Assembly: GCA_965207065.1 (NCBI GenBank)
Contig: OZ242260.1
Location: 3,968,001 to 4,032,000, forward strand
DNA: 64,000 nt
Direction of reading: 5' to 3'
From: a bacterium
Lineage (GTDB): Bacteria > UBA8248
Numbering within the stretch: the first letter of the stretch is position 1; each line of letters begins with the position of its first letter. The position numbers and the translations under genes are program-made. The notes beneath the pieces are model-generated. The model searched no databases, had not been told where the DNA came from, and was given only the letters and a program-made list of their open reading frames with translations. Below are positions 1 to 64,000 of this stretch, piece by piece.

Positions 1-1
1 G

Positions 2-364
2 GTGAAACCGGTCGCCGCGTATTCCACGGGCTGGAAGGTATCGAACGGACATCTCATCATGCTGGCGGGCCAGGTGGCAGTCGACGTGGACGGCAACACG
101 GTCGGTGGGGACGACATCAGGGCGCAGACCCGGCAGGTGTACGAGAACATCAAGGCCGCGCTCGAGGCGGCAGGCGCCGGGATGGCGGACATCATCCGCC
201 TTACGGTCTATATCACCGACGCTGCGAATGTCCCGGGATGCATGGAGGTGCGGCAGACATACTTCAGCGAACCCTACCCGGCAAGCACGCTCCTGATCGT
301 GAGCGGCCTGGCGAAACCCGAATGGCTCATCGAGATCGACGCGATCGCCTTCGTGGAAGATTAG
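2..364 (+). CDS. RidA/YjgF/Rid family protein (probably 5'-truncated at the window edge)
   Basis: AYS..., AGQV, QTRQVYENIKAALEAAG, R...F...YPAST, LIEIDAIA: typical Rid family motifs. Confidence 0.88.
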   Translation: MKPVAAYSTGWKVSNGHLIMLAGQVAVDVDGNTVGGDDIRAQTRQVYENIKAALEAAGAGMADIIRLTVYITDAANVPGCMEVRQTYFSEPYPASTLLIVSGLAKPEWLIEIDAIAFVED

Positions 365-369
365 GCGCA

Positions 370-1224
370 ATGAGCAACCGCAGGGCCATCGCAGATACGC
401 TCGTGCTCGTGAAAGGAGGCGGCGACCTCGCCACAGGCGTGGCTCACCGACTTCACCGCGCGGGCTTTCCGGTCGTGATCACTGAAATCGAAAACCCCAC
501 CATGGTAAGGCGCACAGTTTCATTCGCCGAATGCCTGTATGCGGATGAGTGGAGAGTGGAGGGAATTACCTCCATCAAGGCGGACGGGGAGACGCCCGAA
601 GAGAAAGCGGAGAACGCGCGCGCCATCCTGGAGACGGGTTCGATTCCGGTGATGGTGGATCCGCAAGCAGAGGTGATCGCCCACCTCCGGCCCGCCGTCG
701 TGGTGGATGCGATTCTGGCGAAGCGAAACCTCGGCACCCGCATCGAGGACGCGGAGGTCGTTGTCGGCCTGGGGCCTGGCTTCACCGCAGGTATGGATTG
801 CCACGCCGTGGTCGAGACCTCCCGGGGACACGACCTGGGGCGGGTGATTCTCGAAGGCGCCGCGAAGCCCGACACGGGCGTTCCGGGCCCCATCGGCGGC
901 TACACCACCGAGCGGCTGCTGCGCGCTCCTCAAGCCGGCGCCTTCACCTCCATCGCCGGAATCGGCGACGTGGTGCGTGCCGGAGAGGCCGTCGCCCATG
1001 TGGACGGCGCGGAGGTACGCTCCGCCATCGACGGCGTATTGCGCGGTCTTCTGAGAGACGGCATCAAGGTGAGCACCGGCTTCAAGGTGGGCGACGTCGA
1101 CCCGAGGGCCGAGCCCGCCCATTGCCACACGATATCCGATAAATCGCGCGCCATCGGCGGCGGCGCGCTCGAGGCCATCATGATGTTCCTGTTCGGCGTA
1201 TCAGCCATGGAGTATGCGAATTGA
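370..1224 (+). CDS. yqeB: Selenium-dependent molybdenum hydroxylase system protein YqeB (EF2563 family)
   Basis: VKGGGDLATGVAHRL, VRRTVSF, DAILAKRNLGT, VETSRGHDLGR, GFKVGDVDPR, ISDKSRAIGGG; ATG at 370 just after the Rid stop. Confidence 0.92.
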   Translation: MSNRRAIADTLVLVKGGGDLATGVAHRLHRAGFPVVITEIENPTMVRRTVSFAECLYADEWRVEGITSIKADGETPEEKAENARAILETGSIPVMVDPQAEVIAHLRPAVVVDAILAKRNLGTRIEDAEVVVGLGPGFTAGMDCHAVVETSRGHDLGRVILEGAAKPDTGVPGPIGGYTTERLLRAPQAGAFTSIAGIGDVVRAGEAVAHVDGAEVRSAIDGVLRGLLRDGIKVSTGFKVGDVDPRAEPAHCHTISDKSRAIGGGALEAIMMFLFGVSAMEYAN

Positions 1225-2105
1225 GTACCGAAATTTTGAGTGAAACCGTGGAAAACGGCGCCTACAGGATCGGGCGCAGCGAAATCCCGATCAACGAGAT
1301 GAACGGGAACTCCTTCGTTCCTCCGGCGCAATTCTATCTCGCGGCGGGTGATGGGCTCGAGCGCATCGCGTGGGCGGTGAGCAAGAACCTGCCCGTCCTC
1401 CTCGTGGGGGAGACCGGCGTCGGCAAGACCCTCTCGGTGCGCCACCTCGCCCACATGACGAACAACGGATTCCGTCGCGTGAACCTGAACGGCATGACCA
1501 CGGTCGATGAGTTCGTGGGCAAGCTGATGATCAACGAACAGGGCACCTACTGGGTAAACGGCATCCTGGTTGACGCCATGCAGTCCGGCGACTGGCTGCT
1601 CATCGACGAGATCAACGCCTGTCTGCCCGAAATCGCCTTTTGCCTGCACAGCCTGCTCGACGACGACCGCATGATCGTCTTATCCGAATACGACGGCCGC
1701 ATCGTCAAGCCTCATCCGAATTTCAGGCTTTTCGCCAGCATGAACCCGCATGAGGACCGCAGGTACGGCGGGACCAAGCCCCTGAACGAGGCGCTTCTGG
1801 ACCGCTTCCCGGTCACCGTGAAGATGGACTACCTGCCCTTCGACGCGGAAGTCGAGGTCATCATGCAGCAGAGCGGGAACCGCGACGAGGAGCTCATCAA
1901 GCGCATGGTGCGCGTGGGCCACGACGTGCGCGAGGCCATGCTGAACGAGAAGGTGTTCTGCACGTTCAGCACCCGGCGCCTCATCGACTGGGCGCGCATG
2001 GCGGCGCAGTTCGACCCCATGGAAGCCGCCGTCTCGACCATCTTCAGCAAGGTCAACTCTTTCGACGCCAAAGTGCTCGAGGACATCGTAGACAACCACT
2101 TCTAG
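1221..2105 (+). CDS. CbbQ/NirQ/NorQ (CobS-like) MoxR-group AAA+ ATPase
   Basis: Walker A GETGVGKT, Walker B LLIDEIN, FASMNP, ALLDRF, C-terminal FSTRRLIDW; TTG start overlaps the yqeB stop (TTGA). Confidence 0.88.
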   Translation: MSTEILSETVENGAYRIGRSEIPINEMNGNSFVPPAQFYLAAGDGLERIAWAVSKNLPVLLVGETGVGKTLSVRHLAHMTNNGFRRVNLNGMTTVDEFVGKLMINEQGTYWVNGILVDAMQSGDWLLIDEINACLPEIAFCLHSLLDDDRMIVLSEYDGRIVKPHPNFRLFASMNPHEDRRYGGTKPLNEALLDRFPVTVKMDYLPFDAEVEVIMQQSGNRDEELIKRMVRVGHDVREAMLNEKVFCTFSTRRLIDWARMAAQFDPMEAAVSTIFSKVNSFDAKVLEDIVDNHF

Positions 2106-2119
2106 CCGGGAGATGAGGC

Positions 2120-3892
2120 ATGGAGCGCCGACGCGCCCGTCTCGAAGCGCTCGCGCAGGTGACAGCACACGATTACGAGCTCGCCCTGAACTTCGGCCCG
2201 AAGGCGAAGAACGGCGATGACGCCATTCACGTCGAAGACCCCGAACAAACCCTGGCGCGCCTGGGCGGCGACCTGAACGACGAGCACGTCCTCAGGTTCC
2301 AGAAGGGCATGACGCTCATCGAGGTGGCCCACAAAATCCAGGGGACGTTCCGCTGGGCGGGCCGCGCCGCGCTCGCAAACCGCGAGAGACCGGGACTTTT
2401 CCACATATGGCACACGCTCGAGGACGCGCGGTGCGAAAACCGCCTCGCCGAATCGCTGCCCGGCACCAAGAAGAATTTCCGCGCCTTCATCCTCCCGGCC
2501 ATCGAGGCGGCAGAGCGCAACCACATGAGTGGACAACTGCCGCTGTTTCTTCAGATCCAGTGGGGGATCTACCTCGCCGGAATCGGGCAGACGCCCGGCG
2601 TCCCTTCCGCGCGCCCCGGGGATTTGCCCGCGGCCTGGTTCGATACCGCCGTCGTTCAGATTTTTCACAGGCTCATCCCGCTGGTAGACCGCGCCTGCGC
2701 CGCCGATGACCCCAAAACCGCCTTCGATTGCGCCAACGAGATTTACGACGCCATCCAGCGCTATCTCACCGAAGAGCAGCTCTCCCGGATGGGCGAGGAT
2801 CAGGACCTCTCTGAGGTTCCTGAAGAGATTCTGCAGAAAATCGAAAGCCAGAACCTGGAGGGCGACGATGATGAAGCCCTCGATATGCTTCACCCCGAAG
2901 CGGCCGAGGAAATCGACGAAGAAGACGTGGGCGAGCAGGTCGAGCTGAGTCCGGAGGAACTCGCGGCGCTCGGGCACTGGGCCGCTCCCTGGTTCGAACT
3001 CGAGGGGAACAAAAAGGAAATCCACCCCACCGCAGATCATCCCGACGAGAGAACCATCGTACTGCCGCCCGAGGGCAAGGCCGAAGAATACGCGGCCGTC
3101 ATCGACAATGCTGGGAGCCACATCAAGGTGCTGGTGTGGAAGCTCATGCAGATCATCCAGGAGAGAACCTACACACGCTTCAGCGGCTCGCACCGTTCGG
3201 GCAAGCTGAACCTCCCGAAACTGTGGAAGCAAAGGCTGGGAAAATTCCATCTCTTCCACCGAAAAGAAGAGCCCGACAAGCTCGACGTGTGCTTTACGCT
3301 GCTCGTGGACGAGAGCGGCAGTATGAACCGCGAGTCGAAGTACATGGCCGCCAGGGAGGCGACCATCTTCTTCGCCGAAGCGCTCGACCGCCTCGACGTA
3401 CCCTTCGAGGTCATCGGTTACTCCACCGAGAGTTCTGAAGCCGCCATGGCGGCGGCCCTGGGACACATCCCGGCGTTCAAGTTCCGCCACATCCGGCACT
3501 CGCCGCTCCAGCACCGCATATACAAGGGTTTCGAAGATCACTTCGCCCAGGTCAAGAACAGGCTCGTCAACATCTACCCGCGCTTCAACAACTGGGACGA
3601 GGAACACCTGCTCTTCGCCTACCGCAGGCTCATCCAGCGGCCCGAGGAGGAGAAGATCATCATCATCACCTCGGACGGCCAGCCCAACGGGGATGCGACC
3701 CACCTCGTGAACACGGTGAACCGGCTGCAGAAACTCGGCGTCCGCGTCATCGGCGTCGGCGTGGTGGACCCCTTCGTCGAGCAAATCTACCCCAACCACA
3801 TCGTGGTGCAGGACCTCTCCCAGCTTTCCACCGAACTCGTGAACATCCTGAGGCGAGAGTTGCTCGGCGGCCTGGAGAGCCGCACTTGGTAG
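2120..3892 (+). CDS. NorD/CbbO/CobT-like vWA domain protein (AAA+ adaptor)
   Basis: N-terminal HTLEDARCEN motif, acidic linker, SGKL, MIDAS LLVDESGSM, TSDGQPN. Confidence 0.85.
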   Translation: MERRRARLEALAQVTAHDYELALNFGPKAKNGDDAIHVEDPEQTLARLGGDLNDEHVLRFQKGMTLIEVAHKIQGTFRWAGRAALANRERPGLFHIWHTLEDARCENRLAESLPGTKKNFRAFILPAIEAAERNHMSGQLPLFLQIQWGIYLAGIGQTPGVPSARPGDLPAAWFDTAVVQIFHRLIPLVDRACAADDPKTAFDCANEIYDAIQRYLTEEQLSRMGEDQDLSEVPEEILQKIESQNLEGDDDEALDMLHPEAAEEIDEEDVGEQVELSPEELAALGHWAAPWFELEGNKKEIHPTADHPDERTIVLPPEGKAEEYAAVIDNAGSHIKVLVWKLMQIIQERTYTRFSGSHRSGKLNLPKLWKQRLGKFHLFHRKEEPDKLDVCFTLLVDESGSMNRESKYMAAREATIFFAEALDRLDVPFEVIGYSTESSEAAMAAALGHIPAFKFRHIRHSPLQHRIYKGFEDHFAQVKNRLVNIYPRFNNWDEEHLLFAYRRLIQRPEEEKIIIITSDGQPNGDATHLVNTVNRLQKLGVRVIGVGVVDPFVEQIYPNHIVVQDLSQLSTELVNILRRELLGGLESRTW

Positions 3893-4713
3893 CGGAAGAA
3901 GACATCGTCCGCTCCCTCGGGGTCGAACCGGGCCAGAGCGTCGCGGCGGTCGGCGGAGGCGGCAAAACAAGCCTGCTGACGGCGATCGCCAGGCAGTTTC
4001 ATGCGCAAACCGGAAAGCCTGCGATTCTCACGACGACAACGAAGATTTTCGCGCCCCTTCCCGAAGAAGGGCTCGGGCTCGCCCTGGGTGACGCCGAGAC
4101 CCTCTCAATCAACCTCAAGTCCTTTATGAACGCATGCGGCATATCCTGGTTCGCTCGCCGCCGCAAGGGGATAGCCCCGGTTCCGGGCCATGAGAGCGAG
4201 CAGCGAATGAAGCTGAGCGGTTTTATGCCTTCTGAAATCTCCCACTTCACGCTGGGTAATGCCCTCACACTCATCGAAGCGGACGGAGCCAGAAGACTGC
4301 CCATCAAGGCGCCGGGTCCCGATGAACCCGTATTGCCGGAGAATCTCGACATTGTATTGGGCGTCGTGGGGCTGGACGCGCTGGGCGCGCCTCTCAACGA
4401 GGCGCACGTCTTTCGTCCCGGGGCTCTCGCGCGGATCTGCGACCTTCAAATCGGTGAAGAAATAACGGCTGCGGCGATCGGGAGATTATGCGCGCATCCC
4501 GATGGTCTCTTTCACAAGGCAGAGGCCGACGCGTGCAAGTGGATCGTCGTGAACAAGGCCGATCTGGAGACCTCACTGGAAAAATTGCGAGAAATCGCAT
4601 ATATTGTATGGAAGTTGGCCGGTAAGCCTCATGGCCCGGCGGACGGCATCCTCTTCACGTCTTGTATGAACAACGAATGTGAAGTATTCATACGTATCAT
4701 ACAAGATGCGTAA
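3886..4713 (+). CDS. yqeC: Selenium cofactor biosynthesis protein YqeC
   Basis: VGGGGKTS, TTTTKI, IEADGARRLPIKAPGPDEP, VVGLDALG, NKAD; overlaps the vWA stop. Confidence 0.9.
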   Translation: MVAEEDIVRSLGVEPGQSVAAVGGGGKTSLLTAIARQFHAQTGKPAILTTTTKIFAPLPEEGLGLALGDAETLSINLKSFMNACGISWFARRRKGIAPVPGHESEQRMKLSGFMPSEISHFTLGNALTLIEADGARRLPIKAPGPDEPVLPENLDIVLGVVGLDALGAPLNEAHVFRPGALARICDLQIGEEITAAAIGRLCAHPDGLFHKAEADACKWIVVNKADLETSLEKLREIAYIVWKLAGKPHGPADGILFTSCMNNECEVFIRIIQDA

Positions 4714-4744
4714 TGACTGCAATTTCATGTAGGTGGAGCAAGGA

Positions 4745-5890
4745 ATGAGCAAGGACGTATTCAGGGAAATGGCGAAACTCAAGGAAGACGGCCAGAGCGG
4801 CGCGCTCGCCACGGTCGTTGCCCGCAAGGGTTCCGCGCCCATGAGCGGCGATGCGAAGATGCTCGTGCGCGAGGACGGCAGCACGGAGGGCACGGTCGGG
4901 GGCGGTTGTCTCGAGGCCGAAGTCTGGGAAACGGCCATGAGCGTCCTCGAGTCGGGCGAACCCGAAAAGCTCCGTTTCGACCTCACCCAACAGGAAGCCG
5001 AAGACAGCGGACACATCTGCGGCGGCGTGGTGGAGATACTCGTGGAACCCTTCCGGGCGTTCCAGGAAGAGTTGCTCGATGAGATCAACCGCATCAGAAC
5101 CGAGGGAGGCAGCGCGGCGCTGGCGACCATCGTTCAGCCGGGCGATATCGAGGCGCCGAATGCGGAGAGCAGAAAGATGCTCTTCAGGCGCGACGGCAGC
5201 GCCGTGGGCGAGATTCCCGACTATTCCACGGAAATCTGGGCCGAGAGCACCCAGATCATCCGAAACGGCAGTCCCACTCTCCTGCAGTTCAACACGGACG
5301 CAGCGCGCACCGGCGAAAAAAGACCCACGCTCGAGGGAGCGACCGAAATTTTTGTCGAACCCATATCCGGCCAGCCGCTCGTATATATCTTCGGCGGCGG
5401 GCATGTTTCTTTTTGCGTCGCGCAGGCGGCCTACCTTGCCGGTTTCCGGGTTTCGGTTGTCGAGGACAGGCCCTCGTTCGCCAACAAGGAGCGCTTCCCG
5501 ATGGCGGAATCGTTCTTCGTCGGGGAATTCCCTGAAATTTTCGAGAAAATTCAGGTCGACGAATCCGACTACATGGCCATCATCACCCGGGGCCACTCGA
5601 ACGACGAGGTCGTCCTCGAATGGGCGATGAAGACACCCGCGCGCTATATCGGGATGATTGGCTCCAAAAGCAAGGTGCTGCTCACCTATCGTCATCTTCA
5701 GGACAGGGGCTACGGCAGAGGCGAACTCATCGAGCGCGTCCATGCGCCCATCGGACTGGACATCGGCGCCGATACGCCGGGTGAAATCGGGGTCGCCATC
5801 GTCGCCGAACTCATCCGTCACCGCCGCAAGGGCGGCGCGCAGAGCGAGGGCGCAGGCAGCAAAAGGGTGCAACTCAAAAGAAAATCCTAA
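4745..5890 (+). CDS. xdhC: XdhC/CoxI family molybdo-hydroxylase maturation factor (alternative start 4733)
   Basis: GSAP, GTVGGGCLE, ICGG, FGGGHV, TRGH, YIGMIGSK, APIGLDIGADTPGEI. Confidence 0.92.
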   Translation: MSKDVFREMAKLKEDGQSGALATVVARKGSAPMSGDAKMLVREDGSTEGTVGGGCLEAEVWETAMSVLESGEPEKLRFDLTQQEAEDSGHICGGVVEILVEPFRAFQEELLDEINRIRTEGGSAALATIVQPGDIEAPNAESRKMLFRRDGSAVGEIPDYSTEIWAESTQIIRNGSPTLLQFNTDAARTGEKRPTLEGATEIFVEPISGQPLVYIFGGGHVSFCVAQAAYLAGFRVSVVEDRPSFANKERFPMAESFFVGEFPEIFEKIQVDESDYMAIITRGHSNDEVVLEWAMKTPARYIGMIGSKSKVLLTYRHLQDRGYGRGELIERVHAPIGLDIGADTPGEIGVAIVAELIRHRRKGGAQSEGAGSKRVQLKRKS

Positions 5891-5969
5891 AGTTTCTCGC
5901 CGCAAACGGCCCGTGCGAGGGGGCCGAATTCCTTAACACCCATGACCCGAAGCGAGCGCTTTCAGGACC

Positions 5970-6725
5970 ATGGGTTACCTCGGCAGGATCATCGGCGCAG
6001 CAATTGATTTCCTCATCCCCCCGAAATGCCTCTTGTGTTCGGCTTCCATGAAAATCGGCGATCCGCAGGCGATATGCACGCCATGCACGGATGCCTTCGA
6101 ACGCTTCGAGCCGCCCTGGTGTCCTCGTTGCGGCAATCCATTCGGCTCCCTGAGCACCCTCGCCCATTCACCGGCCCACGTCTGCGCGGAATGCCTGGAA
6201 AACGGGCATCACTACGACATGGCCCGCGCCATCGGCGCGTATGAGGACTCGCTGCGGGAATCGGTCCACCTCTTCAAGTTCCAGGGCTTCACGAAACTCG
6301 CGCGCGAGTTCGCTCCCCATCTCGCCAGGCTCGCGACGGACGAATTCGGCGTGGATGAAGAAGCCCGGAACGTGGTGGTGACGCACGTGCCCATCGACCC
6401 CGCCCGCTGGAAGACGAGAGGCTTCGATCAGGCGATGCTGCTCGCCCTCATGACGGCGGAATGCCTGGGCAAACCCCACGCGGACCTACTCGAGCGCGCG
6501 AAGGAGACCCGCTCGCAGACCGGCCTCTCCGCCAGGGAGCGGCGCCGGAACATGCGGGGCGTCTTCCGGATTCGACCCAAAGTAGCGCGCGAAAAGCTCA
6601 AGGCGGCCACGTGCATCCTGGTAGACGACGTCGTCACGACCGGATCGACCGCATCGGCCTGCGCCCGTGAACTCAAAAAAGCGGGCGCCGAAGCGGTGCA
6701 TCTGCTTACGATTTGCCGATCTTGA
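5970..6725 (+). CDS. comF: ComF family double zinc-ribbon phosphoribosyltransferase-like protein
   Basis: Four CxxC pairs, FKF, RGFDQA, SQTGLSARERRRN, LVDDVVTTGST. Confidence 0.9.
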   Translation: MGYLGRIIGAAIDFLIPPKCLLCSASMKIGDPQAICTPCTDAFERFEPPWCPRCGNPFGSLSTLAHSPAHVCAECLENGHHYDMARAIGAYEDSLRESVHLFKFQGFTKLAREFAPHLARLATDEFGVDEEARNVVVTHVPIDPARWKTRGFDQAMLLALMTAECLGKPHADLLERAKETRSQTGLSARERRRNMRGVFRIRPKVAREKLKAATCILVDDVVTTGSTASACARELKKAGAEAVHLLTICRS

Positions 6726-6782
6726 GGGCGGGCGCTTTGGCAGGGACAGGCCGCAATTTGCGCCCTACAAACAAATAAATTG

Positions 6783-6960
6783 TGGGATTGTTGAAAAAAA
6801 CCTCCTTGATCGGAATTGACCACCGACGTCATTCCGGCTTTCGCCGGAATGACGAAGAAAAACGCACCGACTCATAAGGATAGGTCGCAACCTATCCCTA
6901 CAGCCATTCTCCCTGGCTCAATACCCTGACTCACACAATCAGGACTATTTCAACAACTCA
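6783..6960. mobile_element. MITE-like module bounded by TTGTTGAAA...TTTCAACAA ends, containing a GTCATTCCGGC-TTTC-GCCGGAATGAC palindrome
   Basis: Left end tgggattgttgaaaaa, right end tatttcaacaactca; internal palindrome at about 6828-6853; similar ends recur 5 more times in the window. Confidence 0.55.
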
Positions 6961-7078
6961 GTTGTCAACAATATTGTTGTCATTGAAGTTGTTATTTGGT
7001 TTGCGTAACGTAGAGGCTGGCCGCGATTTATGTCCTATATACTATATCATCTTTCGACAAGAGGTCTGCGTAATCCCC

Positions 7079-8107
7079 TCACCCATCCCCAACCATCCTC
7101 GCCGCCAGGATGAGCGCATCGACCATGCTGGAGGGGTCGGCAATACCTTGGCCTGCGATGGGGAATCCCGTTCCGTGCTCCACCGAAGTTCTGATGATGG
7201 GCAGTCCCAGCGTCACGTTCACGCCGCGAACGCTCGCCTGCCCCTGGGAGTCGAAGCGGAAACACATCAATTTGCCCGGAATATGGCCCTGATCGTGGTA
7301 CATCGCCACAACACCGCTGTAATACCCGCCGCGCAACTTGCCGAAAATCGTATCCGGCGGCTCGGGGCCGTGCGCGTCGACGCCCATCTCCCGTAAATCT
7401 GCGACCGCAGGCGCAATTTCCTCCACCTCTTCCCTGCCGAACAAACCGCCCTCGCCCGCATGGGGATTGAGGCCCGCAAGGCCGATTCTGGGCGTTTTGC
7501 GATCAAGCCGACGCAGGGCGTCGTCCAGTACGCGCGCCACGTAAACGATTCTCTTTCTCTTGACGCGCCTGAGAGCAACTCGCAAGGGACAGTGGGTGGA
7601 GAGGTGCGCAATGCGTAACTTTCGGTGCGCCAGCATCATGACGGGCTGCCCCTCCCCGCACAGATCGGCGAGCATTTCAGTATGACCGGGGTAGTCATAA
7701 CCCCCGGCTTGCAGGGATTCCTTGTTGATCGGCGCAGTGGCTATGGCGTCCACCTTGCCTATGCGCGCCATCGAGACGGCCTTTTCGATGTACCGGCCCG
7801 CCGCCACGCCCAATTCGGGGAGGACCTTTCCGAAAACGCGGTGCTCGGAGGCCACGTTTTTGAGATCGATCACGGGCGTAATCTCAGTGTCCCTATCTTG
7901 TGCGAGCTTTGCCTCGTCCGCCACCCGTTTCAGACGCGCCGGAATCTTCATCCTTCGGGCGTGTTTCCTGAGCACGGCCATATCGCCCACGATGAGTGGC
8001 GCACATTTTTTCTGAACGCTCGCCTCCTGTGCGGCTTTGAGGCATACCTCGGGCCCCACCCCAGCCGGGTCTCCCATGGTCATCGCGATTACAGGTCTTC
8101 GTTTCAA
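7079..8107 (-). CDS. pdxA: 4-hydroxythreonine-4-phosphate dehydrogenase PdxA family
   Basis: TMGDPAGVGPE, TAPINKE, GHTE, GLNPHAGE, PPDT, MYHDQGHIP, RTSVEHGT. Confidence 0.93.
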   Translation of the reverse strand: MKRRPVIAMTMGDPAGVGPEVCLKAAQEASVQKKCAPLIVGDMAVLRKHARRMKIPARLKRVADEAKLAQDRDTEITPVIDLKNVASEHRVFGKVLPELGVAAGRYIEKAVSMARIGKVDAIATAPINKESLQAGGYDYPGHTEMLADLCGEGQPVMMLAHRKLRIAHLSTHCPLRVALRRVKRKRIVYVARVLDDALRRLDRKTPRIGLAGLNPHAGEGGLFGREEVEEIAPAVADLREMGVDAHGPEPPDTIFGKLRGGYYSGVVAMYHDQGHIPGKLMCFRFDSQGQASVRGVNVTLGLPIIRTSVEHGTGFPIAGQGIADPSSMVDALILAARMVGDG

Positions 8108-8317
8108 CGCGGCTCCCTTTTTTTCTCAGCGCGCCATGTGCGGATATCTCTTCGCGTTCAGGCAAATCCGAGCATATCACTTAGAGCAGGTTATCGTATT
8201 CCCGCATCATCGATTCCCGGAATATTTCACCTGGAACTCTTGACTTGGGCCTTATGCGGCGCGGAAGATGGCTCCATTAAATGAAAGAATATGCAACTAT
8301 CACCGAGAGGAATTTCC

Positions 8318-8827
8318 TTGAGCGAAAAGGGCGCAAGCGCAGGCAAAACAGTCCGGAAACTTCATGAACTCGGATTCACGCACGTTCTCATGATCCCGGA
8401 CAGTGAGAGTCGCCTCCTATACGAAGCACTGGATAACGACACCAAAATCGACCTGATCACCCCCTGCCGGGAGGGAGAATCCGTCGCCATCGCGGCCGGG
8501 CTCTGGACGGGCGGCCTCAAGCCGTTGCTCGTGATTCAGAACACGGGACTGATGGAAGCGGGAGATTCCCTGAGAGGCTGCGGCGTCGGCCCCAATGTGC
8601 CCTTGCGCATGATGGTCGGTTGGCGGGGGTACGGCGGCGCCATGGCCGGTAAGCTGCCGATCGACTCGGCCTATACCTACACGGAACCGCTGCTTCAGGC
8701 GTGGAGAATCCCGACCTGGCACCTCATGTCGGACGATGATCTAGGAACGCTCAAAATGATGGACCAGACGGCGGCGGAAACTTCTTATCCGGCGGCCGTC
8801 ATCACCGGCTACGGGTTCAAACCTTAG
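8318..8827 (+). CDS. ThDP enzyme N-terminal (PYR) subunit, sulfopyruvate decarboxylase alpha (ComD)-like; alternative start 8291
   Basis: IPDS, REGESVAIAAG, IQNTGL, VGWRG; GAGAGGA RBS before TTG 8318. Confidence 0.78.
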   Translation: MSEKGASAGKTVRKLHELGFTHVLMIPDSESRLLYEALDNDTKIDLITPCREGESVAIAAGLWTGGLKPLLVIQNTGLMEAGDSLRGCGVGPNVPLRMMVGWRGYGGAMAGKLPIDSAYTYTEPLLQAWRIPTWHLMSDDDLGTLKMMDQTAAETSYPAAVITGYGFKP

Positions 8828-8841
8828 AAGGCGGACCACCC

Positions 8842-9429
8842 TTGATAGAACGCATGGAACTGTTCCAGGCAGTGGCGGAGCAAAGAACAAACGAGATTGT
8901 GGTCATGACCATGACGGCCACGCTTCAATGGCCGCTGGTCTCAGAGAGTGATCTCGATTTCGATTTTCTCGCCTTCGGCATGGGGCACGCCGCCGATTTC
9001 GGCTTAGGCCTCGCCATCGCCCGGCCCGAGCGAAAAACCATCGTCTGGAAAGGCGACGGGGGTATGCTGATGAGCCTGGGCTCGCTGGTGACGCTGGCCA
9101 AGTATGCGCCCGAAAACATGGTGGTCTTCCTGCTCGAGAACAGGAGCTACGAGATGGTGGGCGGGCAGGAGCTTCCCCCGCGGGCCGATTTCATCGAACT
9201 GGCGCGCGCCTCAGGCTTTGAGGGCGGCGGCGCGTCGTCCAAAGGCAAGGTGGAGCGCATAGATTCACTCGAAGCGTTTCAGGAAGCCCTGCCCCGCATA
9301 CTTACCGAAGCGGGCCCTCATTTCATCGTTTTGCCGGTCACGAACAGAGAAAAACTACCGCCGGTGAACCATTCGGATCATGCAGGGAGAATCCAGACTT
9401 TAAGAAAGGCGCTGAACGTCTCTGAATAG
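8842..9429 (+). CDS. ThDP enzyme C-terminal (PP) subunit, sulfopyruvate decarboxylase beta (ComE)-like
   Basis: GMGHA, GLGLA, GDGGMLMSLG...LENRSY ThDP-binding motif. Confidence 0.8.
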   Translation: MIERMELFQAVAEQRTNEIVVMTMTATLQWPLVSESDLDFDFLAFGMGHAADFGLGLAIARPERKTIVWKGDGGMLMSLGSLVTLAKYAPENMVVFLLENRSYEMVGGQELPPRADFIELARASGFEGGGASSKGKVERIDSLEAFQEALPRILTEAGPHFIVLPVTNREKLPPVNHSDHAGRIQTLRKALNVSE

Positions 9430-9440
9430 ACCAAGGACCT

Positions 9441-10142
9441 TTATCTGTATACCAGCACGCTCTCCAGTTCATCGAGCGAGGTGATTTCCGCGTTGATTTC
9501 GTGCGGGACGCGTTCTTTTTTCTGCCCGAACCGATTCACCCATACGACGCGGTATCCGAAATGAGAGGCGCCCGCGATATCCCAGCCGTTGGACGAGAAA
9601 AAGCAGATTCTATTCGCAGGAACGCCGAGCCGATCCACTGCAAGTTGATAGACCGATGCGTGCACCTTGAATATCCCCACGCTCTCCACGGATAAAATCT
9701 CTTCCAGATATTCCTCGATTCCGGCGTTCTTTACCGCGCTGTCAAGCATTTCAGGAGAGCCGTTCGAGAGAATCGCGGCCCGCGCGCCGTCTGCACGCAA
9801 CTTCGAGAGCACGCCTTTCACCTCGGGATACGCACTCAGTTGCTTGTAGAGCATCATGAGATCTTCGCGAAGGTCCTGATTCTCCATCCCCAGCGTATCC
9901 ATGGCGAAATCGAGCGCATCGCCCGTTACCTGCCAGAAATCCGCGTGAGAGCCCATCAGGCTTCTCAGCCAGGTGTATTCAATCTGCTTGGTCCGCCAGA
10001 GCGAGGAGAGCGCCTGCCACTGATCGCCGATTTCTGATTGTTTTTTCGCCGCCGCCGCGGTCACGTCGAACAGCGTGCCGTAGGCATCGAACAGACACAG
10101 GTCGATTTCATGATCACCCAGCCGGAGCATATCTCTTTTCAC
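9441..10142 (-). CDS. Haloacid dehalogenase type II (L-2-haloalkanoic acid dehalogenase)
   Basis: FDAYGTLFD, WRTKQIEYTW, LSNG, FK, SSNGWD, WVNR. Confidence 0.9.
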   Translation of the reverse strand: MKRDMLRLGDHEIDLCLFDAYGTLFDVTAAAAKKQSEIGDQWQALSSLWRTKQIEYTWLRSLMGSHADFWQVTGDALDFAMDTLGMENQDLREDLMMLYKQLSAYPEVKGVLSKLRADGARAAILSNGSPEMLDSAVKNAGIEEYLEEILSVESVGIFKVHASVYQLAVDRLGVPANRICFFSSNGWDIAGASHFGYRVVWVNRFGQKKERVPHEINAEITSLDELESVLVYR

Positions 10143-10165
10143 CTCCTCAAAATGCGATTGTTCTC

Positions 10166-11140
10166 TTAGGGAGTCAAATTTATCTTGCCCAGGAATTTTC
10201 CGCTCAGAAGGACCTCATGCGATTCATTCGCCTGCTCCAGCGGAAGCTCCCGTCCGATATGAGGCTTGATGGCTCCACTCTCCAGCAAAGGCTCCAGACG
10301 CTTCAGGATACCCGGAACGAGAGGATTCAGATTGCCTGATGAGAGCGCCAGAATCCTGGCGTCCCGGCCCATGGCCGCAGGCAGCGGGATCGTCACCTCC
10401 GGCCCTTTGCCGGTTCCCGTTCCGACGACGACGATTCGGCCGTTGATGGCGTTGAGCTTGAGGTCCGAACCCAGATTGTCACAACCAACTGTTTCGACGA
10501 CGACATCGACGCCTCTACCGTTCGTTAGATCCATCATGCGTTCAGGCACGTCTGCTTCCCTGTAGTTAATGGCCGCTTCGGCGCCCGCCGCAAGGCAAAA
10601 ATCCGCCTTTTCCTTTGAACTTACGGTCGTGAACACCCGGCAGCCTATCGTGCGGGCAAGCTGGATGGAGAGATACCCCACGCCACCGGCTCCCCCCTGC
10701 ACAAGCACGCAATCGCCCGGAGCCGCTTCCCCCTTCACGACCAGGGCGTTCCAGGCAGTAAGGAGCGGGATGGGCAGTGCGGCCCCTTCCGCAAAGGAGG
10801 TCGAATCCGGCAACTTGCCCGTCGAGTCTGCGGGCAGCAGTCCTTTTTCGGCATACGCCCCGGTGGAGGCGCGGCCCCACACCCGGTCCCCCGGCGCAAA
10901 CGCCTCGACACCATCGCCAATCGCCTCCACTTCGCCGGCGACGTCCGTCCCACACGTATAGGGCAGCGTCATCGCCCTTGCGCGCGGATGATTCCCCGAG
11001 CGGATGGCGACTTCCAGGGGGTTCACTCCCGCAGCCGCAATTCGCACCAGCATCTCGCCCGGCCCGGGCTTCGGCTCCGCCACCTCCTCCAGCTCCATGG
11101 GGTGCTCGAGCCCGAACCGCGTCACTCGTACAGCTTTCAT
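10166..11140 (-). CDS. MDR-family NADPH:quinone oxidoreductase (zeta-crystallin-like), paralog 1
   Basis: AAGVNP, GTDVAG, QGGAGGVG, GRGVDVVVE, GKI. Confidence 0.9.
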   Translation of the reverse strand: MKAVRVTRFGLEHPMELEEVAEPKPGPGEMLVRIAAAGVNPLEVAIRSGNHPRARAMTLPYTCGTDVAGEVEAIGDGVEAFAPGDRVWGRASTGAYAEKGLLPADSTGKLPDSTSFAEGAALPIPLLTAWNALVVKGEAAPGDCVLVQGGAGGVGYLSIQLARTIGCRVFTTVSSKEKADFCLAAGAEAAINYREADVPERMMDLTNGRGVDVVVETVGCDNLGSDLKLNAINGRIVVVGTGTGKGPEVTIPLPAAMGRDARILALSSGNLNPLVPGILKRLEPLLESGAIKPHIGRELPLEQANESHEVLLSGKFLGKINLTP

Positions 11141-11170
11141 CGTATTCTCCTTTTGCGCCTCGTCTCTCGG

Positions 11171-12157
11171 CTACGGGACCAGAACGACCTTGCCCAGGAA
11201 CTGACCCTCCAGCACGTAATCGTGCGCTTCGTTTGCATCCTCGAAACTCGACGCCTTATCGACGTTGACCCGGAACGCGCCCTCTCGCAGCAGGGGCGTG
11301 AAACGGCGCACCAGCTCCGGCATTTTCGGGAACAGATTCACCACGGCCAGCCCCAGCACCACGGCGTCTTTCGTCATGACCGCAGGCACCCGGAATTCCG
11401 CGCCCGGGCCTTTGCCCGTGCCTGTGCCGATGACGATGATTTTCCCGTCCACGCGGATGGCGTCCAAATCCTTGTCGAAGTTATCGCAGGCGCAAAGCTC
11501 GACGACGACGTCGACGCCGCGCCCGCCGGTGAGCTCCATGCAACGCTCGGCGAAATCCTCCTCGCGGTAGTTGATCGTCTCGTCAGCGCCCATCTCCTTG
11601 CAGAATTTCGCCTTCGCATCGGAACTCACCGTTGCGAAAACGCGGCAACCCAGCCGCTTGGCGAGTTGAACCGCCGCCATACCCACGCCACCGGCGCCGC
11701 CCTGCACCAGCACCGTCTCGCCGGGGCCCGCCTGCGCCTTGATGACGAGCGCGTTCCACGCCGTATAGAACGCCACCGTGATGCACGCCCCTTCCTCATA
11801 GGAGTAGGCTTCGGGCAACTCGGCCATCGCGCCTGCCACGAGCCGCACGTTTTCTGAGTAGCCTCCGCCCATGGCGCGGCCATACACCCGCTGCCCGATC
11901 CGCCAGCCTTCCACGCCATCGCCCAGGGCGATGATTTCTCCGGCCGCCTCCGCGCCCGGAATATAAGGGGGCGTCACCAGCTTGGCGTAAGGGTGCTTGG
12001 CGGCCCGTATCGCCAGGTCGACCGGGTTCACGCCGACTGCGCCGGCTTTTATCAACACCTCGCCGGTTTCCGGCTTCGCGTCCTCCACTTCGTCCACCCG
12101 CATGGGGACATCCATGTTGAATTGATGTACGCGCACAGCTTTCATCAGAATTTTCAC
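11171..12157 (-). CDS. MDR-family NADPH:quinone oxidoreductase, paralog 2
   Basis: VGVNPVD, PGAEAAG, QGGAGGVG, GRGVDVVVE, GKVVL. Confidence 0.9.
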   Translation of the reverse strand: MKILMKAVRVHQFNMDVPMRVDEVEDAKPETGEVLIKAGAVGVNPVDLAIRAAKHPYAKLVTPPYIPGAEAAGEIIALGDGVEGWRIGQRVYGRAMGGGYSENVRLVAGAMAELPEAYSYEEGACITVAFYTAWNALVIKAQAGPGETVLVQGGAGGVGMAAVQLAKRLGCRVFATVSSDAKAKFCKEMGADETINYREEDFAERCMELTGGRGVDVVVELCACDNFDKDLDAIRVDGKIIVIGTGTGKGPGAEFRVPAVMTKDAVVLGLAVVNLFPKMPELVRRFTPLLREGAFRVNVDKASSFEDANEAHDYVLEGQFLGKVVLVP

Positions 12158-12246
12158 CCCTTAGTTGTGAGTAATAGTCCGAAAGTTATCGAACGAAATA
12201 AGAAATCCGCCTCTTGTCTCATCACATTACGACGAACGAGAAATCC

Positions 12247-13098
12247 CTAATACTCATCCGTCCAGCTTCTGCGGCGTCTTTCGCCGGCGTCACACGGCGG
12301 AGCCGCCCTCGATACCAGAACAGGGCTTCCCTTCGGGTCCGGCGGATCACCCGCCTCATGCCTTTCCGTTCCAGGCAAGCCGACGATCTCCAGAATCAGT
12401 TTTCTCCTGATGGCGCGTCCGAAAGACTTGAAATCATTCGCGACCACCAGGAAAGAGCGCCTGCCCCCGATGACGCAATTTCTGTAATACAAATCCAGGT
12501 TCGGCATCGGCATTCTTCCCCAGGGACTCGGCCGGTTGTTCACGATGGGAAGCCCGTTTATCGTCACGCCGGCACGTATGGCCCTGTCCCGCGCATTCGT
12601 CACATAGTCTCCGCTGTTGTTCGGTCCATCCCCGGAAATGTCGATCGTGCGGCGCTCGCTCGTAATACCGTTGTTCTCGAACAGCGGTAGCGCGAATTCT
12701 ATCGCGCCGCTTATCGACGTATAGGGCCCTACCCCTATCGGCGCCTGAGAGAGCAGGTAAGCGAACTCCTCGGCGCTCGCGCCGTCATGAATCCGCTTCC
12801 AGCCCACGACGACTCTCTGAAAATCGAAGCCCGCCCACTCCATGTAGGTGACCGCGATGCTTTTGTGCCTTCCCGATTGAATGGCGCGCAAAACAGACGG
12901 AGAGCGAAAAGCGTTCACATACCCCATCCGCTGGAGCTTGCCCTCCACCTCGTCCACGCTCCCGGAAACATCGACGGCCAGGACGAGTTCCAGATCCACG
13001 CTGACCGGGGCGGACCACGCGAAACTCACACCCAGGGAAATCGCTAAAATGGTCAGAAAACCCACCAGGCCGCCCCGCACGCTCGAATAGCGCATCAT
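12247..13098 (-). CDS. DUF1194 (vWA-like) exported protein
   Basis: Signal peptide, VDLELVLAVDVSGSVD, IDISGDGPNN, INGLPI, YYRNCVIGG, RRKLILEI. Confidence 0.88.
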   Translation of the reverse strand: MMRYSSVRGGLVGFLTILAISLGVSFAWSAPVSVDLELVLAVDVSGSVDEVEGKLQRMGYVNAFRSPSVLRAIQSGRHKSIAVTYMEWAGFDFQRVVVGWKRIHDGASAEEFAYLLSQAPIGVGPYTSISGAIEFALPLFENNGITSERRTIDISGDGPNNSGDYVTNARDRAIRAGVTINGLPIVNNRPSPWGRMPMPNLDLYYRNCVIGGRRSFLVVANDFKSFGRAIRRKLILEIVGLPGTERHEAGDPPDPKGSPVLVSRAAPPCDAGERRRRSWTDEY

Positions 13099-14108
13099 TT
13101 CTCTTTCAAGACACCGGCTGCGGATTCCAGTTCCAGGCGAATCTGCTCCATCAGGGAGGAATACATGTGTTTTTCGGTGAGTAATTCTCTGGCTTCCTCC
13201 TCCACATCTTCTCGCTTGCCCAGGGCGTAATCACAGCGGACCACCCGCCATTTTGAAAATTCGCGGTACAAGCTCGAAATCTCGTCTTTCGACAGTTTCA
13301 GGCGAGACTGTAATTTCACATATTCCGCCCGTGCACGCGAGTAATCCTCGGCGATGAAAAAGCTTTCCGCATAGGCGACCTCGTACAAGACGTTCTTCGG
13401 ATAGCGCGCGCGCAGGTACGCGACGTCTTTTCGCGCCTCTTTGAATTTTTCCGCCCGGTACAGCGCCCAGATGAGGGCCAACCGCGCCGAGTTGGAGATC
13501 CAGCCGTTCCCGTCGACCGCACGCCGCAGATAGGCTCTGCCCTTCCCGCTCGTATCGCCGATGAAAAACCGGAACATCCTGACCCAGTTCTCGGTGCTTC
13601 CCCGGATGTGATAAATCCCCAGCCCGTAGTAGGCGTCGTGAACTTTCGCGTCGAGTTCGAGCGCCTTTTCGAGATGATTCTGCATCGCGCCGGCCCGCAG
13701 GAACGCGGTGAGATAGCTGCTGCTATCGAGCGCATCGACGATGCGCATGCCCTCCGTCAGCCCCGCGAGGAGGAGCGCTCTCGTGTCTTCCGGGTTTTTC
13801 TCCAGCAATGCCTCCGAGAGGGCCAGCGCCTTTTCGGCATTTTCGCGCCAGGTCTCAGAATACGCCTTGCGCCGGATATGCCCTTTCAGGATGTGGAAAA
13901 CGGACGCCTTGAAGAAATACCCCTCGGGACGTTCGGGCGCGGACGCTATCACCCGGTCGAACGAATCAGACGCGGCGGAATAGTCGCCCGCGGCAACCTG
14001 CTCGAGCCCGAGATCGATCGATTTCTCATCCAGAGACGCGCCATGAGAGAAGTTCGCGGACATCAAGGCGACGAAGAAAATGAATGCTCTCGCGTATCGG
14101 AATGCCAT
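13095..14108 (-). CDS. Exported tetratricopeptide-repeat protein
   Basis: Signal-like N-terminus after GGAGG RBS; helical repeats (ALELDAKVHDAYYGLG). Confidence 0.75.
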   Translation of the reverse strand: MAFRYARAFIFFVALMSANFSHGASLDEKSIDLGLEQVAAGDYSAASDSFDRVIASAPERPEGYFFKASVFHILKGHIRRKAYSETWRENAEKALALSEALLEKNPEDTRALLLAGLTEGMRIVDALDSSSYLTAFLRAGAMQNHLEKALELDAKVHDAYYGLGIYHIRGSTENWVRMFRFFIGDTSGKGRAYLRRAVDGNGWISNSARLALIWALYRAEKFKEARKDVAYLRARYPKNVLYEVAYAESFFIAEDYSRARAEYVKLQSRLKLSKDEISSLYREFSKWRVVRCDYALGKREDVEEEARELLTEKHMYSSLMEQIRLELESAAGVLKEK

Positions 14109-14247
14109 GTACCCTCCGGTAATCCATGCACGGGCGGCAGGCTCTGGAACCGGGCGTGTATCCACATCAATCACGATTTGCCCGCACCCGGAATTGGGCC
14201 TATCGTAGTATCGTTGGTTCGGGCATTTCAACCACAGTGAGACGAGA

Positions 14248-15573
14248 ATGTTGAACATAAAACCTCCTGATGCGGCGATTCGAATCATCCAGACCCTGGA
14301 AGCCTCGGGGCACCGGGCGCTTCTGGCGGGCGGGTGCGTGCGGGACGCACTGCTCGGCTTTGAGCCGAAAGACTGGGATATCGCCACGGACGCGGCGCCG
14401 GAGGCCGTGCAGGGCCGCTTTGAGAAAACCGTCGCGGTGGGAGCGCAGTTCGGCGTGGTGCGCGTGCGGGTGGGGGACCAGGAATTCGAGGTGGCGCAAT
14501 TCCGCGAAGACGGCCCCTACAGCGACGGAAGACACCCCGACGCCGTTCGTTCCTCCGATGAGAAAGGCGACGCGAATCGGCGCGATTTCACCATCAACGG
14601 CATGTTTTACGACGTATCGAACCATGAACTCCTCGATTATGTGGGCGGCAGGCGCGACCTCGACGAGGGCGTCATCCGGGCCATCGGCGAGCCGGGCCTG
14701 AGATTCTGTGAAGACCACCTGCGGATGATGCGGGCGGTTCGCTTCTCGGCGAGATTCGGCTTTTCTCTCGACCCGGCGACCGCCGCCGCAATCGAAGCCA
14801 ACGCCGGGCGCATCGGGAAAATCAGCCCCGAGAGAATCCGCGATGAACTGACGACGATACTGACCCAGAACAACGCCGACGCCGCCTTCGCCATGCTCGA
14901 TTCCTCGGGCCTCCTGGAACACGTGCTGCCCGAAGTCGCCGCCATGCGCGGGGTGGCGCAGCCGCCGGAATTTCACCCCGAGGGCGACGTGTGGACGCAC
15001 GTCCTCGCCATGCTGCGCATCGAGCGCTCCGCCTCGCCGACGCTCGCCTGGGGCATACTGCTCCACGACGCCGGCAAACCGGCCACATACGCCGTAACGG
15101 ACAGGATCCGCTTCAACGGACACGACAAGGTCGGCGCGCAGATGAGCGCGGACATCTGCGAGAGGCTCCGCATGCCCAGGGCGCAGGCGTCGAGAATCCA
15201 CGAGCTGGTCGCGAACCACATGCGCTTCATGCACGTCGAGAAGATGCGGGAGGCCCGCTTGAAGCGCTTCCTGCGCGAGCCGTATTTCGAGGAATTGCTC
15301 GAACTCCACCGAATCGATTGCCTCGCCAGCCACGGGAACCTGAGGACCCATGAGTTCTGCGCGCGGAAGCTCGGCGAGCTTCACGAGGAGGCCCTGCGCC
15401 CGCCGCGCCTGCTCGACGGCCACGGGCTCATGGCGATGGGCTATCCGCCGGGGCCCGGGCTGGGCGAAATCCTCGCTGCGATAGAAGACGAACAGCTCGA
15501 GGGGCGTATCTCCACCAGCGAGGAGGCCCGCGAATTCGCCCGGCGGAATTTTCCGCCGCAGCAGGATGGCTGA
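14248..15573 (+). CDS. CCA tRNA nucleotidyltransferase / poly(A) polymerase family with HD domain
   Basis: GGCVRD, DWDIAT, RRDFTIN, EDHLRMMRAVRF, ERIRDEL, FHPEGDVWTH, LLHDAGK. Confidence 0.92.
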   Translation: MLNIKPPDAAIRIIQTLEASGHRALLAGGCVRDALLGFEPKDWDIATDAAPEAVQGRFEKTVAVGAQFGVVRVRVGDQEFEVAQFREDGPYSDGRHPDAVRSSDEKGDANRRDFTINGMFYDVSNHELLDYVGGRRDLDEGVIRAIGEPGLRFCEDHLRMMRAVRFSARFGFSLDPATAAAIEANAGRIGKISPERIRDELTTILTQNNADAAFAMLDSSGLLEHVLPEVAAMRGVAQPPEFHPEGDVWTHVLAMLRIERSASPTLAWGILLHDAGKPATYAVTDRIRFNGHDKVGAQMSADICERLRMPRAQASRIHELVANHMRFMHVEKMREARLKRFLREPYFEELLELHRIDCLASHGNLRTHEFCARKLGELHEEALRPPRLLDGHGLMAMGYPPGPGLGEILAAIEDEQLEGRISTSEEAREFARRNFPPQQDG

Positions 15574-15643
15574 ACCGTTGATCCGCGGCCCCATACGCAC
15601 TAGGATGGCTTTCATTCGTTTCCGCCGACTCCGGGTACCACCT

Positions 15644-16177
15644 ATGGCTCCGATATCCATCATGACGGCGACAGAACTCGCACTCTCGCTCAGGAGAATC
15701 GCCTCCGAGATGGTGGAGGCGTGCGCGGCGGAGGGGAACGTCGCGCTCATCGGCGTGCTCACCCGGGGCGAGCCGCTCGCGCGGCGCCTGGCGGGGCACA
15801 TCGAGGAGATGGAAGGCATCTCGCCCCCCCTGGGCGCGCTGGACATCGGCGTCCACCGGGACGACGGCGGCCACCCGGCCGAGCGGCCCGGCTCCGCGCC
15901 CACCCTCGTCGATTTCGACCTGACGGGCCGGGGCGTGTTCCTCGTCGACGACGTCTTCTTCACGGGCCGGACCGCCCGCGCGGCCATCGACGCCCTGATG
16001 GAGCTCGGCCGCCCGCGCAAGATATGGCTCGCCGCCCTCATCGACCGCGGCCACCGGGAGCTCCCCTTCCGCCCCGACTTCATCGGCAAGAACGTGCCCA
16101 CCGCGCTCGCCGAGCGCATCCGGGTGCGGGTGCGCGAGGTCGACGGCGAGGACGGCGTCTGGCTGGAGAAGGAGTGA
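15644..16177 (+). CDS. pyrR: Pyrimidine operon attenuation protein / uracil phosphoribosyltransferase PyrR (start uncertain, 15566-15662)
   Basis: GVLTRG, LDIGVHRDD, LVDDVFFTGRTARAA, DRGHRELPFRPDFIGKNVPT. Confidence 0.88.
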   Translation: MAPISIMTATELALSLRRIASEMVEACAAEGNVALIGVLTRGEPLARRLAGHIEEMEGISPPLGALDIGVHRDDGGHPAERPGSAPTLVDFDLTGRGVFLVDDVFFTGRTARAAIDALMELGRPRKIWLAALIDRGHRELPFRPDFIGKNVPTALAERIRVRVREVDGEDGVWLEKE

Positions 16178-16620
16178 GGACGATGCGGGCGATTGCGGGT
16201 CAGGCGCGCGTGAGGAGCGAGCGTCCGCCGGCCGGGGCGGGCGGGTTCGCCGGCATGATGTGGTGCGGGCAAATGCGGGCGGTTGCGGGGAAATGCGGTG
16301 GTCTGAAAAAACTTTTTAATCCGGTAAATTTCGATAAAATGTTCACAACCTTCTTTATGATATCTCCATAACCATCTGAATTCATATCGATTGATTCCCT
16401 TGCTCCCCGCTCGTCCGTTTTCGGGAATTTATCGAAAAACCCCGTGAATTTATCTGAATTTACGGAAAATACCACTATTTTCATTTTCTCCGCCGCATCC
16501 ATGAGACCCCCTCCCCAGGCCGGCGCGGCCTGCCCCGCCATGTGCGCGGGATAAAACCCGACCGCAGCGGGCAGGTTTGACGCGGCCGGTGCGGGCGGGC
16601 TTAATCCCCAATCCCCCTCG

Positions 16621-16672
16621 CGGGCGGCATCGCTTTTATACCCCCCTGACAAGGGGGGGTAGGGGGGGTTGC
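16621..16672. repeat. CCCCCTGACAAGGGGGG palindromic repeat family (further copies at 63324-63353, inverted, and 63382-63430)
   Basis: ttttatacccccctgacaagggggggtagggggggttg is identical at about 16634 and about 63394. Confidence 0.8.
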
Positions 16673-16979
16673 TTTTGGGGCAGGCCTCCCCTCTCGGGCT
16701 CACTGTATATACGTCAGACATATATGTCCGGCCTGCCATTTCACATCCCTCGAACCGAATCACGAAATCAGGACATTGCACCAGCTCCGCAGCGGGCGGG
16801 TTCGACCCGGCCGGGGCGGGCTTTTTCAGCATTCCCCGAGGCGGGAGCGTCCGCCGTATTCACTCTTGCAGATTCCACGAACAAGCCTCCTCTCCCTTCG
16901 ATCGATTCCGACCGGGGCGGGCTGACCTTACCGGAATCCGCGATCGCGCGGTGCACGGCAAATGCGGGCTATTGCGGGG

Positions 16980-17173
16980 CAAACGCTCGCTCCTCGGGGT
17001 TGTTGAAAAAGGCCTCGTTGGGGGTGTGATGGTTTTGTAGGGGCCGCATATTATGCGGCCCGTGTGCCCCTAACGGGGAGGGTCGCATAATATGCGACCC
17101 CTACAACTTCACATCCGTCGAACCGAACCGCAGAGTCGGGACTTTTTCAACAACCCCGAGGAGCGAGCGTTTG
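16980..17173. mobile_element. MITE with perfect 32-bp terminal inverted repeats enclosing a GTAG-REP doublet
   Basis: caaacgctcgctcctcggggttgttgaaaaag (16980-17011) is the exact reverse complement of 17142-17173; inside are gtaggggccgcatattatgcggccc and gggtcgcataatatgcgacccctac. Confidence 0.8.
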
Positions 17174-17189
17174 GAATCAACAGATTAGA

Positions 17190-17470
17190 GAGAAGAACCA
17201 CTACCCCCCTTGAGGGTCGTGGCCGACACATGAGAGAGGAAAATCACTCCCCCCTTGAGGGTCGTGGCCGACTTACGAGGGAGAAGAATCACTCCCCCCT
17301 TGAGGGGGAGTCGAAGAGCTGAGGGCGTTAGCCCGAAAGCGATTCGGTGGGGGGTATAACTCGGAGTGGCGATAAAACGCATTTTACCCCCCACCGATTC
17401 AGCCTTCGCAAATATCGCTCGGCTTCATCGTCGGCTTTCCCCTCGGGAAGCCGACCCTCAAGGGGGGAGT
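17190..17470. repeat. About 150-bp dispersed palindromic repeat (CACTCCCCCCTTGAGGGGGAGT family), preceded by two tandem partial copies of about 40 bp; second copy at 26010-26161
   Basis: 17281-17429 aligns closely by eye with 26010-26161. Confidence 0.8.
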
Positions 17471-17537
17471 GAATTCCCTCTCTCGTCGGACGACAAGAAC
17501 TTTCAAGGGGGGGGTTGCCTTTCCAGGCGGGCGGCGT

Positions 17538-17567
17538 TTGACGAAGCCCGCGTACCCTTTTTATACT
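17538..17567 (+). promoter_or_regulatory. Putative sigma70 promoter of small-protein copy 1 (TTGACG-N18-TATACT)
   Basis: The same boxes and 18-bp spacing occur upstream of all four paralogs. Confidence 0.65.
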
Positions 17568-17616
17568 CGTTATCGAACACGAGGGTTCCGATCGGCCCCA
17601 CTCCGGGGAGCAAAGC

Positions 17617-17916
17617 ATGACGACGTACGAATACCTCAACCTCATCGCCTCCTATGGCGGTCTCGCGCTCATCTACCACGGCATCCGCGTCATGTCGAAG
17701 AACGCCGACATGCGCTCCGCCGACTCCGAGCGCAAGCATGACGAGTTCATGGCCGAATCCAAACGCAAGCATGACGAGGCGATGGCCGAATCCCGCCGCA
17801 GGGAGGTGGAGGGCGTCCGCAGGCACGAGGAGTCCATGGCCGCCCTGCGCGAACTCATCGACGGACAGGCGGAGAGCCGCATGGCCCTGCGCGAACTCAT
17901 CGAACGAACCAGATAA
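17617..17916 (+). CDS. Small single-TM plus hendecad coiled-coil hypothetical protein, paralog 1 (99 aa)
   Basis: GGGGAG RBS; MTTYEYLNLIASYGGLALIYHGI hydrophobic N-terminus; SERKHDEFMAE-type 11-aa repeats; three other paralogs in the window. Confidence 0.8.
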   Translation: MTTYEYLNLIASYGGLALIYHGIRVMSKNADMRSADSERKHDEFMAESKRKHDEAMAESRRREVEGVRRHEESMAALRELIDGQAESRMALRELIERTR

Positions 17917-18207
17917 CCCGAACCGAGCGCCACGGTCGAAATTCCCGAAGAGGGAAATTCGACGCCCCTACGGGCCACCGCGCCTGTACGCCACGCGGCG
18001 GGATGATATCCCCACATCGCCAGAACGTATCTGTAGGGACAGGCCCCCGTGCCTGTCCGAGGCCACCGTGCCTGCACGCCACGCGGCGGGATGATATTCC
18101 CACATCGGCAGGACGTATCTTTGGTAGGGACAGGTCGCGACCTGTCCCTACGGGGTCGGTGGCCGGAATGACGGCCCAAGGCGCGCGCGGGAGGGCCACG
18201 GCAGCGT

Positions 18208-18237
18208 TTGACGAAGCCCGCGCGCCCTTTTTATACT
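18208..18237 (+). promoter_or_regulatory. Putative sigma70 promoter of small-protein copy 2 (TTGACG-N18-TATACT)
   Basis: Near-identical to 17538-17567. Confidence 0.65.
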
Positions 18238-18287
18238 CATACACCCACACGAGGGTTCCGATCGGCCCCACTCCGGGGAAAGAACGC

Positions 18288-18539
18288 GTGACGGCGTACG
18301 AATACCTCAGCATCATCGCCACCTACGGCTACCTGGCCCTCATCTACCACGGCATCCGCACGATGGAGCGAACCTGCGAGAAGAACTACGGGGACTCCGA
18401 GCGCAAGCACAATGAAACGATGGCCGAATCCGAGCGCAGACATGACGAGTTCATGACCGAATCCGCGCGCAGGCATGACGAAGCGATGGCCGATATCCGG
18501 CGCAGGGAAGAGGAAGCGATGTCCAGGCGTTTGTTGTAG
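18288..18539 (+). CDS. Small single-TM coiled-coil protein, paralog 2 (GTG start; 3' end apparently truncated at a REP)
   Basis: VTAYEYLSIIATYGYLALIYHGI, three 11-aa units; the stop TAG lies within the GTAG of the following REP; lacks the HEESMAALRELIERT tail. Confidence 0.7.
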   Translation: MTAYEYLSIIATYGYLALIYHGIRTMERTCEKNYGDSERKHNETMAESERRHDEFMTESARRHDEAMADIRRREEEAMSRRLL

Positions 18540-18813
18540 CGGACAGCCCCGTGGAGGGGCTGTCCGACGCCACCGCGCCTGTACGCCACGCGGCGGGATG
18601 ATATCCCCATATCGGCAGGACATATTTGTGGTAGGGACAGGCCCCTGTGCCTGTCCGTGGTCGCGACCTGTCCCTACGGGGTACGGGGTCGGTGGCCGAA
18701 ATGATTACGGGGTCGGTGGCCGGGATGACGAAGGACGACCACGGGGGGCCGGAGAATCCAATGGGCTGGTCCCCACGAAATCTTCCGTGGAATGAAAACC
18801 GGGGTCCCTGGAG

Positions 18814-19434
18814 ATGAAGGACAGGAAAGCGAACAGGTTGGAGGGATACGATTATTCGGAAGACGGGTGTTATTTCGTGACGATTTGCGTGCAAGGCAGA
18901 GAAGAATTGTTCGGTGAAATCATCGGCGGTGAGATGGTTTTGAGCGAGGCGGGAGAAATCGTAACAGCGCGATGGCAATGGTTGTCCGAGCGATATGATT
19001 ATGTCGAATTGGATGAATACGTCATGATGCCGAATCATTTCCACGGCATATTGATCATCCAATCCCGCCGTAGGGACAGGTCGCGACCTGTCCGGGGTTC
19101 CCGCGCCTGTCCAACGCCCCCGCGCATGCACGCCACGCGGCGGGATGATGTTACCACATCGCCAGGACATATCTGTGGTAGGGACAGGTCGCGACCTGTC
19201 CCTACGGATACGTTGAAAATCAAATCATTGTCGGAATTGATAGGCGCGTTCAAAACCACGTCGTCGAAACGTATACGCGAAAACGGCTTCGCTTCCTTCA
19301 AATGGCAACGATCGTTCTACGATCACGTGATCCGGGATGATCTGGACCTGAACCGCATCCGGGAATACATCCGGGACAATCCGTTGAAATGGGCGCTCGA
19401 TGAATACAACCCGGCAAACCACGCGGCGGGATGA
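18814..19434 (+). CDS. REP-associated tyrosine transposase (RAYT, IS200/IS605 Y1 HUH family)
   Basis: RLEGYDYS...YFVTIC, HUH motif MPNHFHGIL, SLSELIGAFK, WQRSFYDHVIR, catalytic YIRDNP; embedded in REPs. Confidence 0.93.
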   Translation: MKDRKANRLEGYDYSEDGCYFVTICVQGREELFGEIIGGEMVLSEAGEIVTARWQWLSERYDYVELDEYVMMPNHFHGILIIQSRRRDRSRPVRGSRACPTPPRMHATRRDDVTTSPGHICGRDRSRPVPTDTLKIKSLSELIGAFKTTSSKRIRENGFASFKWQRSFYDHVIRDDLDLNRIREYIRDNPLKWALDEYNPANHAAG

Positions 19435-19732
19435 TATTCCCACATCGGTAGAACGTAACTGTAGGGACAGGTCGCGACCTGTCCCTACGCGGCCGGTGGC
19501 CGGAATGACGAAGGGCGACCACGGGGATAGGCGCCTTCGAGGCGGGCGGCTACAGGTCGAACTTCCCGAAGAGGGGAGTTCGACGCCCCTACGGGTCCAC
19601 CGCGCCTGCACAACCCGCGGCGGGATGATATCCCCACATCGGTAGAACGTAACTGTAGGGACAGGTCGCGACCTGTCCCTACGGAATCGGTGGCCGGAAT
19701 GACGAAAGACAACCACAGAAGCGTCCACACAC

Positions 19733-19761
19733 AAAAAAAGCGGCCCCTCATCCGGGGCCGC
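19733..19761 (-). terminator. Rho-independent terminator closing the lipoprotein operon
   Basis: Stem gcggcccc (19740-19747) / ggggccgc (19754-19761), followed on the minus strand by T7 (A7 at 19733-19739). Confidence 0.8.
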
Positions 19762-19780
19762 CTCTTTGAATCCATCCCTC

Positions 19781-19964
19781 GGCGGGGTTGCCAAGCGAGT
19801 CCAAACCAGCTATAGAAACTGCTGGGGGTTACTCATTATTCCCTGCCCACGCTGAGAGGACTCAAACTCTGTCGCATGGGCCGGTACAATTTGCTCCCGA
19901 CGATGTAGAGCAACCAATGAGTAACCCCCAAAAGAAGTCACCCCCTCTTTCCCGGCAACCTGCC
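19781..19964 (-). ncRNA. Putative structured RNA (about 185 nt) in the 3' UTR of the lipoprotein operon
   Basis: Perfect 15-bp inverted repeat 19823-19837 / 19916-19930, two inner hairpins and an outer stem; the imperfect pairs are G-U on the minus strand but A-C mismatches on the plus strand. Confidence 0.55.
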
Positions 19965-20022
19965 CTTTCTTCCGTCTAGTTTTCATCAGGCCCGGCCCGC
20001 AGGCCAAAGGCGTCCTGCGCTC

Positions 20023-21702
20023 TTACCTGTGCGCCCCGAACGACCCGATGAAGGCGGTGCTTCCCGCCGGATTGCTTTGCTGTTTTACGTAAAAGGTTCC
20101 CGCAACCGAACCGGGAGCCTGAGGCGAGTACGTTGTTGTTATCGTGGTTTGTATGTTGGTCGGGTCCGTTCTATCCGTGTTTGTTGTTTGGGACCTTGTG
20201 ACCCTATGCCCAAAAAACTGGCCCTTCCAATCGCCACCGTAGGATTTTCCGTCAACCACGCCGACGGCCGTGCCAGCCGCAAAAGCGGGGTTTATATCAT
20301 CAACGAGGTTCTGTTTCTGCAGTTCGATGCTGCCATCGATTGATTGTCCGCCGGCGGTGATGTTCGTTACTTCGCCCTGAATGCTGCCCGTGTTCGTAGC
20401 TGTACCGGTTGGATTCCGGAACTCGGCGTTGAGCGTAACGTCCGCCGTGAAATAGCTTGTATCTCCACCCGCGAGGTAAGCGCCGTTCGCATTCCCGCTG
20501 TAGGTGGCCTTTACGTCTTTACCGTCGTCCACAATTGCGTCGATGGTGTTCACAGTAGTGGTTGCACAATTTCTTGTAGTACTTCCGTTCGCACCAGATG
20601 CTTCAATACCACTGCAGAAAGTCTGAGCAGTTGTTGCGATGGGCTGGCTCCCGTATGCGAATGCCGAAATCGTGGAAGCTCCAAAATTGGCGCCCACAGT
20701 AAGCCAGATGCCGGCGAGCAGGTAGTCGGTGTCGCGAAAATCCATTTCTGTGTACCGGTCATCGCCATCACTTAGATCAGTGTCTTCCACGACGTTTGTT
20801 CTTGTTCTTACATTGAGTCTCGTTTGCGTAATGTCAGTGTAGGCGTTGACGAAGGTGGAGCCGTCAGCGTTTTTCAGATCGAAGCCATGGGGGAGGCGGC
20901 CCGTTCCGGTGAGGGAGGGCGTCGTGCTGTCCGATGTAAGACCCTGTACCACAACCGTTCGCTGTCCGGTCACCCTGTCAGCGCCGGTCCCTGTATTCCC
21001 GGGGAATGTGGCGCAAGGCGCAGTACAAGTCTCGGTCTTATCATTGTTTATAGTCGTGACCATGGCCGAGCCAACGACAATGCTATCGGCTGTCACCGCG
21101 CCCAAAACAGCGTCTGCGAGGAGTTTGTTTTCTCTCACGTGCTTGATGAGCGAGGAGTTGTTCGTCAAGGCGATCACGTCCGCTTCCCGTTGTCTGCGAG
21201 CTTCCGCAACCGCGTTTACGGCGCTTTGGACCGCCGCCACAGCCGATTGTGCGCTTCTCAGGCGGGAAAGCGCCGCGTTCGCATCCGCGACCGCCATTTC
21301 CGCCGCCGCAGGCGTGGTGGCCGCATTCCCGGCGCTGCTCGCGCCTTCGACGCCCGCCAGGGCTGCCTGCGCGTCGCCGGCATGAGCGAGAGCGCTTGCT
21401 ATCTGATCCGCCGTAGCGTCTTCGTGAGTCTGCACCGCCGCCGCCGTCGAACTCGCCGTTTGCGCCAGATTACGGGCGTTAGAGACGATGCCTGCGAGCG
21501 TATTTCTCGCCTCGGCTATCCTTTCCTCATCCGTCGGCCCCGGCTCCATGCAGTCCGGGTACGTCCCGACTTGCTCCTGCGGGCATTCCATCACCGGCGT
21601 CGTCGCTGAGCCGCCGCCCCCGCCACCGCCGCAACCGGAGGCAAATGCCGCAATGCACACGACAAGTACCGCCAATCCAAAATATCTGAGCATTTTCATC
21701 AC
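20023..21702 (-). CDS. Surface lipoprotein with a C-terminal TbpB/HphA-like beta-barrel (Slam/T11SS cargo-like), copy 2
   Basis: Lipobox FASGC plus Gly run, Ala-rich helical stalk, ATYSGNANGAY, WKGQFFG, PGSVAGTF, terminal GSFGAHR. Confidence 0.75.
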   Translation of the reverse strand: MMKMLRYFGLAVLVVCIAAFASGCGGGGGGGSATTPVMECPQEQVGTYPDCMEPGPTDEERIAEARNTLAGIVSNARNLAQTASSTAAAVQTHEDATADQIASALAHAGDAQAALAGVEGASSAGNAATTPAAAEMAVADANAALSRLRSAQSAVAAVQSAVNAVAEARRQREADVIALTNNSSLIKHVRENKLLADAVLGAVTADSIVVGSAMVTTINNDKTETCTAPCATFPGNTGTGADRVTGQRTVVVQGLTSDSTTPSLTGTGRLPHGFDLKNADGSTFVNAYTDITQTRLNVRTRTNVVEDTDLSDGDDRYTEMDFRDTDYLLAGIWLTVGANFGASTISAFAYGSQPIATTAQTFCSGIEASGANGSTTRNCATTTVNTIDAIVDDGKDVKATYSGNANGAYLAGGDTSYFTADVTLNAEFRNPTGTATNTGSIQGEVTNITAGGQSIDGSIELQKQNLVDDINPAFAAGTAVGVVDGKSYGGDWKGQFFGHRVTRSQTTNTDRTDPTNIQTTITTTYSPQAPGSVAGTFYVKQQSNPAGSTAFIGSFGAHR

Positions 21703-21837
21703 TTGCCCCCTGAGGGTTACGTCCCCTTCCGGGAAAGAAGGGGGCGGGCGGTTGAAACCAGGTCCAATGAATCGTTTGCTTTGAGAACCCCCGGCCCCGG
21801 GCTCAGAGAGCCCGAGGCCGAAGGGAGTCGTGCGTTG

Positions 21838-23574
21838 TTACTGCCTGTGTGCGCCGAACGCGCCGATCAGGCCCATCTTGTTGTCCCGGCTGGCCGCGCC
21901 GAATGTTCCGGCAACACCCGTCGGGTGCGTGGTGGCCGTGCCGTTCGGACCGTATAGCTGACCGCCCCAGTTGCCCCTGAGACCGGCTCCACCGAGAACG
22001 CCGTCTGTAGCGCCTGTGAACCTTCCAGCTGCGCCATCTGTCTCAGTCAATTCGGCTTTCACCAGATTCAGGGAGCCGTCAACAGCTTGTCCGGCGGCCT
22101 TGACGTTCGTAATGCTTCCCGAGACCGTCGCCAGAAGAGCGGTGTTCGTTGCGCCGCCGAAGTTGACCTCGAGCGAGGCGTCCGCGTCGAAGTACTGGAC
22201 CATGCCGCCCGCTGTATAGAGGCCGGTGGCACTTCCTGCATACGAGGCTTTACCCGTGATAGATGCAGTAACCTCATACGGCTCATTGCCGTACACGAAG
22301 GCGCCTGCCTCGGCGGGATCGATTGGGATGGCATCGCCATTATCAGCTATCAGGGAGTCCCTGCTGGAAGCGGTTACCCACATACCCCAGGCCATGTAGT
22401 CTTCGTCGTGACCGGGATCTTTTCCTGTGGCGGTTCGGTATGTGTATCCAGTATTCTCTACAATTTTCCCGTCTTCACCCACGCTTATGGCACATGGGGT
22501 AGTGGCGGGATCTGCACAGTAAATTTGAGCCGTAACCGCGACATTGTTGTCAGTGGGATCCAAGTTGAGCAACACTTCAAAATTGCTGCCATCGCTCGGT
22601 ATATCACCCGTCAATACAGCAGTTCCTTCTAGATCTGCTGTTATTTCAGTTCCTGCTCCCGTATATATGTTCTTTTCAACCGACGCTTCGATGTCCGTGG
22701 TGACGACGAGATGAGATTTCGTATTGTCGCTTGTTGTGCGTACCAGATCTGCGGCTTCGTTTCCTTTGATATGGAAACGTGAAGGCTCTTCACCCGTCCG
22801 CATTCGATTTACCGCATCAGTACCGCCATGGTCAATCGTGAATGTTGATCCACCATCCTTATGCACCACGAATGAGACTCCATCTACTGCGCTTACATCA
22901 GTCGTAGACGTATAATTGGGAGGGGTACTGGTTGCGCGCTGGTTTAGCATACCTAAAGTAGTACCAGCAGTACCATGGGTAGGAGTACCAAATCCTCCGG
23001 CAACCGCTACCGCCAACCCTGCGGTAGCCGAATTTGTCATTGCCTTTGGCGGAGTCGAACCTTCCAGCTCGGCATTTTCGATGTCGTCGCCGTTGAGCAG
23101 CTTGTTCGACAGGTTGACAAGTACCAGGCTGCTCATGCCGGACGCCATCTCCGCGCTGGCTTGGGCCGTCTCGGCCGCCGTCTTATATTCCCCGGCCATC
23201 GCCGCAGTTTCGGCCATCGCCGCCGCGTCGGACGCCTCCTTGGCCGCGTCCGCATACATCTGCGCGTTGCCGGCCGCCACGGGGTCCACCGCGCCGCCCA
23301 CGGCAGCCATCGCCGCCATGTAGGCCGCCATGGCGGCTTCCTGCGCGCCGCTCAGGGCCATTTCTTCGTCAAGGTCCGCGGCGGAGGTGCAGGAACCGTC
23401 CGCGTTATACCGGCCGCCGTCACCTTCGCACATTTCCTGCGGGGTCGGGTCCGGCATGGCGGGCGGGTCCGGCGTCGCAGCCGTTCCCCCGCCGCCGCCG
23501 CAGCCGGCCAGCGTCAGCGCGAAGGCCGCCGCCAGCATGAATGAAAAGATTCTGTTTCCGTCAAATTTCATCAC
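21838..23574 (-). CDS. Surface lipoprotein with a C-terminal TbpB/HphA-like beta-barrel (Slam/T11SS cargo-like), copy 1
   Basis: Lipobox LAGC plus Gly run, Ala-rich stalk, YMAWGMW, ASYAGSATGLY, WGGQLYG, PTGVAGTF, terminal GAFGAHRQ; AGGAGG RBS. Confidence 0.78.
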   Translation of the reverse strand: MMKFDGNRIFSFMLAAAFALTLAGCGGGGGTAATPDPPAMPDPTPQEMCEGDGGRYNADGSCTSAADLDEEMALSGAQEAAMAAYMAAMAAVGGAVDPVAAGNAQMYADAAKEASDAAAMAETAAMAGEYKTAAETAQASAEMASGMSSLVLVNLSNKLLNGDDIENAELEGSTPPKAMTNSATAGLAVAVAGGFGTPTHGTAGTTLGMLNQRATSTPPNYTSTTDVSAVDGVSFVVHKDGGSTFTIDHGGTDAVNRMRTGEEPSRFHIKGNEAADLVRTTSDNTKSHLVVTTDIEASVEKNIYTGAGTEITADLEGTAVLTGDIPSDGSNFEVLLNLDPTDNNVAVTAQIYCADPATTPCAISVGEDGKIVENTGYTYRTATGKDPGHDEDYMAWGMWVTASSRDSLIADNGDAIPIDPAEAGAFVYGNEPYEVTASITGKASYAGSATGLYTAGGMVQYFDADASLEVNFGGATNTALLATVSGSITNVKAAGQAVDGSLNLVKAELTETDGAAGRFTGATDGVLGGAGLRGNWGGQLYGPNGTATTHPTGVAGTFGAASRDNKMGLIGAFGAHRQ

Positions 23575-24205
23575 TTTTGAGTCCTCCTAGTCTCGTGACA
23601 TTAAAGAGCTTTGCAACACAAAAAATCTGAAGTGTTTGGATTCGACCTCCTTTCCTTGACTTTCCGACTTTCCTTGAATCCTTCGTTATCGGGCTTCTTT
23701 CGTTTCGTCGTGTTTCAATTCATCGGAGCGGGGCCGGTTCGCGCGGCCGCCGGCCCGGACATCTGAGTCCGGGCCGATGGCCGGCTTATCCACGAGACTG
23801 GTGTGGGATGCGTTGCGAGTTTCATGATGGATTGAGTCCTCCCGCCTCGTGATATGAACCTTCTCCGGCCCGCGCCGGAATTCTCAAGTCTCCTTCTTCA
23901 GGCGCCTTCCGGCTTGCGTGCTTCCCTGGCCGGAGCGCCGCCCCGGCGAACGAAGCGCCGGGCGTCTTTCTGACAGGTTCACGAGACGGGAGAGGGTTTT
24001 GTGGCGTGCTGCATCATGGGTTGAGTCCTCTTAGCCTCGTGAGTTGCTGCTTCCCCGGCTCCCGCCGGGCTTTCCGTCTTTCTTCAGGACCGGAGCCGCC
24101 GCTTGCGCGAACGCGAAGCTCAGGGCCTGTGCCTGAATCGATTCACGAGACTGGAGAGGGTTTTGTGGCGTGCTGCATCCTGGGTTGAGTCCTCTAGCCT
24201 CGTGA
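23575..24205 (-). promoter_or_regulatory. Lipoprotein leader with three hairpin/RBS/uORF repeats (24143-24205, 23979-24042, 23791-23852) and a fourth half-copy that forms the gene's own RBS (23575-23598)
   Basis: Minus-strand consensus TCACGAG-N4-5-GAGGACTCAA in all four; the first three close with GTCTCGTG(A). Confidence 0.75.
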
Positions 24206-24367
24206 TTTCGTACTGCATCCGACCGGAATCTTTCTGGGTCATCGTCTTCCGGTCTGTCAAGCCATGCGCAAGTGCGGGCTTAGGGTTCCCGGCTCATCCA
24301 GCTTTCGCGGCGTGATCCGCGTCGTGTCGAGCGGGCGGCCCTGATAGCGACTACTCTCGCGTATTGC

Positions 24368-24409
24368 TTGACATATATGATAGTGTGGCAAGTATTCCGC
24401 TCTTGTCAA
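24368..24409. promoter_or_regulatory. Inverted pair of TTGACA boxes; probable promoter region for the lipoprotein leader (minus strand), possibly with a second promoter on the plus strand
   Basis: TTGACA at 24368-24373 (+) and at 24404-24409 (-) in an AT-richer patch; the -10 boxes are weak. Confidence 0.4.
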
Positions 24410-24509
24410 CCCTTTAATTGAACTTGCGCGCAACTTTCAATCCGTCCGCTTCCGCAGGGTGACGGATCGAGTATGAACCAACGGGGTTTGATGATCAAAC
24501 GGGAGGGGG

Positions 24510-24851
24510 CGTAGCCGGACAGCCCCCAGGAGGGGTTGTCCGGGGCCTCCGTGGTTGTCCTGAATGACAGAGGGGTTGTCCCTGCAATAAATGCGGTTTC
24601 GTTCATCATCGATCCCGTAGGGACAGGCCTCCGTGCCTGTCCTCATGGCAACCATCCTGAAAAAGGACAGGCACGGAGGCCTGTCCCTACGGTCGAAACC
24701 CAACCGACGAGGGAGGAACCGTGTTACTACAATCCCATCGCGGCGTGCGTGGGTGTGATGGTTTTGTAGGGGTCGCATATATGCGACCCGCATTGTGACG
24801 GCGAAAAAGCACGGGACGCATAATATGTCGGACATATATGTCCGACCTACA
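24510..24851. repeat. REP cluster containing several GTAG families, including the REP doublet 24617-24690
   Basis: gtagggacaggcctccgtgcctgtcc ... ggacaggcacggaggcctgtccctac; gtaggggtcgcatatatgcgaccc; gtcggacatatatgtccgacctac. Confidence 0.85.
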
Positions 24852-25013
24852 CATGGGCGGCGGTCCAACCATCTCCCCCCAAAACCCCCCCTACCCCCCC
24901 GCCCCGCGCATGTTGTAAGATGTCCCTCCCGGCCGAGGGACGGCGCGGGCCTTTTCCGCATGGTTGTATGCCGCCGCTCCCGAGGCCGGGCTTTCTGAAC
25001 GGGAGATACCCCG

Positions 25014-25982
25014 ATGCCCGCCCCGCCCGGCCTTCCCGACCGCCTGCTCGTCGCCGTGGGCGGCAACGCGACCCACCCGCCCGAGATACGCGGCACCGCA
25101 GCCGAACAGGCCGCCATCGCCGCCGCCACGGGCCGCGCGCTGCTCCCGCTGCTCCAGCTCGAGAACGAACTCATCGTCACACACGGGAACGGCCCCGTGG
25201 TCGGCAAGATACTCATGCGCCAGGCGGTGTCGAGCGAGCAGGTGACGCCCATGACGCTCGACATCTGCGTCGCCCACAGCCAGGGCGGCATCGCCTACCT
25301 CCTGATGCAGGCGTTCGAGAACGCGCTCAGGCGCGCGGGGAACCCCCGCCACGTGGTCTGCCTCCTGACGCAGGTCGAGGTCGACCCGGCGGACCCGGCC
25401 TTCGACGCGCCCACCAAGTTCGTGGGCTACACCTACACCGAAGAGGAGGCCAGAAGATACGAGCGCGAGATGGGCTGGACGTTCCGGGAGGATTCAGGAC
25501 GCGGCTGGCGGCACGTGGTCGCATCGCCCATGCCGAAGCACATCGTGGACATCTCGCTCATCGAGACGATCGCCAGGAGCGGCGCGGTGGTGATCGCGGG
25601 CGGAGGAGGCGGCATCCCCGTCGTGCGGGAAGCCGACGGCGCGCGCCGCGGGCGCGCCGCGGTCATCGACAAGGATTTGACGTCGGCCTTGATGGCGAAC
25701 GTGCTCGGCGTCGAGACGATGATGATATTAACGGCCGTGCCGCACGTTTCGATCCACTTCGGGACGCCTGAGCAGCAGGATTTGGAGAGAGTCTCCCTTG
25801 CAGACCTCAGGAAATACCACGCCCAGGGCCACTTCCCGCCCGGCAGCATGGGCCCCAAGATCGAGGCGGCCGTCCGCTTTCTGGAGGGCGGCGGGCGGCG
25901 CGTCCACATCGCCGCGCTCGAGGACGCCGTCCCCGCCCTGAGAGGCGATGCGGGGACTTGTATTTATAAAGAGGAGGGGTGA
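25014..25982 (+). CDS. arcC: Carbamate kinase
   Basis: VAVGGNA, THGNGP, PTKFVG, GGGGIPV, AVIDKD, GSMGPKIEAA. Confidence 0.92.
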   Translation: MPAPPGLPDRLLVAVGGNATHPPEIRGTAAEQAAIAAATGRALLPLLQLENELIVTHGNGPVVGKILMRQAVSSEQVTPMTLDICVAHSQGGIAYLLMQAFENALRRAGNPRHVVCLLTQVEVDPADPAFDAPTKFVGYTYTEEEARRYEREMGWTFREDSGRGWRHVVASPMPKHIVDISLIETIARSGAVVIAGGGGGIPVVREADGARRGRAAVIDKDLTSALMANVLGVETMMILTAVPHVSIHFGTPEQQDLERVSLADLRKYHAQGHFPPGSMGPKIEAAVRFLEGGGRRVHIAALEDAVPALRGDAGTCIYKEEG

Positions 25983-26009
25983 CCGTAGCCGGACAGGCCC
26001 CGATGACGA

Positions 26010-26161
26010 GAGAGGAAAAATCACTCCCCCCTTGAGGGGGAGTCGAAGAGCTGAGGGCGTAAGCCCGAAAGCGATTCGGTGGGGGGTAAAACTCGGAGTG
26101 GCGATCAAACGCGATTCACCCCCCACCACATCGACCTTCGCACAAACCGCCAGGCTTCATC
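26010..26161. repeat. Second copy of the approximately 150-bp dispersed repeat seen at 17281-17429
   Basis: tcactccccccttgagggggagtcgaagagctgagggcgtaagcccgaaagcgattcggtgggggg... is shared. Confidence 0.8.
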
Positions 26162-26269
26162 CCCGCCACTTTGGACAGCCTCGCGCGGTGGTGCTACGTT
26201 TTCCACCTCACGACGATTCCCGTATCCACCCGCGCCCGAGGGCGCGCACAAGGCGAAGGAGGGTTCAAG

Positions 26270-27373
26270 ATGCAGGCCGACCTGTTCCGCGTGGCGATGG
26301 ACTCGCCCGACGACATCTCAGGCGTCGCCGCTCTCATCGAGGAGGGCCGCTGCCGGGCGGAAGACGTCGTCGGCATCATGGGCAAGACCGAGGGCAACGG
26401 CTGCGTGAACGATTTCTCGCGCGGGTTCAGCAACTTCGTCCTGCTCGATTATTTCTCACGCTCCATGGGCAAGCCGCGAGAAGAGGTGGAGGCGCAGATC
26501 GCCCTCATCATGTCCGGCGGCGCCGAGGGGGTCATGTGTCCGCATTTTTCGGTGTTCACGAGGTCGGAGCGCGGCTCGGCCGGCGGGAGCGCCAAGCGCC
26601 TGGCCATCGCCTCGGGCCACACGGCGGATTTTCCGCCCGAGGAGATGGGCCGGATGGCGCAGGTCCGCGCGACGGCGGACCTCGTCCGCAAGCTCATGGC
26701 GGAAGCGCATATCGAGAGCGCCGAAGATCTGCACTTCGTGCAGGTGAAGTGCCCCCTCCTGACGGGCGACCGCATGGCGGACGCCGCGGCGCGCGGGAAG
26801 AGCGTCTGCACCGAGGACACGTATAAGTCGATGGGCTACTCGCGCGGCGCATCGGCGCTGGGCGTGGCCCTGGCGGCCGGCGAGGTGGATGAGAGCGACC
26901 TGGGCGATGAGGTGATCTGCAAGGACTGGTCGCTGCAATCGGGCGTCGCTTCAACTTCGGCGGGGATAGAGCTCATGTGCAACGAGGCGATGGTCATCGG
27001 CAACAGCGCGGCCTGGGGCGGGGAGCTCGTCGTCGGCCACAGCGTCATGCGCGACGCCATCGATCGCGACGCGGTGAAGGAGGCCATCGTGAACGCGGGC
27101 GTCGGCTTCGAGTGGTCGCTCACGCCGGAGCAGCAAGGGCGCATCGTGAACGTCTTCGCCAAGTGCGAGGCCTCCCCCGACGGCCTGGTGCGCGGCCGCC
27201 GCCACACCATGCTAGACGACTCGGACATCAACAACACGCGCCACGCCCGCTCGGTGGTGAACGCCGTGGTCTCCTCCGTCGTGGGCGACACGATGATGTA
27301 CGTCTCCGGCGGCGCGGAGCACCAGGGTCCTCCCGGCGGCGGTCCCGTCGCGGCGGTCGTGCGTGTGGCGTAG
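26270..27373 (+). CDS. atzD: Cyclic amide hydrolase of the AtzD/barbiturase (Toblerone-fold) family, with cyanuric acid hydrolase-type residues
   Basis: GKTEGNGCVNDFSR, MSGG, FVQVKCPLL, SRGASALG, STSAG, FAKCE, RHAR, YVSGGAEHQGP; AAGGAGG RBS before ATG 26270. Confidence 0.88.
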   Translation: MQADLFRVAMDSPDDISGVAALIEEGRCRAEDVVGIMGKTEGNGCVNDFSRGFSNFVLLDYFSRSMGKPREEVEAQIALIMSGGAEGVMCPHFSVFTRSERGSAGGSAKRLAIASGHTADFPPEEMGRMAQVRATADLVRKLMAEAHIESAEDLHFVQVKCPLLTGDRMADAAARGKSVCTEDTYKSMGYSRGASALGVALAAGEVDESDLGDEVICKDWSLQSGVASTSAGIELMCNEAMVIGNSAAWGGELVVGHSVMRDAIDRDAVKEAIVNAGVGFEWSLTPEQQGRIVNVFAKCEASPDGLVRGRRHTMLDDSDINNTRHARSVVNAVVSSVVGDTMMYVSGGAEHQGPPGGGPVAAVVRVA

Positions 27374-27582
27374 GGCCTTTGCACAGGCGCGGGGGTCTCG
27401 GACAGGCGCGGGGGCCTGTCCCTACGGGCGGAGCAGGCCTTCATTTGTCATTGCGGCCTACGGCCCTGTAGGGGCCGGCCATCCCGAGGGGAATGCCCGT
27501 TGAAAAAGACTTCGCCAAGGGGGGTGGGGGGGTTGCTACTCCGACGAGGGGTTTTCAACACCCCCGCCTTGGCCGGGTCGGA

Positions 27583-27891
27583 TTACCCGGTTCGCTCGAT
27601 GAGCGCGCGCAGGGCCATGCGGCTCTCGGACTGCTCGGCGATGAGTTCGCGCAGGGCCGCCATGGACTCCTCGTGCTTCGCCATCGTCTCCTCGTGCCTT
27701 CGTTCGGAGTCGACCATCGACTTGTCGTGCCTGGCCATCGCCTCATCGTGCTTGCGCTGGGAATCGGCGGAGCGCCTGTCGGAACCCCTGGCCATCTCGC
27801 GGATGCCGTAGTAGATGAGCGCGAGGCCGCCGTAGGAGGCGACGAGGTTCAGGTAGGCGGCGATGAGATTGAGGTATTCGTACGTCGTCAT
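27583..27891 (-). CDS. Small single-TM coiled-coil protein, paralog 3 (102 aa)
   Basis: MTTYEYLNLIAAYLNLVASYGGLALIYYGI...HEESMAALRELI...LIERTG; promoter TTGACG(27960-27965)-N18-TATAGT(27936-27941). Confidence 0.8.
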   Translation of the reverse strand: MTTYEYLNLIAAYLNLVASYGGLALIYYGIREMARGSDRRSADSQRKHDEAMARHDKSMVDSERRHEETMAKHEESMAALRELIAEQSESRMALRALIERTG

Positions 27892-28217
27892 GCTCTTGCT
27901 CCGGGGTGGGCCACGCATAACTCTCGTGGATTGCTACTATAAAAAGAGAAAATGCGCTTCGTCAAACGCTCGTTTCCCGGTCGCTTCTTCCCGTCGTGGC
28001 GGTCGTGCGCGCGTGGTAGGGCGTTCCTCGATACGGCGATGGAGAATTCCGGCCCGTAGCCGGACAGGCGCAGGAGCCTGTCCGGGGTCGCGACCTGTCC
28101 TTATCAAAAACGCGACGGAATTGTAGGGGCGGGCCCCTGTGCCCACCCGCCCCACATGGTTGTCCTTCGTAAAACGGCGGTATCGGACAGATTGCGACAC
28201 TTCCTTATGACCCCCCC

Positions 28218-29288
28218 CTACCCCGCCTTGACGTTGCGCCGCGCCTGCACGAACACCACCGTGAGCACGATGATGGCCTGGAAGACGAACACCGCCGCCC
28301 CCGGCAGTCCGATGCTGCGCTGGAGCGAATCCGAACCCGACACCAGCACCGCGAACACCGCGGCGGCTATCGTGACGCCCAGGGGGTTGTTGCGCCCGAT
28401 GACGGCTATCAGGATGGCCATCGCCCCGTAGTTGGGCGCGCCCTCCGCCCCGCTGATGCCGAGCAGGAGGCTCTGGTGGAATCCCGATACCTCGATGGCC
28501 CCGGCCAGTCCCGAGAGCGCGCCGCAGGTCGGCATGATGATGAGCGTGACGCGCGCGACGTTGATGCCGCCGAAGCGCGCGGCGCGCGGGTTGTCCCCCA
28601 CCGCGCGAATCTCGTAGCCGGCGATGGTGCGCGTCATGAAGTAGTACATGCCGACCGCCGCCGCCAGCGCGATGATGAAGCCTGCGTGCGCGCCCGCCCT
28701 CGGCATCACCTGGGGCAGCACGGAGGCGTCCGGGATCGGGAGCGATATGGCCTCTCCCGCCAGCGGGTCGTTCCAGGGGCCGTTCGCGAGGTAGTCCACG
28801 AGGTAGAGCGCGACGAAATTCAGCATCACCGTCACGAAAATCTCGCTCACCTGGAAGCGCACGCGCAGGATGCCGGGGATGAATCCCCAGAACCACCCAC
28901 CCAGGATGCCGCCCAGAAGCCCCAGCGGCACGAAGACCGGCCAGGGGAGGTTCATGCCTTCCAGGGCAAAGGCCGTGCCCGTCATCCCGATCGCGCCCGC
29001 GTATATCTGCCCGTCCACGCCGATGTTGAAGTGCCCGCCCCGCATCCCGAAGGCCACCGCGAGCGAGGCGAGCAGGAGCGGGGAGAACTTATTGAGCGTC
29101 TGCGCGAACCCGCCCCACGTGCCGAGCGAGGAGCGAAGGACGGTCCCGAGCGCGACGAGCACGTCGCCGCCGAAGGCCACGATGAAGACGGCCCCGCACG
29201 CCAGCGCCAGCGCGCCCGCCGCCGCGTAGGTGACGGCGAATTCCATCGCCATCTTTTTCTTCTCGCTCACGCTCGCAGGCGCCGCCAT
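28218..29288 (-). CDS. ABC transporter permease (BMP/nucleoside type, CUT2-like)
   Basis: FNIGVDGQ, SEIFVTVMLNF, GYEIRAVGDNPRAA, GRNNPLG. Confidence 0.9.
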   Translation of the reverse strand: MAAPASVSEKKKMAMEFAVTYAAAGALALACGAVFIVAFGGDVLVALGTVLRSSLGTWGGFAQTLNKFSPLLLASLAVAFGMRGGHFNIGVDGQIYAGAIGMTGTAFALEGMNLPWPVFVPLGLLGGILGGWFWGFIPGILRVRFQVSEIFVTVMLNFVALYLVDYLANGPWNDPLAGEAISLPIPDASVLPQVMPRAGAHAGFIIALAAAVGMYYFMTRTIAGYEIRAVGDNPRAARFGGINVARVTLIIMPTCGALSGLAGAIEVSGFHQSLLLGISGAEGAPNYGAMAILIAVIGRNNPLGVTIAAAVFAVLVSGSDSLQRSIGLPGAAVFVFQAIIVLTVVFVQARRNVKAG

Positions 29289-29289
29289 A

Positions 29290-30849
29290 TCAGGAAACCT
29301 CTCCTTCTTTCTGCCCCGCCATCAGGGCGCCTATCTGGTAGATGTCGTATTCGGGGCCGTCGAAGGTGCCCAGAATCTCGCCCGCGTAGATGACGACGAT
29401 GCGGTCGCTCATCTGGCAGAGTTCGTCCAGGTCTTCTGAAATCAGCAGGACGCCCGCGCCGCCCGCGCGAAGCTCCCGCAGCCGGCCGTGCACGAACGAG
29501 GCGGCCATGACGTCGAGACCGCGCGTTGGGTTGTTGGCGATCATCGCCTTCCCACCCGTCCTGTGGGCGAGCATGACCGCGCGCGCCACGATGGTCTTCT
29601 GGATGTTCCCGCCAGAGAGGTGCGCGGCGGGCACGTGCTCGTTCCGCGCCAGGATGTTGAACTCCGCGATGGCGTTCCTGCCCAACTCATGCGCGGCCTC
29701 GCGCTCGAACACGCCGCGCCGCTTGAAGATGTGCGGGTGGAGTCCCAGCACGAAATTCTCGGCCAGGCTCAGGCCCGGCAGAATCCCCTCCTCTATCCTG
29801 TCCTGCGGCAGGAGGCTCATCCCCCGCGCGATGCGTCCGGCCACCGAAAGGGCGGAGACCTCCTCGCCGCCCAGGTGGACTTCACCTTCTTCTATCTCGA
29901 TGAGTCCGGCCAGGGCTTCGGCCAGTTCCTTCTGGCCGTTTCCCGAGATTCCCGCCATGCCGACGATGAGTCCGCGGGGGACGTCGAAGGCGACGTCGGT
30001 GAGCGGAACCCCCGACTTCGCCGAGGTGCGCACCCCCCGTACGGAAAGGGCGGGGTCTCCCTCACGCGCCGCCGAGGGTCCGGTCGGCCGCTCGCCCACG
30101 GGCGGCATGCCGCGCTCGCCCATCATCATCTGCACGAGCCTGTCGCGGGTGGCCTCCTCGCGGGGGATGGTGTCGATCTTGCGGCCGCCGCGGAACACGG
30201 TAATCCTGTCGCAGTTGTCCAGGACCTCCTGGATCTTGTGCGTGATGAAGACCACCGTCAGCCCCCCCTTGGCGAAGGATTTCAGTATGGCGAACAGCCC
30301 GTCCACCTCGTGAGGGGTCAGCATGGTCGTCGGCTCATCCAGAATCAGGATGTCCGCGCCGTGGTAGAGCGCCTTCAGGATTTCGACCTTCTGCTGAATC
30401 CCTGCGGGAAGGGTTTTCACCTGCTCGTCGAGCGGGATGGAGAGGCCGTAATTCGCAGCCAGCTCTTCCACGGAGGCGCGCTGGGCGTCCACGTCGAGCC
30501 TCCAGCGCGAGCCTTCCCTGCCCAGCAGAATGTTCTCGAGCGCCGTGAAGTTGCCGATCAGCTCCACGTGCTGGTGAACCATCCCGACGCCGACCGCGAT
30601 CGCATCCTGCGGCGAGTGGATATCCACCTCACGCCGGTCGACCACTATCTGGCCCTCGTCCAAGCGGTAGAGGCCGCTCAGGATGTTCATGAGCGTGGTC
30701 TTGCCCGCGCCGTTCTCCCCCAGGAGGGCGTGAATCTCCCCCTTGGCGGCCTCGAAGTCCACGGCGTCCAATGCGCGGACTTCCCCGAAGGACTTGCTGA
30801 CACCGTACATTTCGACGCAAGGGACGTGTTTCGCCGTCATCGCTTTCAT
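29290..30849 (-). CDS. ABC transporter ATP-binding protein (double NBD, nucleoside/sugar type)
   Basis: GENGAGKTT, ILDEPT, LSGGNIQK, PTRGLDV, ISEDLDE. Confidence 0.93.
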   Translation of the reverse strand: MKAMTAKHVPCVEMYGVSKSFGEVRALDAVDFEAAKGEIHALLGENGAGKTTLMNILSGLYRLDEGQIVVDRREVDIHSPQDAIAVGVGMVHQHVELIGNFTALENILLGREGSRWRLDVDAQRASVEELAANYGLSIPLDEQVKTLPAGIQQKVEILKALYHGADILILDEPTTMLTPHEVDGLFAILKSFAKGGLTVVFITHKIQEVLDNCDRITVFRGGRKIDTIPREEATRDRLVQMMMGERGMPPVGERPTGPSAAREGDPALSVRGVRTSAKSGVPLTDVAFDVPRGLIVGMAGISGNGQKELAEALAGLIEIEEGEVHLGGEEVSALSVAGRIARGMSLLPQDRIEEGILPGLSLAENFVLGLHPHIFKRRGVFEREAAHELGRNAIAEFNILARNEHVPAAHLSGGNIQKTIVARAVMLAHRTGGKAMIANNPTRGLDVMAASFVHGRLRELRAGGAGVLLISEDLDELCQMSDRIVVIYAGEILGTFDGPEYDIYQIGALMAGQKEGEVS

Positions 30850-30907
30850 CCATTCCAGGCGCCCCGCCCCGCTCGGAAAATCGGGGAGGGGCGCCCACGC
30901 CTTCTGT

Positions 30908-31909
30908 TTATTTCGCCAACATGACTTTCTTCATCACGAGCCTGGGCTTGATCGCTCCGGAGCGTATTTTCATATACGCCTCTTTCGTTCTCTTCATGGC
31001 CTCGGCCGATACGTTCCCCAGAGATTCGATCTCGAACCCGACGCCGGGGCGCATGGGCACGTATCCCCCGGGAGACCCCTTCAGGATTCCCGCCAGGGCT
31101 TTCTGGTAGGGTGGCCGGAAATCGATGATCAGCGTGCCGGCGAAGTGCTTGGGCGCCTTGTCCGTCTTGTCGGTGTAGAACGTGGTGACCAGCACCTTGC
31201 GCTTCGACTTCTTGGCGGCTTCGACGACGCCGTACACACCCAGGTTCACCATGTTGATGATGAAGTCGACGCCGCCGGCGATCATGGCGTCGGCGGTCTG
31301 GCGCGCCTTGACCGGATCGTTCTGGTTGCCGGTGAAGGCGTAGGTGAGTTGCGCCTTGGGGTTGGTCGCCTTGAGCGCATCGGAGATGGTGTTGATGGAA
31401 GCCTTGAAATCAGGAAGCGGTATTCCCGCGATGACGCTCACCTTGTTCGTCTTCGTCGCGAGGCCGGCCAGCACCCCGAAGGGATAGAAGGCCTCGTAAT
31501 AGTGGCGGTGAATGTTCCAGACGTTCTTGGGAACCTTGAACTTGCCCGAACTCTCCATGATGAAGGTCACCTCGGGAAATTTCGGCGCCAGCTTCTGTAC
31601 GAGCCTGACGTACTGCCCGCCGTGGAAGCCGATGATGGTGAAGCCCGAGGAGATGTACTCGCGCGCCACCCGCTCGGCGTCCGCAGGCGAGATGCGCTCG
31701 GAGTAGGAGGTTTCGATCTTGAACCTCTTCTTGATGTCCTGGGCGACCTCATAGCCCCTGAAGTTGTAGTCCGCATCCTCGATGGGTCCGGGCAGGATGA
31801 TGGCGAACTTGTGGGCCTTCGCGGCGAGCGCCGGGCCGGGCGCGATCAGGCCAAGGGCCGCGAGCGCGGCGGCGGCGAAGAACAATCGGCGTGTCCATTT
31901 GGTTTTCAT
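30908..31909 (-). CDS. BMP family ABC substrate-binding protein
   Basis: RR-containing signal peptide, PGPIEDADYN, YAFTGNQNDPVKA; AAGGAGG RBS. Confidence 0.8.
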   Translation of the reverse strand: MKTKWTRRLFFAAAALAALGLIAPGPALAAKAHKFAIILPGPIEDADYNFRGYEVAQDIKKRFKIETSYSERISPADAERVAREYISSGFTIIGFHGGQYVRLVQKLAPKFPEVTFIMESSGKFKVPKNVWNIHRHYYEAFYPFGVLAGLATKTNKVSVIAGIPLPDFKASINTISDALKATNPKAQLTYAFTGNQNDPVKARQTADAMIAGGVDFIINMVNLGVYGVVEAAKKSKRKVLVTTFYTDKTDKAPKHFAGTLIIDFRPPYQKALAGILKGSPGGYVPMRPGVGFEIESLGNVSAEAMKRTKEAYMKIRSGAIKPRLVMKKVMLAK

Positions 31910-31954
31910 TTCACATTCCTCCTTGATGGGAAAGCACGATATCCCGGACATGGC

Positions 31955-32896
31955 TCAATCCCGGGCTTCACGGTCGTATGGCCTCGTGAGCGCGCGGGGG
32001 CTTTCCGCACCTCGCGCGACCTGGACCAGAACAATCATAGCGAACACGTACGGGAGCATCAGCAAAAACTGCGGCGGTATGAGTTTGGCGTATTGCGGCA
32101 GGGCGTTCACCTTGAACTGGAAGGCGTCCACGTAGGCGAACAGCAGCGCGCCGACGAACGACCAGACCGGCACCCACCGCCCGAATATCACCAGCATCAG
32201 GGCGAGCCACCCCCTTCCGTTCACGATGTTGTCCGTGAACGAGCCCGATATCACGAGCGGCAGGTATGCGCCCGCGACGCCCAGGAAGAGTCCGCCCACA
32301 GCGCACGCGCCGTAGCGCATCCGGGCGACGTCTATTCCCACCGTGTCCGCCGCGCGCGGGTTTTCCCCGCAGGCGCGCAGCCTCAGGCCCAGCGGCGTCT
32401 TGAAGAGGAAGAAGCTCACCGCCGCGACCAGGAAATAGGATAGATAGACGAGTCCGTTCTGCGCGAAGAAAATCTCGCCAATGAAGGGAATGCTCCCCAG
32501 AAGCGGGATCTGCAACTCTTTTAACGTCGGCACCTGGGGAATGGATTGCACCACGCCCACCGCCAGCCGGTAGATGGTGGGCGATATCCCCAGCCCCAGG
32601 ACGAATATCCCCAGCCCGATGACGATCTGGTTCGCCCGCAGGGTGATGGAGAAATACGCCAGAAGCAGCGTCAGCACGCTCCCCGAGAGCGCCGCGACGA
32701 TGCAGCCGATAATCGCGCTGCCCGAGTAGTAGGTGAGCAGAAAGCCCGTCACCGAACCCAGCGTCACGACCCCCTCGATGCCGACGTTCAGAATCCCCGA
32801 GCGCTCGATGATGGTCTCGCCCAGGCACGCGATGATGAGGGGCGCCATCATGAGCATCGTGAGCTGGAAAAGGGATATGTCGAAAAAAAGGGACAA
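31955..32896 (-). CDS. ABC transporter permease (BMP/nucleoside type); start uncertain (TTG 32896 preferred)
   Basis: ERSGILNVGIEG, GLRLRACGENP, GRGWLAL, LPYV. Confidence 0.9.
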   Translation of the reverse strand: MSLFFDISLFQLTMLMMAPLIIACLGETIIERSGILNVGIEGVVTLGSVTGFLLTYYSGSAIIGCIVAALSGSVLTLLLAYFSITLRANQIVIGLGIFVLGLGISPTIYRLAVGVVQSIPQVPTLKELQIPLLGSIPFIGEIFFAQNGLVYLSYFLVAAVSFFLFKTPLGLRLRACGENPRAADTVGIDVARMRYGACAVGGLFLGVAGAYLPLVISGSFTDNIVNGRGWLALMLVIFGRWVPVWSFVGALLFAYVDAFQFKVNALPQYAKLIPPQFLLMLPYVFAMIVLVQVARGAESPRALTRPYDREARD

Positions 32897-33255
32897 GGAA
32901 GTGCACCCCCGACCTGTGCTGCACACGTGCGAAAAACGCATCCCGATGCACTGCTTTTCGAGAGACTCTGTTGATTATGTACTCGTGGCTTGGCTCTCAG
33001 TATGCCTCATGTGTTTCTCAAATACAAAAGATACAGAATTCGTGTTTCCGGCTCGTTACGCGAATTTCACTCTCCATTGTTCGTTCGTTGACCAAGCCCC
33101 CGCCCGGCCCGCGCATCCCGTTCCCCGTGTAAGCGGATGCGTTGCCCGCCTCGTTCGGTTCATACATAATGCGCGCATTGCAAACGCATCCCGTAATGAA
33201 CCGACTGCCAGGATGGAGTTCGTTTCACTTCTTCGCCAATAAGGAGACCTCCGAG

Positions 33256-33972
33256 ATGGAATTGATCGATCTGAGCATGGAAATTTATCGGGACATGCCG
33301 ATTTACCCGGACCTCCCCGGTCCCTCCCTCACCGTCGATGAAGACTGGGACACTGTGGCCAGGCGCACGGGCTCGATCAACTACGGCGCCCCCATCGTGA
33401 CGAACCACTGCGTCATCTTCATGAGCGATCACACGGGAACGCACATCGACTCCCCCTGGCACAACAACCCCGACGGCTTCACGACCGAGCGCATCCCGAT
33501 CGAATGGTGCATGTCGGACGGCGTCGTCCTCGATTTCACGGATAAAGAGTCAGGCTACGCCATCACGGCGGCGGACCTGGAAGGCGCGCTCGAGAAAATC
33601 GACTACACCCTCAAGCCGCTCGACATCGTGCTCATCCGCACCGACGCGAGCGTGGACTGGCAGACGAACCCCGACTACACCATGAACCAGCCCGGCATGA
33701 GCGCGGAGGCGACCCACTACCTCATCGACAACGGTATCCGCGTGATGGGGATCGACGCGAGCGGCTGGGACGTGCCGATCTGGAAGATGCACGAGACGCG
33801 CAGCTACTGGGAGGCCCACCGGGTCATGCTGGAAAAAGACTACTGCCACATCGAGAACATGATAAACCTGAACCTGATACCCAAGTCCCACGGGTTCAAG
33901 CTCTCGGTGCTGCCCATCAAGTTCCGCGGCATGTCGGGCTCCCCCATTCGCGCGGTGGCTATCATCGAGTAG
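33256..33972 (+). CDS. Cyclase family metallo-hydrolase (kynurenine formamidase/KynB-like)
   Basis: IDLS, HTGTHIDSPWH, DIVLIRT, MGID, H...IEN, GSPIRAVA. Confidence 0.88.
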   Translation: MELIDLSMEIYRDMPIYPDLPGPSLTVDEDWDTVARRTGSINYGAPIVTNHCVIFMSDHTGTHIDSPWHNNPDGFTTERIPIEWCMSDGVVLDFTDKESGYAITAADLEGALEKIDYTLKPLDIVLIRTDASVDWQTNPDYTMNQPGMSAEATHYLIDNGIRVMGIDASGWDVPIWKMHETRSYWEAHRVMLEKDYCHIENMINLNLIPKSHGFKLSVLPIKFRGMSGSPIRAVAIIE

Positions 33973-33997
33973 CCCCCGGGCAACTGGAGCGAGTGAA

Positions 33998-35554
33998 ATG
34001 GCGCTGGCCGTCCGCGTCCTGGCAGGCGCGTACCACGATTCGGTGAAGCTCATGCGCATCAGCGCCGCCGCTTCCGGGAGGCCGGGCGTCCGGGGGGCGG
34101 TGGCCCTCATGGGCACGCCGATGAACCTGGAGCAACTCGCAGCGAGCGGCCTGCTCGCGGAAGAAGCGAAAGGCGCCGGACCGAACGACCTCGTCCTCGT
34201 CGTGGATGCGGACGCTCCGGAGACGGCGCAAGAAGAGCTCACCATGATGGAAGCGGCGCTCACCGCCCCCCGCACAAGCGGCGGAGCGGGCCCGCTCGCG
34301 AACCTCTCCGCACCCACACTCGACGCAGCCCTGGCTGATGACCCCGGCATCAACCTCGCCCTTTTCTCGCTTCCCGGCCCAAGCGTGCGCCGGGAAGCCG
34401 AGCACGCAATCAGAAAAGGCCTCCACAGCCTCATCTTCAGCGACAACGTATCTCTTGAAGACGAGGTGGCGCTCAAGCGAATGGGGCGCGATAAGGACTT
34501 GCTCGTCATGGGTCCCGACTGCGGCACCGCGCACATCGGCGGTGTGGGACTCGGGTTTTGCAACGTGGTGCGTCCGGGCGGAATCGGCATCGTCGGCGCC
34601 ACCGGCACGGGGATTCAGGAGGCCATGGCCGCCATCGACGCATGCGGCGGCGGAATCTCCTGCGCCCTGGGCACCGGCGGACGGGACGTGTCCGACGCCG
34701 TCGGCGGCCTCGCCATGATCCAGGCTATCGAGACTTTATCCGAGGATGCGGCGACGGAGGTTCTCCTCGTTCTCGGCAAACCACCCGAGCCCGCCGCGAT
34801 GGGAAAAGTGCTCGAAGCGGCTGCGCAGTGCGCGAAGCCCGTCGTCGCCCATTTCGTCGGCGGCCATAGCGAGGACATCCTTGCGCATGCCGGTCTTCAC
34901 CCGGCGGATTCGCTGGCTGAAGCGGGGGGGCTCGCCGTCTCGCTGGGCGGTGGGCGCGCCGACGCTGCGGCGCCTGCTCTCGACTCCGAAACGAGAGAAA
35001 GAATCGCTGTATGGAGCCGCGCTCGCGACAGGAACCGCCGGTTCCTGCGCGGCGTCTACACGGGCGGAACGCTTTGCGCCGAGGCGCAGGCCATCGTCGG
35101 AAGGACGATTCCGGGGATTCGCTCCAACGCGCCTCTCGACAAGAGCCATGGCGCAATGGCCGACCCCATGAGATCGCAGGGCCATTCAGTCGTAGATATG
35201 GGCGACGATCTCTTCACGCGGGGAAAACCCCACCCCATGATTGACCCCGCGCCCAGAAGCGCGCGTATCCTTCAGGAAGCCCGCGACACCGAGACGGCGG
35301 TGGTGCTCTTCGATGTCGTCCTGGGCCTGGGCGCGCATGAAGACCCGGCGGGTGAAACCGCCATAGCTATAGAGAGAGTGCGGGAATCGAGTCCCGATGT
35401 CTTGTTTATCGCCTCCGTCACGGGCACCGGGGGCGACCCGCAGGGTCTGGCGGGCCAGCGCGCCAGACTGGCCAGGGCCGGCGCCCTGGTGGCGGACACA
35501 CATGCCGGGGCCTGTCTCGCCGCCGCTGCCGCGCTCGAGGGTCTGGACGGATGA
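33998..35554 (+). CDS. fdrA: FdrA/YahF (succinyl-CoA synthetase alpha-like; oxamate carbamoyltransferase AllF-like)
   Basis: YHDSVKLM, MGTPMN, FSDNV, MGPDCGT, GTGGRD, GGTLC, FTRGKPHPMIDP, LGLGAHEDPAG. Confidence 0.9.
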   Translation: MALAVRVLAGAYHDSVKLMRISAAASGRPGVRGAVALMGTPMNLEQLAASGLLAEEAKGAGPNDLVLVVDADAPETAQEELTMMEAALTAPRTSGGAGPLANLSAPTLDAALADDPGINLALFSLPGPSVRREAEHAIRKGLHSLIFSDNVSLEDEVALKRMGRDKDLLVMGPDCGTAHIGGVGLGFCNVVRPGGIGIVGATGTGIQEAMAAIDACGGGISCALGTGGRDVSDAVGGLAMIQAIETLSEDAATEVLLVLGKPPEPAAMGKVLEAAAQCAKPVVAHFVGGHSEDILAHAGLHPADSLAEAGGLAVSLGGGRADAAAPALDSETRERIAVWSRARDRNRRFLRGVYTGGTLCAEAQAIVGRTIPGIRSNAPLDKSHGAMADPMRSQGHSVVDMGDDLFTRGKPHPMIDPAPRSARILQEARDTETAVVLFDVVLGLGAHEDPAGETAIAIERVRESSPDVLFIASVTGTGGDPQGLAGQRARLARAGALVADTHAGACLAAAAALEGLDG

Positions 35555-36969
35555 ACGCGAAAAATTTGCTTGAGGGCGTCCGCGTCGTCAACGTCGGCGT
35601 GGCGTTGTTTGCGGAGAGTATCGCCGCGCAGAACGCCCCCGTGGTGCAGGTGGACTGGCGTCCCCCCGCCGGAGGAGATCCCGAAATGATCGAACACCTC
35701 GACCGACTGTCGGTTTGTGATGCGGCCAACGACGACGCCATCGAGCGCCTTCAGGCCGCAAGACCCGTATGGGTGGACATCGGCTTCGCGATAGAAGACA
35801 TCCCCGGCATGGGCGAGCGCGCCCTCTTGCACGCAGGCCCTCCCATCTCCTGGGAGAGAATGTCGGGTCCCCTGCGCGGCGCGATGGTCGGCGCGGCGCT
35901 TCTCGAGGGCTGGGCGAACGATGCGAAGGCGGCGGAAAAATTGTGCGCGAGCGGGGAAATTTCCTTCGAGCCTTGTCACCACCACTCGACAGTGGGGCCG
36001 ATGGCCGGCGTGGTCTCGCCCTCGATGCCGGTGAGCATCATCGAAAACCGTGCGCCCGAAGAACTCGGAGGCGGCGGGAGGGCCTACTGCACGCTGAACG
36101 AGGGCCTGGGCAAGGTGCTGCGCTACGGGGCGTACTCGCCGGACGTTCTGGCGCGCCTCAGATGGATGTCGGACGAACTCGCCCCCGCACTGCGCGCGGC
36201 ATTGCGAGCCATGCCCGATGGCCTGGACATCAAGAACGTCATCGCGCGCGCCCTCCAGATGGGCGATGAGGCGCACAACCGGAACGTCGCGGCCACTTCG
36301 ACAGTCGCCCGCACCCTTATGCCATACCTCGCGGAGACAGTGAGCGATACGAAGGTCATCACCCGCGTGGCGGAATTTCTTGCGGGCAACGATCACTTCT
36401 TCCTGAATCTCGCGATGCCGGCCGCCAAGGCGAGTCTGGACACCATGGCGGGCATCGAGGGGTGTTCCCTGGTCTACGCCATGTCGCGCAACGGCACGGA
36501 TTTCGGCATCAGGGTCGCCGGTCTGGGAGATGCCTGGTTCACGGCGCCCGCGAAGCATCCCGTGGGGCTGTTCTTCCCCGGCTACTCGCAGGATGACGCC
36601 AACCCGGACATCGGCGATTCCGCCATCATGGAAACGCTCGGCGTCGGCGGCTTCGCCATGGCAGCGGCGCCCGCCATCGTCGAGTTCGTGGGCGGCTCGA
36701 CGGCCGAGGCCTTCCAGGCGACGAACGAGATGTACGGCATCACCTGGGCGAGGAGCCGTGACTACACCCTGCCCGCCCTTGATTTCGCGGGCGTGCCGAC
36801 CGGCATCGACGTGCGCCAGGTGATCGAGACGGGCATCTACCCCGTCATCAACACCGGCATCGCCCACCGCGAGCCGGGCGTCGGACAGATAGGCGCAGGC
36901 GTTCTCCGCGCGCCCGAAGCGCCGTTTCAAAAGGCCTTCGAAGCCCTCGTCGAGAAGTATACGGGGTAG
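35551..36969 (+). CDS. DUF1116 family protein (YlbE/YahG; AllG-like)
   Basis: VDWRPPAGG, LLHAGPP, VGPMAG, NEGLGKVLRYGA, MGDEAHNRN, NDHFFLN, DIGDSAIMET, INTGIAH, GQIGAG. Confidence 0.92.
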   Translation: MNAKNLLEGVRVVNVGVALFAESIAAQNAPVVQVDWRPPAGGDPEMIEHLDRLSVCDAANDDAIERLQAARPVWVDIGFAIEDIPGMGERALLHAGPPISWERMSGPLRGAMVGAALLEGWANDAKAAEKLCASGEISFEPCHHHSTVGPMAGVVSPSMPVSIIENRAPEELGGGGRAYCTLNEGLGKVLRYGAYSPDVLARLRWMSDELAPALRAALRAMPDGLDIKNVIARALQMGDEAHNRNVAATSTVARTLMPYLAETVSDTKVITRVAEFLAGNDHFFLNLAMPAAKASLDTMAGIEGCSLVYAMSRNGTDFGIRVAGLGDAWFTAPAKHPVGLFFPGYSQDDANPDIGDSAIMETLGVGGFAMAAAPAIVEFVGGSTAEAFQATNEMYGITWARSRDYTLPALDFAGVPTGIDVRQVIETGIYPVINTGIAHREPGVGQIGAGVLRAPEAPFQKAFEALVEKYTG

Positions 36970-37046
36970 CCTTTCAGGGCTGTTCAGAGCAAGAAAAAAC
37001 ACTCATTTTCGTTCGCGTAAAACGCTCGCTCCTCGCTTGCGTTTGA

Positions 37047-37292
37047 CTATCTTGTTCGCTCGATGAGTTCGCGCAGGGACGCCATAGACTCCTCGTGCCT
37101 GCGGAGCCCTTCTTCTTCCCTGCGGCGGGATTCTGCCATCGCTTCAGCGTGTTTGCGCTCGGAGTCGGCTGCGCGTATCTCGGCGCCATTCGCCATGACG
37201 CGGATGCCGTAGTAGATGAGCGCGAGGCCGCCGTAAGAGGCAATGAGGTTGAGGTAGGCCGCGATGAGGTTGAGGTGTTCATACGTCGTCAT
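37047..37292 (-). CDS. Small single-TM coiled-coil protein, paralog 4 (81 aa)
   Basis: MTTYEHLNLIAAYLNLIASYGGLALIYYGI...HEESMASLRELIERTR; promoter TTGACG(37365-37370)-N18-TATAGT(37341-37346). Confidence 0.8.
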   Translation of the reverse strand: MTTYEHLNLIAAYLNLIASYGGLALIYYGIRVMANGAEIRAADSERKHAEAMAESRRREEEGLRRHEESMASLRELIERTR

Positions 37293-37440
37293 GCGTATTC
37301 TCCCAGGATATGGGTCCCTCATTTTCCCCGTTAATTGATGACTATAGGAGCCGAACGCGCGTTTCGTCAAATCCTCCTGTAGTGACAGCCCCTCCTCGGG
37401 GCTGTCCCCCTACCCTGACGAACTCCCCCCGTCACCATGC

Positions 37441-37469
37441 TTGACACGGAACCACCCGAGCCATACGAT
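37441..37469 (+). promoter_or_regulatory. Putative sigma70 promoter TTGACA-N17-TACGAT upstream of the Liv-type binding protein
   Basis: Consensus -35, 17-bp spacer, near-consensus -10. Confidence 0.55.
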
Positions 37470-37764
37470 TCATTCCATTCATCATCCTTCATAAAGAACC
37501 GGAATAGAGAAAGCTTCCTGCCATGAACCAGGAGGCGCTTGTGATGGATTCTCCCTTTCTCTTAAGAAGGCTATCCACTGGATACCCGTCCGCAAATTTT
37601 CCGGCGGGCGCTGGCCGTCTTCTGAATCAAGCCCATCCGGATCACCGGCCTCTTCCTTTGCCAACAGGTTCCCGAACGGGAACATTTCTTCTTTTCACCA
37701 AGGGCCGCAACCCCCGAAGCTGCCGGAACTACAGGAGCGGACCCTTCATAATGGAGGAAATACG

Positions 37765-38982
37765 ATGAGCGCACGCATGAAACGAGGGTTTTGCATATTT
37801 ATCGGACTGGCGTTCGCCTTGGGCGTCGTTCTCTCGACCGCGCCTGTAGAGGCGGCCAAGAAACCGCTCACGATCGGAGTGGCGATCGCCCTCACGGGCA
37901 AGGTCTCCAAATCCGGGAAACTCACCCTGCGCGGATACGAGATGTGGCAGCGCGACGTCAACGCGAAAGGAGGGCTCCTGGGCCGGAAAGTGCAGTTCAA
38001 GGTCTATGACGATGAAAGCAACCCCACCACCGGAGCGAAGCTCGTCGAACGCCTCATCAACCGCGACAAGGTGGACATGATCTTCGGGCCGTTCAGCAGT
38101 CCGGTAACCTACGCGACGAGCACGGTCACCGAGAAATACCGCTTTCCGATGATCGCGGGCGGCTCGAGCAGTTCCAAGCCGTTTTCGAGAGGCTACAAAT
38201 ACCTCTTCCAGGTGATGCGGGTGAACAACGACGCCCTGCTCGGCAACCTCTCCCTCTTGAAGGAGAAGGGAGCGAAGACCATCGTCATCATCCACTCGGC
38301 CAGCATCTATCCCTCCTCTCTGGCCAGAGGAGTTCGGAAACTGGGCGAGAAGCTCGGATTCAAGGTGCTCTCGGTCGACAAGTATCCCCCCAAGACGACG
38401 GACTTCACCTCGCTTCTGCTCAAGGCGAAAGGCCTGAACCCCGACGTGCTCTGCCTGTTCGGCTACTATCCCGACGGTCTGGCCATCTCCAAGCAGGTGA
38501 AGGAGCTGGACGTCAACCCCCGCCACCTGAACGTCATGCTCGGCGCTTCCTATGACGAGTACGGCTCCAAGAAAGGCGCCGGCCAGGACGCGAACTACGT
38601 GAGCGGCTACACGGGCTGGGAGCCGTTCATGAACACGCCGGGCAACAAGGAGTTCGTGAAGAAGTATTTCGATCAATACAAGGACGAGCGCTTGATGGAC
38701 TCGCACGTCGCCTACGGCTACCTCGTCGGCGAGGTGATGGAGCGGGCGGTGAACCAGGTCGGCTCGTTCGACCGCGACAAGATACGCGACGCCATCGCTT
38801 CAATGAAGTTCAACAGCCTGATGCCGGGGCAATTCCGGGTGGACCCGAAGTCCGGCATGCAGCTCGGCCACGAGTGGGCGGCCTTCCAGTGGCAAAACGG
38901 CAAGAAGGTCATCGTATGGCCGAAGAACGTCGCCACCGGCAAGTTCGTCTACCCCACGCCCAAGTGGAGAGCAAGAAACTAG
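37765..38982 (+). CDS. Branched-chain amino acid (HAAT) ABC substrate-binding protein
   Basis: Signal peptide, NAKGGLLGRKV, YDDESNP, GPFSS, QWQNG...VWP. Confidence 0.9.
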   Translation: MSARMKRGFCIFIGLAFALGVVLSTAPVEAAKKPLTIGVAIALTGKVSKSGKLTLRGYEMWQRDVNAKGGLLGRKVQFKVYDDESNPTTGAKLVERLINRDKVDMIFGPFSSPVTYATSTVTEKYRFPMIAGGSSSSKPFSRGYKYLFQVMRVNNDALLGNLSLLKEKGAKTIVIIHSASIYPSSLARGVRKLGEKLGFKVLSVDKYPPKTTDFTSLLLKAKGLNPDVLCLFGYYPDGLAISKQVKELDVNPRHLNVMLGASYDEYGSKKGAGQDANYVSGYTGWEPFMNTPGNKEFVKKYFDQYKDERLMDSHVAYGYLVGEVMERAVNQVGSFDRDKIRDAIASMKFNSLMPGQFRVDPKSGMQLGHEWAAFQWQNGKKVIVWPKNVATGKFVYPTPKWRARN

Positions 38983-39015
38983 CCGCTTCCTGCGCAGGAG
39001 GGTGTGAACAAGGAC

Positions 39016-39090
39016 GTAGGGACAAGTCGCGACCTGTCCGAAGGCTGATGAGAATTGGAGTGGGGGCGGTTCGCGAACCGCCCCTACAGG
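39016..39090. repeat. REP pair between the binding protein and the permease
   Basis: gtagggacaagtcgcgacctgtcc and ggggcggttcgcgaaccgcccctac. Confidence 0.8.
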
Positions 39091-39180
39091 TGGGGCGCTC
39101 TATTGGCGAGATAGGGTGCAGGTGGCGACAGAGAGGTTGACCAAACAGGCGATACCTACGCCCGAGGGGGATCGTAAGCC

Positions 39181-40059
39181 GTGAGTATGGAAATTATGCC
39201 GGTAATGCTCTCACAGGCCGTCATCAGCGGTTTGCTGATGGGAGCGGTTTACGCCCTGCTCGCGCTCGGCCTCACGATGGTCTTCGGCGTCATGCACGTC
39301 ATCAACATCTCTCACGGAGAGATGCTCATGCTGGGCGCCTACGTGAGCTTCTGGCTCTTTCATCAGTTCGGCCTGAGCCCCCTGCTGGCCATCCTGGCCG
39401 CCGCTCCACTCATGTTCGCCGTGGGAGCCCTCATCGAAAAAGGCATCGTCGACAAGATCGTCGAAGACATCGAGACGAACTCACTCCTCGTCACATTCGG
39501 GATATCTATCTGCATCGTGAACATCGCCATCTGGCTTTGGACTACCGACTTCAAGGCCATCCCATACCTCACCGGCTCGTGGTTCTACGGATCGTTGGTT
39601 TTCCCCAAGCCCCGCATGGTGGCCGCCGCCCTTGCCCTCGCACTGACTGCGCTCGTCTACTTCTTCCTCAAATACTCCCGGCTCGGGAAGGCAATCCGCG
39701 CGACTGCGGGCAGCCACGACCTCGCGGCTACATGCGGAATTTACGTGAAGCGCATCTACTTGATCACCTTTGGCCTGGCGAGCGCGATGGGCGGGGCCGC
39801 AGGCGTTCTGGCGAGCATCATGTTCGCCATCTACCCCGAGATGGGCGAATCGTTCCTGATGCGCTCGTTCACCGTAATCGTGCTCGGCGGAATGGGCCAC
39901 GTCGTCGGCGCCGTGCTCGGCGGAATGATCCTGGGACTCGCGGAGGGCATCGGCAGCCTCTTTCTCAGCGGAGAAGGTGGCGGGGCGATATCGTTCGCCA
40001 TCCTGTTGCTCATCCTCATCTTTCGGCCCACGGGCCTCATGGGCCGCCGGGCGGAATGA
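39181..40059 (+). CDS. livH: HAAT ABC permease, LivH-like
   Basis: LGLTMVFGVMHVINISHGE, GKAIRA, VLGGMG, RPTGLMG. Confidence 0.9.
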   Translation: MSMEIMPVMLSQAVISGLLMGAVYALLALGLTMVFGVMHVINISHGEMLMLGAYVSFWLFHQFGLSPLLAILAAAPLMFAVGALIEKGIVDKIVEDIETNSLLVTFGISICIVNIAIWLWTTDFKAIPYLTGSWFYGSLVFPKPRMVAAALALALTALVYFFLKYSRLGKAIRATAGSHDLAATCGIYVKRIYLITFGLASAMGGAAGVLASIMFAIYPEMGESFLMRSFTVIVLGGMGHVVGAVLGGMILGLAEGIGSLFLSGEGGGAISFAILLLILIFRPTGLMGRRAE

Positions 40060-40066
40060 CGCGCAC

Positions 40067-40993
40067 GTGAAAAAATACGCTCTCTTTATCGCCGCACTGG
40101 CCGCGCTGTGTCTCTATCCCGTTTTCATGGGGCCTTATTTCATTTCGATGGCGCTTTTGATCTTCATGTACATCAGCCTGGCCAGTAGCTGGAACATCAT
40201 CTCCGGCTTCGCGGGCTACATTTCGCTGGGGCATGCGGTCTTCTTCGGGGTCGGCGCGTATTTGACAGCGCTGCAGATAACGAACTTCGGCACGCACTGG
40301 CTGCCTGCCTCTCTTATCGCGGGCGTGGGCGCATCCCTGCTGGCGGTTCCCGTGGGAGCGCTATGCCTGCGCCTCCGGGGACCTTTTTTCGCCATCTTCA
40401 TGCTCGGCCTGAACGAACTGATGGCCATCATCGCCTCGGTCTTCGACGAGATTACGGGCGGCGCGGAGGGGCTCTCCCTCCCCATCATCCGCCAGATCAT
40501 CCCGCTCTACTTCGCGATGGGCCTCGTGGCACTTTCTGTTTTTCTCGTAATGAAGTGGCTCGAATCGAGCCGCTTCGGCCTGAGACTCCTCTCGATCCGC
40601 GAAGACGAGACGGCGGCGGACACGCTGGGGACGAACACGACCCTCTACAAGTTGATCGCCTTCATCATGAGCGCGTTCTTCCCGGGCGTCGTAGGGGGGA
40701 TTTACGCCCGCTACATCACCTACATCGACCCCGAGACGGTGTTCAACATTCTCTTCAGCGTCCAGATGGTGCTCATGTGCATCCTGGGCGGGCGGGGCAC
40801 GGCGTGGGGACCGGTTATCGGGGCGACGTCGCTCTATCTCATCCTGGAGTTCACCTGGGCGAACTTTCCCCACTTCCACAAGCTGGCTTCAGGGTTCTTA
40901 ATCGTACTGATCATTCTCTACGCCCCGCGCGGGATTATGGGCTTCATATACGGGAGGGGGCTCGCGCAGCTGCGGCCATCGTTCAGGAATTAA
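40067..40993 (+). CDS. livM: HAAT ABC permease, LivM-like (GTG start)
   Basis: WNIISGFAGYISLGH, LRLRGPFFA, SIREDE, LGGRGT, PRGIMG. Confidence 0.9.
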   Translation: MKKYALFIAALAALCLYPVFMGPYFISMALLIFMYISLASSWNIISGFAGYISLGHAVFFGVGAYLTALQITNFGTHWLPASLIAGVGASLLAVPVGALCLRLRGPFFAIFMLGLNELMAIIASVFDEITGGAEGLSLPIIRQIIPLYFAMGLVALSVFLVMKWLESSRFGLRLLSIREDETAADTLGTNTTLYKLIAFIMSAFFPGVVGGIYARYITYIDPETVFNILFSVQMVLMCILGGRGTAWGPVIGATSLYLILEFTWANFPHFHKLASGFLIVLIILYAPRGIMGFIYGRGLAQLRPSFRN

Positions 40994-41132
40994 AACGCAT
41001 GCGCCGCGTTTTGAGGTGAGAGTCAGTAGGTATATGATGGAAAGAAAATCGGGAGAATAAAAGCCGATGGAACGCGCACAGCCCATCTGGTTTTCTTTGG
41101 TTTCGCATCGTCCTTGAAAAGGGGAGCGCATC

Positions 41133-42104
41133 ATGGAATACACCAAATCAGAAGCGAAAGCGTATTGCCGCGAGCACATGACGGGCGTCTGGGCAGCCCT
41201 CACGACACCCTTCACGCCATCTGGAGAACTGGACGAAGAGGGCCTTCGCCGGATCGTGAGGACCTGCATCGACGATCTGAAGATCGACGGGTTTTTCTGC
41301 AACGGGCTGATGGGCGAGTACTGGTCGCTCTCGCCGGAAGAACGCAAGCGCGTGCAGCACATTGTCTGCGAGGAGAGCCGGGGAGGCGCGCAGACCATCC
41401 CCCACACGCCGCACATCAACATCAAGGAGGCGGTCGAACTCACGAAACACGCAGAGGAAGTGGGGGCGGATTACGCCATCATGATCAACCCGATCTACGG
41501 CGCGCACGATGACGACGAGATTTTCCTCTACTTCAAGACCATCTGCGATCAGATAGATATCGGGCTTTCACTGTTCAACCAGCCGAAGTCGGGAACCACG
41601 CTCAGCCCCGAGCTCATCGAGCGGCTGTGTGAGCTTGAGAACATCTGCTGCATCAAGAACGCGGTTCCGAGCATGGCGCACCAGAGCGAAGTACGACGCC
41701 GCGTGGGGGACGAAATCGTCGTCTGCGACCCGAACGAGGAGAACTTTCTCGTGAGCCTCCTCCACCTGGGAATGCAGGTGCACATGTCCTCGCCCGTGCC
41801 GTATCTCTTCCAGGTGCCGGGCTACACGCCGATACGCGATTACTACGAGGCGGCGATGGCGGGCGACCTGGAGAAGGCCTGGCAGATCAACTACTCGCTC
41901 GAGCCCCTGCGCACGGTCCGCAAGAAGTATTTCACGACGGGTCCGAACGGGCGCACGACGGCGTATCTCAAAGAATGGTCGAGTCTGCTCGGCATGCCCG
42001 CAGGCGATCCGCGTCCTCCCATCGTGCCCCTCACGCAGCGGGAGAAGGACGCGTTCAGAAAAGACCTGGAGGCGACGGGGATACTGGATAAGGTGAAGGG
42101 GTAG
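41133..42104 (+). CDS. Dihydrodipicolinate synthase (DapA/NanA) family class I aldolase/lyase
   Basis: ALTTPF, GLMGEYWSLSPEER, LFNQP, ICCIK (Schiff-base Lys), PRPP. Confidence 0.85.
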   Translation: MEYTKSEAKAYCREHMTGVWAALTTPFTPSGELDEEGLRRIVRTCIDDLKIDGFFCNGLMGEYWSLSPEERKRVQHIVCEESRGGAQTIPHTPHINIKEAVELTKHAEEVGADYAIMINPIYGAHDDDEIFLYFKTICDQIDIGLSLFNQPKSGTTLSPELIERLCELENICCIKNAVPSMAHQSEVRRRVGDEIVVCDPNEENFLVSLLHLGMQVHMSSPVPYLFQVPGYTPIRDYYEAAMAGDLEKAWQINYSLEPLRTVRKKYFTTGPNGRTTAYLKEWSSLLGMPAGDPRPPIVPLTQREKDAFRKDLEATGILDKVKG

Positions 42105-42118
42105 GAACGATTGAACCT

Positions 42119-42320
42119 GTAGGGGCGGACCTGTGTGCCTCTACGATATCATTGGCTCACGTCTGCCGTAGGGACAGGTCGCGACCTGTCCCTACGCTTC
42201 GTTTCGATTCGCAGGTTTCTGTAGGGTGGGCTTAGTCAGGACAGGCACGGAGGCCTGTCCCTACGAAACACCTCGCATACGGAATCTGGTGTAGGGGCGG
42301 GCCCCCGTGCCCGCCCGCAT
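42119..42320. repeat. REP cluster between convergent genes
   Basis: GTAGGGACAGGTCGCGACCTGTCCCTAC at 42168-42195 plus other GTAG variants. Confidence 0.85.
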
Positions 42321-42338
42321 CGGGGAATTCCTCCCTGA

Positions 42339-43214
42339 TCACGCCGCCTGCCAGATGATCACCACCATGCCGATGAACAACAAGACGGCACCGGCCGTTT
42401 TCTGCCAAGTGATCTCCTCCTCCCCCTTGAGCCATACCCGCGCCAGCAGCAGGGAGAACAGCGGCGCCGTATAGACGATGGGGGCGATGATCGACACGTC
42501 GCCGTATTGATACGACGTGAAGTGGCAGAAAAAAGAAAGCGTGAGAATCGAGCCCGCCAGCGCGAACCCCTTAACACCCGCGCGGTTGAAGGAGAGGCGC
42601 TCGTTATCGGGCAGGAAGGGATAGAACAGGAACAGCACGGGGATGGAAATCGCATAGGAAAGCGTGGCCCCCAGCAGCGGTTCGGGCATGATGGTGAGCA
42701 CCTGTTTTCTAATGGATGCGGCGAAGGCGAACGAGACGGCGTGGGCCATCGGCATGAGGATGAAAATCCGCCGCCAGGGTTTTTCGCCTTCCCTTTTAAG
42801 CGCCAGCAGAACGCATCCCGCGACGACGAAGAGCGTCGCACCCAGTACCACGGCGCCCGGCCGCTCGCCCAGCCAGGCCATCGCCACGAGCGTGGAGAAA
42901 AAAGGCGTCACCGTGATGAGCGGCATGGCGCGGCCCACCCCGATATAGCTGATGCTCAGGAACATGAGCGCCTGCGCCAATCCGGGCGCGAGCGCGCCGC
43001 CCACCAGAAACCACAGGGCGACCGGCAGCGTGAGTTCACTCCATGAGGAGAGAAAGACCGAGATTACGACCAGAACCACCGTACCGATGCTGAGCGTGAT
43101 CAGGCTGCCCGTGAAGGCGCTCGTGTAGCGCATGGTTCTTCGCGCCATAACGCTGAAGACGGCGAACAGTACCGATGAGGCGAGCGCAAATAAGGAGGCC
43201 AGCAAGGGGTTCAA
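42339..43214 (-). CDS. DMT/EamA family transporter
   Basis: About 10 hydrophobic segments, IGVGRA, WLGE, duplicated EamA halves. Confidence 0.88.
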   Translation of the reverse strand: MNPLLASLFALASSVLFAVFSVMARRTMRYTSAFTGSLITLSIGTVVLVVISVFLSSWSELTLPVALWFLVGGALAPGLAQALMFLSISYIGVGRAMPLITVTPFFSTLVAMAWLGERPGAVVLGATLFVVAGCVLLALKREGEKPWRRIFILMPMAHAVSFAFAASIRKQVLTIMPEPLLGATLSYAISIPVLFLFYPFLPDNERLSFNRAGVKGFALAGSILTLSFFCHFTSYQYGDVSIIAPIVYTAPLFSLLLARVWLKGEEEITWQKTAGAVLLFIGMVVIIWQAA

Positions 43215-43248
43215 AAAATTCTCCAGATTGATGCTTTTTTCATTTCGC

Positions 43249-44124
43249 CTACGCGCTCGCCAAGGCGATGATGGCCGTCCCGATAAACAGAAGAGCCGAC
43301 CCGGCCCATTTCTGCCACGTCAGTTTCTCCTCCTCCCGCAGCCAGACCCGTGCGAGCAGAAGGGAGAACAAAGGAGCCGTATAACTCAAGGGCATGACGA
43401 TGAACACCTCTCCATACTGAAACGCGGCGAAAAACGCGATATACGCCACCATATTGATGAAGCCCGCGACCGTGAACCAAACAAACCCCCTCATGTCCAT
43501 CCGGAAGCGCTCGGCCTTTGGAAGGGCGGGAGCCAACAGCAAGAGCGTGGGCAGGGAGACGGCGTTCGCGATCAGCGCGCCAATGATGAAATCTCCATAC
43601 AGAAGCAATCCGTAGCGCCTGGAGGTATTTACGAAGGCCATCATGAAGGCGTGCAGAAAAGGATAAATCATGTGAATCCGCCGCCAGTCGGAATCGCCCT
43701 CGGGCTTGACCGTGAGGAAAAGGCACCCGCCCGTGACGAAAAAAATGGCGACCCAGACAGCGAGGTTCGGGTGCTCCCCGAGCCAGGCGATCGCCACCAG
43801 AGTCGCGAGGAAAGGCGTTATCGTCACCAAGGGCATCGTGCGGCCCACGCCGATGGTCCTGTAGCCCATAAAAAGAAGTAACCGGCTGAAGCCCGGCGCG
43901 AAGATACCGCCCACGAAGAACCACAGCGCCGCCTCGTACGTGAGCCCGCTCCAGTCCGAATAGACGAGAGAGAGGCCGCCCAGAATCGGAATCCCTATCG
44001 CCAGACCGATCACGGCGCCCACGTAGGGAGTGGTAGCTCCCAGAGCCTTGCGCGCGACGATGCTGAAGAAGGCGAACGAAACCGACGCCGTGAGACTCAA
44101 GGCGATGGCGAGGTGGTGATCCAA
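43249..44124 (-). CDS. DMT/EamA family transporter (tandem paralog)
   Basis: Clear similarity to 42339-43214 (YTAPLFSLLLARVWL). Confidence 0.88.
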   Translation of the reverse strand: MDHHLAIALSLTASVSFAFFSIVARKALGATTPYVGAVIGLAIGIPILGGLSLVYSDWSGLTYEAALWFFVGGIFAPGFSRLLLFMGYRTIGVGRTMPLVTITPFLATLVAIAWLGEHPNLAVWVAIFFVTGGCLFLTVKPEGDSDWRRIHMIYPFLHAFMMAFVNTSRRYGLLLYGDFIIGALIANAVSLPTLLLLAPALPKAERFRMDMRGFVWFTVAGFINMVAYIAFFAAFQYGEVFIVMPLSYTAPLFSLLLARVWLREEEKLTWQKWAGSALLFIGTAIIALASA

Positions 44125-44269
44125 GGAGAGAACTTACCGGACAGGGAATACGCGCAAGTATAAAAACCGGAGGGGAGGGTTCACGCCCGCGCACCTTCGT
44201 CGATGGCTGCCGGCTGCGTCCACCGCATCGCGAACACCCCTGGTTTCAGCAAGGGCCGCGCGCAAGCTC

Positions 44270-44782
44270 TCAGCAGCCCGTTTTTTTGCACCTGACGCAC
44301 TCGACGATGTTGTCCGGCTCGCTCGGCCTGGTAGAGTTTTTGACATCGTAGCCCTCCATCTTCCCGTCGCCGAACAAGCCGATGAGCATTCGCCCGTCCT
44401 CGAGGATGATGTAATCCCCAATCAAAACTCTTCCGGTGGCTTCATTCCGGGCGGCCCGCCGGTAAATGTTCCGTGTCCTGACTTTGTGGTTGCAAGAAGA
44501 CGCGTACCGGACTCCATTCTTCAGTGTGTGGACTTTCCCGTCCACGATTTCCGTCTGCGTTACGCGCTCGCCTCCGGAAGCCCAGCCGTCCATGAAGGTA
44601 ACTCTCTGGATTCCGTCTTCACCCACAGCGAAGGATATTTTCACGTAGCGGGTATTGCCGCAAATCCATTCACCGATCATCGCCGGGTTACACTCGCTTA
44701 CAGGCTCGGCGGCGGACGCGCCCCCGGCAGGAACGATGAAGACGAGTGATAGAAGCAACGCTTTCAGGACGTAATAAAACAT
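44270..44782 (-). CDS. Exported hypothetical protein
   Basis: GGAGG RBS, signal peptide ending ASA-A, Cys-containing beta-rich mature part. Confidence 0.65.
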   Translation of the reverse strand: MFYYVLKALLLSLVFIVPAGGASAAEPVSECNPAMIGEWICGNTRYVKISFAVGEDGIQRVTFMDGWASGGERVTQTEIVDGKVHTLKNGVRYASSCNHKVRTRNIYRRAARNEATGRVLIGDYIILEDGRMLIGLFGDGKMEGYDVKNSTRPSEPDNIVECVRCKKTGC

Positions 44783-45021
44783 GAACGCCTCCCCGTGAAC
44801 GTCCGGTTCCGCGGAATTCTACACCAGGCCACCGAAATCCGCCGCTCGTATCAAGGGAAGCGTGGGGCGGGAGGTCAGCCCCCTTTGCATGTACCCCGAG
44901 CGTCATGCGGATCTGACCCCTCTTCGCCTCGGTCCGCACGCAGGAAGCCGGCCCACGGCGTAAGCGGGCTGGCATTTTGATCCGGGATGGGGTATATTTC
45001 TTCCAGATTGGAGGAAAGATA

Positions 45022-45732
45022 ATGGCGACCAGCATTGCGGACCGGGCCATTTCGGCGAACGAGGCGGCCTGCGTCACCGGCGTGCCCCTGAAACAGGTGC
45101 ACCGCATCATCGACTCGGGCCTCCTGGGCGCCGCCGCGAAAAGCCACAAGGGCTCCCGCTTCGTCCTTTACGACGGCCTGGTGGGCCTCAAGCTCGCTCA
45201 CGAGACGACAGACACCCTCACCCTCGACGGACGCCGTCGGCTCGTGCGCTATCTTCTCGAGAATCCGAAGGCCGGGACGGCCCGTGAAAACAACGTGTCC
45301 GTCGACGTGCGGCCCATGAAGGGGCAATTGCGCAGAGGGCTTTCCAGGCTCGCGAGGGCGCGCAAGATGATTGTAGCCGATGAGGCCGTACTCTCCGGCG
45401 CGGCGTGCATCAAGGGAACCCGCATACCCGCTCACGATATCGCCGAAATGCTCGCTGGCGGCGACGGCGTGGACGCCGTCCGCACGGCTTACCCCTCCCT
45501 CGCGGAGGCCCAGATCGAAGCCGCGGCCCTCTATGCCCGGGCCTACCCGCGCCGCGGCCGCCCCCGTCGAGGGCCCTTCTGGCGCAGCCGAAAACCGATC
45601 ATATCGAGCGAGGTCGATTTCCGGGAGCTGACTACCAGCCGGGTCAAGGAGCGCAACGCCCGGTATGACCAGGAGGAACTCCTCGACCTGATCGACGAGG
45701 AGGTGGACGCCGCGCGTGCGGGTCGTTCTTGA
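45022..45732 (+). CDS. DUF433 family antitoxin-like protein with N-terminal HTH
   Basis: GGAGG RBS; VLSGAACIKGTRIP...AYPSL...IEAAALY DUF433 signature. Confidence 0.8.
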   Translation: MATSIADRAISANEAACVTGVPLKQVHRIIDSGLLGAAAKSHKGSRFVLYDGLVGLKLAHETTDTLTLDGRRRLVRYLLENPKAGTARENNVSVDVRPMKGQLRRGLSRLARARKMIVADEAVLSGAACIKGTRIPAHDIAEMLAGGDGVDAVRTAYPSLAEAQIEAAALYARAYPRRGRPRRGPFWRSRKPIISSEVDFRELTTSRVKERNARYDQEELLDLIDEEVDAARAGRS

Positions 45733-45774
45733 CGACACCTGCCACTCTTCAGGCCAGTCATAGTGGTCGCTTAT

Positions 45775-46003
45775 GGGGTTGTTGGAAAAGCCCTGACGGA
45801 TCGGGCTGACCCACTCCCCGCTTGGTCGAGATGTCAATACTCGTGTATGTGGCGCTCCCAAAAAGGGAGCGCTACCTACAAAATCTCGACATCGGGCGTT
45901 TGCGAGGTGGTAGGGACAGGTCGCAACCTGTGTGGCAGCCCCGTGTAGGGGCTGCCACTACAATAGAACCCCAACCGAACCGTAAGGGGTTATTCAACAT
46001 TCC
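45775..46003. mobile_element. MITE-like REP module with GGGGTTGTTG...TTCAACA ends
   Basis: Ends resemble the other modules; contains gcgctccc-aaaa-gggagcgctac and gtggcagcccc-gtgta-ggggctgccac. Confidence 0.5.
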
Positions 46004-46110
46004 ACCGCAAGGAGGGAGTGAAACCCGAACGCCCATGAAAGCGGCGAATAACGCCGCATACATCTGTGCCGATGGCGTAGGGCAATCATCCGCCCAGAAT
46101 TGCGCTCCCC

Positions 46111-47343
46111 CTAGAAATACACCTCACCGGGCCTGACGGGCGGCGTCCATTCGCACTCGCCGAACGGGCCGTCGCTTTTCTCCTTGACGTAGGCGATGCG
46201 ATCCTCGTTCACGCTCTCACCTATCAGCGTCCGGTGCAGCCAGTCGAGAATATACTGATGGTTGTCCATGCCGCCCAGGTTCTTCAAGCTCACGAGGGGG
46301 TGGAACTGGTTCTCGAACACCCACATCTCTTTCTTGCAAGTGAGGTCCTCATACACCTCGATGGCGTCCTCGAGCGGGCAGAGGGGGTCGAACTCGCCCG
46401 TCACCAGCAGCGTGGGGCACTGGATCTTGTCCATGTAGCCCTTGACGGTCATGTTGCGCGCCATCTCGTCGAACGCATCCTCATCGTCCATGCCGGCCAT
46501 GTACATGAACACCTGCTTGAAGCGCGGCGAGGACTGCGTGAAGATGGTGTTGTTCGGGTTGAAGCACGCCACGGCGCTCGCCACCGCCGCCGCCCTGTGG
46601 TCGTAGCTCGCCAGGCGAAGCGACCAGAAGCTCCCCATGCTGATGCCGTAGATGCCGATCTTGGTGGGCTCGATTTCCTCGCGCCCCAGGAGGTAGTCCA
46701 TCACCGCGGCGCCCGCGCGCTCGTAGTTGTCACCCACGGCGCGTATTTTCTGGATGTTGGAATTGCCCTGCCCCGGACCGTCCATCGCCAGGACGTGAAA
46801 TCCCCTGTCGGCCGCCACGTTGTGCCGCGCGTGGGGGAAAACCTCCTTGCTCTGGTCCATGCCCGGCACGTAGATGATGCAGGGCGCCTTCCTGCGGTCG
46901 GGCAGCAGGTGCAGGAGGCATGAGATGGTCTTGCCGTCGTCGAAGGGCACCTCGACGCGCTCGATAGGGTAGGAGGCCGTTTCTGAGCGCCTGTCGACCA
47001 CCTCCTTCAGCTTGTTGCACAGATAGATCTTCACGGGGTTGTCGTCATAGAAAATCGGGTGCTGCGCCATGCGGTACGCCTCGATGGCGTGGTCGTAGTG
47101 CTCCGTGGCCGTGGCGTCAAAACCTTCCCGCTGGGCTTTCTTCCCGAGCTTTTCATGCTCCTCGGCGGACTCGCGCCAGACCTTGGGCAACATCTGGTAG
47201 TTGTGGGCGCGCTTGCCCTGGGGGACTTCGAGGTAATCGCGCTCGAAGTTCTGGACGCGGCCCCTCATGTTCAGGGCCAGGTCGAGCATCCACTGCTGGT
47301 TGTCTCTTTCGGTGCGTAGTTTGCGAATCATTTTCCTCTCCAC
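46111..47343 (-). CDS. Alpha/beta hydrolase (FrsA/DUF1100, 2,6-dihydroxypseudooxynicotine hydrolase-like)
   Basis: PGMD, DGPGQG, GISMG nucleophile elbow, GEFDPL, FH. Confidence 0.82.
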   Translation of the reverse strand: MERKMIRKLRTERDNQQWMLDLALNMRGRVQNFERDYLEVPQGKRAHNYQMLPKVWRESAEEHEKLGKKAQREGFDATATEHYDHAIEAYRMAQHPIFYDDNPVKIYLCNKLKEVVDRRSETASYPIERVEVPFDDGKTISCLLHLLPDRRKAPCIIYVPGMDQSKEVFPHARHNVAADRGFHVLAMDGPGQGNSNIQKIRAVGDNYERAGAAVMDYLLGREEIEPTKIGIYGISMGSFWSLRLASYDHRAAAVASAVACFNPNNTIFTQSSPRFKQVFMYMAGMDDEDAFDEMARNMTVKGYMDKIQCPTLLVTGEFDPLCPLEDAIEVYEDLTCKKEMWVFENQFHPLVSLKNLGGMDNHQYILDWLHRTLIGESVNEDRIAYVKEKSDGPFGECEWTPPVRPGEVYF

Positions 47344-47460
47344 GTTTGGTTAAAATGGCAAAAAAGTTTCGCCGAGAAATTTACCTGTTCTGGATTCGGG
47401 CGGAATGCCAAGCGGGCCGTCCCCCAATGGTCAATCCACCCGACACGAAATATAAAATCC

Positions 47461-48648
47461 CTAGCGGACGACGTCCTCCCTCCTGAAAGCGGCTATTTCT
47501 TTTCCCGATAAGCCGAGTTCCCCCAGCACCTCATCGGAATGCTGGCCGAGCATGGGAGGCGGCCTCCGCACGGAAGAAGGCGTCTTGTCGAACTTCACGG
47601 GCACGCCCCCGAGCTGCAAGACCCCGTATTCGGGATGCTCCGCCTGCGCGAGATAGCCCATCGCCTTCATCTGGGGGTCTTCGTAGAGGTCGGTGGGCTT
47701 CCTGACGCGCGCGCAGGGCACACCCTCGCCCTCGAACTTGCGCACCCATTCCTCGCCCGGCGCAGTGCGCAAGACCTCCTGCACGAGGGGGATGATGGTT
47801 TCGCGCGCATCGTGCCTTCCGCGAAACGTCCGCCAGGCCTCTTCTTCGAGCAATTCGGGAAGGCCGAGAATATCTGAGGATTTCTCCCAGAAACCATCCA
47901 CGTCCATGTAGAGATAGATGTGCCCGTCGGAAACCTCGTAGACGCGGGCGATGCGATCGTTCAGGGCGTCTTCCACCTCGGAGACGGGTTCTGTGTCACT
48001 CGCCCATATGAGGCGGCCGAACTGCATGGCCGTCGCCCCGCCCAGAAGCGATGCGTCGATCCGCTGGCCCTCGCCGGTGCGCTCCCGGGCGTAGAGCGCC
48101 ATCATCACCGCGCCGTAGGCGAGCGCGCCCGTCATGTAGTCCACGAAAGAACCCTGCACGAGTTCCGGCGCGCCGCCCCCGCCCTGCTCGGCGGGAATGC
48201 CCGCCGTGGTCTGGATGATGGGATCGATGCCCCGGCGTTCTCGCAGAGGGCCTCCCTGCCCGTAGGCCGAGACCGAGAGATAGATGAGCCGGGGGTTTTC
48301 GCGCATCAGGGCGTCGGCGCCAAGTCCGAACTTCTCGATAGCGCCGGGACGGTAGCCCTCCACGAACACGTCCATCTGCGCGGCGAGCTTTTTGGCGATC
48401 TCCCGGCCCTGCTCCGTTCGCAGGTTGAGCGCGAGGCTCCTCTTGCTGCGGTTCAAGCCGAGAAACAGCCTGCTCTCCCCGGCGAAGGAAGAGGGGAAAT
48501 TCCGTACGCGGTCGCCCTCGGGCGGCTCGAGCTTCACCACGTCCGCGCCAGCGTCCCCCATCATCAGCGTGCAGAACGGACCCGCCACGTAATGCGTGAG
48601 GTCCAGCACCCGAATGCCTGCCAACCCGTCCATATCGTTCCTTGACAT
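47461..48648 (-). CDS. Class III CoA-transferase (CaiB/BaiF)
   Basis: RVLDL, AGP, GADVVKLEPP, NRSKRS, YRPG, D(YMTG), PPMLGQH. Confidence 0.92.
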   Translation of the reverse strand: MSRNDMDGLAGIRVLDLTHYVAGPFCTLMMGDAGADVVKLEPPEGDRVRNFPSSFAGESRLFLGLNRSKRSLALNLRTEQGREIAKKLAAQMDVFVEGYRPGAIEKFGLGADALMRENPRLIYLSVSAYGQGGPLRERRGIDPIIQTTAGIPAEQGGGGAPELVQGSFVDYMTGALAYGAVMMALYARERTGEGQRIDASLLGGATAMQFGRLIWASDTEPVSEVEDALNDRIARVYEVSDGHIYLYMDVDGFWEKSSDILGLPELLEEEAWRTFRGRHDARETIIPLVQEVLRTAPGEEWVRKFEGEGVPCARVRKPTDLYEDPQMKAMGYLAQAEHPEYGVLQLGGVPVKFDKTPSSVRRPPPMLGQHSDEVLGELGLSGKEIAAFRREDVVR

Positions 48649-48678
48649 TACTTGAAGTATATTTATTATACGATTGAT

Positions 48679-49095
48679 TTATATTTGTTTATTTACTTGT
48701 TCAATTTTCCTCATGAGTTTTTCGTTCTTACGCTCCCGAAGGACGATGAAGCGCTCGTTCGTCCCCCGGGCGACGAGTTCCACCTCGTCGTGAATCTCCA
48801 CCTCGAAGACGCAGCGCCTGCTCTCGCTCTCGACGAGCCTTGCGCGCGCCTCAACTCGCATCCCCTTGGGCGTTCCCGCCATGTGGGTGAGCGATACCTT
48901 CGTCCCCACACTCGTCTGATCGGGGCTTAAATGTTCTTCCAGCGCAGCCATGGCGGCCTTTTCCATGAAGCGCACCAACTCGGGCGTCGCCACCACCTCG
49001 GCGTTCGTGCCTCTCAGGTGTAAGGGCACGTGCTCATCCGCCACTATGACGGCATACGTCCCCGTAAGTCCCGGCCGGATCGCGTCGTGGTTCAT
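48679..49095 (-). CDS. Hot-dog thioesterase, fluoroacetyl-CoA thioesterase FlK-like
   Basis: VVATP...FMEKAA, SVGT...THMAGTP (Thr/Glu/His triad). Confidence 0.85.
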   Translation of the reverse strand: MNHDAIRPGLTGTYAVIVADEHVPLHLRGTNAEVVATPELVRFMEKAAMAALEEHLSPDQTSVGTKVSLTHMAGTPKGMRVEARARLVESESRRCVFEVEIHDEVELVARGTNERFIVLRERKNEKLMRKIEQVNKQI

Positions 49096-49126
49096 CTGGG
49101 TTCACCCGATGGCTTCGATACGGCGG

Positions 49127-50107
49127 CTAGCCGCCCATCGTGAGCACGATTTTTCCAAAGACTTTCCCGGTCATCAGCACGTCGTGGGAGCGCGCGGCTT
49201 CTGCGAGGGGCATCGTCTCCCCCACCGAGGCGCGCACCCGGCCATCGGCGAGCATCAGGTCCAGTTGTCGCACCATATCCGGGAACACGTGGTCGGTGTT
49301 GAACAGGCTCATTCCCCGCACGTCGATGTCTTTGGAGTAAAACGGCGGATAGTTCACCGAACCCACCGGGTTCTTGCCCGTGCCTGCGCCGAGCACGACG
49401 ATGCAGCCGTATTTCTTCACCGCCCGGCAGTCGGCGTCGAAATTCTCCACCGCCACCATCTCGACCACCGAGTCCACCCCGACCCCGCCTGTCTCGGCGA
49501 GGCAGCGCTCGGCGAAATCCTCCTCGCGGTAGTTGACGATCACGTCGGCGCCGAACTGACGGCAAAATTCTGCTTTTTCTTCCGAACTCACCGTCGTGAT
49601 AACGCGCGCCCCGGCAGCCTTTGCAATCTGGATCCCCATGCAGCCCACGCCGCCGGCGCCCGCGTGGATGAGCACCGTTTCGCCCGCCTTGAGCCCCGCC
49701 TTGTATATCAGCGCGTTATAGGCCGTGTACAAAACCACCGGCAAAGACGCCCCCTCCTCATAAGAGAGGTTGTCGGGCAGTTTCGCCGTGCGGAGGGGAT
49801 TCAGGATCGCCTTTTCGGCGTAAGAGCCGCTTGCCGCCGCGCCGAAGACCCTGTCGCCGGGGGAGAAGCCGCCCACGCCTTCGCCCACGGCGACCACGTC
49901 GCCCGCCGCGTCGACGCCCGGCGTCCAGGGCAGGGCCAGGCTCTTCGAGAGCGGATGCGCGCCCGAGCGGAAGGTGGTGTCCACGGGGTTCACGCCCGCC
50001 GCCTTCACGTCCACCAGTATCTGGCCCGCGCCAGGCGTCGGGTCCGCCGCATCTTCGAGCACCATCACCTCGGGGTCGCCGAATTCATGTACGTGTATCG
50101 CCTTCAT
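49127..50107 (-). CDS. MDR-family NADPH:quinone oxidoreductase, paralog 3
   Basis: AAGVNPVD, PGVDAAG, HAGAGGVG, GKIVL. Confidence 0.9.
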   Translation of the reverse strand: MKAIHVHEFGDPEVMVLEDAADPTPGAGQILVDVKAAGVNPVDTTFRSGAHPLSKSLALPWTPGVDAAGDVVAVGEGVGGFSPGDRVFGAAASGSYAEKAILNPLRTAKLPDNLSYEEGASLPVVLYTAYNALIYKAGLKAGETVLIHAGAGGVGCMGIQIAKAAGARVITTVSSEEKAEFCRQFGADVIVNYREEDFAERCLAETGGVGVDSVVEMVAVENFDADCRAVKKYGCIVVLGAGTGKNPVGSVNYPPFYSKDIDVRGMSLFNTDHVFPDMVRQLDLMLADGRVRASVGETMPLAEAARSHDVLMTGKVFGKIVLTMGG

Positions 50108-50256
50108 CTTCTTCTCCCATCGAATTGGGGCATCATGGAGTTTGAATTTCTCTTAATAGTTGGAGCAATAATTTCCGTCTGATTTCCTATTCCTTACCAC
50201 ACCTCAAGGGAAAATGCTCTCGCTTTCAAGGTCGTGTGCTCGGGTCGCCGCAAGCC

Positions 50257-50284
50257 TTGACACGAAATTTTCAGCGGAGATAAT
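50257..50284 (+). promoter_or_regulatory. Putative promoter TTGACA-N16-GATAAT upstream of TAXI-TRAP
   Basis: Near-consensus boxes about 180 nt upstream of the start. Confidence 0.45.
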
Positions 50285-50465
50285 GAGGCACTCATATTAG
50301 CGTAAGCAGAAGCGCGCCCTGTCCGTGCGAACGGCGGGGCGGAGAGCACGAGAAGACAGAAGACCAGAGTTCACGGGGAACTCTGAAAGGACATAATCGT
50401 TCATCTGGTGATGAGGCATCATCATCTACATTCGTGCATGTTTTCACCATGAAAAGGAGCCCGTA

Positions 50466-51458
50466 ATGAAGAAATTCGCATTCCTGGCAACAGTGGCGGC
50501 AGCCGTGGCGTTCACGTTCTGCGTAGCCGACGCCGCCGAGCGCTATCGCTTCGGCGGAGGCCCCTCCGGCGGCGCGTGGCATCCCTCCATCAGCGCGGGA
50601 ACCCAGCTTCTGAACAGAAAGGTCGGCAAGAAATTCTACTTCCAGTATTCCCCCTCGGCCGGTTCGGTGGCCAACGTCCGCCGCGTGAGCCTGGGCGAGT
50701 TCGCCACCTCCTGGGGACACGTCGGCCAGGTCTATCAGTCCTGGACGGGCACTGGCCTGTTCAAGAAAGACGGCGCCAACAAGAACTTCCGCATCGTCGC
50801 CAACGTCCGCGCGCAGTCGCAGATCATCGCCGTGCTGGCGGACAGCCCCATCAAGACCTACAAGGACATGGTCGGCAAGCGCGTGAACCTGCTCAAGCAG
50901 GGAACGGGCAGCCACGTGAACTGCAAGAACATCTTCGCCGCCGTCGGCATCCTCGACAAGATCCAGCCGCGCTACCTGGGCTTCTCCGCCTCGGGCCGCG
51001 CCCTGGGCGACCGCCAGATCGACGTGTACTGCTCCGCCGGCGCGCCCTTCACCATCCCGGCCCTCACCCGGCTCTCCATCCAGAAGCCGGTGCGCTACAT
51101 CAGCCTGAGCGAGGCCGAGCAGAAGAAGGTGACCGGCGACCACAAGTTCTACGTGCCGATCACCATTCCCGTCCAGAAGGAAGTCATCGGAATGAAGGCT
51201 CCGGCGCGCTCCATCGCCTACGACGTCTGGTGGATTGCGCACAAGCAGATGTCGAACGACGCCGTATACAACATGCTCAAGGTCATCGCTGCGCCCGAGA
51301 ATCTCAAGCAGCTGACCAAGACGGCGCGCTACTGGCGTGACCTGAGCGGCAACTTCAACGCGCTGAAGGTTCACAAGATCTTTGTGCACCCCGCAGCCGC
51401 TCGCTACTGGAAAGAACGCGGCGTGAAGGTGCCCGCCGAGGTCGTGAAAGGCTTCTGA
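50466..51458 (+). CDS. TAXI family TRAP transporter solute-binding subunit
   Basis: GGPSGGAWH, SAGSVAN, GTGS, VHPAAARYWKE. Confidence 0.88.
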   Translation: MKKFAFLATVAAAVAFTFCVADAAERYRFGGGPSGGAWHPSISAGTQLLNRKVGKKFYFQYSPSAGSVANVRRVSLGEFATSWGHVGQVYQSWTGTGLFKKDGANKNFRIVANVRAQSQIIAVLADSPIKTYKDMVGKRVNLLKQGTGSHVNCKNIFAAVGILDKIQPRYLGFSASGRALGDRQIDVYCSAGAPFTIPALTRLSIQKPVRYISLSEAEQKKVTGDHKFYVPITIPVQKEVIGMKAPARSIAYDVWWIAHKQMSNDAVYNMLKVIAAPENLKQLTKTARYWRDLSGNFNALKVHKIFVHPAAARYWKERGVKVPAEVVKGF

Positions 51459-51602
51459 TTCTCGAAGCGCGGATGAAAATCCCGCGTTAAGATCCCACCC
51501 GGGGAGGAGAAACCTGGAAAATCTTCTCCTCCCCGGGATTCTTTCGCTTCGCTATTTTTCTCGCATTTGACGGCCCGTTCGCCCGGGCCGAGGTAGGTCG
51601 CC

Positions 51603-54071
51603 ATGTTTCGAAACCTCTTGCCCATATTGATGAAGATCGGCCTCATATCGGACGAGATGGTCGTCCCGCGCGACCTGCGGGGTTATTCGCGCGTCATCGT
51701 CTCGATTATTTCCGTCGCGTTTTCCTACTTCTTCGTTCATATCTCATACTTCGGTCCCCCGCGTTCGGAAATCTTCAAGGGCGTCTACATTCTGGCGACC
51801 GCCAGCTTGTGCATCCTCGTCTACAAGGGCAGGCAAAGGCCCGTCCGCGAGGGATTCGCCTATCTCGATGAAATCTTCTCGTTCTTCGCCATCGTCGTCA
51901 TGTGCGCCACCCTGGCCCTGTGGGCGTATTGGGGCGCTTTCTTCGGCGACGTGCTCTGGACTGAGTTCATGGTCGGGGGAGCCTATCTGGTCGCCCTGCT
52001 CGGCGGTCTGTTCGGCGCGTTCCTCTACCGGTTTGAAGCCACCACGGAACGCGTATCGGAACTCCCCACGCTCTCGGACTGGCTGTTCATCGTATCGGCC
52101 GTCGCCCCCATCATCTGGTGGAACATCTACAACATCGAACTCACCACGCGCATCGGCGGCCCCGTACCCACCTCGGTGGTCATATACACGCTGATGCTCG
52201 CGGCGGTGAGCTTCGACATCGCAAGGCGCGTCATCGGCCCCGTCATACCGTTCATCGGCTTCTTCTTCCTGATCTACAGCTTCAAGCCCATCGCGCAGAT
52301 ATCGCCGGGGCTTCTCTACCACGACGGCTTCGGGCTCGACCGCGTGACCGAGTTCCTGATGCTCGAGGCCGACGGCATCACCGGCCTGATCGTCGAGGTC
52401 TTCGCCACCTACATCGTCATCTTCGTCGTCCTGGGCGCCTTTCTGGAAAAGACGGGGCTGGGCGAATTCCTCATCGACGCCACCTACCGGGTGACGGGCC
52501 AGAAAACGGGCGGACCCGGCCTCACGGCCGTCATGTCGAGCGGGCTTTTCGGCATGATCTCTGGCAGCGGCGTCGCCAACGTGGTGACGACGGGCACGTT
52601 CACCATCCCCCTCATGAAGCGGGTGGGCTACCGCCCCGAGTTCGCAGGCGCGGTGGAGGCGGCCGCCTCGACAGGAGGGGCCTACATGCCGCCCATCATG
52701 GCGGGCGGGGCCTTTCTCGTCGCGCAACTCACCGAAACGTCGTATTTCGACATCGTCAAGATAGCGACGCTCCCGGCCATTCTCTACTACCTCTCGGTGG
52801 GCTACATGGTCTTCATCCGCGCCGTGCGGCGCGGGCTCCACGGCGTCGACCCCTCGGAGTTGCCCCCCTGGAGCAGAATCATCCCGCGCCTCCACTTCCT
52901 GCTGCCTATCCCCGTGATGGTGTACTACCTCGTCATCGGCGATTCCGCGTTCCTGGCGGCCTTCAAGACCATCTGCCTCATCGTCATGCTCAAATCCTGC
53001 GAACTGCTCTCGAACATCAAGGCGCCCACCGCAAACCGGACGGCACGCCCGTTCCTGGCCGTCTCTATCACATTCGGGGTCTTCTCCTATTACTTCGGCC
53101 TCACGGTCGGCGCGCCGTTCTCGTGGTTCGCGGACACGCTGCGCGGTATGAACTGGGGAGACGCCCTGTTCTGGACGGTAGCGGCGTTCATCGTCCTGAA
53201 ACTCGCCGAAATCATCATGGCCGCGACAAAGGGCGAATCCGCGGACCCGGAATATGAATCGGGCCCGATTCTCTTCAGGCGGCTCTGGGAACTCCTGGTG
53301 GATATCGTCAAGATCACCTGGATATCGCTCGAAGCGGGCGCGCGGAACACGCTCGTCATCGGCTGCATCGCCTGCGTGCTGGGCATCCTGCTATCCTGCG
53401 CGACGCAAAGTGACCTGTCGGGCCGCATCTCCATTCTATTGACCGAGTTCAGCTTCGGCCTTCTGCCGCTCACCATCATCTGGGTGATCATCGCGGGCTA
53501 CATCGTCGGCATGGGATTGCCCATCACGGCGAGCTACGTGGTGCTGGTCATATTCGGCGTCATCGCGCTCACCAACCTGGGCGTGCCGACCCTCCACGCG
53601 CACCTCATCTGCTTCTGGGTAGCCGTGGTGAGCGCCGTGACCCCGCCGGTCGCATTGGCGGCCTACGCGGCGAGCGCCATTGCAGTATCGGACCCCGTGA
53701 AAACAGGCTTCCAGGCGCTGAAGCTCGCCTCATGGCTGTTCATCATGCCGTTCCTGTTCGTCTACACCCCGCTTCTTCTCGACGGCACGAGGACCGAGGT
53801 GACCATCACCTTCATCGCATGCCTCATCGGCATCGTCGGCTGGACCGGTTGGATGGAGAACTTCATGACGCGGCACGCGAACGGCCTCGAGCGGGCGTTG
53901 ATGTTCATCGGCTCCGTATGCCTCCTCCTGCCCGTGGGGAATTTCGTGGTATTCATAACCCCGCTGGAAGGAGATTTGAGGTATATCTCCTACGCCGTAG
54001 GCATCATCGCCCTCGTAGCGGTGCTCGTCATGCAGCGCACGCGCGGCGGCGTGGATCCCGAACCCGCATAA
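51603..54071 (+). CDS. TRAP transporter fused 4TM/12TM permease (TAXI type)
   Basis: SGSGVANVVTTG, EAAASTGG, PPIM, GMGLPITASY, TPPVALAAYAA. Confidence 0.92.
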   Translation: MFRNLLPILMKIGLISDEMVVPRDLRGYSRVIVSIISVAFSYFFVHISYFGPPRSEIFKGVYILATASLCILVYKGRQRPVREGFAYLDEIFSFFAIVVMCATLALWAYWGAFFGDVLWTEFMVGGAYLVALLGGLFGAFLYRFEATTERVSELPTLSDWLFIVSAVAPIIWWNIYNIELTTRIGGPVPTSVVIYTLMLAAVSFDIARRVIGPVIPFIGFFFLIYSFKPIAQISPGLLYHDGFGLDRVTEFLMLEADGITGLIVEVFATYIVIFVVLGAFLEKTGLGEFLIDATYRVTGQKTGGPGLTAVMSSGLFGMISGSGVANVVTTGTFTIPLMKRVGYRPEFAGAVEAAASTGGAYMPPIMAGGAFLVAQLTETSYFDIVKIATLPAILYYLSVGYMVFIRAVRRGLHGVDPSELPPWSRIIPRLHFLLPIPVMVYYLVIGDSAFLAAFKTICLIVMLKSCELLSNIKAPTANRTARPFLAVSITFGVFSYYFGLTVGAPFSWFADTLRGMNWGDALFWTVAAFIVLKLAEIIMAATKGESADPEYESGPILFRRLWELLVDIVKITWISLEAGARNTLVIGCIACVLGILLSCATQSDLSGRISILLTEFSFGLLPLTIIWVIIAGYIVGMGLPITASYVVLVIFGVIALTNLGVPTLHAHLICFWVAVVSAVTPPVALAAYAASAIAVSDPVKTGFQALKLASWLFIMPFLFVYTPLLLDGTRTEVTITFIACLIGIVGWTGWMENFMTRHANGLERALMFIGSVCLLLPVGNFVVFITPLEGDLRYISYAVGIIALVAVLVMQRTRGGVDPEPA

Positions 54072-54099
54072 CTCACACAAGTACCGAGAAGGAGGCATC

Positions 54100-54732
54100 A
54101 TGAGCAAAACTCCTCCCGCTCTCAGGCGCATCCAGCACGTGGGACTCAAGGTCCACGACCTCGACGAGGCGGTGGCTTTCTACAGCGACGTCATGGGGCT
54201 AAGAGTCTCGGACCGCTACGAGCCGGGCGACAACCCCCACAGCCCGTGGGGGATATGCTTCATGCGCTGCGGCGAGGGACACCACGAGGTATCCCTCATC
54301 GCATATCCCAAGGAAGCCGGCTTGACACCCAAAGAGGGCGGCATGCGGAAACCCGAAGTCGGCCTCCACCACGTGGCCTTCGAGGTGGGCTCCAAGGAAG
54401 AACTCGAAGCATGGGCGGCGCACATCCGCTCGAAGGGAATCAAGATCGCGGCGGGTCCCCTCGTCCACAGCCCCACGCACCCCGAAGGCGACGGCACCCT
54501 GGGCGAGAACCGCGCCTTCTACTTCCACGACCCGTGCGGAAACGGCATCGAGATTTTCTGCGACCTGGCCAGAATGGACTCAGGAACCAACCGCATCAAC
54601 GAGGCGTGGTTCCGCGACAGGCTCGAGCGCGACGGTTTATCGCGCGGCGACGCCGACCCGCCCTCCGCATGGCGGCCCGGCATTTCGAGCATGGCGGACG
54701 CGAAAGAGAGATTCGGCGGGCCATCTAGATAG
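54100..54732 (+). CDS. VOC/glyoxalase family protein (catechol dioxygenase-like half)
   Basis: HVGLKV, HHEV, GLHHVAF, YFHDPCGNGIE. Confidence 0.85.
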   Translation: MSKTPPALRRIQHVGLKVHDLDEAVAFYSDVMGLRVSDRYEPGDNPHSPWGICFMRCGEGHHEVSLIAYPKEAGLTPKEGGMRKPEVGLHHVAFEVGSKEELEAWAAHIRSKGIKIAAGPLVHSPTHPEGDGTLGENRAFYFHDPCGNGIEIFCDLARMDSGTNRINEAWFRDRLERDGLSRGDADPPSAWRPGISSMADAKERFGGPSR

Positions 54733-54761
54733 CGCGACGATAACGCGAGGACAGAAGAAAA

Positions 54762-56051
54762 ATGCCGCACATTGCAAGAATCTCTCGCTCCAAAACGACG
54801 ATTCTTGCCGCCTTAGCGTTGGCACTGATGGTACTATCCACTCATGGAACGTTGGACAATTTAGCCAAAAACTGGATCAAGGAAACCACCGAAGATTCTA
54901 TTAAGATATTTGCTTTATCAAAAAGCATAAATGCAGGGATTTCCGTATTACAAAGTTCACAAGTCAAAATACCCTTTGTTGTGTCAATCCAAGTAGGAGA
55001 GGCGCTTGACCCGATAAATGATGCCGTGGAGCGACTTTCATCCGCGATGGTTTGGGCAACGGGATCACTGTTTCTCCAGCAGATTGTTCTCGAAGTCGCT
55101 TCGAGTTCCATTTTCAAATTAATTTTTTTTGTAGTCGGCCTTTTAGCGATATCAGCCCTGTTGCTTGCCGCTAGGGAACGCATCCGCAATCAGTTTTGTG
55201 GAGTATTGAAAGTTTCCGAAGATACTTTTGCTCACTATCGCGACTTGCTTGTTCGGATATTGATTGTCACCACTTTCTTTCGTTTCATTGTTCCAGCGTT
55301 CGTCATCGTCAGTTTCCTTCTCAGCCAGATGTTTTTGTTGGATACGAAGATCGACACACTCCAGAAAAATCTATCCGATCAAAAGAAGAATTTGCCGCTG
55401 ATTACAGAACAAGTTTCGCGCAGTGCCAAAAAGGATACTTTTGATCCTCAGCGCCTTAAGGAAGAAAAGCCGCGTTTGGAGAACGAGTTAGCTAGGCTCA
55501 ATAAATCTCTATCATCAAACCAACAAGAAGCGGAAAAACTGGACAAGGAAATCGACCAACTCAATGAGAAAGTCGGTTGGGGCCAGTGGGCTTTAGGGTG
55601 GGTTCCAGAATTTTTCGGCGGTGCGCCTCCCCAAGGAGAACTGGTATCAGCAAGGGAAAAACGCGAGAAAATAAACCAACAGATGGCGAAAATTCAGAAA
55701 CGACTCCATGCCATCAATGATGAACTCGAATGCTTCAACCGACGCCTCGCCGGGGAGAGCTGCGATTCTTTACTAAGCAAGTTATCTAATCTACCTAGTG
55801 CTATTCTTCCTGATGGAATCAAGACATTTTTCACAGATATTACGGAACTCCCCGATAAGGCCAACGAAATGGTGAAAAATATAACAAAACTCTTAGCCGC
55901 TATTGTTATCAAGAACATTCTGCTCCCGCTCATCTTCTTGGCGATTGCCTTAAAGTGCAGCCGGCCTATTGCAAGATATTCGATGAGATTGGTATCCGGC
56001 TTGAGGCGAGACGCGAAAGAGTTGCAAGGTTATATCGAACGAGGGGATTGA
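54762..56051 (+). CDS. Hypothetical membrane protein with a long coiled coil; visibly lower GC than the flanks
   Basis: 429-aa ORF, several TM segments, AT-rich codons. Confidence 0.75.
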   Translation: MPHIARISRSKTTILAALALALMVLSTHGTLDNLAKNWIKETTEDSIKIFALSKSINAGISVLQSSQVKIPFVVSIQVGEALDPINDAVERLSSAMVWATGSLFLQQIVLEVASSSIFKLIFFVVGLLAISALLLAARERIRNQFCGVLKVSEDTFAHYRDLLVRILIVTTFFRFIVPAFVIVSFLLSQMFLLDTKIDTLQKNLSDQKKNLPLITEQVSRSAKKDTFDPQRLKEEKPRLENELARLNKSLSSNQQEAEKLDKEIDQLNEKVGWGQWALGWVPEFFGGAPPQGELVSAREKREKINQQMAKIQKRLHAINDELECFNRRLAGESCDSLLSKLSNLPSAILPDGIKTFFTDITELPDKANEMVKNITKLLAAIVIKNILLPLIFLAIALKCSRPIARYSMRLVSGLRRDAKELQGYIERGD

Positions 56052-56121
56052 TTAGTTTCGCGAAACAAATTCGGATTCCTGTTTCAGCGGTAGCATCGAC
56101 ACAATGGAGGGAAAAATTACA

Positions 56122-57078
56122 ATGACACACCGCGTCCTGAGCGTGGATGAACGCACAAAAACGCAGCCCGCCCGCAGGGCATTCATGGAGGAATACCTGC
56201 ACGCGGGCTATGCGTTCGTGGAACCCGAATCCTTCGACGACGCCGCTCTGATCGAGGCGGCGGCGGGCGCGTGCGCGCTCACTACCGGGTTCGCCCCCAT
56301 CACGCGGGAGATGATGGAGGCGGGGTCTGGCATCAAGGTAGTCGGCAAGGTGGGCACCGGCGTGGACAACATCGACGTGGCGGCGGCCACCGAACTCGGC
56401 ATCCCCGTCGCCAACGCGCCCGGCTGGATGCGCTGCATCCCCGTGGCGGAACACGCGATGGCGCTCACCCTCATCATGGCGCGAAGGCCCTGGCTCTGGC
56501 CGGTCGGTGAGCGCAAGCTCCACGTTCAGCTTCAAGGCGCTGTGCTGGGTATCGTGGGCCTCGGGAACATCGGGGGGGCCCTCGCCAAGCGCGCCGCCGC
56601 CTTCGAGATGGAGATATGCGCCTACACGCGCACGCGGGGGAAATTCAGGCCCGATGGCTTCGAGGTGGAAGAGGTGGAGACGCTGCACGAGTTGCTTGTG
56701 CGCGCAGACTTCGTGGCGCTCACCCTGCCCCTGACGCCCGAGAACACGGGTATGATCGGCGCGCGTGAGCTCGAACTCATGAAAGAGACTGCGTTTCTCG
56801 TCAACGTCTCGCGCGGTCCCCACGTGGATACCGACGCGCTCGCCGACGCGGTCCGCGAAGGAAAAATCGCGGGCGCGGGCCTGGACGTGGTCGAGCCGGA
56901 CCCCCTGCCCGAAGACCATCCGCTCCACGGGTTTCCCAACGTCGTGATGTCGCCCCACAACGCCGCCCAGACCGAAAGCGTCCAGCGTGAGAGCTACAAG
57001 CTTTTGTGCGATAATATCAAGCGGGCGGTGGAGGGAGAGAAAGTCACCTCGCTCGCCAATCCGGAAATCTACGAGTAA
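56122..57078 (+). CDS. D-isomer-specific 2-hydroxyacid dehydrogenase
   Basis: GVDNID, VAEH, GLGNIG, NVSRG, GLDVVEPDP, SPHNA. Confidence 0.9.
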   Translation: MTHRVLSVDERTKTQPARRAFMEEYLHAGYAFVEPESFDDAALIEAAAGACALTTGFAPITREMMEAGSGIKVVGKVGTGVDNIDVAAATELGIPVANAPGWMRCIPVAEHAMALTLIMARRPWLWPVGERKLHVQLQGAVLGIVGLGNIGGALAKRAAAFEMEICAYTRTRGKFRPDGFEVEEVETLHELLVRADFVALTLPLTPENTGMIGARELELMKETAFLVNVSRGPHVDTDALADAVREGKIAGAGLDVVEPDPLPEDHPLHGFPNVVMSPHNAAQTESVQRESYKLLCDNIKRAVEGEKVTSLANPEIYE

Positions 57079-57101
57079 ACGCGCCGCAAAGGAGATTCAC
57101 G

Positions 57102-58238
57102 ATGGAAGATTCACCGGTTCGAGGCCTTGAGGGCGTCATCGCGGCCGACACGAAGATATGCTCCCTCGACGGCGTGAACGGGATTCTGGGGTATTACGGC
57201 TACGACGTGCCCGAGATGGTGCGCAAGAAGGTCACCTTCGAGGAGGTGGTCTATCTCCTTTGGCACGGCGAACTGCCCACCCGCGAAAATCTCAAGGAAT
57301 TCGACCAGGCCATGAAGGCCGAGCGCGCGCTCTCGCCCGCCTTGATGCGCGCTTTAAGGCAGATACCCCCCGGTGAGCAGAGGACGGCGGCGCTGAGGGG
57401 CGGCGTCGGCATCCAGGGGCTTTTCGACGAAGAGGCGGAGGACGACTCCCCCGAGGCGAACCGCAGAAAGGCGCTCCGGCTCACCGCGAAGATGCCCACC
57501 ATCGTCGCGGCGCAGCACCGCCTCGCGGCGGGCCTGAAACCCCTGAACCCCCGCCGGGGACTCGGACACGCGGCGAATTTCCTCTACATGATCACGGGCG
57601 TGGCGCCTGATAAAATCGACGCCCGCGCGCTCGACGCCACCCTCGTCCTCTACGCGGAGCACGAGTTCAACGCCTCGACCTTCGCGACGCGCGTCGTCAC
57701 CTCCACGATGTCGGACATCTATTCCGCCGTCACGGCGGGCATCAGCGCCTTGAAAGGCCCGCTGCACGGAGGCGCCGGCCTCGCGGTGATGGAGACCTTG
57801 AGGGAGATCGGCGACATCGAGAACGTGGAGCCCTTCGTCGAGGCGGCGCTCGCCAGGAAGAGGCTCTTCATGGGCTTCGGCCACCGGGTCTACACCAGGA
57901 GCGGCGACCCCCGCGCGAGCGTGCTCATCGAACTGGCCGAGGAGGTGTGCCGCCAGCCCGGGCGGGACGCCAGGTGGTTCAACATGGCGCGTGCGCTCGA
58001 CCACGCCGTTCAGAGCCGAAAGGGCGTCATCCCGAACGTGGACTTCTACTCGGCGCCGCTGTGGCAGGGTCTGGGAATCCCGATGGAGTTGTTCGTTCCC
58101 ATCATCGCCATGTCTCGCGTCGCAGGCTGGACGGCCAACATTCTGGAGCAGCAGGCCGACAACCGCCTCATCCGCCCCCGGGCGCGCTACACCGGCCCCG
58201 AAAAGAGGCGCTACAGGACCATGAGAAGCCGTGGCTGA
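57102..58238 (+). CDS. Citrate/2-methylcitrate synthase family protein
   Basis: GLEGV, EHEFNAST, GPLHGGA, MGFGHRVY, DPR, PNVDFYS, LIRP. Confidence 0.9.
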   Translation: MEDSPVRGLEGVIAADTKICSLDGVNGILGYYGYDVPEMVRKKVTFEEVVYLLWHGELPTRENLKEFDQAMKAERALSPALMRALRQIPPGEQRTAALRGGVGIQGLFDEEAEDDSPEANRRKALRLTAKMPTIVAAQHRLAAGLKPLNPRRGLGHAANFLYMITGVAPDKIDARALDATLVLYAEHEFNASTFATRVVTSTMSDIYSAVTAGISALKGPLHGGAGLAVMETLREIGDIENVEPFVEAALARKRLFMGFGHRVYTRSGDPRASVLIELAEEVCRQPGRDARWFNMARALDHAVQSRKGVIPNVDFYSAPLWQGLGIPMELFVPIIAMSRVAGWTANILEQQADNRLIRPRARYTGPEKRRYRTMRSRG

Positions 58239-60213
58239 GCAGGGCGCGCGCAGCCTCACGCAAAAGCTCATCGACGCGCATCTCGTCTCGGGCGCAGCGA
58301 GAACGCCGGGCGAAGAAGTCGAGATACGCATCGATCAGGTGCTTCTGCAGGACGCATCCGGCCCCACCGCCCTCCTCCACTTCGAGGCGATGGGCTTCGC
58401 GCGGGTGAAGCAGAAGATAGCCGTCATGTACGGCGACCACCAGACCATCCAGGTCAACAGCCTGCACACCGACGCCCACCGCTTCATGCTCGGCTTCTGC
58501 CGCAAGCACGGCATCCATTTCTCGAAACCCGGAAACGGCATCTGCCACAACGTGCATTTAGAAGAGTTCTCCGTCCCCGGCGAAAGCCTGCTCGGCACGG
58601 ATTCGCATACGCCGCAAGGGGGCGCCGTGGGAATGCTCGCCATAGGCGCCGGCGGCATGGACGTGGCGACCGCCATGGCGACGGGGGCGACCATCATCCC
58701 GCGGCCGGCCATCGTCGAGGTGCGGCTCACCGGGAAGCTGGGACCCTGGGCGACGGCGAAAGACGTGATCCTGGAACTCCTGCGCCGCCTGGGCGCGCGC
58801 GGGGGTATCGGCAAGTATTTCGAATACACCGGCCCCGGCCTCCGCACCCTCTCGGTGCCGGAGCGCTTCACGGTCGCGAGCATGGGCACCGAACTGGGCC
58901 TCACGGGCAGCATCTTCCCGAGCGACGCGCAGACCAAATTGTTCTATGAGCGCATCGGCCGCGTGGGCGACTGGAAGCCGCAGGAGGCGGAATCGGACGC
59001 AGCGTATGACGAGAGAATCGAACTCGACCTCGGCGACGTCCAGCCGCTCGTCGCCCTGCCCTCGAACCCCGAGAACGTCGTGCCCGTATCGGAAGCCGCC
59101 GGCACGCCTATCCACCAGGTCATCATCGGAAGCTGCACGAACGGCACGTTCACCGACGTGGCCTCTTTCGCGCAGGTGCTGAGAGGCCGCAAGGTGGCGG
59201 ACGGCGTCGACGCCATCGTCTTTCCGGGCAGCCGCCAGGCATTTGAGGAACTCGCGCGAGAGGGCCATCTGGCCGACATGCTCGCCGCGGGCGTGTGCGT
59301 CTCGGAATCCACGTGCGGCTCATGCCCCGGTTACGCCCACATCCCCGCACCGGGCATGAACTCCCTGCGCGGGTTCAACCGGAACTTCAAGGGCCGCTCG
59401 GGACTGAGCGAGGACGCCGTGTATCTCGCGAGTCCCGAACTCGCCGCCGTGGCCGCCCTGCACGGCGAGATAAGAGACCCGAGGGACGAGGGCAAGGCGC
59501 CCGAGGTACTTCTGCCCTTCCGCTTCGCGAGCGACAGGACGGGAATCGTCGCGCCTGCGGAAGATGCCGCCTCGGTGGAAATCATCCGGGGCCCGAACAT
59601 CCAGCCCGTGCAGGTGGGAGAGGCGCCAGGGGATACCTGTACGGGAGAAGTCCTCATCAAGCTGGGCGACAACGTCTCGACCGACCACATCAGCCCGGCG
59701 GGGGTCGACGCCATCACCTACCGGACGAACATGCCCGCGCTGGCCGACTTCACCTTCAGGCGCGTGGACGAGACCTTCGCCTCACGCGCGCGAGAGGCGG
59801 GCGGGGGCATCATCGTCGGGGCGAAGACATACGGGCAGGGTTCCGCGCGCGAGCAGGCGGCCATCTGCCCGATGATTCTGGGCGTCCGCGCCGTCATCGC
59901 CAAGAGCTTTGCGAGAATCCACCGGGCGAACCTCATCAACTGGGGCATTCTGCCCCTCACGTTTGCGGACGAAGACGATTACGACAAGACAGAGGCCGGG
60001 CAGAAGCTGGCGATCTCCAACATTCAGGATTCGCTCGCCACGGGCGTTTTCGAAGTCGAAAACAGCGATACGGGCCACGTCTTCGGTGCGGCTTGCGCGC
60101 TCACCGAGCGCGAGAGGCGCATGCTCGCCGCGGGAGGCGCGCTGGCTCTCGCGCGCATCGAGGGGGGAAGCGCCGACGCGACGAACCCCTCCCCGGCTCG
60201 GGGCGGAGCATGA
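58231..60213 (+). CDS. Aconitate hydratase (short bacterial/mitochondrial-like type)
   Basis: QD, DH, GICH, DSHT, GSCTN, CGSC, NRNFKGR, STDHI, YGQGSAREQ, FARIHRANL. Confidence 0.9.
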   Translation: MAEQGARSLTQKLIDAHLVSGAARTPGEEVEIRIDQVLLQDASGPTALLHFEAMGFARVKQKIAVMYGDHQTIQVNSLHTDAHRFMLGFCRKHGIHFSKPGNGICHNVHLEEFSVPGESLLGTDSHTPQGGAVGMLAIGAGGMDVATAMATGATIIPRPAIVEVRLTGKLGPWATAKDVILELLRRLGARGGIGKYFEYTGPGLRTLSVPERFTVASMGTELGLTGSIFPSDAQTKLFYERIGRVGDWKPQEAESDAAYDERIELDLGDVQPLVALPSNPENVVPVSEAAGTPIHQVIIGSCTNGTFTDVASFAQVLRGRKVADGVDAIVFPGSRQAFEELAREGHLADMLAAGVCVSESTCGSCPGYAHIPAPGMNSLRGFNRNFKGRSGLSEDAVYLASPELAAVAALHGEIRDPRDEGKAPEVLLPFRFASDRTGIVAPAEDAASVEIIRGPNIQPVQVGEAPGDTCTGEVLIKLGDNVSTDHISPAGVDAITYRTNMPALADFTFRRVDETFASRAREAGGGIIVGAKTYGQGSAREQAAICPMILGVRAVIAKSFARIHRANLINWGILPLTFADEDDYDKTEAGQKLAISNIQDSLATGVFEVENSDTGHVFGAACALTERERRMLAAGGALALARIEGGSADATNPSPARGGA

Positions 60214-60214
60214 T

Positions 60215-61402
60215 ATGGGCCAAATAAAATATCCGGCGGTGTTCATGCGCGGCGGCACGAGCCGCGCCATCGTCTTCCATGAAAAAGATTTGCCCAAAGA
60301 ACAATCGGAAAGAGACGCCATCTTCCTGAAAGCCCTGGGAAGTCCCGACCCGAATGGCCGCCAGCTAGACGGCCTGGGTGGCGGGATATCAAGTTTAAGC
60401 AAAATCGCGGTGGTAGCGCCCTCCGAGCGAGCGGATGCGGACGTGGATTTCACCTTCGCGCAGGTGGGTGTGACGGATGAAACCGTGGATTACGTCGGCA
60501 CCTGCGGGAACATATCGAGCGCGGTCGGGCCGTTCGCCGTGGACGAGGGACTGGTTGAGATAGATGACGGTACCGCCACCGTGCGCGTCTACAACACGAA
60601 CACGGGCAAGACCTATCACGCGCGCTTTCCGGTGGAAGACGGCGCGGCGGGCGTGGGTGGTGCGTACGAGCTGCCGGGCGTCTCGGGCGCAGGCGCGCAA
60701 ATCACGCTGGAGTTCATGGACCCCGGCGGCGCGGCCACCGGAAAACTCCTGCCCTCGGGCAACGCGGTGGACACCTTCGAGATCGAGGGGGTGGGAAGAG
60801 TCGAGGCGAGCATGGTGGACGCCACCAACCCGATGGTGTTCGTACGCGCCGTCGACCTGGGCCTTACCGGCGGAGAAGGACCCGGCCTCATCGACGCCCA
60901 AGTCGAGGTGATGGTGAACCTGGAGCAGATACGCGCCGAGGCGGCGGTGCGCATGGGGCTTGCGCGCGACAGGCGGGAGGCTTCGGAGAGCGTGCAGGCC
61001 GTGCCGAAGGTGGTGCTCGTCGCCCCGCCGCTGGAATACATGGACTTGAAAGGCGAGATAATCGCTGCGGATGACTGCGACATCACAGCCCGCATCATCT
61101 CGATGGGAAAGACCCACCGCGCCTTCGCCCTCACGGGCGCGATGTGCTTAGCCGTCGCCGCGCGGATTCCGGGCACCGTGACGCACGAGGCCGCCCGAAG
61201 TAGCGAGGGCGACATCCGTCTCGGGCACCCTTCCGGCGTCCAGACCATAAACGCGGTGGTCGCTGAGACACCCGAAGGCCCACTGGCCGAGAAGGTAATC
61301 GTCTACCGCACGGCGCGCAGGCTCATGGAAGGAATGGTCTGCGTGCCCGCGATATCCAGAAGCGCGTGCAGGGAAACGCCCGCGATCCTTGATCCTCCAT
61401 AG
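60215..61402 (+). CDS. prpF: PrpF family (methyl)aconitate isomerase
   Basis: MRGGTSR, LGGGISSLSK, GTCGN, GKTHRA, HPSG, RTARRLMEG. Confidence 0.9.
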   Translation: MGQIKYPAVFMRGGTSRAIVFHEKDLPKEQSERDAIFLKALGSPDPNGRQLDGLGGGISSLSKIAVVAPSERADADVDFTFAQVGVTDETVDYVGTCGNISSAVGPFAVDEGLVEIDDGTATVRVYNTNTGKTYHARFPVEDGAAGVGGAYELPGVSGAGAQITLEFMDPGGAATGKLLPSGNAVDTFEIEGVGRVEASMVDATNPMVFVRAVDLGLTGGEGPGLIDAQVEVMVNLEQIRAEAAVRMGLARDRREASESVQAVPKVVLVAPPLEYMDLKGEIIAADDCDITARIISMGKTHRAFALTGAMCLAVAARIPGTVTHEAARSSEGDIRLGHPSGVQTINAVVAETPEGPLAEKVIVYRTARRLMEGMVCVPAISRSACRETPAILDPP

Positions 61403-61458
61403 AAAACCCTTGTTTTCACGCCGGTTCAACGCGGTTTTCATCCGCAGGGATCGCATGT

Positions 61459-61683
61459 GGGGTTGTTGAATTACCCCGCAATTCCGGTATGACGGCGACG
61501 GGATATCGCCTTGCCGGAGGGAGTGTAGGGGTCGCATACATGCGACCCACATGCCACGGTCGGGGAGGGCCGCATATGTGTAGCGCTCCCAAGAAGGGAG
61601 CGCTACCTACAACAGAAACGGCATTGACGCAGGTATTAAAGCAATGGTCAAAGCAGAGCGAGAAAAACTTTTTCAACAGCCCC
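61459..61683. mobile_element. MITE-like REP module (GGGGTTGTTGAA...TTCAACAGCCCC)
   Basis: Inverted ends; encloses gtaggggtcgcatacatgcgaccc and gtagcgctccc-aagaa-gggagcgctac. Confidence 0.6.
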
Positions 61684-61812
61684 TCATCAATCGCGTTTGA
61701 CCTTCGGCCGCTACTCAGGGTGAGGCGGAGAGGCGGGTTGCTCGGGGTGGGATGGCGGTTTCGCAGCCGGACAGGCGCAGGAGCCTGTCCGGGGACCCGC
61801 GTAACCGCCTGC

Positions 61813-62733
61813 CTACCTCCGCTCCCCCGTCACGAGCCACACGCCCGTCGCCGTCAGGCAGGCGCCGACCAGCAGATGCCAGCCCAGCTGCTCACCCAGA
61901 TAGAGGGCGCTGCCCATCACGCCGACGATGGGCGTCATGAAGAAGAACACCGATATCTTGGCGGGCGAATACCTGAGCAGCAGATGGCCCCAGTAGGCCA
62001 GGAGCAGCGCGCTCGCCAGTACGCCCATGTAGAACACCGCGAAAATCTGCGGACCGCCGATATGGCTGATACCGAAATTGGGCTGAGAGAATGACAAGAA
62101 GAAATAGGTCGGCGCGCCGATGAGCATGGACCATCTGGCGATCGAGGTGACGTCGGATTTGCCGAGATAGCGGCGGTAGTGGATCGTCTGCGTCGCCCAG
62201 CCGGCGGCGGCGATGAGGATGAAGAAATCGGCCTGCATGGAGCCGCCCGCGTCGAGGCTGTTCGAGAACACCGTGACGGTGCCCGCCATCGCCGTCGCGA
62301 AGCCCAGCGCCCGCACGAGGGTGATGCGCTCGCCCGTGAGAAAAAGCGCGCTCAGCAGCATCACCCAGACGGGCTGCGTGTAGAGCAGCACCGAGGCGCG
62401 CGCGGCGGCGGTTCCGAACATCCCCTGGTAGAGGAACCAGACGTAGGCGTTGTGCATGAGCGCATTCAGGATGCGGTGGCCCTTCTCCTTCCAGGGGTCG
62501 TGGTAGGTCACGCTCTCGGGGATGCGCATCACCAACCTGTAGAGCGTGAGGGTCAGCACCCCCGCGCAGCAGCGCATCCATACGATGGCGTAGGGGGTGA
62601 GACCTGAGTAGGCACCCTTGATGACGGGCTGCGCCATCCCCCACACCGTCGTGAGGAGGAGCGAGCCCAGCACCAGTTCGAGCGTCATTCCCAAATCGGC
62701 GGATGGTTTCGGTGAGGCCGGGTGTCTGTTCAA
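61813..62733 (-). CDS. DMT/EamA family transporter (start 62733 TTG or 62688 ATG)
   Basis: VWG, RASVLLYTQP, GER, FMTPIVGV, LGE. Confidence 0.88.
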   Translation of the reverse strand: MNRHPASPKPSADLGMTLELVLGSLLLTTVWGMAQPVIKGAYSGLTPYAIVWMRCCAGVLTLTLYRLVMRIPESVTYHDPWKEKGHRILNALMHNAYVWFLYQGMFGTAAARASVLLYTQPVWVMLLSALFLTGERITLVRALGFATAMAGTVTVFSNSLDAGGSMQADFFILIAAAGWATQTIHYRRYLGKSDVTSIARWSMLIGAPTYFFLSFSQPNFGISHIGGPQIFAVFYMGVLASALLLAYWGHLLLRYSPAKISVFFFMTPIVGVMGSALYLGEQLGWHLLVGACLTATGVWLVTGERR

Positions 62734-63140
62734 TCGTTCTCCCCGGAGACGCGGGGCCGCTCGCATATCTCGACCCGGATGTTCTCGGGTCCCTTGATGA
62801 AGGCGATCATCCGCCCGCCCACGCCCGCGGCCACGGGGGCCATGTCAACCTCCGCACCGCGCTCTACCAAGCGAGCGACGCTCGCCGCCACGTCGTCCAC
62901 CGCGACACCTAAGTGATCCAGGCCGTGCGTGAGCTCGGGCGCGACGGCGTCCGGCTCGTCGCCGGGGCGGTAGCCCCGGATGCGCAGGTCTCCCTCGCCC
63001 AGCTTGTAGATGGCGTAGGGCGCGCCCTTGAAGTCCTCCTCGTAGGAGATGCACTCGAGGTCGAAGACATTCTCGAAGAAATCCGCCATGGCGCGGACGT
63101 CGCGCGTCAGGAAATGGACGTGGTCGTACCTGAATTCCAC
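62730..63140 (-). CDS. VOC/glyoxalase family protein
   Basis: DHVH, GLDHLG, AFIKGPENIRVE. Confidence 0.85.
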   Translation of the reverse strand: MEFRYDHVHFLTRDVRAMADFFENVFDLECISYEEDFKGAPYAIYKLGEGDLRIRGYRPGDEPDAVAPELTHGLDHLGVAVDDVAASVARLVERGAEVDMAPVAAGVGGRMIAFIKGPENIRVEICERPRVSGEND

Positions 63141-63240
63141 AATAAACTCCTTTCGTGATTGTTCATCTTCACATGCTCATATTACGCTGAACCGAGAATC
63201 CCACAGGAAGCGCGGTTTGCACAAACGATTTTCATCTTGA

Positions 63241-63487
63241 GGGGCTGTTGAATAATCCCCATTGACGGGAAAATTCCTTGGGAGCAACCCCCTGGCCGCC
63301 TTGTCATGGGATAAAGGCAACGCCCCCTACCCCCCCTTGTCAGGGGGGTAAGAAAAAACAAAAGCCCTCCTGCCCGGTGGGCGGGCGTCGCCTTTTTATA
63401 CCCCCCTGACAAGGGGGGGTAGGGGGGGTTGATTCTGACGAGGGAGAGAGGTTTAGCTCACGCTGTAAGACCTTTTTCAACAACTCA
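63241..63487. mobile_element. MITE-like module (GGGGCTGTTGAA...TTCAACAACTCA) enclosing an inverted pair of CCCCCTGACAAGGGGGG repeats
   Basis: Ends and internal repeats read directly from the sequence. Confidence 0.6.
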
Positions 63488-63506
63488 CCTTGAAGAAAGG
63501 ATACTC

Positions 63507-64000
63507 ATGCCGAAAACAAAAATCATTGGCGAGGAGCACCGGGCGCATCGTGACGGAGCCGACCTGTTCTTGTGGAGAAAGCGAAAAGAGGGCCTCGAAA
63601 AACCGGGGGGCGCGGTGCTCCTCGTGCACGGCTCGTCCATGGCCTCCACGCCCACGTTCGACCTCCAGGTGAAATCGCGGCCCGGATACTCCCTGATGGA
63701 TTATCTCGCCGAGCGCGGCTACGACGTCTGGTGCGTGGACTGCGAGGGTTACGGGAGGTCCACCAAGTCGAGGCGGGTCTCCTGCGGGATCGAGCGCGGG
63801 GCGGGGGACGTTCTCGCGGCGGCGAACGTGATCCGGCGAGTCAGCAGGAAGAACGCGCTTCACCTCTACGGCATCTCGTCCGGCGCGCTGCGGGCCGCTT
63901 TGTTCGCGCAGAAAAACCCCCGGCGCGTGAAGCGGCTGATTCTCGACGCCTTCGTATGGACGGGCGAAGGGAGCCCGACCCTCGCGGAGAGAAGCAAGCG
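63507..64000 (+). CDS. Alpha/beta hydrolase, running off the window edge (absent from the ORF track)
   Basis: Manual translation: MPKTKIIGEEH...VLLVHGSSMASTPTFDL...GYDVWCVDCEGYGRS...YGISSGA; AAAGGA RBS. Confidence 0.85.
   Translation, partial: MPKTKIIGEEHRAHRDGADLFLWRKRKEGLEKPGGAVLLVHGSSMASTPTFDLQVKSRPGYSLMDYLAERGYDVWCVDCEGYGRSTKSRRVSCGIERGAGDVLAAANVIRRVSRKNALHLYGISSGALRAALFAQKNPRRVKRLILDAFVWTGEGSPTLAERSK

Follow-up and report, generated by a model that had tools for sequence, protein, structure and literature searches.

The hairpin cluster downstream of two lipoprotein genes is a true copy of an uncatalogued, genus-restricted family of folded RNAs. It lies on the minus strand of the window (the whole 64,000-nt stretch of contig OZ242260.1 analysed here), and one of its loops is complementary to the ribosome-binding site (RBS) of the first lipoprotein gene. 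This match suggests, without proving, that the lipoprotein genes may regulate themselves and each other through RNA.

A three-way junction upstream of the operon terminator

The core element of the window-type copy (106 nt, 19824..19929, minus strand) forms a three-way junction consisting of a 15-bp closing stem, hairpin 1 and hairpin 2. The fold was read from the sequence and returned by RNAfold, and the element was matched by the covariance model of the family with 86.6 bits (E 4.8e-18) and is backed by family covariation. In the closing stem, UGGGGGUUACUCAUU (19930-19916) pairs with AAUGAGUAACCCCCA (19837-19823). Hairpin 1, UUGCUCU-ACAUCGUCG-GGAGCAA (19913-19891), has its arms at 19913-19907 and 19897-19891 and carries loop 1 (19898..19906), which is kept in window-type orthologs. 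Hairpin 2, GCCCAUGC-GAC-AGAG-(UUUGAGUC)-CUCU-CA-GCGUGGGC (19881-19845), presents loop 2, UUUGAGUC (19866-19859). Together with three stem bases, loop 2 makes up the sequence UUUGAGUCCUC (19856..19866, minus strand), which we call the anti-RBS sequence on the basis of its complementarity and conservation. All of the features listed in the first-pass annotation were located at their positions with the same predicted fold, and the perfect 15-bp stem with two hairpins was confirmed by both the minus-strand sequence and RNAfold.

The 3'UTR holding the element runs from 20022 to about 19733 (~290 nt). A rho-independent terminator, GGCGGCCCC-GGAUGA-GGGGCCGC followed by U7 (19733..19762, minus strand), ends the operon, and a hairpin with changed bases is kept at this site in four orthologs (G008, G016, G021 and G026). 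Our promoter and terminator pattern scan missed this obvious terminator. By RNAfold, the minus strand of 19725-20025 (301 nt) reached -132.9 kcal/mol (z -4.0), and 0 of 100 shuffles were as stable. The plus strand of the same stretch folded more weakly (-104.8 kcal/mol, z -3.1).

Comparison of 10 orthologous loci did not uphold two outer parts of the structure proposed earlier. The outer stem GGUUGCCGG/UUGGCAACC lacks conservation: G011, G021 and G026 have no upstream arm. GGACUC (19802-19797), proposed as a pseudoknot or switch partner of the loop, is conserved in none of the orthologs read. Other identities of the element were also considered. A coding reading was ruled out by the 1-2-nt indels between copies (100-109 nt) and by the paired changes. 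The motifs of a tRNA-like T-loop and of a hammerhead (CUGAUGA upstream) were not kept among the copies, and Rfam gave no match. DGR, integron attC and an invertible segment had no supporting feature.

An RNA family restricted to one genus

A DNA search of the source genome (4.48 Mb) detected 10 copies of the element, which belong to a family of ~100-109-nt elements and are 72-77% identical over a 107-nt core. When these copies were aligned, compensatory changes were observed in all three helices (12 of 36 pairs). A covariance model built from the source genome's own copies recovered copies in 16 of the 22 further genomes of this genus, 3-16 in each. The same search gave no copies in 19 genomes from eight other genera of the family, nor in 28 genomes drawn from the rest of the phylum.

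Among 58 distinct copies (65 matches), 24 of the 36 pairs were changed on both sides and 95.6% of the cells were paired, in an alignment whose fitting to the covariance model somewhat favours the structure. Pairing fell to 36-60% when the partners were slid by 1-3 columns, and 0 of 500 shuffles reached the observed values. This covariation among homologs bears out a fold first described from a single copy. The non-Watson-Crick cells of the stems were also counted, giving 227 G:U versus 30 A:C. This excess indicates that the strand of the lipoprotein genes is the folded strand; the first-pass annotation had chosen the same strand on the basis of two pairs.

The loops stay constant while the stems vary. 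Loop GAGUUUGAGUCCUC was unchanged in 9 of the 10 copies of the source genome and in all window-type and lipoprotein-type rows among the 58 distinct copies. The copies differ by subtype. The lipoprotein subtype has stem GGGGGUUGCCCG, loop 1 CCUCGUGAU and loop 2 UUUGAGUC; the core subtype has stem GGGGGUUACUCA, loop 1 ACCUCGUGG and loop 2 UUGGGUC; the window subtype combines a core-type stem and a lipoprotein-type loop 2 with a loop 1 of its own. An orphan hybrid copy at 116754-116862 (+) of the source genome, with no lipoprotein gene before it, carries a lipoprotein-type stem and a window-type loop 1.

The first-pass annotation had asked for a check against known families, particularly 6S RNA and riboswitches. 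At gathering thresholds, no Rfam 15 family matched anywhere in the 64-kb window or in any of three core-type loci. When the thresholds were relaxed, the scans yielded EBER2 (14.4 bits, threshold 200) and sub-threshold hairpin matches on the downstream terminator, and nothing else. With more than 100 copies, the covariation described above and its absence from Rfam, the alignment is fit for curation as a new RNA family.

Lipoprotein operons and decayed remnants

In the window, the element begins 93 nt after the stop codon of the second lipoprotein gene (20023..21702, minus strand), which encodes 559 aa with a signal peptide, the lipobox ASGC and the C-terminus ...GSFGAHR. Relatives of this protein, 57-63% identical, were found in MAGs titled Nitrospinota bacterium. 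The first lipoprotein gene (21838..23574, minus strand) encodes 578 aa with the lipobox LAGC, and its product likewise has a signal peptide. The earlier label of these proteins as TbpB-like could not be retained, as Pfam gave no family at E<=0.01 and only a spurious Bestrophin_2 match (11.3 bits) at E<=5.

The position of the element is shared by most copies. Eight of the 10 copies in the source genome begin 62-137 nt past the stop codon of a same-strand lipoprotein gene, usually the second gene of a two-gene operon, and 17 of 20 copies examined in nine other genomes directly follow a same-strand lipoprotein gene. The 3'UTRs are built alike: the stop codon is followed by a hairpin and an A-rich linker, then by the element and, about 45-90 nt farther on, by a terminator hairpin and its U-run. 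Orthologous window-type operons are present in 11 genomes. Five element-less congeners were tested; G013, G015, G024 and G025 are also without the lipoprotein family, and G014 has one weak lipoprotein match (E 5e-7). Some of the sequencing runs with small shares of the window's words are labelled sponge metagenome, and among the 23 runs listed no RNA run contains the locus.

The core type is found at a single conserved locus, where two or three units often stand in tandem, each with the degraded coding sequence of a lipoprotein C-terminus in front of it. Only G020 retains this gene intact; in G023 it carries a frameshift, and in the other genomes 130-190 nt of it are left. The core-type element is conserved and still covaries despite the decay of its upstream gene, and no sense promoter was found for the copies whose upstream gene has decayed.

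Upstream of the core-type element there is a separate conserved non-coding stretch of ~250 nt that contains the repeat CATACAATCC three times (L064:2190-2494, source genome 1626190-1626494), and the same stretch is present at the same place in L049, L051, L055, L059 and L060. Beside it, a strong minus-strand promoter match, TTGACC-17-TATAGT, overlaps the palindrome TGACC-N4-GGTCA. Rfam gave no match for this stretch, which may be another unknown RNA gene.

Complementarity of the loops to the ribosome-binding sites

The anti-RBS sequence UUUGAGUCCUC is an exact 11-nt complement of 23576-23586 at the RBS of the first gene (GAGGACUCA) and a 10-nt complement of three leader units, which agrees with the complementarity claimed in the first-pass annotation. 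The word GAGGACTCAA occurs 5 times in the window versus 0.12 expected, and 0 of 100 shuffles reached 5. Its sites are the loop complement, the RBS of the first lipoprotein gene and the three leader units.

The paralogous operons have another, highly conserved leader ending in CAGGAGGACUCACUAAAUG, a 9-nt match to loop 2. This match is present in 6 of the 7 other element-bearing operons of the source genome and in 17 of 20 copies elsewhere. Similarly, GAGGACTCA stands at the RBS in 7 of the 8 element-bearing operons of the source genome, the operon at 2574k having a different RBS. In nine other genomes, the RBS of the first gene was GAGGACUCA or a wobble-compatible variant for 17 of 20 copies examined; the variants seen, GAGGACUCG and GAGGAUUCA, still pair with the loop by wobble. 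Over the whole genome GAGGACTCA occurs 43 times (34 expected), and 15 of these are at RBS-like positions, 9 of which belong to lipoprotein genes; it is no general RBS word.

The family context strengthens the putative link between the loop and the RBS, with the limit that paralogous operons with conserved leaders are not independent and perhaps amount to 2-3 independent observations. Since the loop and the RBS are both nearly invariant, covariation between the loop and its target cannot be scored. Whole-molecule RNAduplex of the element against 8 RBS windows gave z from -0.1 to -4.0, many not significant; this comparison, with 100 mononucleotide shuffles per window, produced unrealistic long interior loops and was judged uninformative.

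Loop 1 of the lipoprotein and core types (CUCGUGA) complements UCACGAG(G), the upstream half-site of the RBS. At the first lipoprotein gene the bipartite motif reads UCACGAG-ACUAG-GAGGACUCAAA (23576..23598, minus strand); it is kept in orthologs and is identical (CACGAGACTAGGAGGACTCA) in 11 orthologous loci. At the level of sequence, lipoprotein-type and core-type copies would match the window-type leader and RBS with both loops (CCUCGUGAU/AUCACGAGG and UUGAGUCCUC/GAGGACUCAA). Loop 1 of the window-type copy has no match to UCACGAG and no convincing target, its only match being one of 6-7 nt (GACGAUG/GACGACG) near the 5' end of the leader.

The pattern YCACGAR-N0-9-GAGGAYYCA was counted in the genome. 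It gave 8 matches versus about 0.5 expected, and six scrambled or swapped controls gave 0-1; the pattern was written after examples had been seen, and 4 of the 8 matches are tandem copies in one leader, that of the window. All 8 lie 3-6 nt before a start codon, and those outside the window precede a gene for a 791-aa lipoprotein, two enzymes and an integrase-like ORF.

Sequence and fold define three tandem units in the window leader, at 24205-24143, 24042-23979 and 23852-23791 (together 23791..24205, minus strand). Each unit of ~63 nt carries UCACGAGG-N3-5-GAGGACUCAA and is closed by a UCACGAG/CUCGUGA stem. The predicted hairpins (-15 to -20 kcal/mol each) enclose an SD-like GAGGA and a mini-ORF, and orthologs have 1-4 units. 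The mini-ORFs (MQHATKPSPVS, twice) are doubtful as leader peptides, the ATG being lost in several orthologous units. Because orthologous units are often without an ATG, the leader units have the appearance of RNA units, not of leader peptides.

Four of six paralog leaders (source genome 43761, 61690, 108378 and 121771) were folded such that an upstream GAGUCCUCC, about 65 nt before the RBS, is predicted to sequester the SD GGAGGACUC; one copy reads UGAGUCCUCGA, as in the loop of the element. Since the upstream word is predicted to sequester the same SD in cis, the anti-SD word appears to be in use for this RBS.

Two further genes for lipoproteins, with leaders of another class (MFFRKNTS... and MFFCVKTP..., at 1865463 (+) and 599425 (-) of the source genome) have CACGA-N-GAGGAGGACUCA at the RBS and no element downstream. 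Genes similar to this class also occur in G023 and G026. Judged from their RBS sequence, the two genes of the source genome are candidate targets in trans.

A promoter-like motif on the plus strand

The first-pass annotation had also proposed that TTGCCA-N17-TATAGA (19788..19816, plus strand) could drive an antisense transcript. This promoter-like motif is present and points into the element, its -10 box ending 7 nt from the element edge. By script, the same hexamers and spacing with a different spacer sequence were found in 7 of 11 orthologous loci; one more locus (G018), read from the sequence, has the same hexamers with an 18-nt spacer, which brings the total to 8 of 11. The -10 boxes of the orthologs are TATAGA, TATTAA, TATAGC or TATAAA. 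The -10 box stops 7-8 nt short of the element in five of these orthologs; in two, a repeat has been inserted between them. Exact TGGCAA at that spacing was found in 12 of 45 distinct downstream flanks, including those of the lipoprotein type. Set against a sigma-70 promoter, with hexamers 16-18 nt apart and A and T at positions 2 and 6 of the -10 box, TTGCCA agrees at 5 of 6 positions, the spacer is 17 nt, and TATAGA agrees at 4 of 6 without the final T. The motif is conserved, but its -10 box is atypical, and the pattern scan never calls the motif because the final T is missing in every copy. It may be a promoter for an antisense RNA or, alternatively, a motif that acts in the RNA.

Proposed function and alternative explanations

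We propose that the element may be a 3'UTR regulator whose loops pair with the RBS regions of lipoprotein mRNAs and lower translation initiation, the most likely of the readings considered, to which we give somewhat less than an even chance. The fold, its strand, conservation across the family, the place in the 3'UTR and the complementarity are shown by the analysis; transcription through the element, pairing in the cell and the sign of the effect are what we infer here. The element lies on the sense strand, in the 3'UTR of the lipoprotein operon, after the last stop codon and ahead of the terminator. Its stems would need only to pair, and the two apical loops would be the constant, functional parts. 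Loop 2 (UGAGUCCUC) would serve as an extended anti-Shine-Dalgarno sequence for the RBS of the family (GGAGGACUCA), and loop 1 in most members would match the adjacent upstream half-site. By base-pairing with this region the element would reduce translation initiation, either in cis on its own transcript, like icaR, or as a processed 3'UTR-derived sRNA, like OppZ. Because all copies share loops, it may also act in trans on paralogous operons, and the outcome would be negative feedback over the whole lipoprotein family. Several points count against this proposal. Any CCUC-containing loop partly matches an SD; the window copy has no loop 1 match to UCACGAG, so the two-site model fails in cis for this copy; and core-type copies persist with neither an intact upstream gene nor a detected sense promoter.

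The very stable fold just upstream of the terminator and the conserved loops would also suit a structural module of the 3'UTR, such as an exonuclease barrier, a processing signal or a site for an RNA-binding protein that reads the conserved loops. In that case, which we consider unlikely, the RBS match would be chance or a by-product of shared recognition: the word GAGUCCUC also occurs in leaders, so one factor could read both, and the RNAduplex statistics are weak. A stabiliser, however, would have no need of two loops matching two adjacent halves of one RBS motif, the 3' end is already protected by the terminator hairpin, and core-type copies are kept where no upstream gene is left to stabilise. 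It is less probable still that the locus works as a convergent sense/antisense pair, a possibility that we regard as doubtful. The plus-strand motif would then fire an antisense RNA with its 5' end at the closing stem and complementary to the element over its whole length, which would control processing or stability of the 3'UTR or present an RBS-like loop as a decoy. The hexamers kept with 17-18-nt spacing around a variable spacer, the short distance to the element in 5 of those 8 loci and the TGGCAA flanks agree with it, and in the lipoprotein type an A-rich run precedes the hairpin that follows the stop codon, which gives this hairpin the orientation of an antisense terminator. Against it stand the incomplete -10 box, uncalled by the scan, and the G:U excess, which points to selection on the sense fold; moreover, the motif is absent from core-type copies, and the window copy has no convincing antisense terminator.

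The element might also act at the level of DNA, as a Correia-like MITE, an HUH/Y1 single-strand hairpin site, or the 3' boundary of recombination or gene conversion among lipoprotein cassettes, and we hold this to be very unlikely. Correia and other MITE-type repeats are multicopy units of about 100 nt with inverted-repeat ends, co-transcribed with neighbouring genes. The present element is likewise multicopy (3-16 copies, in one genus only), its 14-15-bp closing stem reads as a perfect terminal inverted repeat, and orphan copies exist (source genome 116k; L078, L081 and L083). Tandem units of CDS remnant plus element at the core locus, tandem RBS units in the leader, and a Y1 transposase-like ORF 400 nt away are also in keeping with a DNA element. 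Unlike such repeats, it shows no target duplication (flanks AATTT|...|TCCTT and GAAAA|...|GTTCT), homology continues into the end of the CDS and the downstream region, and 25 of 30 copies examined have the same orientation and same-strand context after a lipoprotein gene. Its inner hairpins covary around invariant loops, its stems carry the G:U bias, and the neighbouring Y1 gene pairs with a GTAG-type REP palindrome of its own. Logan contigs (short unitigs, in which rare inversions would escape) from 4 runs were compared with 19500-24500, and no strand-changing joint was found at the loop or the RBS; one contig spans 19656-20036 as in the window.

A bolder version of the RBS-pairing proposal, which we think quite improbable, is a family-wide RNA network that would rank or exclude variant surface lipoproteins. 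Every paralogous operon would export a two-loop anti-RBS RNA in its 3'UTR, and the leader of the window-type 'master' operon would act as 1-4 tandem decoys of the bipartite RBS. This master would be matched by both loops of other operons' elements and by one loop of its own. Either the paralog elements would silence it, or its leader would sponge the paralogs' RNAs, and the system would be reset from a convergent antisense promoter present at every element. If true, mutually exclusive antigen expression would have a post-transcriptional counterpart in an animal symbiont.

Relation to known systems

Only a handful of examples of regulation by bacterial 3'UTRs are known, all of them single genes of cultured model species. 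The RNA module described here covaries, has invariant anti-RBS loops and accompanies an entire, expanding family of surface lipoproteins in a genus of uncultured, sponge-associated bacteria. Surface proteins of this sort are probably exposed to the host. Were the pairing real, a single RNA word would link the output of 8-16 operons, a simple and portable design for family-wide dosage control. A shallow check of the literature on Nitrospinota and sponge symbiont lipoproteins, limited to titles and abstract openings, found no such RNA. The kind of mechanism is already known; new variations on it are the link to an entire multigene family, the match of two loops to a bipartite motif and leader repeats that resemble decoys.

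LhrC of Listeria and the CcsR or 'cuckoo' RNAs of alpha-proteobacteria are multicopy sibling sRNAs with C/U-rich anti-SD loops. Their copies are near-identical, some in tandem; their targets include mRNAs of surface proteins and lipoproteins, and they are free-standing genes with their own promoters. The present family is likewise multicopy with anti-SD loops, whereas most of its copies are embedded in 3'UTRs.

The icaR mRNA of Staphylococcus aureus has in its long 3'UTR a C/U-rich anti-SD motif, UCCCCUG, that base-pairs with the mRNA's own SD region and prevents initiation; only one gene is involved, and cleavage by RNase III was demonstrated (PMC3868564). The element resembles it in being part of a 3'UTR of more than 100 nt with a motif complementary to the SD region of its own mRNA. 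In contrast to icaR, it is a covarying three-way junction common to 8-16 paralogous operons; its 9-11-nt match extends past the SD, and its second loop has a half-site of its own.

OppZ and CarZ of Vibrio cholerae are RNAs from operon 3'UTRs that pair with an RBS inside their own operon and give negative feedback; they are Hfq-dependent products of RNase E that include the terminator, each from a single locus (PMC7398697). The present family is similar in that its putative seed is complementary to an RBS of the same operon, in the window operon, in 6 of 7 other operons of the source genome and in 17 of 20 elsewhere. It differs from OppZ and CarZ in its predicted target, the RBS of the first gene, and in being multicopy, so that cross-talk would be expected. 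The two-loop match recalls OxyS and fhlA of E. coli, where two stem-loops contact two short target sites, one covering the RBS; the sites lie in the leader and the coding region (PMC2946933, citing Argaman & Altuvia 2000). In most members of the present family the two apical loops would similarly match two halves of one RBS motif. Unlike the OxyS sites, these half-sites are separated by 1-9 nt, one lying on the SD and the other upstream of it, and the window copy has one matching loop.

Other repeats around the element

The ORF at 18814-19434 (+) has a weak match to the IS200-like Y1 transposases (PF01797, E 3e-5, 24.6 bits, cut-off 23). Beside it, the perfect palindrome GTAGGGACAGGTCGCGACCTGTCCCTAC lies at 19655-19690, and the two resemble a RAYT/REP pair. 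At 19655/19690 many contigs are broken, in line with a dispersed repeat. A different repeat of ~75-95 nt, GGGAGGGAATAAATCAGACGCTC...GCGTCTGACCCCCAGCC, lies directly 3' of the element at L121, L123, L124, L125 and L127 (orthologs G010, G016, G017, G018 and G022), singly or in tandem arrays, and every copy of it ends with a duplicate of the element's terminal CCCCCAGCC.

Follow-up and report, generated by a model that had tools for sequence, protein, structure and literature searches.

What does a leader RNA of ~800 nt do when the ribosome-binding site (RBS) of the gene behind it is copied several times along its length? The question is raised by a surface-lipoprotein operon on the minus strand of the window, the 64,000-nt stretch of bacterial DNA analysed here. 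The leader in front of this operon is built of repeated modules, is conserved among related genomes, is restricted to a single locus and contains arms that can pair with the real initiation site. This architecture probably represents a hitherto undescribed RNA switch for the lipoprotein.

Anatomy and distribution of the leader

Units A (24205-24143), B (24042-23979) and C (23852-23790), of ~63 nt each, follow one another on the minus strand, as the initial annotation had described, and a repeat search recovered the three as a direct-repeat family of 54 nt with 74-100% identity. Unit A carries box 1 (UCACGAG) and box 2 (GAGGACUCAA) in its 5' arm and CCCUCUCCAGUCUCGUGA as its 3' arm. It is of the H type, as is unit B, and unit C is of the proximal type, with a 3' arm that ends in UGG rather than UGA (covariance-model scores 92, 80.5 and 75.9 bits for A, B and C, respectively). 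The real initiation site likewise lies where it had been placed: it is a half-unit, R (23569-23598), reading UCACGAGACUAGGAGGACUCAAAA-GUG-AUG (full stretch TCACGAGACTAGGAGGACTCAAAAGTGATG) and lacking a 3' arm of its own. The three mini-ORFs also read as first reported, namely MQHATKPSPVS* in unit A (24178-24143), MMQHATKPSPVS* in unit B (24017-23979) and an ORF of 36 aa in unit C (uORF-C, 23825-23715). Because of the UGG at the end of its 3' arm, uORF-C reads on through the following GC hairpin (GGCCCGGAC/GUCCGGGCC, 23752-23775), which lies just 3' of unit C; across an alignment of 12 leaders the stem of this hairpin is kept and its 6-nt loop is variable.

At the far 5' end, TTGACA (24409-24404) and CACTATCAT (24385-24377) form a promoter-like motif (24377-24409) that is kept in orthologous leaders. 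Judged by its letters it may act as the promoter, and leader transcription would then start close to it; a scan for sigma-70 consensus sites gave none, and this motif does not pass. Just after it lies a structured 5' domain (24256-24372), closed by GUCAAGC (24372-24366) and GCUUGAC (24262-24256). In the consensus fold of 12 orthologues, which includes this closing stem, there are 25 pairs, 4 of them compensatory, and the closing stem itself changes from UA to CG in five sequences and from AU to GC in three, so the RNA is under selection from its far 5' end. The next hairpin, GACCGGAA...UUCCGGUC (24221-24254), has its stem in 12/12 orthologues with one compensatory pair, and its loop AAGACGAUGACCC (24248-24236) is almost invariant.

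The operon comprises lipoprotein gene 1 (21838-23574, 578 aa, lipobox LAGC, C-terminus GAFGAHRQ) and lipoprotein gene 2 (20023-21702, 559 aa, lipobox ASGC, C-terminus SFGAHR), and a terminator-like GC hairpin followed by a T run (19733-19762) was read in the sequence as closing its transcript; this hairpin is absent from the listing of the terminator and promoter scan. We infer that a single transcript spans leader and operon. Searches of Pfam, NCBIfam and PDB sequences gave no usable match for the product of gene 1. In the language-model features of the ESM-Atlas, its C-terminal 199 residues (380-578) lie nearest to clusters of TbpB_B_D (PF01298; 0.92-0.94, 186-197 shared features), which serves as a lead only, and we take the C-terminal motif of the lipoproteins to be TbpB-like; a TbpB/fHbp-like nature of these proteins is to be read as a lead in the same sense. 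These fast-evolving surface lipoproteins probably lie at the host interface. The 5' ends of the family are similar among paralogues. A palindrome lies at 24605-24700, and high-copy REP-like palindromes surround the operon.

The pattern TCACGAG-N3-6-GAGGACTCAA occurs four times in the window, against 0.00 expected from 100 shuffles, and all four matches in the whole 4.48-Mb genome (4/4) are at the leader; a BLAST search of the leader against its own genome returned only the self-match. Of the 23 genomes of the genus, 12 have kept the whole leader, always at the same orthologous locus and with two to four units each. Covariance model R1 gave strong matches (49-95 bits) only at this locus in the same 12/23 genomes. 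Outside it, G015 has three weak matches (29-32 bits), and G004 has a single one (24 bits). The motif is thus not scattered in the manner of a REP, a fate that the initial annotation had allowed for, and an interspersed repeat of the REP or MITE type was ruled out, with 4/4 pattern matches and 3/3 covariance-model matches in this genome (G000) all at the leader locus. A search for the core of R recovered it from just 11 species representatives in the genome collection and from two metagenome contigs; the core is identical in 12/12 orthologues found by BLAST. The unit arms are almost invariant across the 12 species and the rest of the leader is 72-83% identical, these leaders being kin and not independent samples. 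A looser pattern, CACGAG-N3-6-GAGGACTC (14 fixed bases), hit at least 120 stretches in unrelated phyla; these were taken for chance matches and discarded.

Rfam gave no match in the window at the gathering score. Raising the limit to E 10 brought 15 weak matches, none of them on the units: 12 microRNA models fell on the palindrome at 24605-24700, two matches within coding sequence and the last just 5' of unit A (24218-24270, E 5.1). None of the sequencing runs recorded as RNA contains positions 19700-24450. The DNA runs comprised three from one study, of which X1 and X2 represent one sample. One 1147-nt contig in each of X1 and X2 spans positions 23494-24640 unchanged, and no unit-number variant was seen. 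Contig joints at 19674-19684 / 24611-24664 lie in the high-copy REP-like palindromes and are uninterpretable.

Pairing partners of the repeated arms

On the mRNA strand, the proposed folding of the units into hairpins held well for units A (-20.0 kcal/mol, z -3.2) and B (-19.0 kcal/mol, z -3.5), with 0/200 shuffles as good in either case, and less well for unit C (z -0.9). The opposite strands fold no better than shuffles (z -1.1, -1.6 and +0.2). Unit hairpins range from -15.2 to -20 kcal/mol at 37 C, and the consensus hairpin places the GG of GAGGA in its stem, opposite CCUC. Over the aligned units, the arms pair in 90.6% of 434 cells, compared with 40-50% for slid partners. The substitutions observed are UA to UG (6), AU to GU (3), GC to GU (1) and GU to GC (2); both sides of a pair have changed in only one of the 434 cells and there are no compensatory changes, the arms varying only through G-U wobbles. 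Such near-invariance without compensation suggests that each arm probably serves more than one partner, which would also fit the divergence of loops and spacers around arms that stay invariant.

Each 3' arm can indeed pair with its own 5' arm, with the 5' arm of the next unit or with R. The suggestion that R, without a 3' arm, can borrow those upstream was strengthened when duplex energies were compared: R is the better complement for 35/44 arms, surpassing the arm's own hairpin duplex, with means of -23.0 kcal/mol for R with the 3' arm versus -21.7 kcal/mol for the hairpin. R carries an A where every inspected decoy has a G, and an exchange of the R-specific A and the decoy-specific G was never seen. 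In partition-function folds of 12 whole leaders, box 1 of R pairs with an upstream 3' arm in 12/12, with summed pairing probabilities of 0.38, 0.46, 0.83 and 0.92 in four leaders and at least 0.996 in the other eight; which arm does the capturing varies by species. In the minimum-energy fold of the window's own leader, the pairing is staggered, A3'-B5', B3'-C5' and C3'-R (z -4.07, 20 shuffles).

Masking of the Shine-Dalgarno (SD) core is less distinct. With a C-type arm as partner the core is just half covered (G014, G018). The mean unpaired probability of the real GGAGG was below the dinucleotide-shuffle mean in 11/11 tests, and the number of shuffles that masked GGAGG equally well was 4, 7, 2, 5, 0, 1 and 0 of 12 for the last 470 nt of the leader and 1, 3, 1 and 4 of 8 at full length; individually these controls are not significant, and the SD core is not clearly more occluded than in shuffled leaders. 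From the folds, R may be masked in the cell.

We put the chances at about even that the leader works as a cis-acting translational gate, a cis anti-RBS switch in which, according to the modelled pairings, R is captured by upstream 3' arms. Each decoy would copy the real two-box RBS (UCACGAG, GAGGACUCAA and usually a start codon), folded onto an anti-RBS 3' arm. Since R has no such arm, N+1 near-identical RBS strands would compete for N anti-RBS strands. R would be the better partner of the upstream 3' arms, forming A-U where the 5' arms of the decoys form G-U, so that at equilibrium R would be captured, lipoprotein synthesis would be low and one decoy RBS would be open; occupying or removing the 3' arms would free R. 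The multi-step attenuator or relay that had been proposed for this region thus finds support in silico, from arms with alternative partners and from a leader conserved as one piece. This cis anti-RBS switch is possibly addressed in trans by 3'-UTR elements.

Mini-ORFs, 3'-UTR elements and competing explanations

In the leaders of relatives, an ATG follows GAGG at 4-15 nt in 34/41 units, the same spacing as at the real start, and 7/41 have no ATG, GTG or TTG at the right distance. The mini-ORFs run exactly through the 3' arms, those of the H type stopping at the UGA with which the arm ends, and ribosomes translating them are our favoured candidate for the trigger of the cis switch, against which it must be said that they could not clear the arms of the seven start-less units. 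Copies of a start-less unit differ by single-base indels in a C run, which would break a reading frame, and the hint of peptide-level constraint drawn earlier from synonymous differences was not confirmed. Of the idea that hairpin-locked mini-ORFs are constrained as peptides, the part that stands concerns the proximal type, in which a uORF of 33-47 aa with the conserved core (N)PTPVSWISRxPARxxxSGP is present in 13/13 leaders; for the units at large, the start-less ones contradict it. Overall, the reading frames point weakly to constraint on the peptides.

An alternative is that the mini-ORFs are peptide-level sensors, the ribosome stalling on a leader peptide, or ribosomes on C-rich tracts blocking Rho, and the hairpins only relaying the signal. 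Sensing through leader peptides has precedents in the erm/cat, secM and tnaC leaders. H-type ORFs end in P(S/P)PVS-UGA exactly at the arm end, and the ORF tracts are C-rich and G-poor, which, together with the ubiquity and conserved core of the proximal uORF, would suit a sensor. So would a resemblance to SecM: the core of uORF-C has TPV-WIS and a later GP, as has the SecM arrest peptide FSTPVWISQAQGIRAGP (PMC10192921, PMC11669330). This likeness was noticed only afterwards, the spacing from WI to GP is off by two residues and, set against the SecM motif F-x4-WI-x4-GIRAGP, uORF-C offers TPVSWIS and a later SGP without GIRAG. The conserved residues are moreover encoded by the 3' arm and the next hairpin, where constraint on the RNA explains them equally well, and start-less units, frame-breaking indels and variable codons that change at all three positions speak against a sensor, which we regard as improbable.

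The other candidate partner of the leader lies beyond the operon. A structured 3'-UTR element of type II (19823-19930, minus strand) is closed by an outer stem of 15 bp (19930-19916 / 19837-19823) and exposes a P2 loop, ACAUCGUCG (19906-19898), and a P4 loop and stem, UUUGAGUCCUC (19866-19856), complementary to box 2. The complement of GAGGACTCAA is at 19856-19865, and UUUGAGUCCUC matches GAGGACUCAAA at R (11/11). Such an element follows the operon in 11/11 orthologues for which the contig extends to the 3' end, irrespective of the genes they contain, and also every paralogous operon, nine further lipoprotein operons in the same genome; its pattern has 79 matches in 17/23 genus genomes and none in 28 genomes of the phylum outside the genus. 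Covariation is seen in the outer stem and in P3, and P4 has an exposed loop. A link of the units to 3'-UTR RNA, proposed from the start, is supported by complementarity and by conservation after both orthologous and paralogous operons.

Two loops of the element match two RBS boxes in a type-specific way, P4 (UUUGAGUC + CUC) with the box 2/SD region and P2 with box 1. In type I, the P2 loop reads CCUCGUGAU and is perfectly complementary to AUCACGAGG, a sequence found in 28/32 aligned decoys; the match takes in a conserved A that is dispensable for the hairpin and a G that the hairpin pairs only as G-U. The type II loop of the leader's own operon fails to match box 1 of that operon and fits CGACGAUG, next to the SD at a second locus, Y. 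Locus Y has two RBS copies in this genome, a tandem RBS copy with a degenerate copy of the gene start, and is present in 13/23 genomes, including all 12 with the leader. Rough net energies, summing duplex and opening costs, were -8.3 and -5.9 kcal/mol (box 1 and box 2, respectively) for type I on R, +0.3 and -6.7 for type II on R, -8.9 and -5.4 for type II on Y, and -2.5 and -4.7 for type I on Y. A possible third contact of 6-7 nt would join the type II P2 loop and the leader loop AAGACGA(U/C)GACCC, both sides being invariant but for one base.

From these matches one could read the units as a target or decoy array for the 3'-UTR elements of the family, type I binding the leader in trans (R directly, with the decoys as buffer or relay) and the operon's own type II not binding, so that one class of operon silences another. 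The type-specific complementarity, type I to R and type II to Y, the covarying stems and the presence of the element after orthologous and paralogous operons favour it; we nevertheless rate it as rather unlikely. It depends wholly on complementarity, loop and box showing no covariation as both are invariant. Closed decoys are poor targets (box 1 net energy +2.7 to -3.1 kcal/mol), the loop order is the reverse of simple antisense and requires a double kissing geometry, and the decoys' own 3' arms are left unexplained. In five genomes type I elements are present and a leader of decoy type is absent, so the P2 loop is not kept for the leader target alone. An extension of this reading, unlikely in our estimate, is an RNA-only addressing code, in which the constant P4 would read the SD region of the family, the variable P2 would read a box upstream of another operon's SD, and the mRNAs would silence one another in a hierarchy. 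Type I (CCUCGUGAU, in most paralogous operons) would address the leader's operon (AUCACGAGG / UCACGAG), type II (ACAUCGUCG) of that operon would address locus Y (CGACGAUG), and, on binding of another operon's 3' UTR, the decoy hairpins would serve as a strand-displacement relay or buffer through which the real RBS becomes masked. Variants of the surface lipoproteins might in this way be expressed in sequence or to the exclusion of one another.

That the units are relics left when the 5' end of the gene was duplicated in tandem, at most generic stabilising hairpins with no switching, might be argued from the varying unit number (2-4 between species), the tandem RBS copy at locus Y and the similar 5' ends of the paralogues. 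It is quite improbable, given arms that are near-invariant over 12 species versus 72-83% identity for the rest of the leader, the fixed difference between the A of R and the G of the decoys, and a 3' arm that does not come from the gene's 5' end, so that duplication alone cannot make it. We hold it highly improbable that the repeats act as DNA, be it as operator sites or by recombination or inversion with the inverted copy of GAGGACTCAA at the operon's other end, a suggestion of the initial annotation that we did not retain: unit number does differ among species, but the changed arms can still pair on one strand only, through G-U, 11/11 whole operons share one orientation, the leader is unchanged in one contig from each of the two DNA runs of one sample, and the 3' copy belongs to a folded element with covarying stems.

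Comparison with known systems

If the cis anti-RBS switch is real, bacteria can build a multi-module RNA gate from copies of a gene's own RBS, much like engineered strand-displacement circuits; a full-text literature search found no description of a natural gate of this kind. It would offer a testable model of how an uncultured sponge symbiont sets the dose of its many fast-evolving surface lipoproteins, or selects among them, and with the 3'-UTR elements, a compact natural system for cross-talk between mRNAs. The parts of the leader are short and amenable to cell-free translation without culturing the organism.

In the translational attenuation of ermC and cat, short leader ORFs lie in mutually exclusive stem-loops, one of which masks the downstream SD, and a ribosome shifts the pairing. 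Here too, leader ORFs with their own SD appear upstream (34/41 units; the uORF in 13/13 leaders). Alternative folds are predicted to capture box 1 of R in 12/12 leaders, masking of the SD core being less distinct. The present leader differs in having two to four repeated modules that copy the real RBS, a length of ~800 nt and some modules without an ORF, and in preceding a surface lipoprotein rather than a resistance enzyme; ermC and cat have an inducer. The decoy RNAs CsrB and RsmZ consist of repeated hairpins with GGA, SD-like motifs, as do the leader units, whereas here the repeats are in an mRNA leader, copy one RBS over ~22 nt and are paired to a long complement. The earlier idea of a decoy array for CsrA/RsmA was abandoned, as PF02599 has no match in G000 (96% complete), a control being positive in three named genomes, and GGA is partly in the stem. 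In hok/sok there is long-range 5'-3' pairing with metastable folds and a leader ORF (hok/mok), and in OxyS-fhlA two loops of one RNA contact two target sites, one at the SD. Long-range pairing, alternative folds, a leader ORF and a two-loop contact with the SD are all predicted here, in a setting where no toxin, antisense gene or separate sRNA gene was seen.

In meningococcal fHbp, two anti-RBS sequences inside the coding region melt gradually with temperature (PMC4999090). There, as is predicted here, translation of a lipoprotein is set by pairing of an anti-RBS with the RBS; in our case the anti-RBS is upstream and already paired to a decoy RBS, at -15 to -20 kcal/mol at 37 C. An RNA thermometer (fHbp anti-RBS, ROSE, fourU) was rejected, the hairpins and the R:arm duplexes (-15 to -28 kcal/mol) being too stable for a marine host at the habitat temperature we infer. 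The icaR mRNA of Staphylococcus aureus carries in its 3' UTR a motif that is complementary to its own SD region (PMC3868564). Its counterpart would be UUUGAGUCCUC versus GAGGACUCAAA at R, kept in 11/11 orthologous operons, presumably within a single transcript; the 3' module here differs in being folded, ~105 nt long and common to a gene family, with a second loop for a second box and several 5' targets. Upstream RBSs and uORFs that modulate the main ORF through translational coupling or RBS occlusion are described for Sinorhizobium meliloti (PMC13285730), and like ours they place SD and start sites in the leader. They are single and near or overlapping the main RBS, whereas those described here lie 250-600 nt upstream, are repeated and hairpin-locked, and have another strand that matches the main RBS.

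A conserved leader element confined to one locus

Re-reading the sequence found, exactly as the initial annotation had claimed, three decoy units on the minus strand (A, 24205-24143; B, 24042-23979; C, 23852-23790), each a 5' arm copying the ribosome-binding site (RBS) plus a 3' anti-RBS arm, and a half-unit, R (23598-23569, minus), the real initiation site of the first lipoprotein gene. The pattern TCACGAG-N3-6-GAGGACTCAA had four matches in the window, where 100 shuffles predict 0.00; all four matches in the whole genome (4.48 Mb) lie at this leader, and BLAST of the leader against its own genome returned only itself and its internal repeats. The leader is therefore not a REP-type element, and the genome-wide scatter that the initial annotation had named as a refutation did not materialize. 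BLAST across 41 genomes (this one, G000, and 40 relatives) recovered the leader strongly in 11 further members of the genus (72-83% identity), plus two short, weak matches. A covariance model built on 32 aligned units matched strongly at one locus only in 12 of the 23 genus genomes (2-4 matches per genome), with weak extras in G015 (three, 29-32 bits) and G004 (one, 24 bits). Across the whole genome collection, 11 species representatives carry the R core CACGAGACTAGGAGGACTC, as do two metagenome contigs holding three units each. The leader element is thus real, conserved and specific to one locus.

Rfam gave no match in the window at gathering level; of 15 weak matches at E up to 10, none fell on the units, two lay in coding region and one just upstream of unit A (24218-24270, E 5.1). 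The remaining 12, to microRNA models, lie at the palindrome at 24605-24700; these spurious matches come from the palindromes flanking the operon on both sides (24615-24692 and 19652-19692), one perfect with 29-bp arms and others related, of the GTAGGGACAGG kind. There, contig depth reaches 10-20 times the operon's value, which marks them as high-copy REP-like repeats.

Upstream of the units, a conserved motif, TTGACA...CACTATCAT, that does not pass a consensus promoter scan precedes a domain of about 115 nt (24256-24372) whose closing stem covaries (UA to CG in five sequences, AU to GC in three), followed by a hairpin with an invariant loop. This arrangement supports, without proving, a single long transcript starting upstream of the units. 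The domain also holds a conserved GGGCCGCCCGCUC ... GAGCGGGAACCC, has no Rfam match and could be a separate sensor domain.

Downstream lie two lipoprotein genes (578 aa, lipobox LAGC; 559 aa, lipobox ASGC), neither with a match in Pfam, NCBIfam or PDB sequences; as a lead, the C-terminal 199 residues of the first protein adjoin TbpB_B_D clusters in language-model features (0.92-0.94). Orthologous operons have one gene (510-1353 aa) or two behind the leader, and their constant parts are the leader, the signal peptide and a 3'-UTR element. In G008 the orthologous operon is followed (L041 3400-5800) by five or more nearly identical small ORFs in tandem (start MTTYEHLNLTIAFLSLLASYGG...), their upstream regions also repeated. 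About six more full-length paralogues exist elsewhere in this genome, and a 4-7 fold rise in contig depth where the two genes encode signal peptide and lipobox (23384-23555 and 21492-21835) fits 5' coding ends common to paralogues. Most paralogous operons carry a different leader, with a (G/A)GAGUCCUC(C/G) anti-SD about 50 nt upstream of UCAGGAGGACUCACUAAAUGAUG (for example G000:C1 61690-61750, 43761-43820, 108326-108385 and 121720-121778), so that their SD would be masked by a simple 5'-UTR hairpin; in the one case computed, paralogue 61690, opening the SD site costs 10.4 kcal/mol.

Predicted pairing of the arms and masking of R

Folding of the mRNA strand gave -20 kcal/mol (z -3.2) for unit A, -19 kcal/mol (z -3.5) for unit B and a weaker fold for unit C (z -0.9); opposite-strand folds were no better than shuffles. 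A 15-pair hairpin on the 32-unit alignment leaves 90.6% of 434 cells paired, against 40-50% with a slid partner. Variation in the arms is nearly all of the wobble type (UA to UG, AU to GU, GC to GU, GU to GC), a pattern that fits RNA acting on the mRNA strand and not DNA. Compensatory change is essentially absent (1 of 434 cells; none of 12 predicted pairs), so the hairpin is unproven by covariation. Both arms are frozen and the loops and spacers divergent, which we read as arms probably kept compatible with several partners at once.

R itself, UCACGAGACUAGGAGGACUCAAAA-GUG-AUG, comes without a 3' arm, and its sequence does not vary among all 12 orthologues found by BLAST. Every inspected decoy has a G at one position where R has A, and UCACGAGACU thereby perfectly complements AGUCUCGUGA of the arms; in duplex energy R is favoured over an arm's own partner in 35 of 44 cases (mean -23.0 versus -21.7 kcal/mol). 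By the same measure, the distal arms (units of the A and B kind) pair best with the 5' arm of the proximal unit (C kind). In partition-function folds of 12 whole leaders, box 1 of R (UCACGAG) always pairs with some upstream arm, with summed probabilities of 0.38 in this window, 0.46, 0.83, 0.92 and at least 0.996 in the eight others; the minimum-energy fold here is staggered (A3'-B5', B3'-C5', C3'-R). Accessibility of the real GGAGG fell below the dinucleotide-shuffle mean in 11 of 11 tests, yet single shuffles masked it equally in 0-7 of 12 (truncated leader) or 1-4 of 8 (full length), and the SD core is only partly covered when the arm partner is of the proximal type. Box 1 is thus robustly predicted to be masked; for the SD itself, the statistics do not secure masking.

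An ATG stands at the real-start spacing in 34 of 41 units, and the other seven have no ATG, GTG or TTG there. Copies of the start-less unit vary by single-base indels, and variable mini-ORF codons differ at all three positions, so the peptide-level constraint suspected initially is not visible for the distal units. The uORF of the proximal unit is kept in 13 of 13 cases (33-47 aa) and spans both its arm and the conserved hairpin that comes next. Its peptide has TPVSWIS and a later SGP, which recalls the SecM arrest peptide, though with other spacing and no GIRAG; because the encoding bases are also RNA arms, this likeness is only a lead.

A 3'-UTR element matching R and a second locus

A 108-nt element (19823-19930) follows the operon in all 11 orthologues whose 3' end is on the contig, and nine further lipoprotein operons of this genome end in the same element. 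Its pattern has 79 matches in 17 of the 23 genus genomes; 28 genomes from elsewhere in the phylum gave no match. Both the outer stem and P3 show covariation. Exposed on the P4 hairpin is UUUGAGUC, which with the following CUC complements GAGGACUCAAA at R over 11 of 11 bases, in support of the link to the 3'-UTR RNA raised in the initial annotation. The P2 loop contains (C/U)UCGUG in 65 of 79 elements (type I), mostly as CCUCGUGAU, the exact complement of AUCACGAGG, present in 28 of 32 aligned decoys. The other 14, including every pattern-matched orthologue of this operon, have ACAUCGUCG instead (type II), whose match is not in this leader but in another lipoprotein locus, Y, where CGACGAUG adjoins the SD. 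Two more RBSs of this genome (G000:C1:1865473 and 1343308) have boxes of this kind, GUCACGAAGAGGAGGACUCACGCCAUG and AUCACGAAAGAGGACUCAAACAUG, and P2 loops of the form CCUUCGUGA occur in G018 and G013, both from the same genus.

Locus Y (G000:C1:599402-599670, minus strand, outside the window; 529 aa, lipobox LVGC) has two tandem RBS copies, CACGACGAT(G/A)AGGAGGACTCAC, 233 nt apart, the upstream one followed by a degenerate 45-aa duplicate of the beginning of the gene; the locus has neither a cis complement nor a 3' element. Y is found in 13 of 23 genomes, including all 12 with this leader. Rough interaction energies (duplex plus opening costs, box 1 then the SD-region box 2) were -8.3 and -5.9 kcal/mol for type I on R, +0.3 and -6.7 for type II on R, -8.9 and -5.4 for type II on Y, and -2.5 and -4.7 for type I on Y, and would form a rough specificity matrix. 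This second, type-specific loop-box match is, as a sequence match, a new finding, and both partners of the putative pairing are invariant.

Possible modes of action and related systems

The reading we prefer, with about an even chance of being right, is a gate in cis. N+1 copies of the RBS strand would vie for N anti-RBS strands, which R appears tuned to win, so that at equilibrium the real site would be masked and one decoy open; ribosomes on the mini-ORFs, covering exactly the anti-RBS arms, would then free R. In its main rival, possible though doubtful, 3'-UTR elements belonging to other operons would read the leader in trans; these two readings have a common core and both may hold.

Peptide sensing or Rho control appears improbable, and that the units are mere leftovers of duplication is hardly probable. 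DNA operator or recombination sites, the alternative offered in the initial annotation, are very improbable, the wobble-type arm variation fitting RNA and not DNA. The CsrA/RsmA decoy also proposed there is unlikely, as no CsrA gene was found in the genome, and so is an RNA thermometer, given unit hairpins of -15 to -20 kcal/mol.

Among the systems closest to the leader are the ermC/cat attenuators. Also close are the fHbp anti-RBS thermosensor (PMC4999090), icaR 5'-3' pairing (PMC3868564) and uRBS/uORF control (PMC13285730). None of these systems, ermC/cat included, is known to have repeated hairpin copies of its own RBS with spare strands matching the real site, and a full-text literature search found no description of such an arrangement. 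Judged on sequence and folding models, the leader most likely represents a novel variation on RNA-structure-based translational control.
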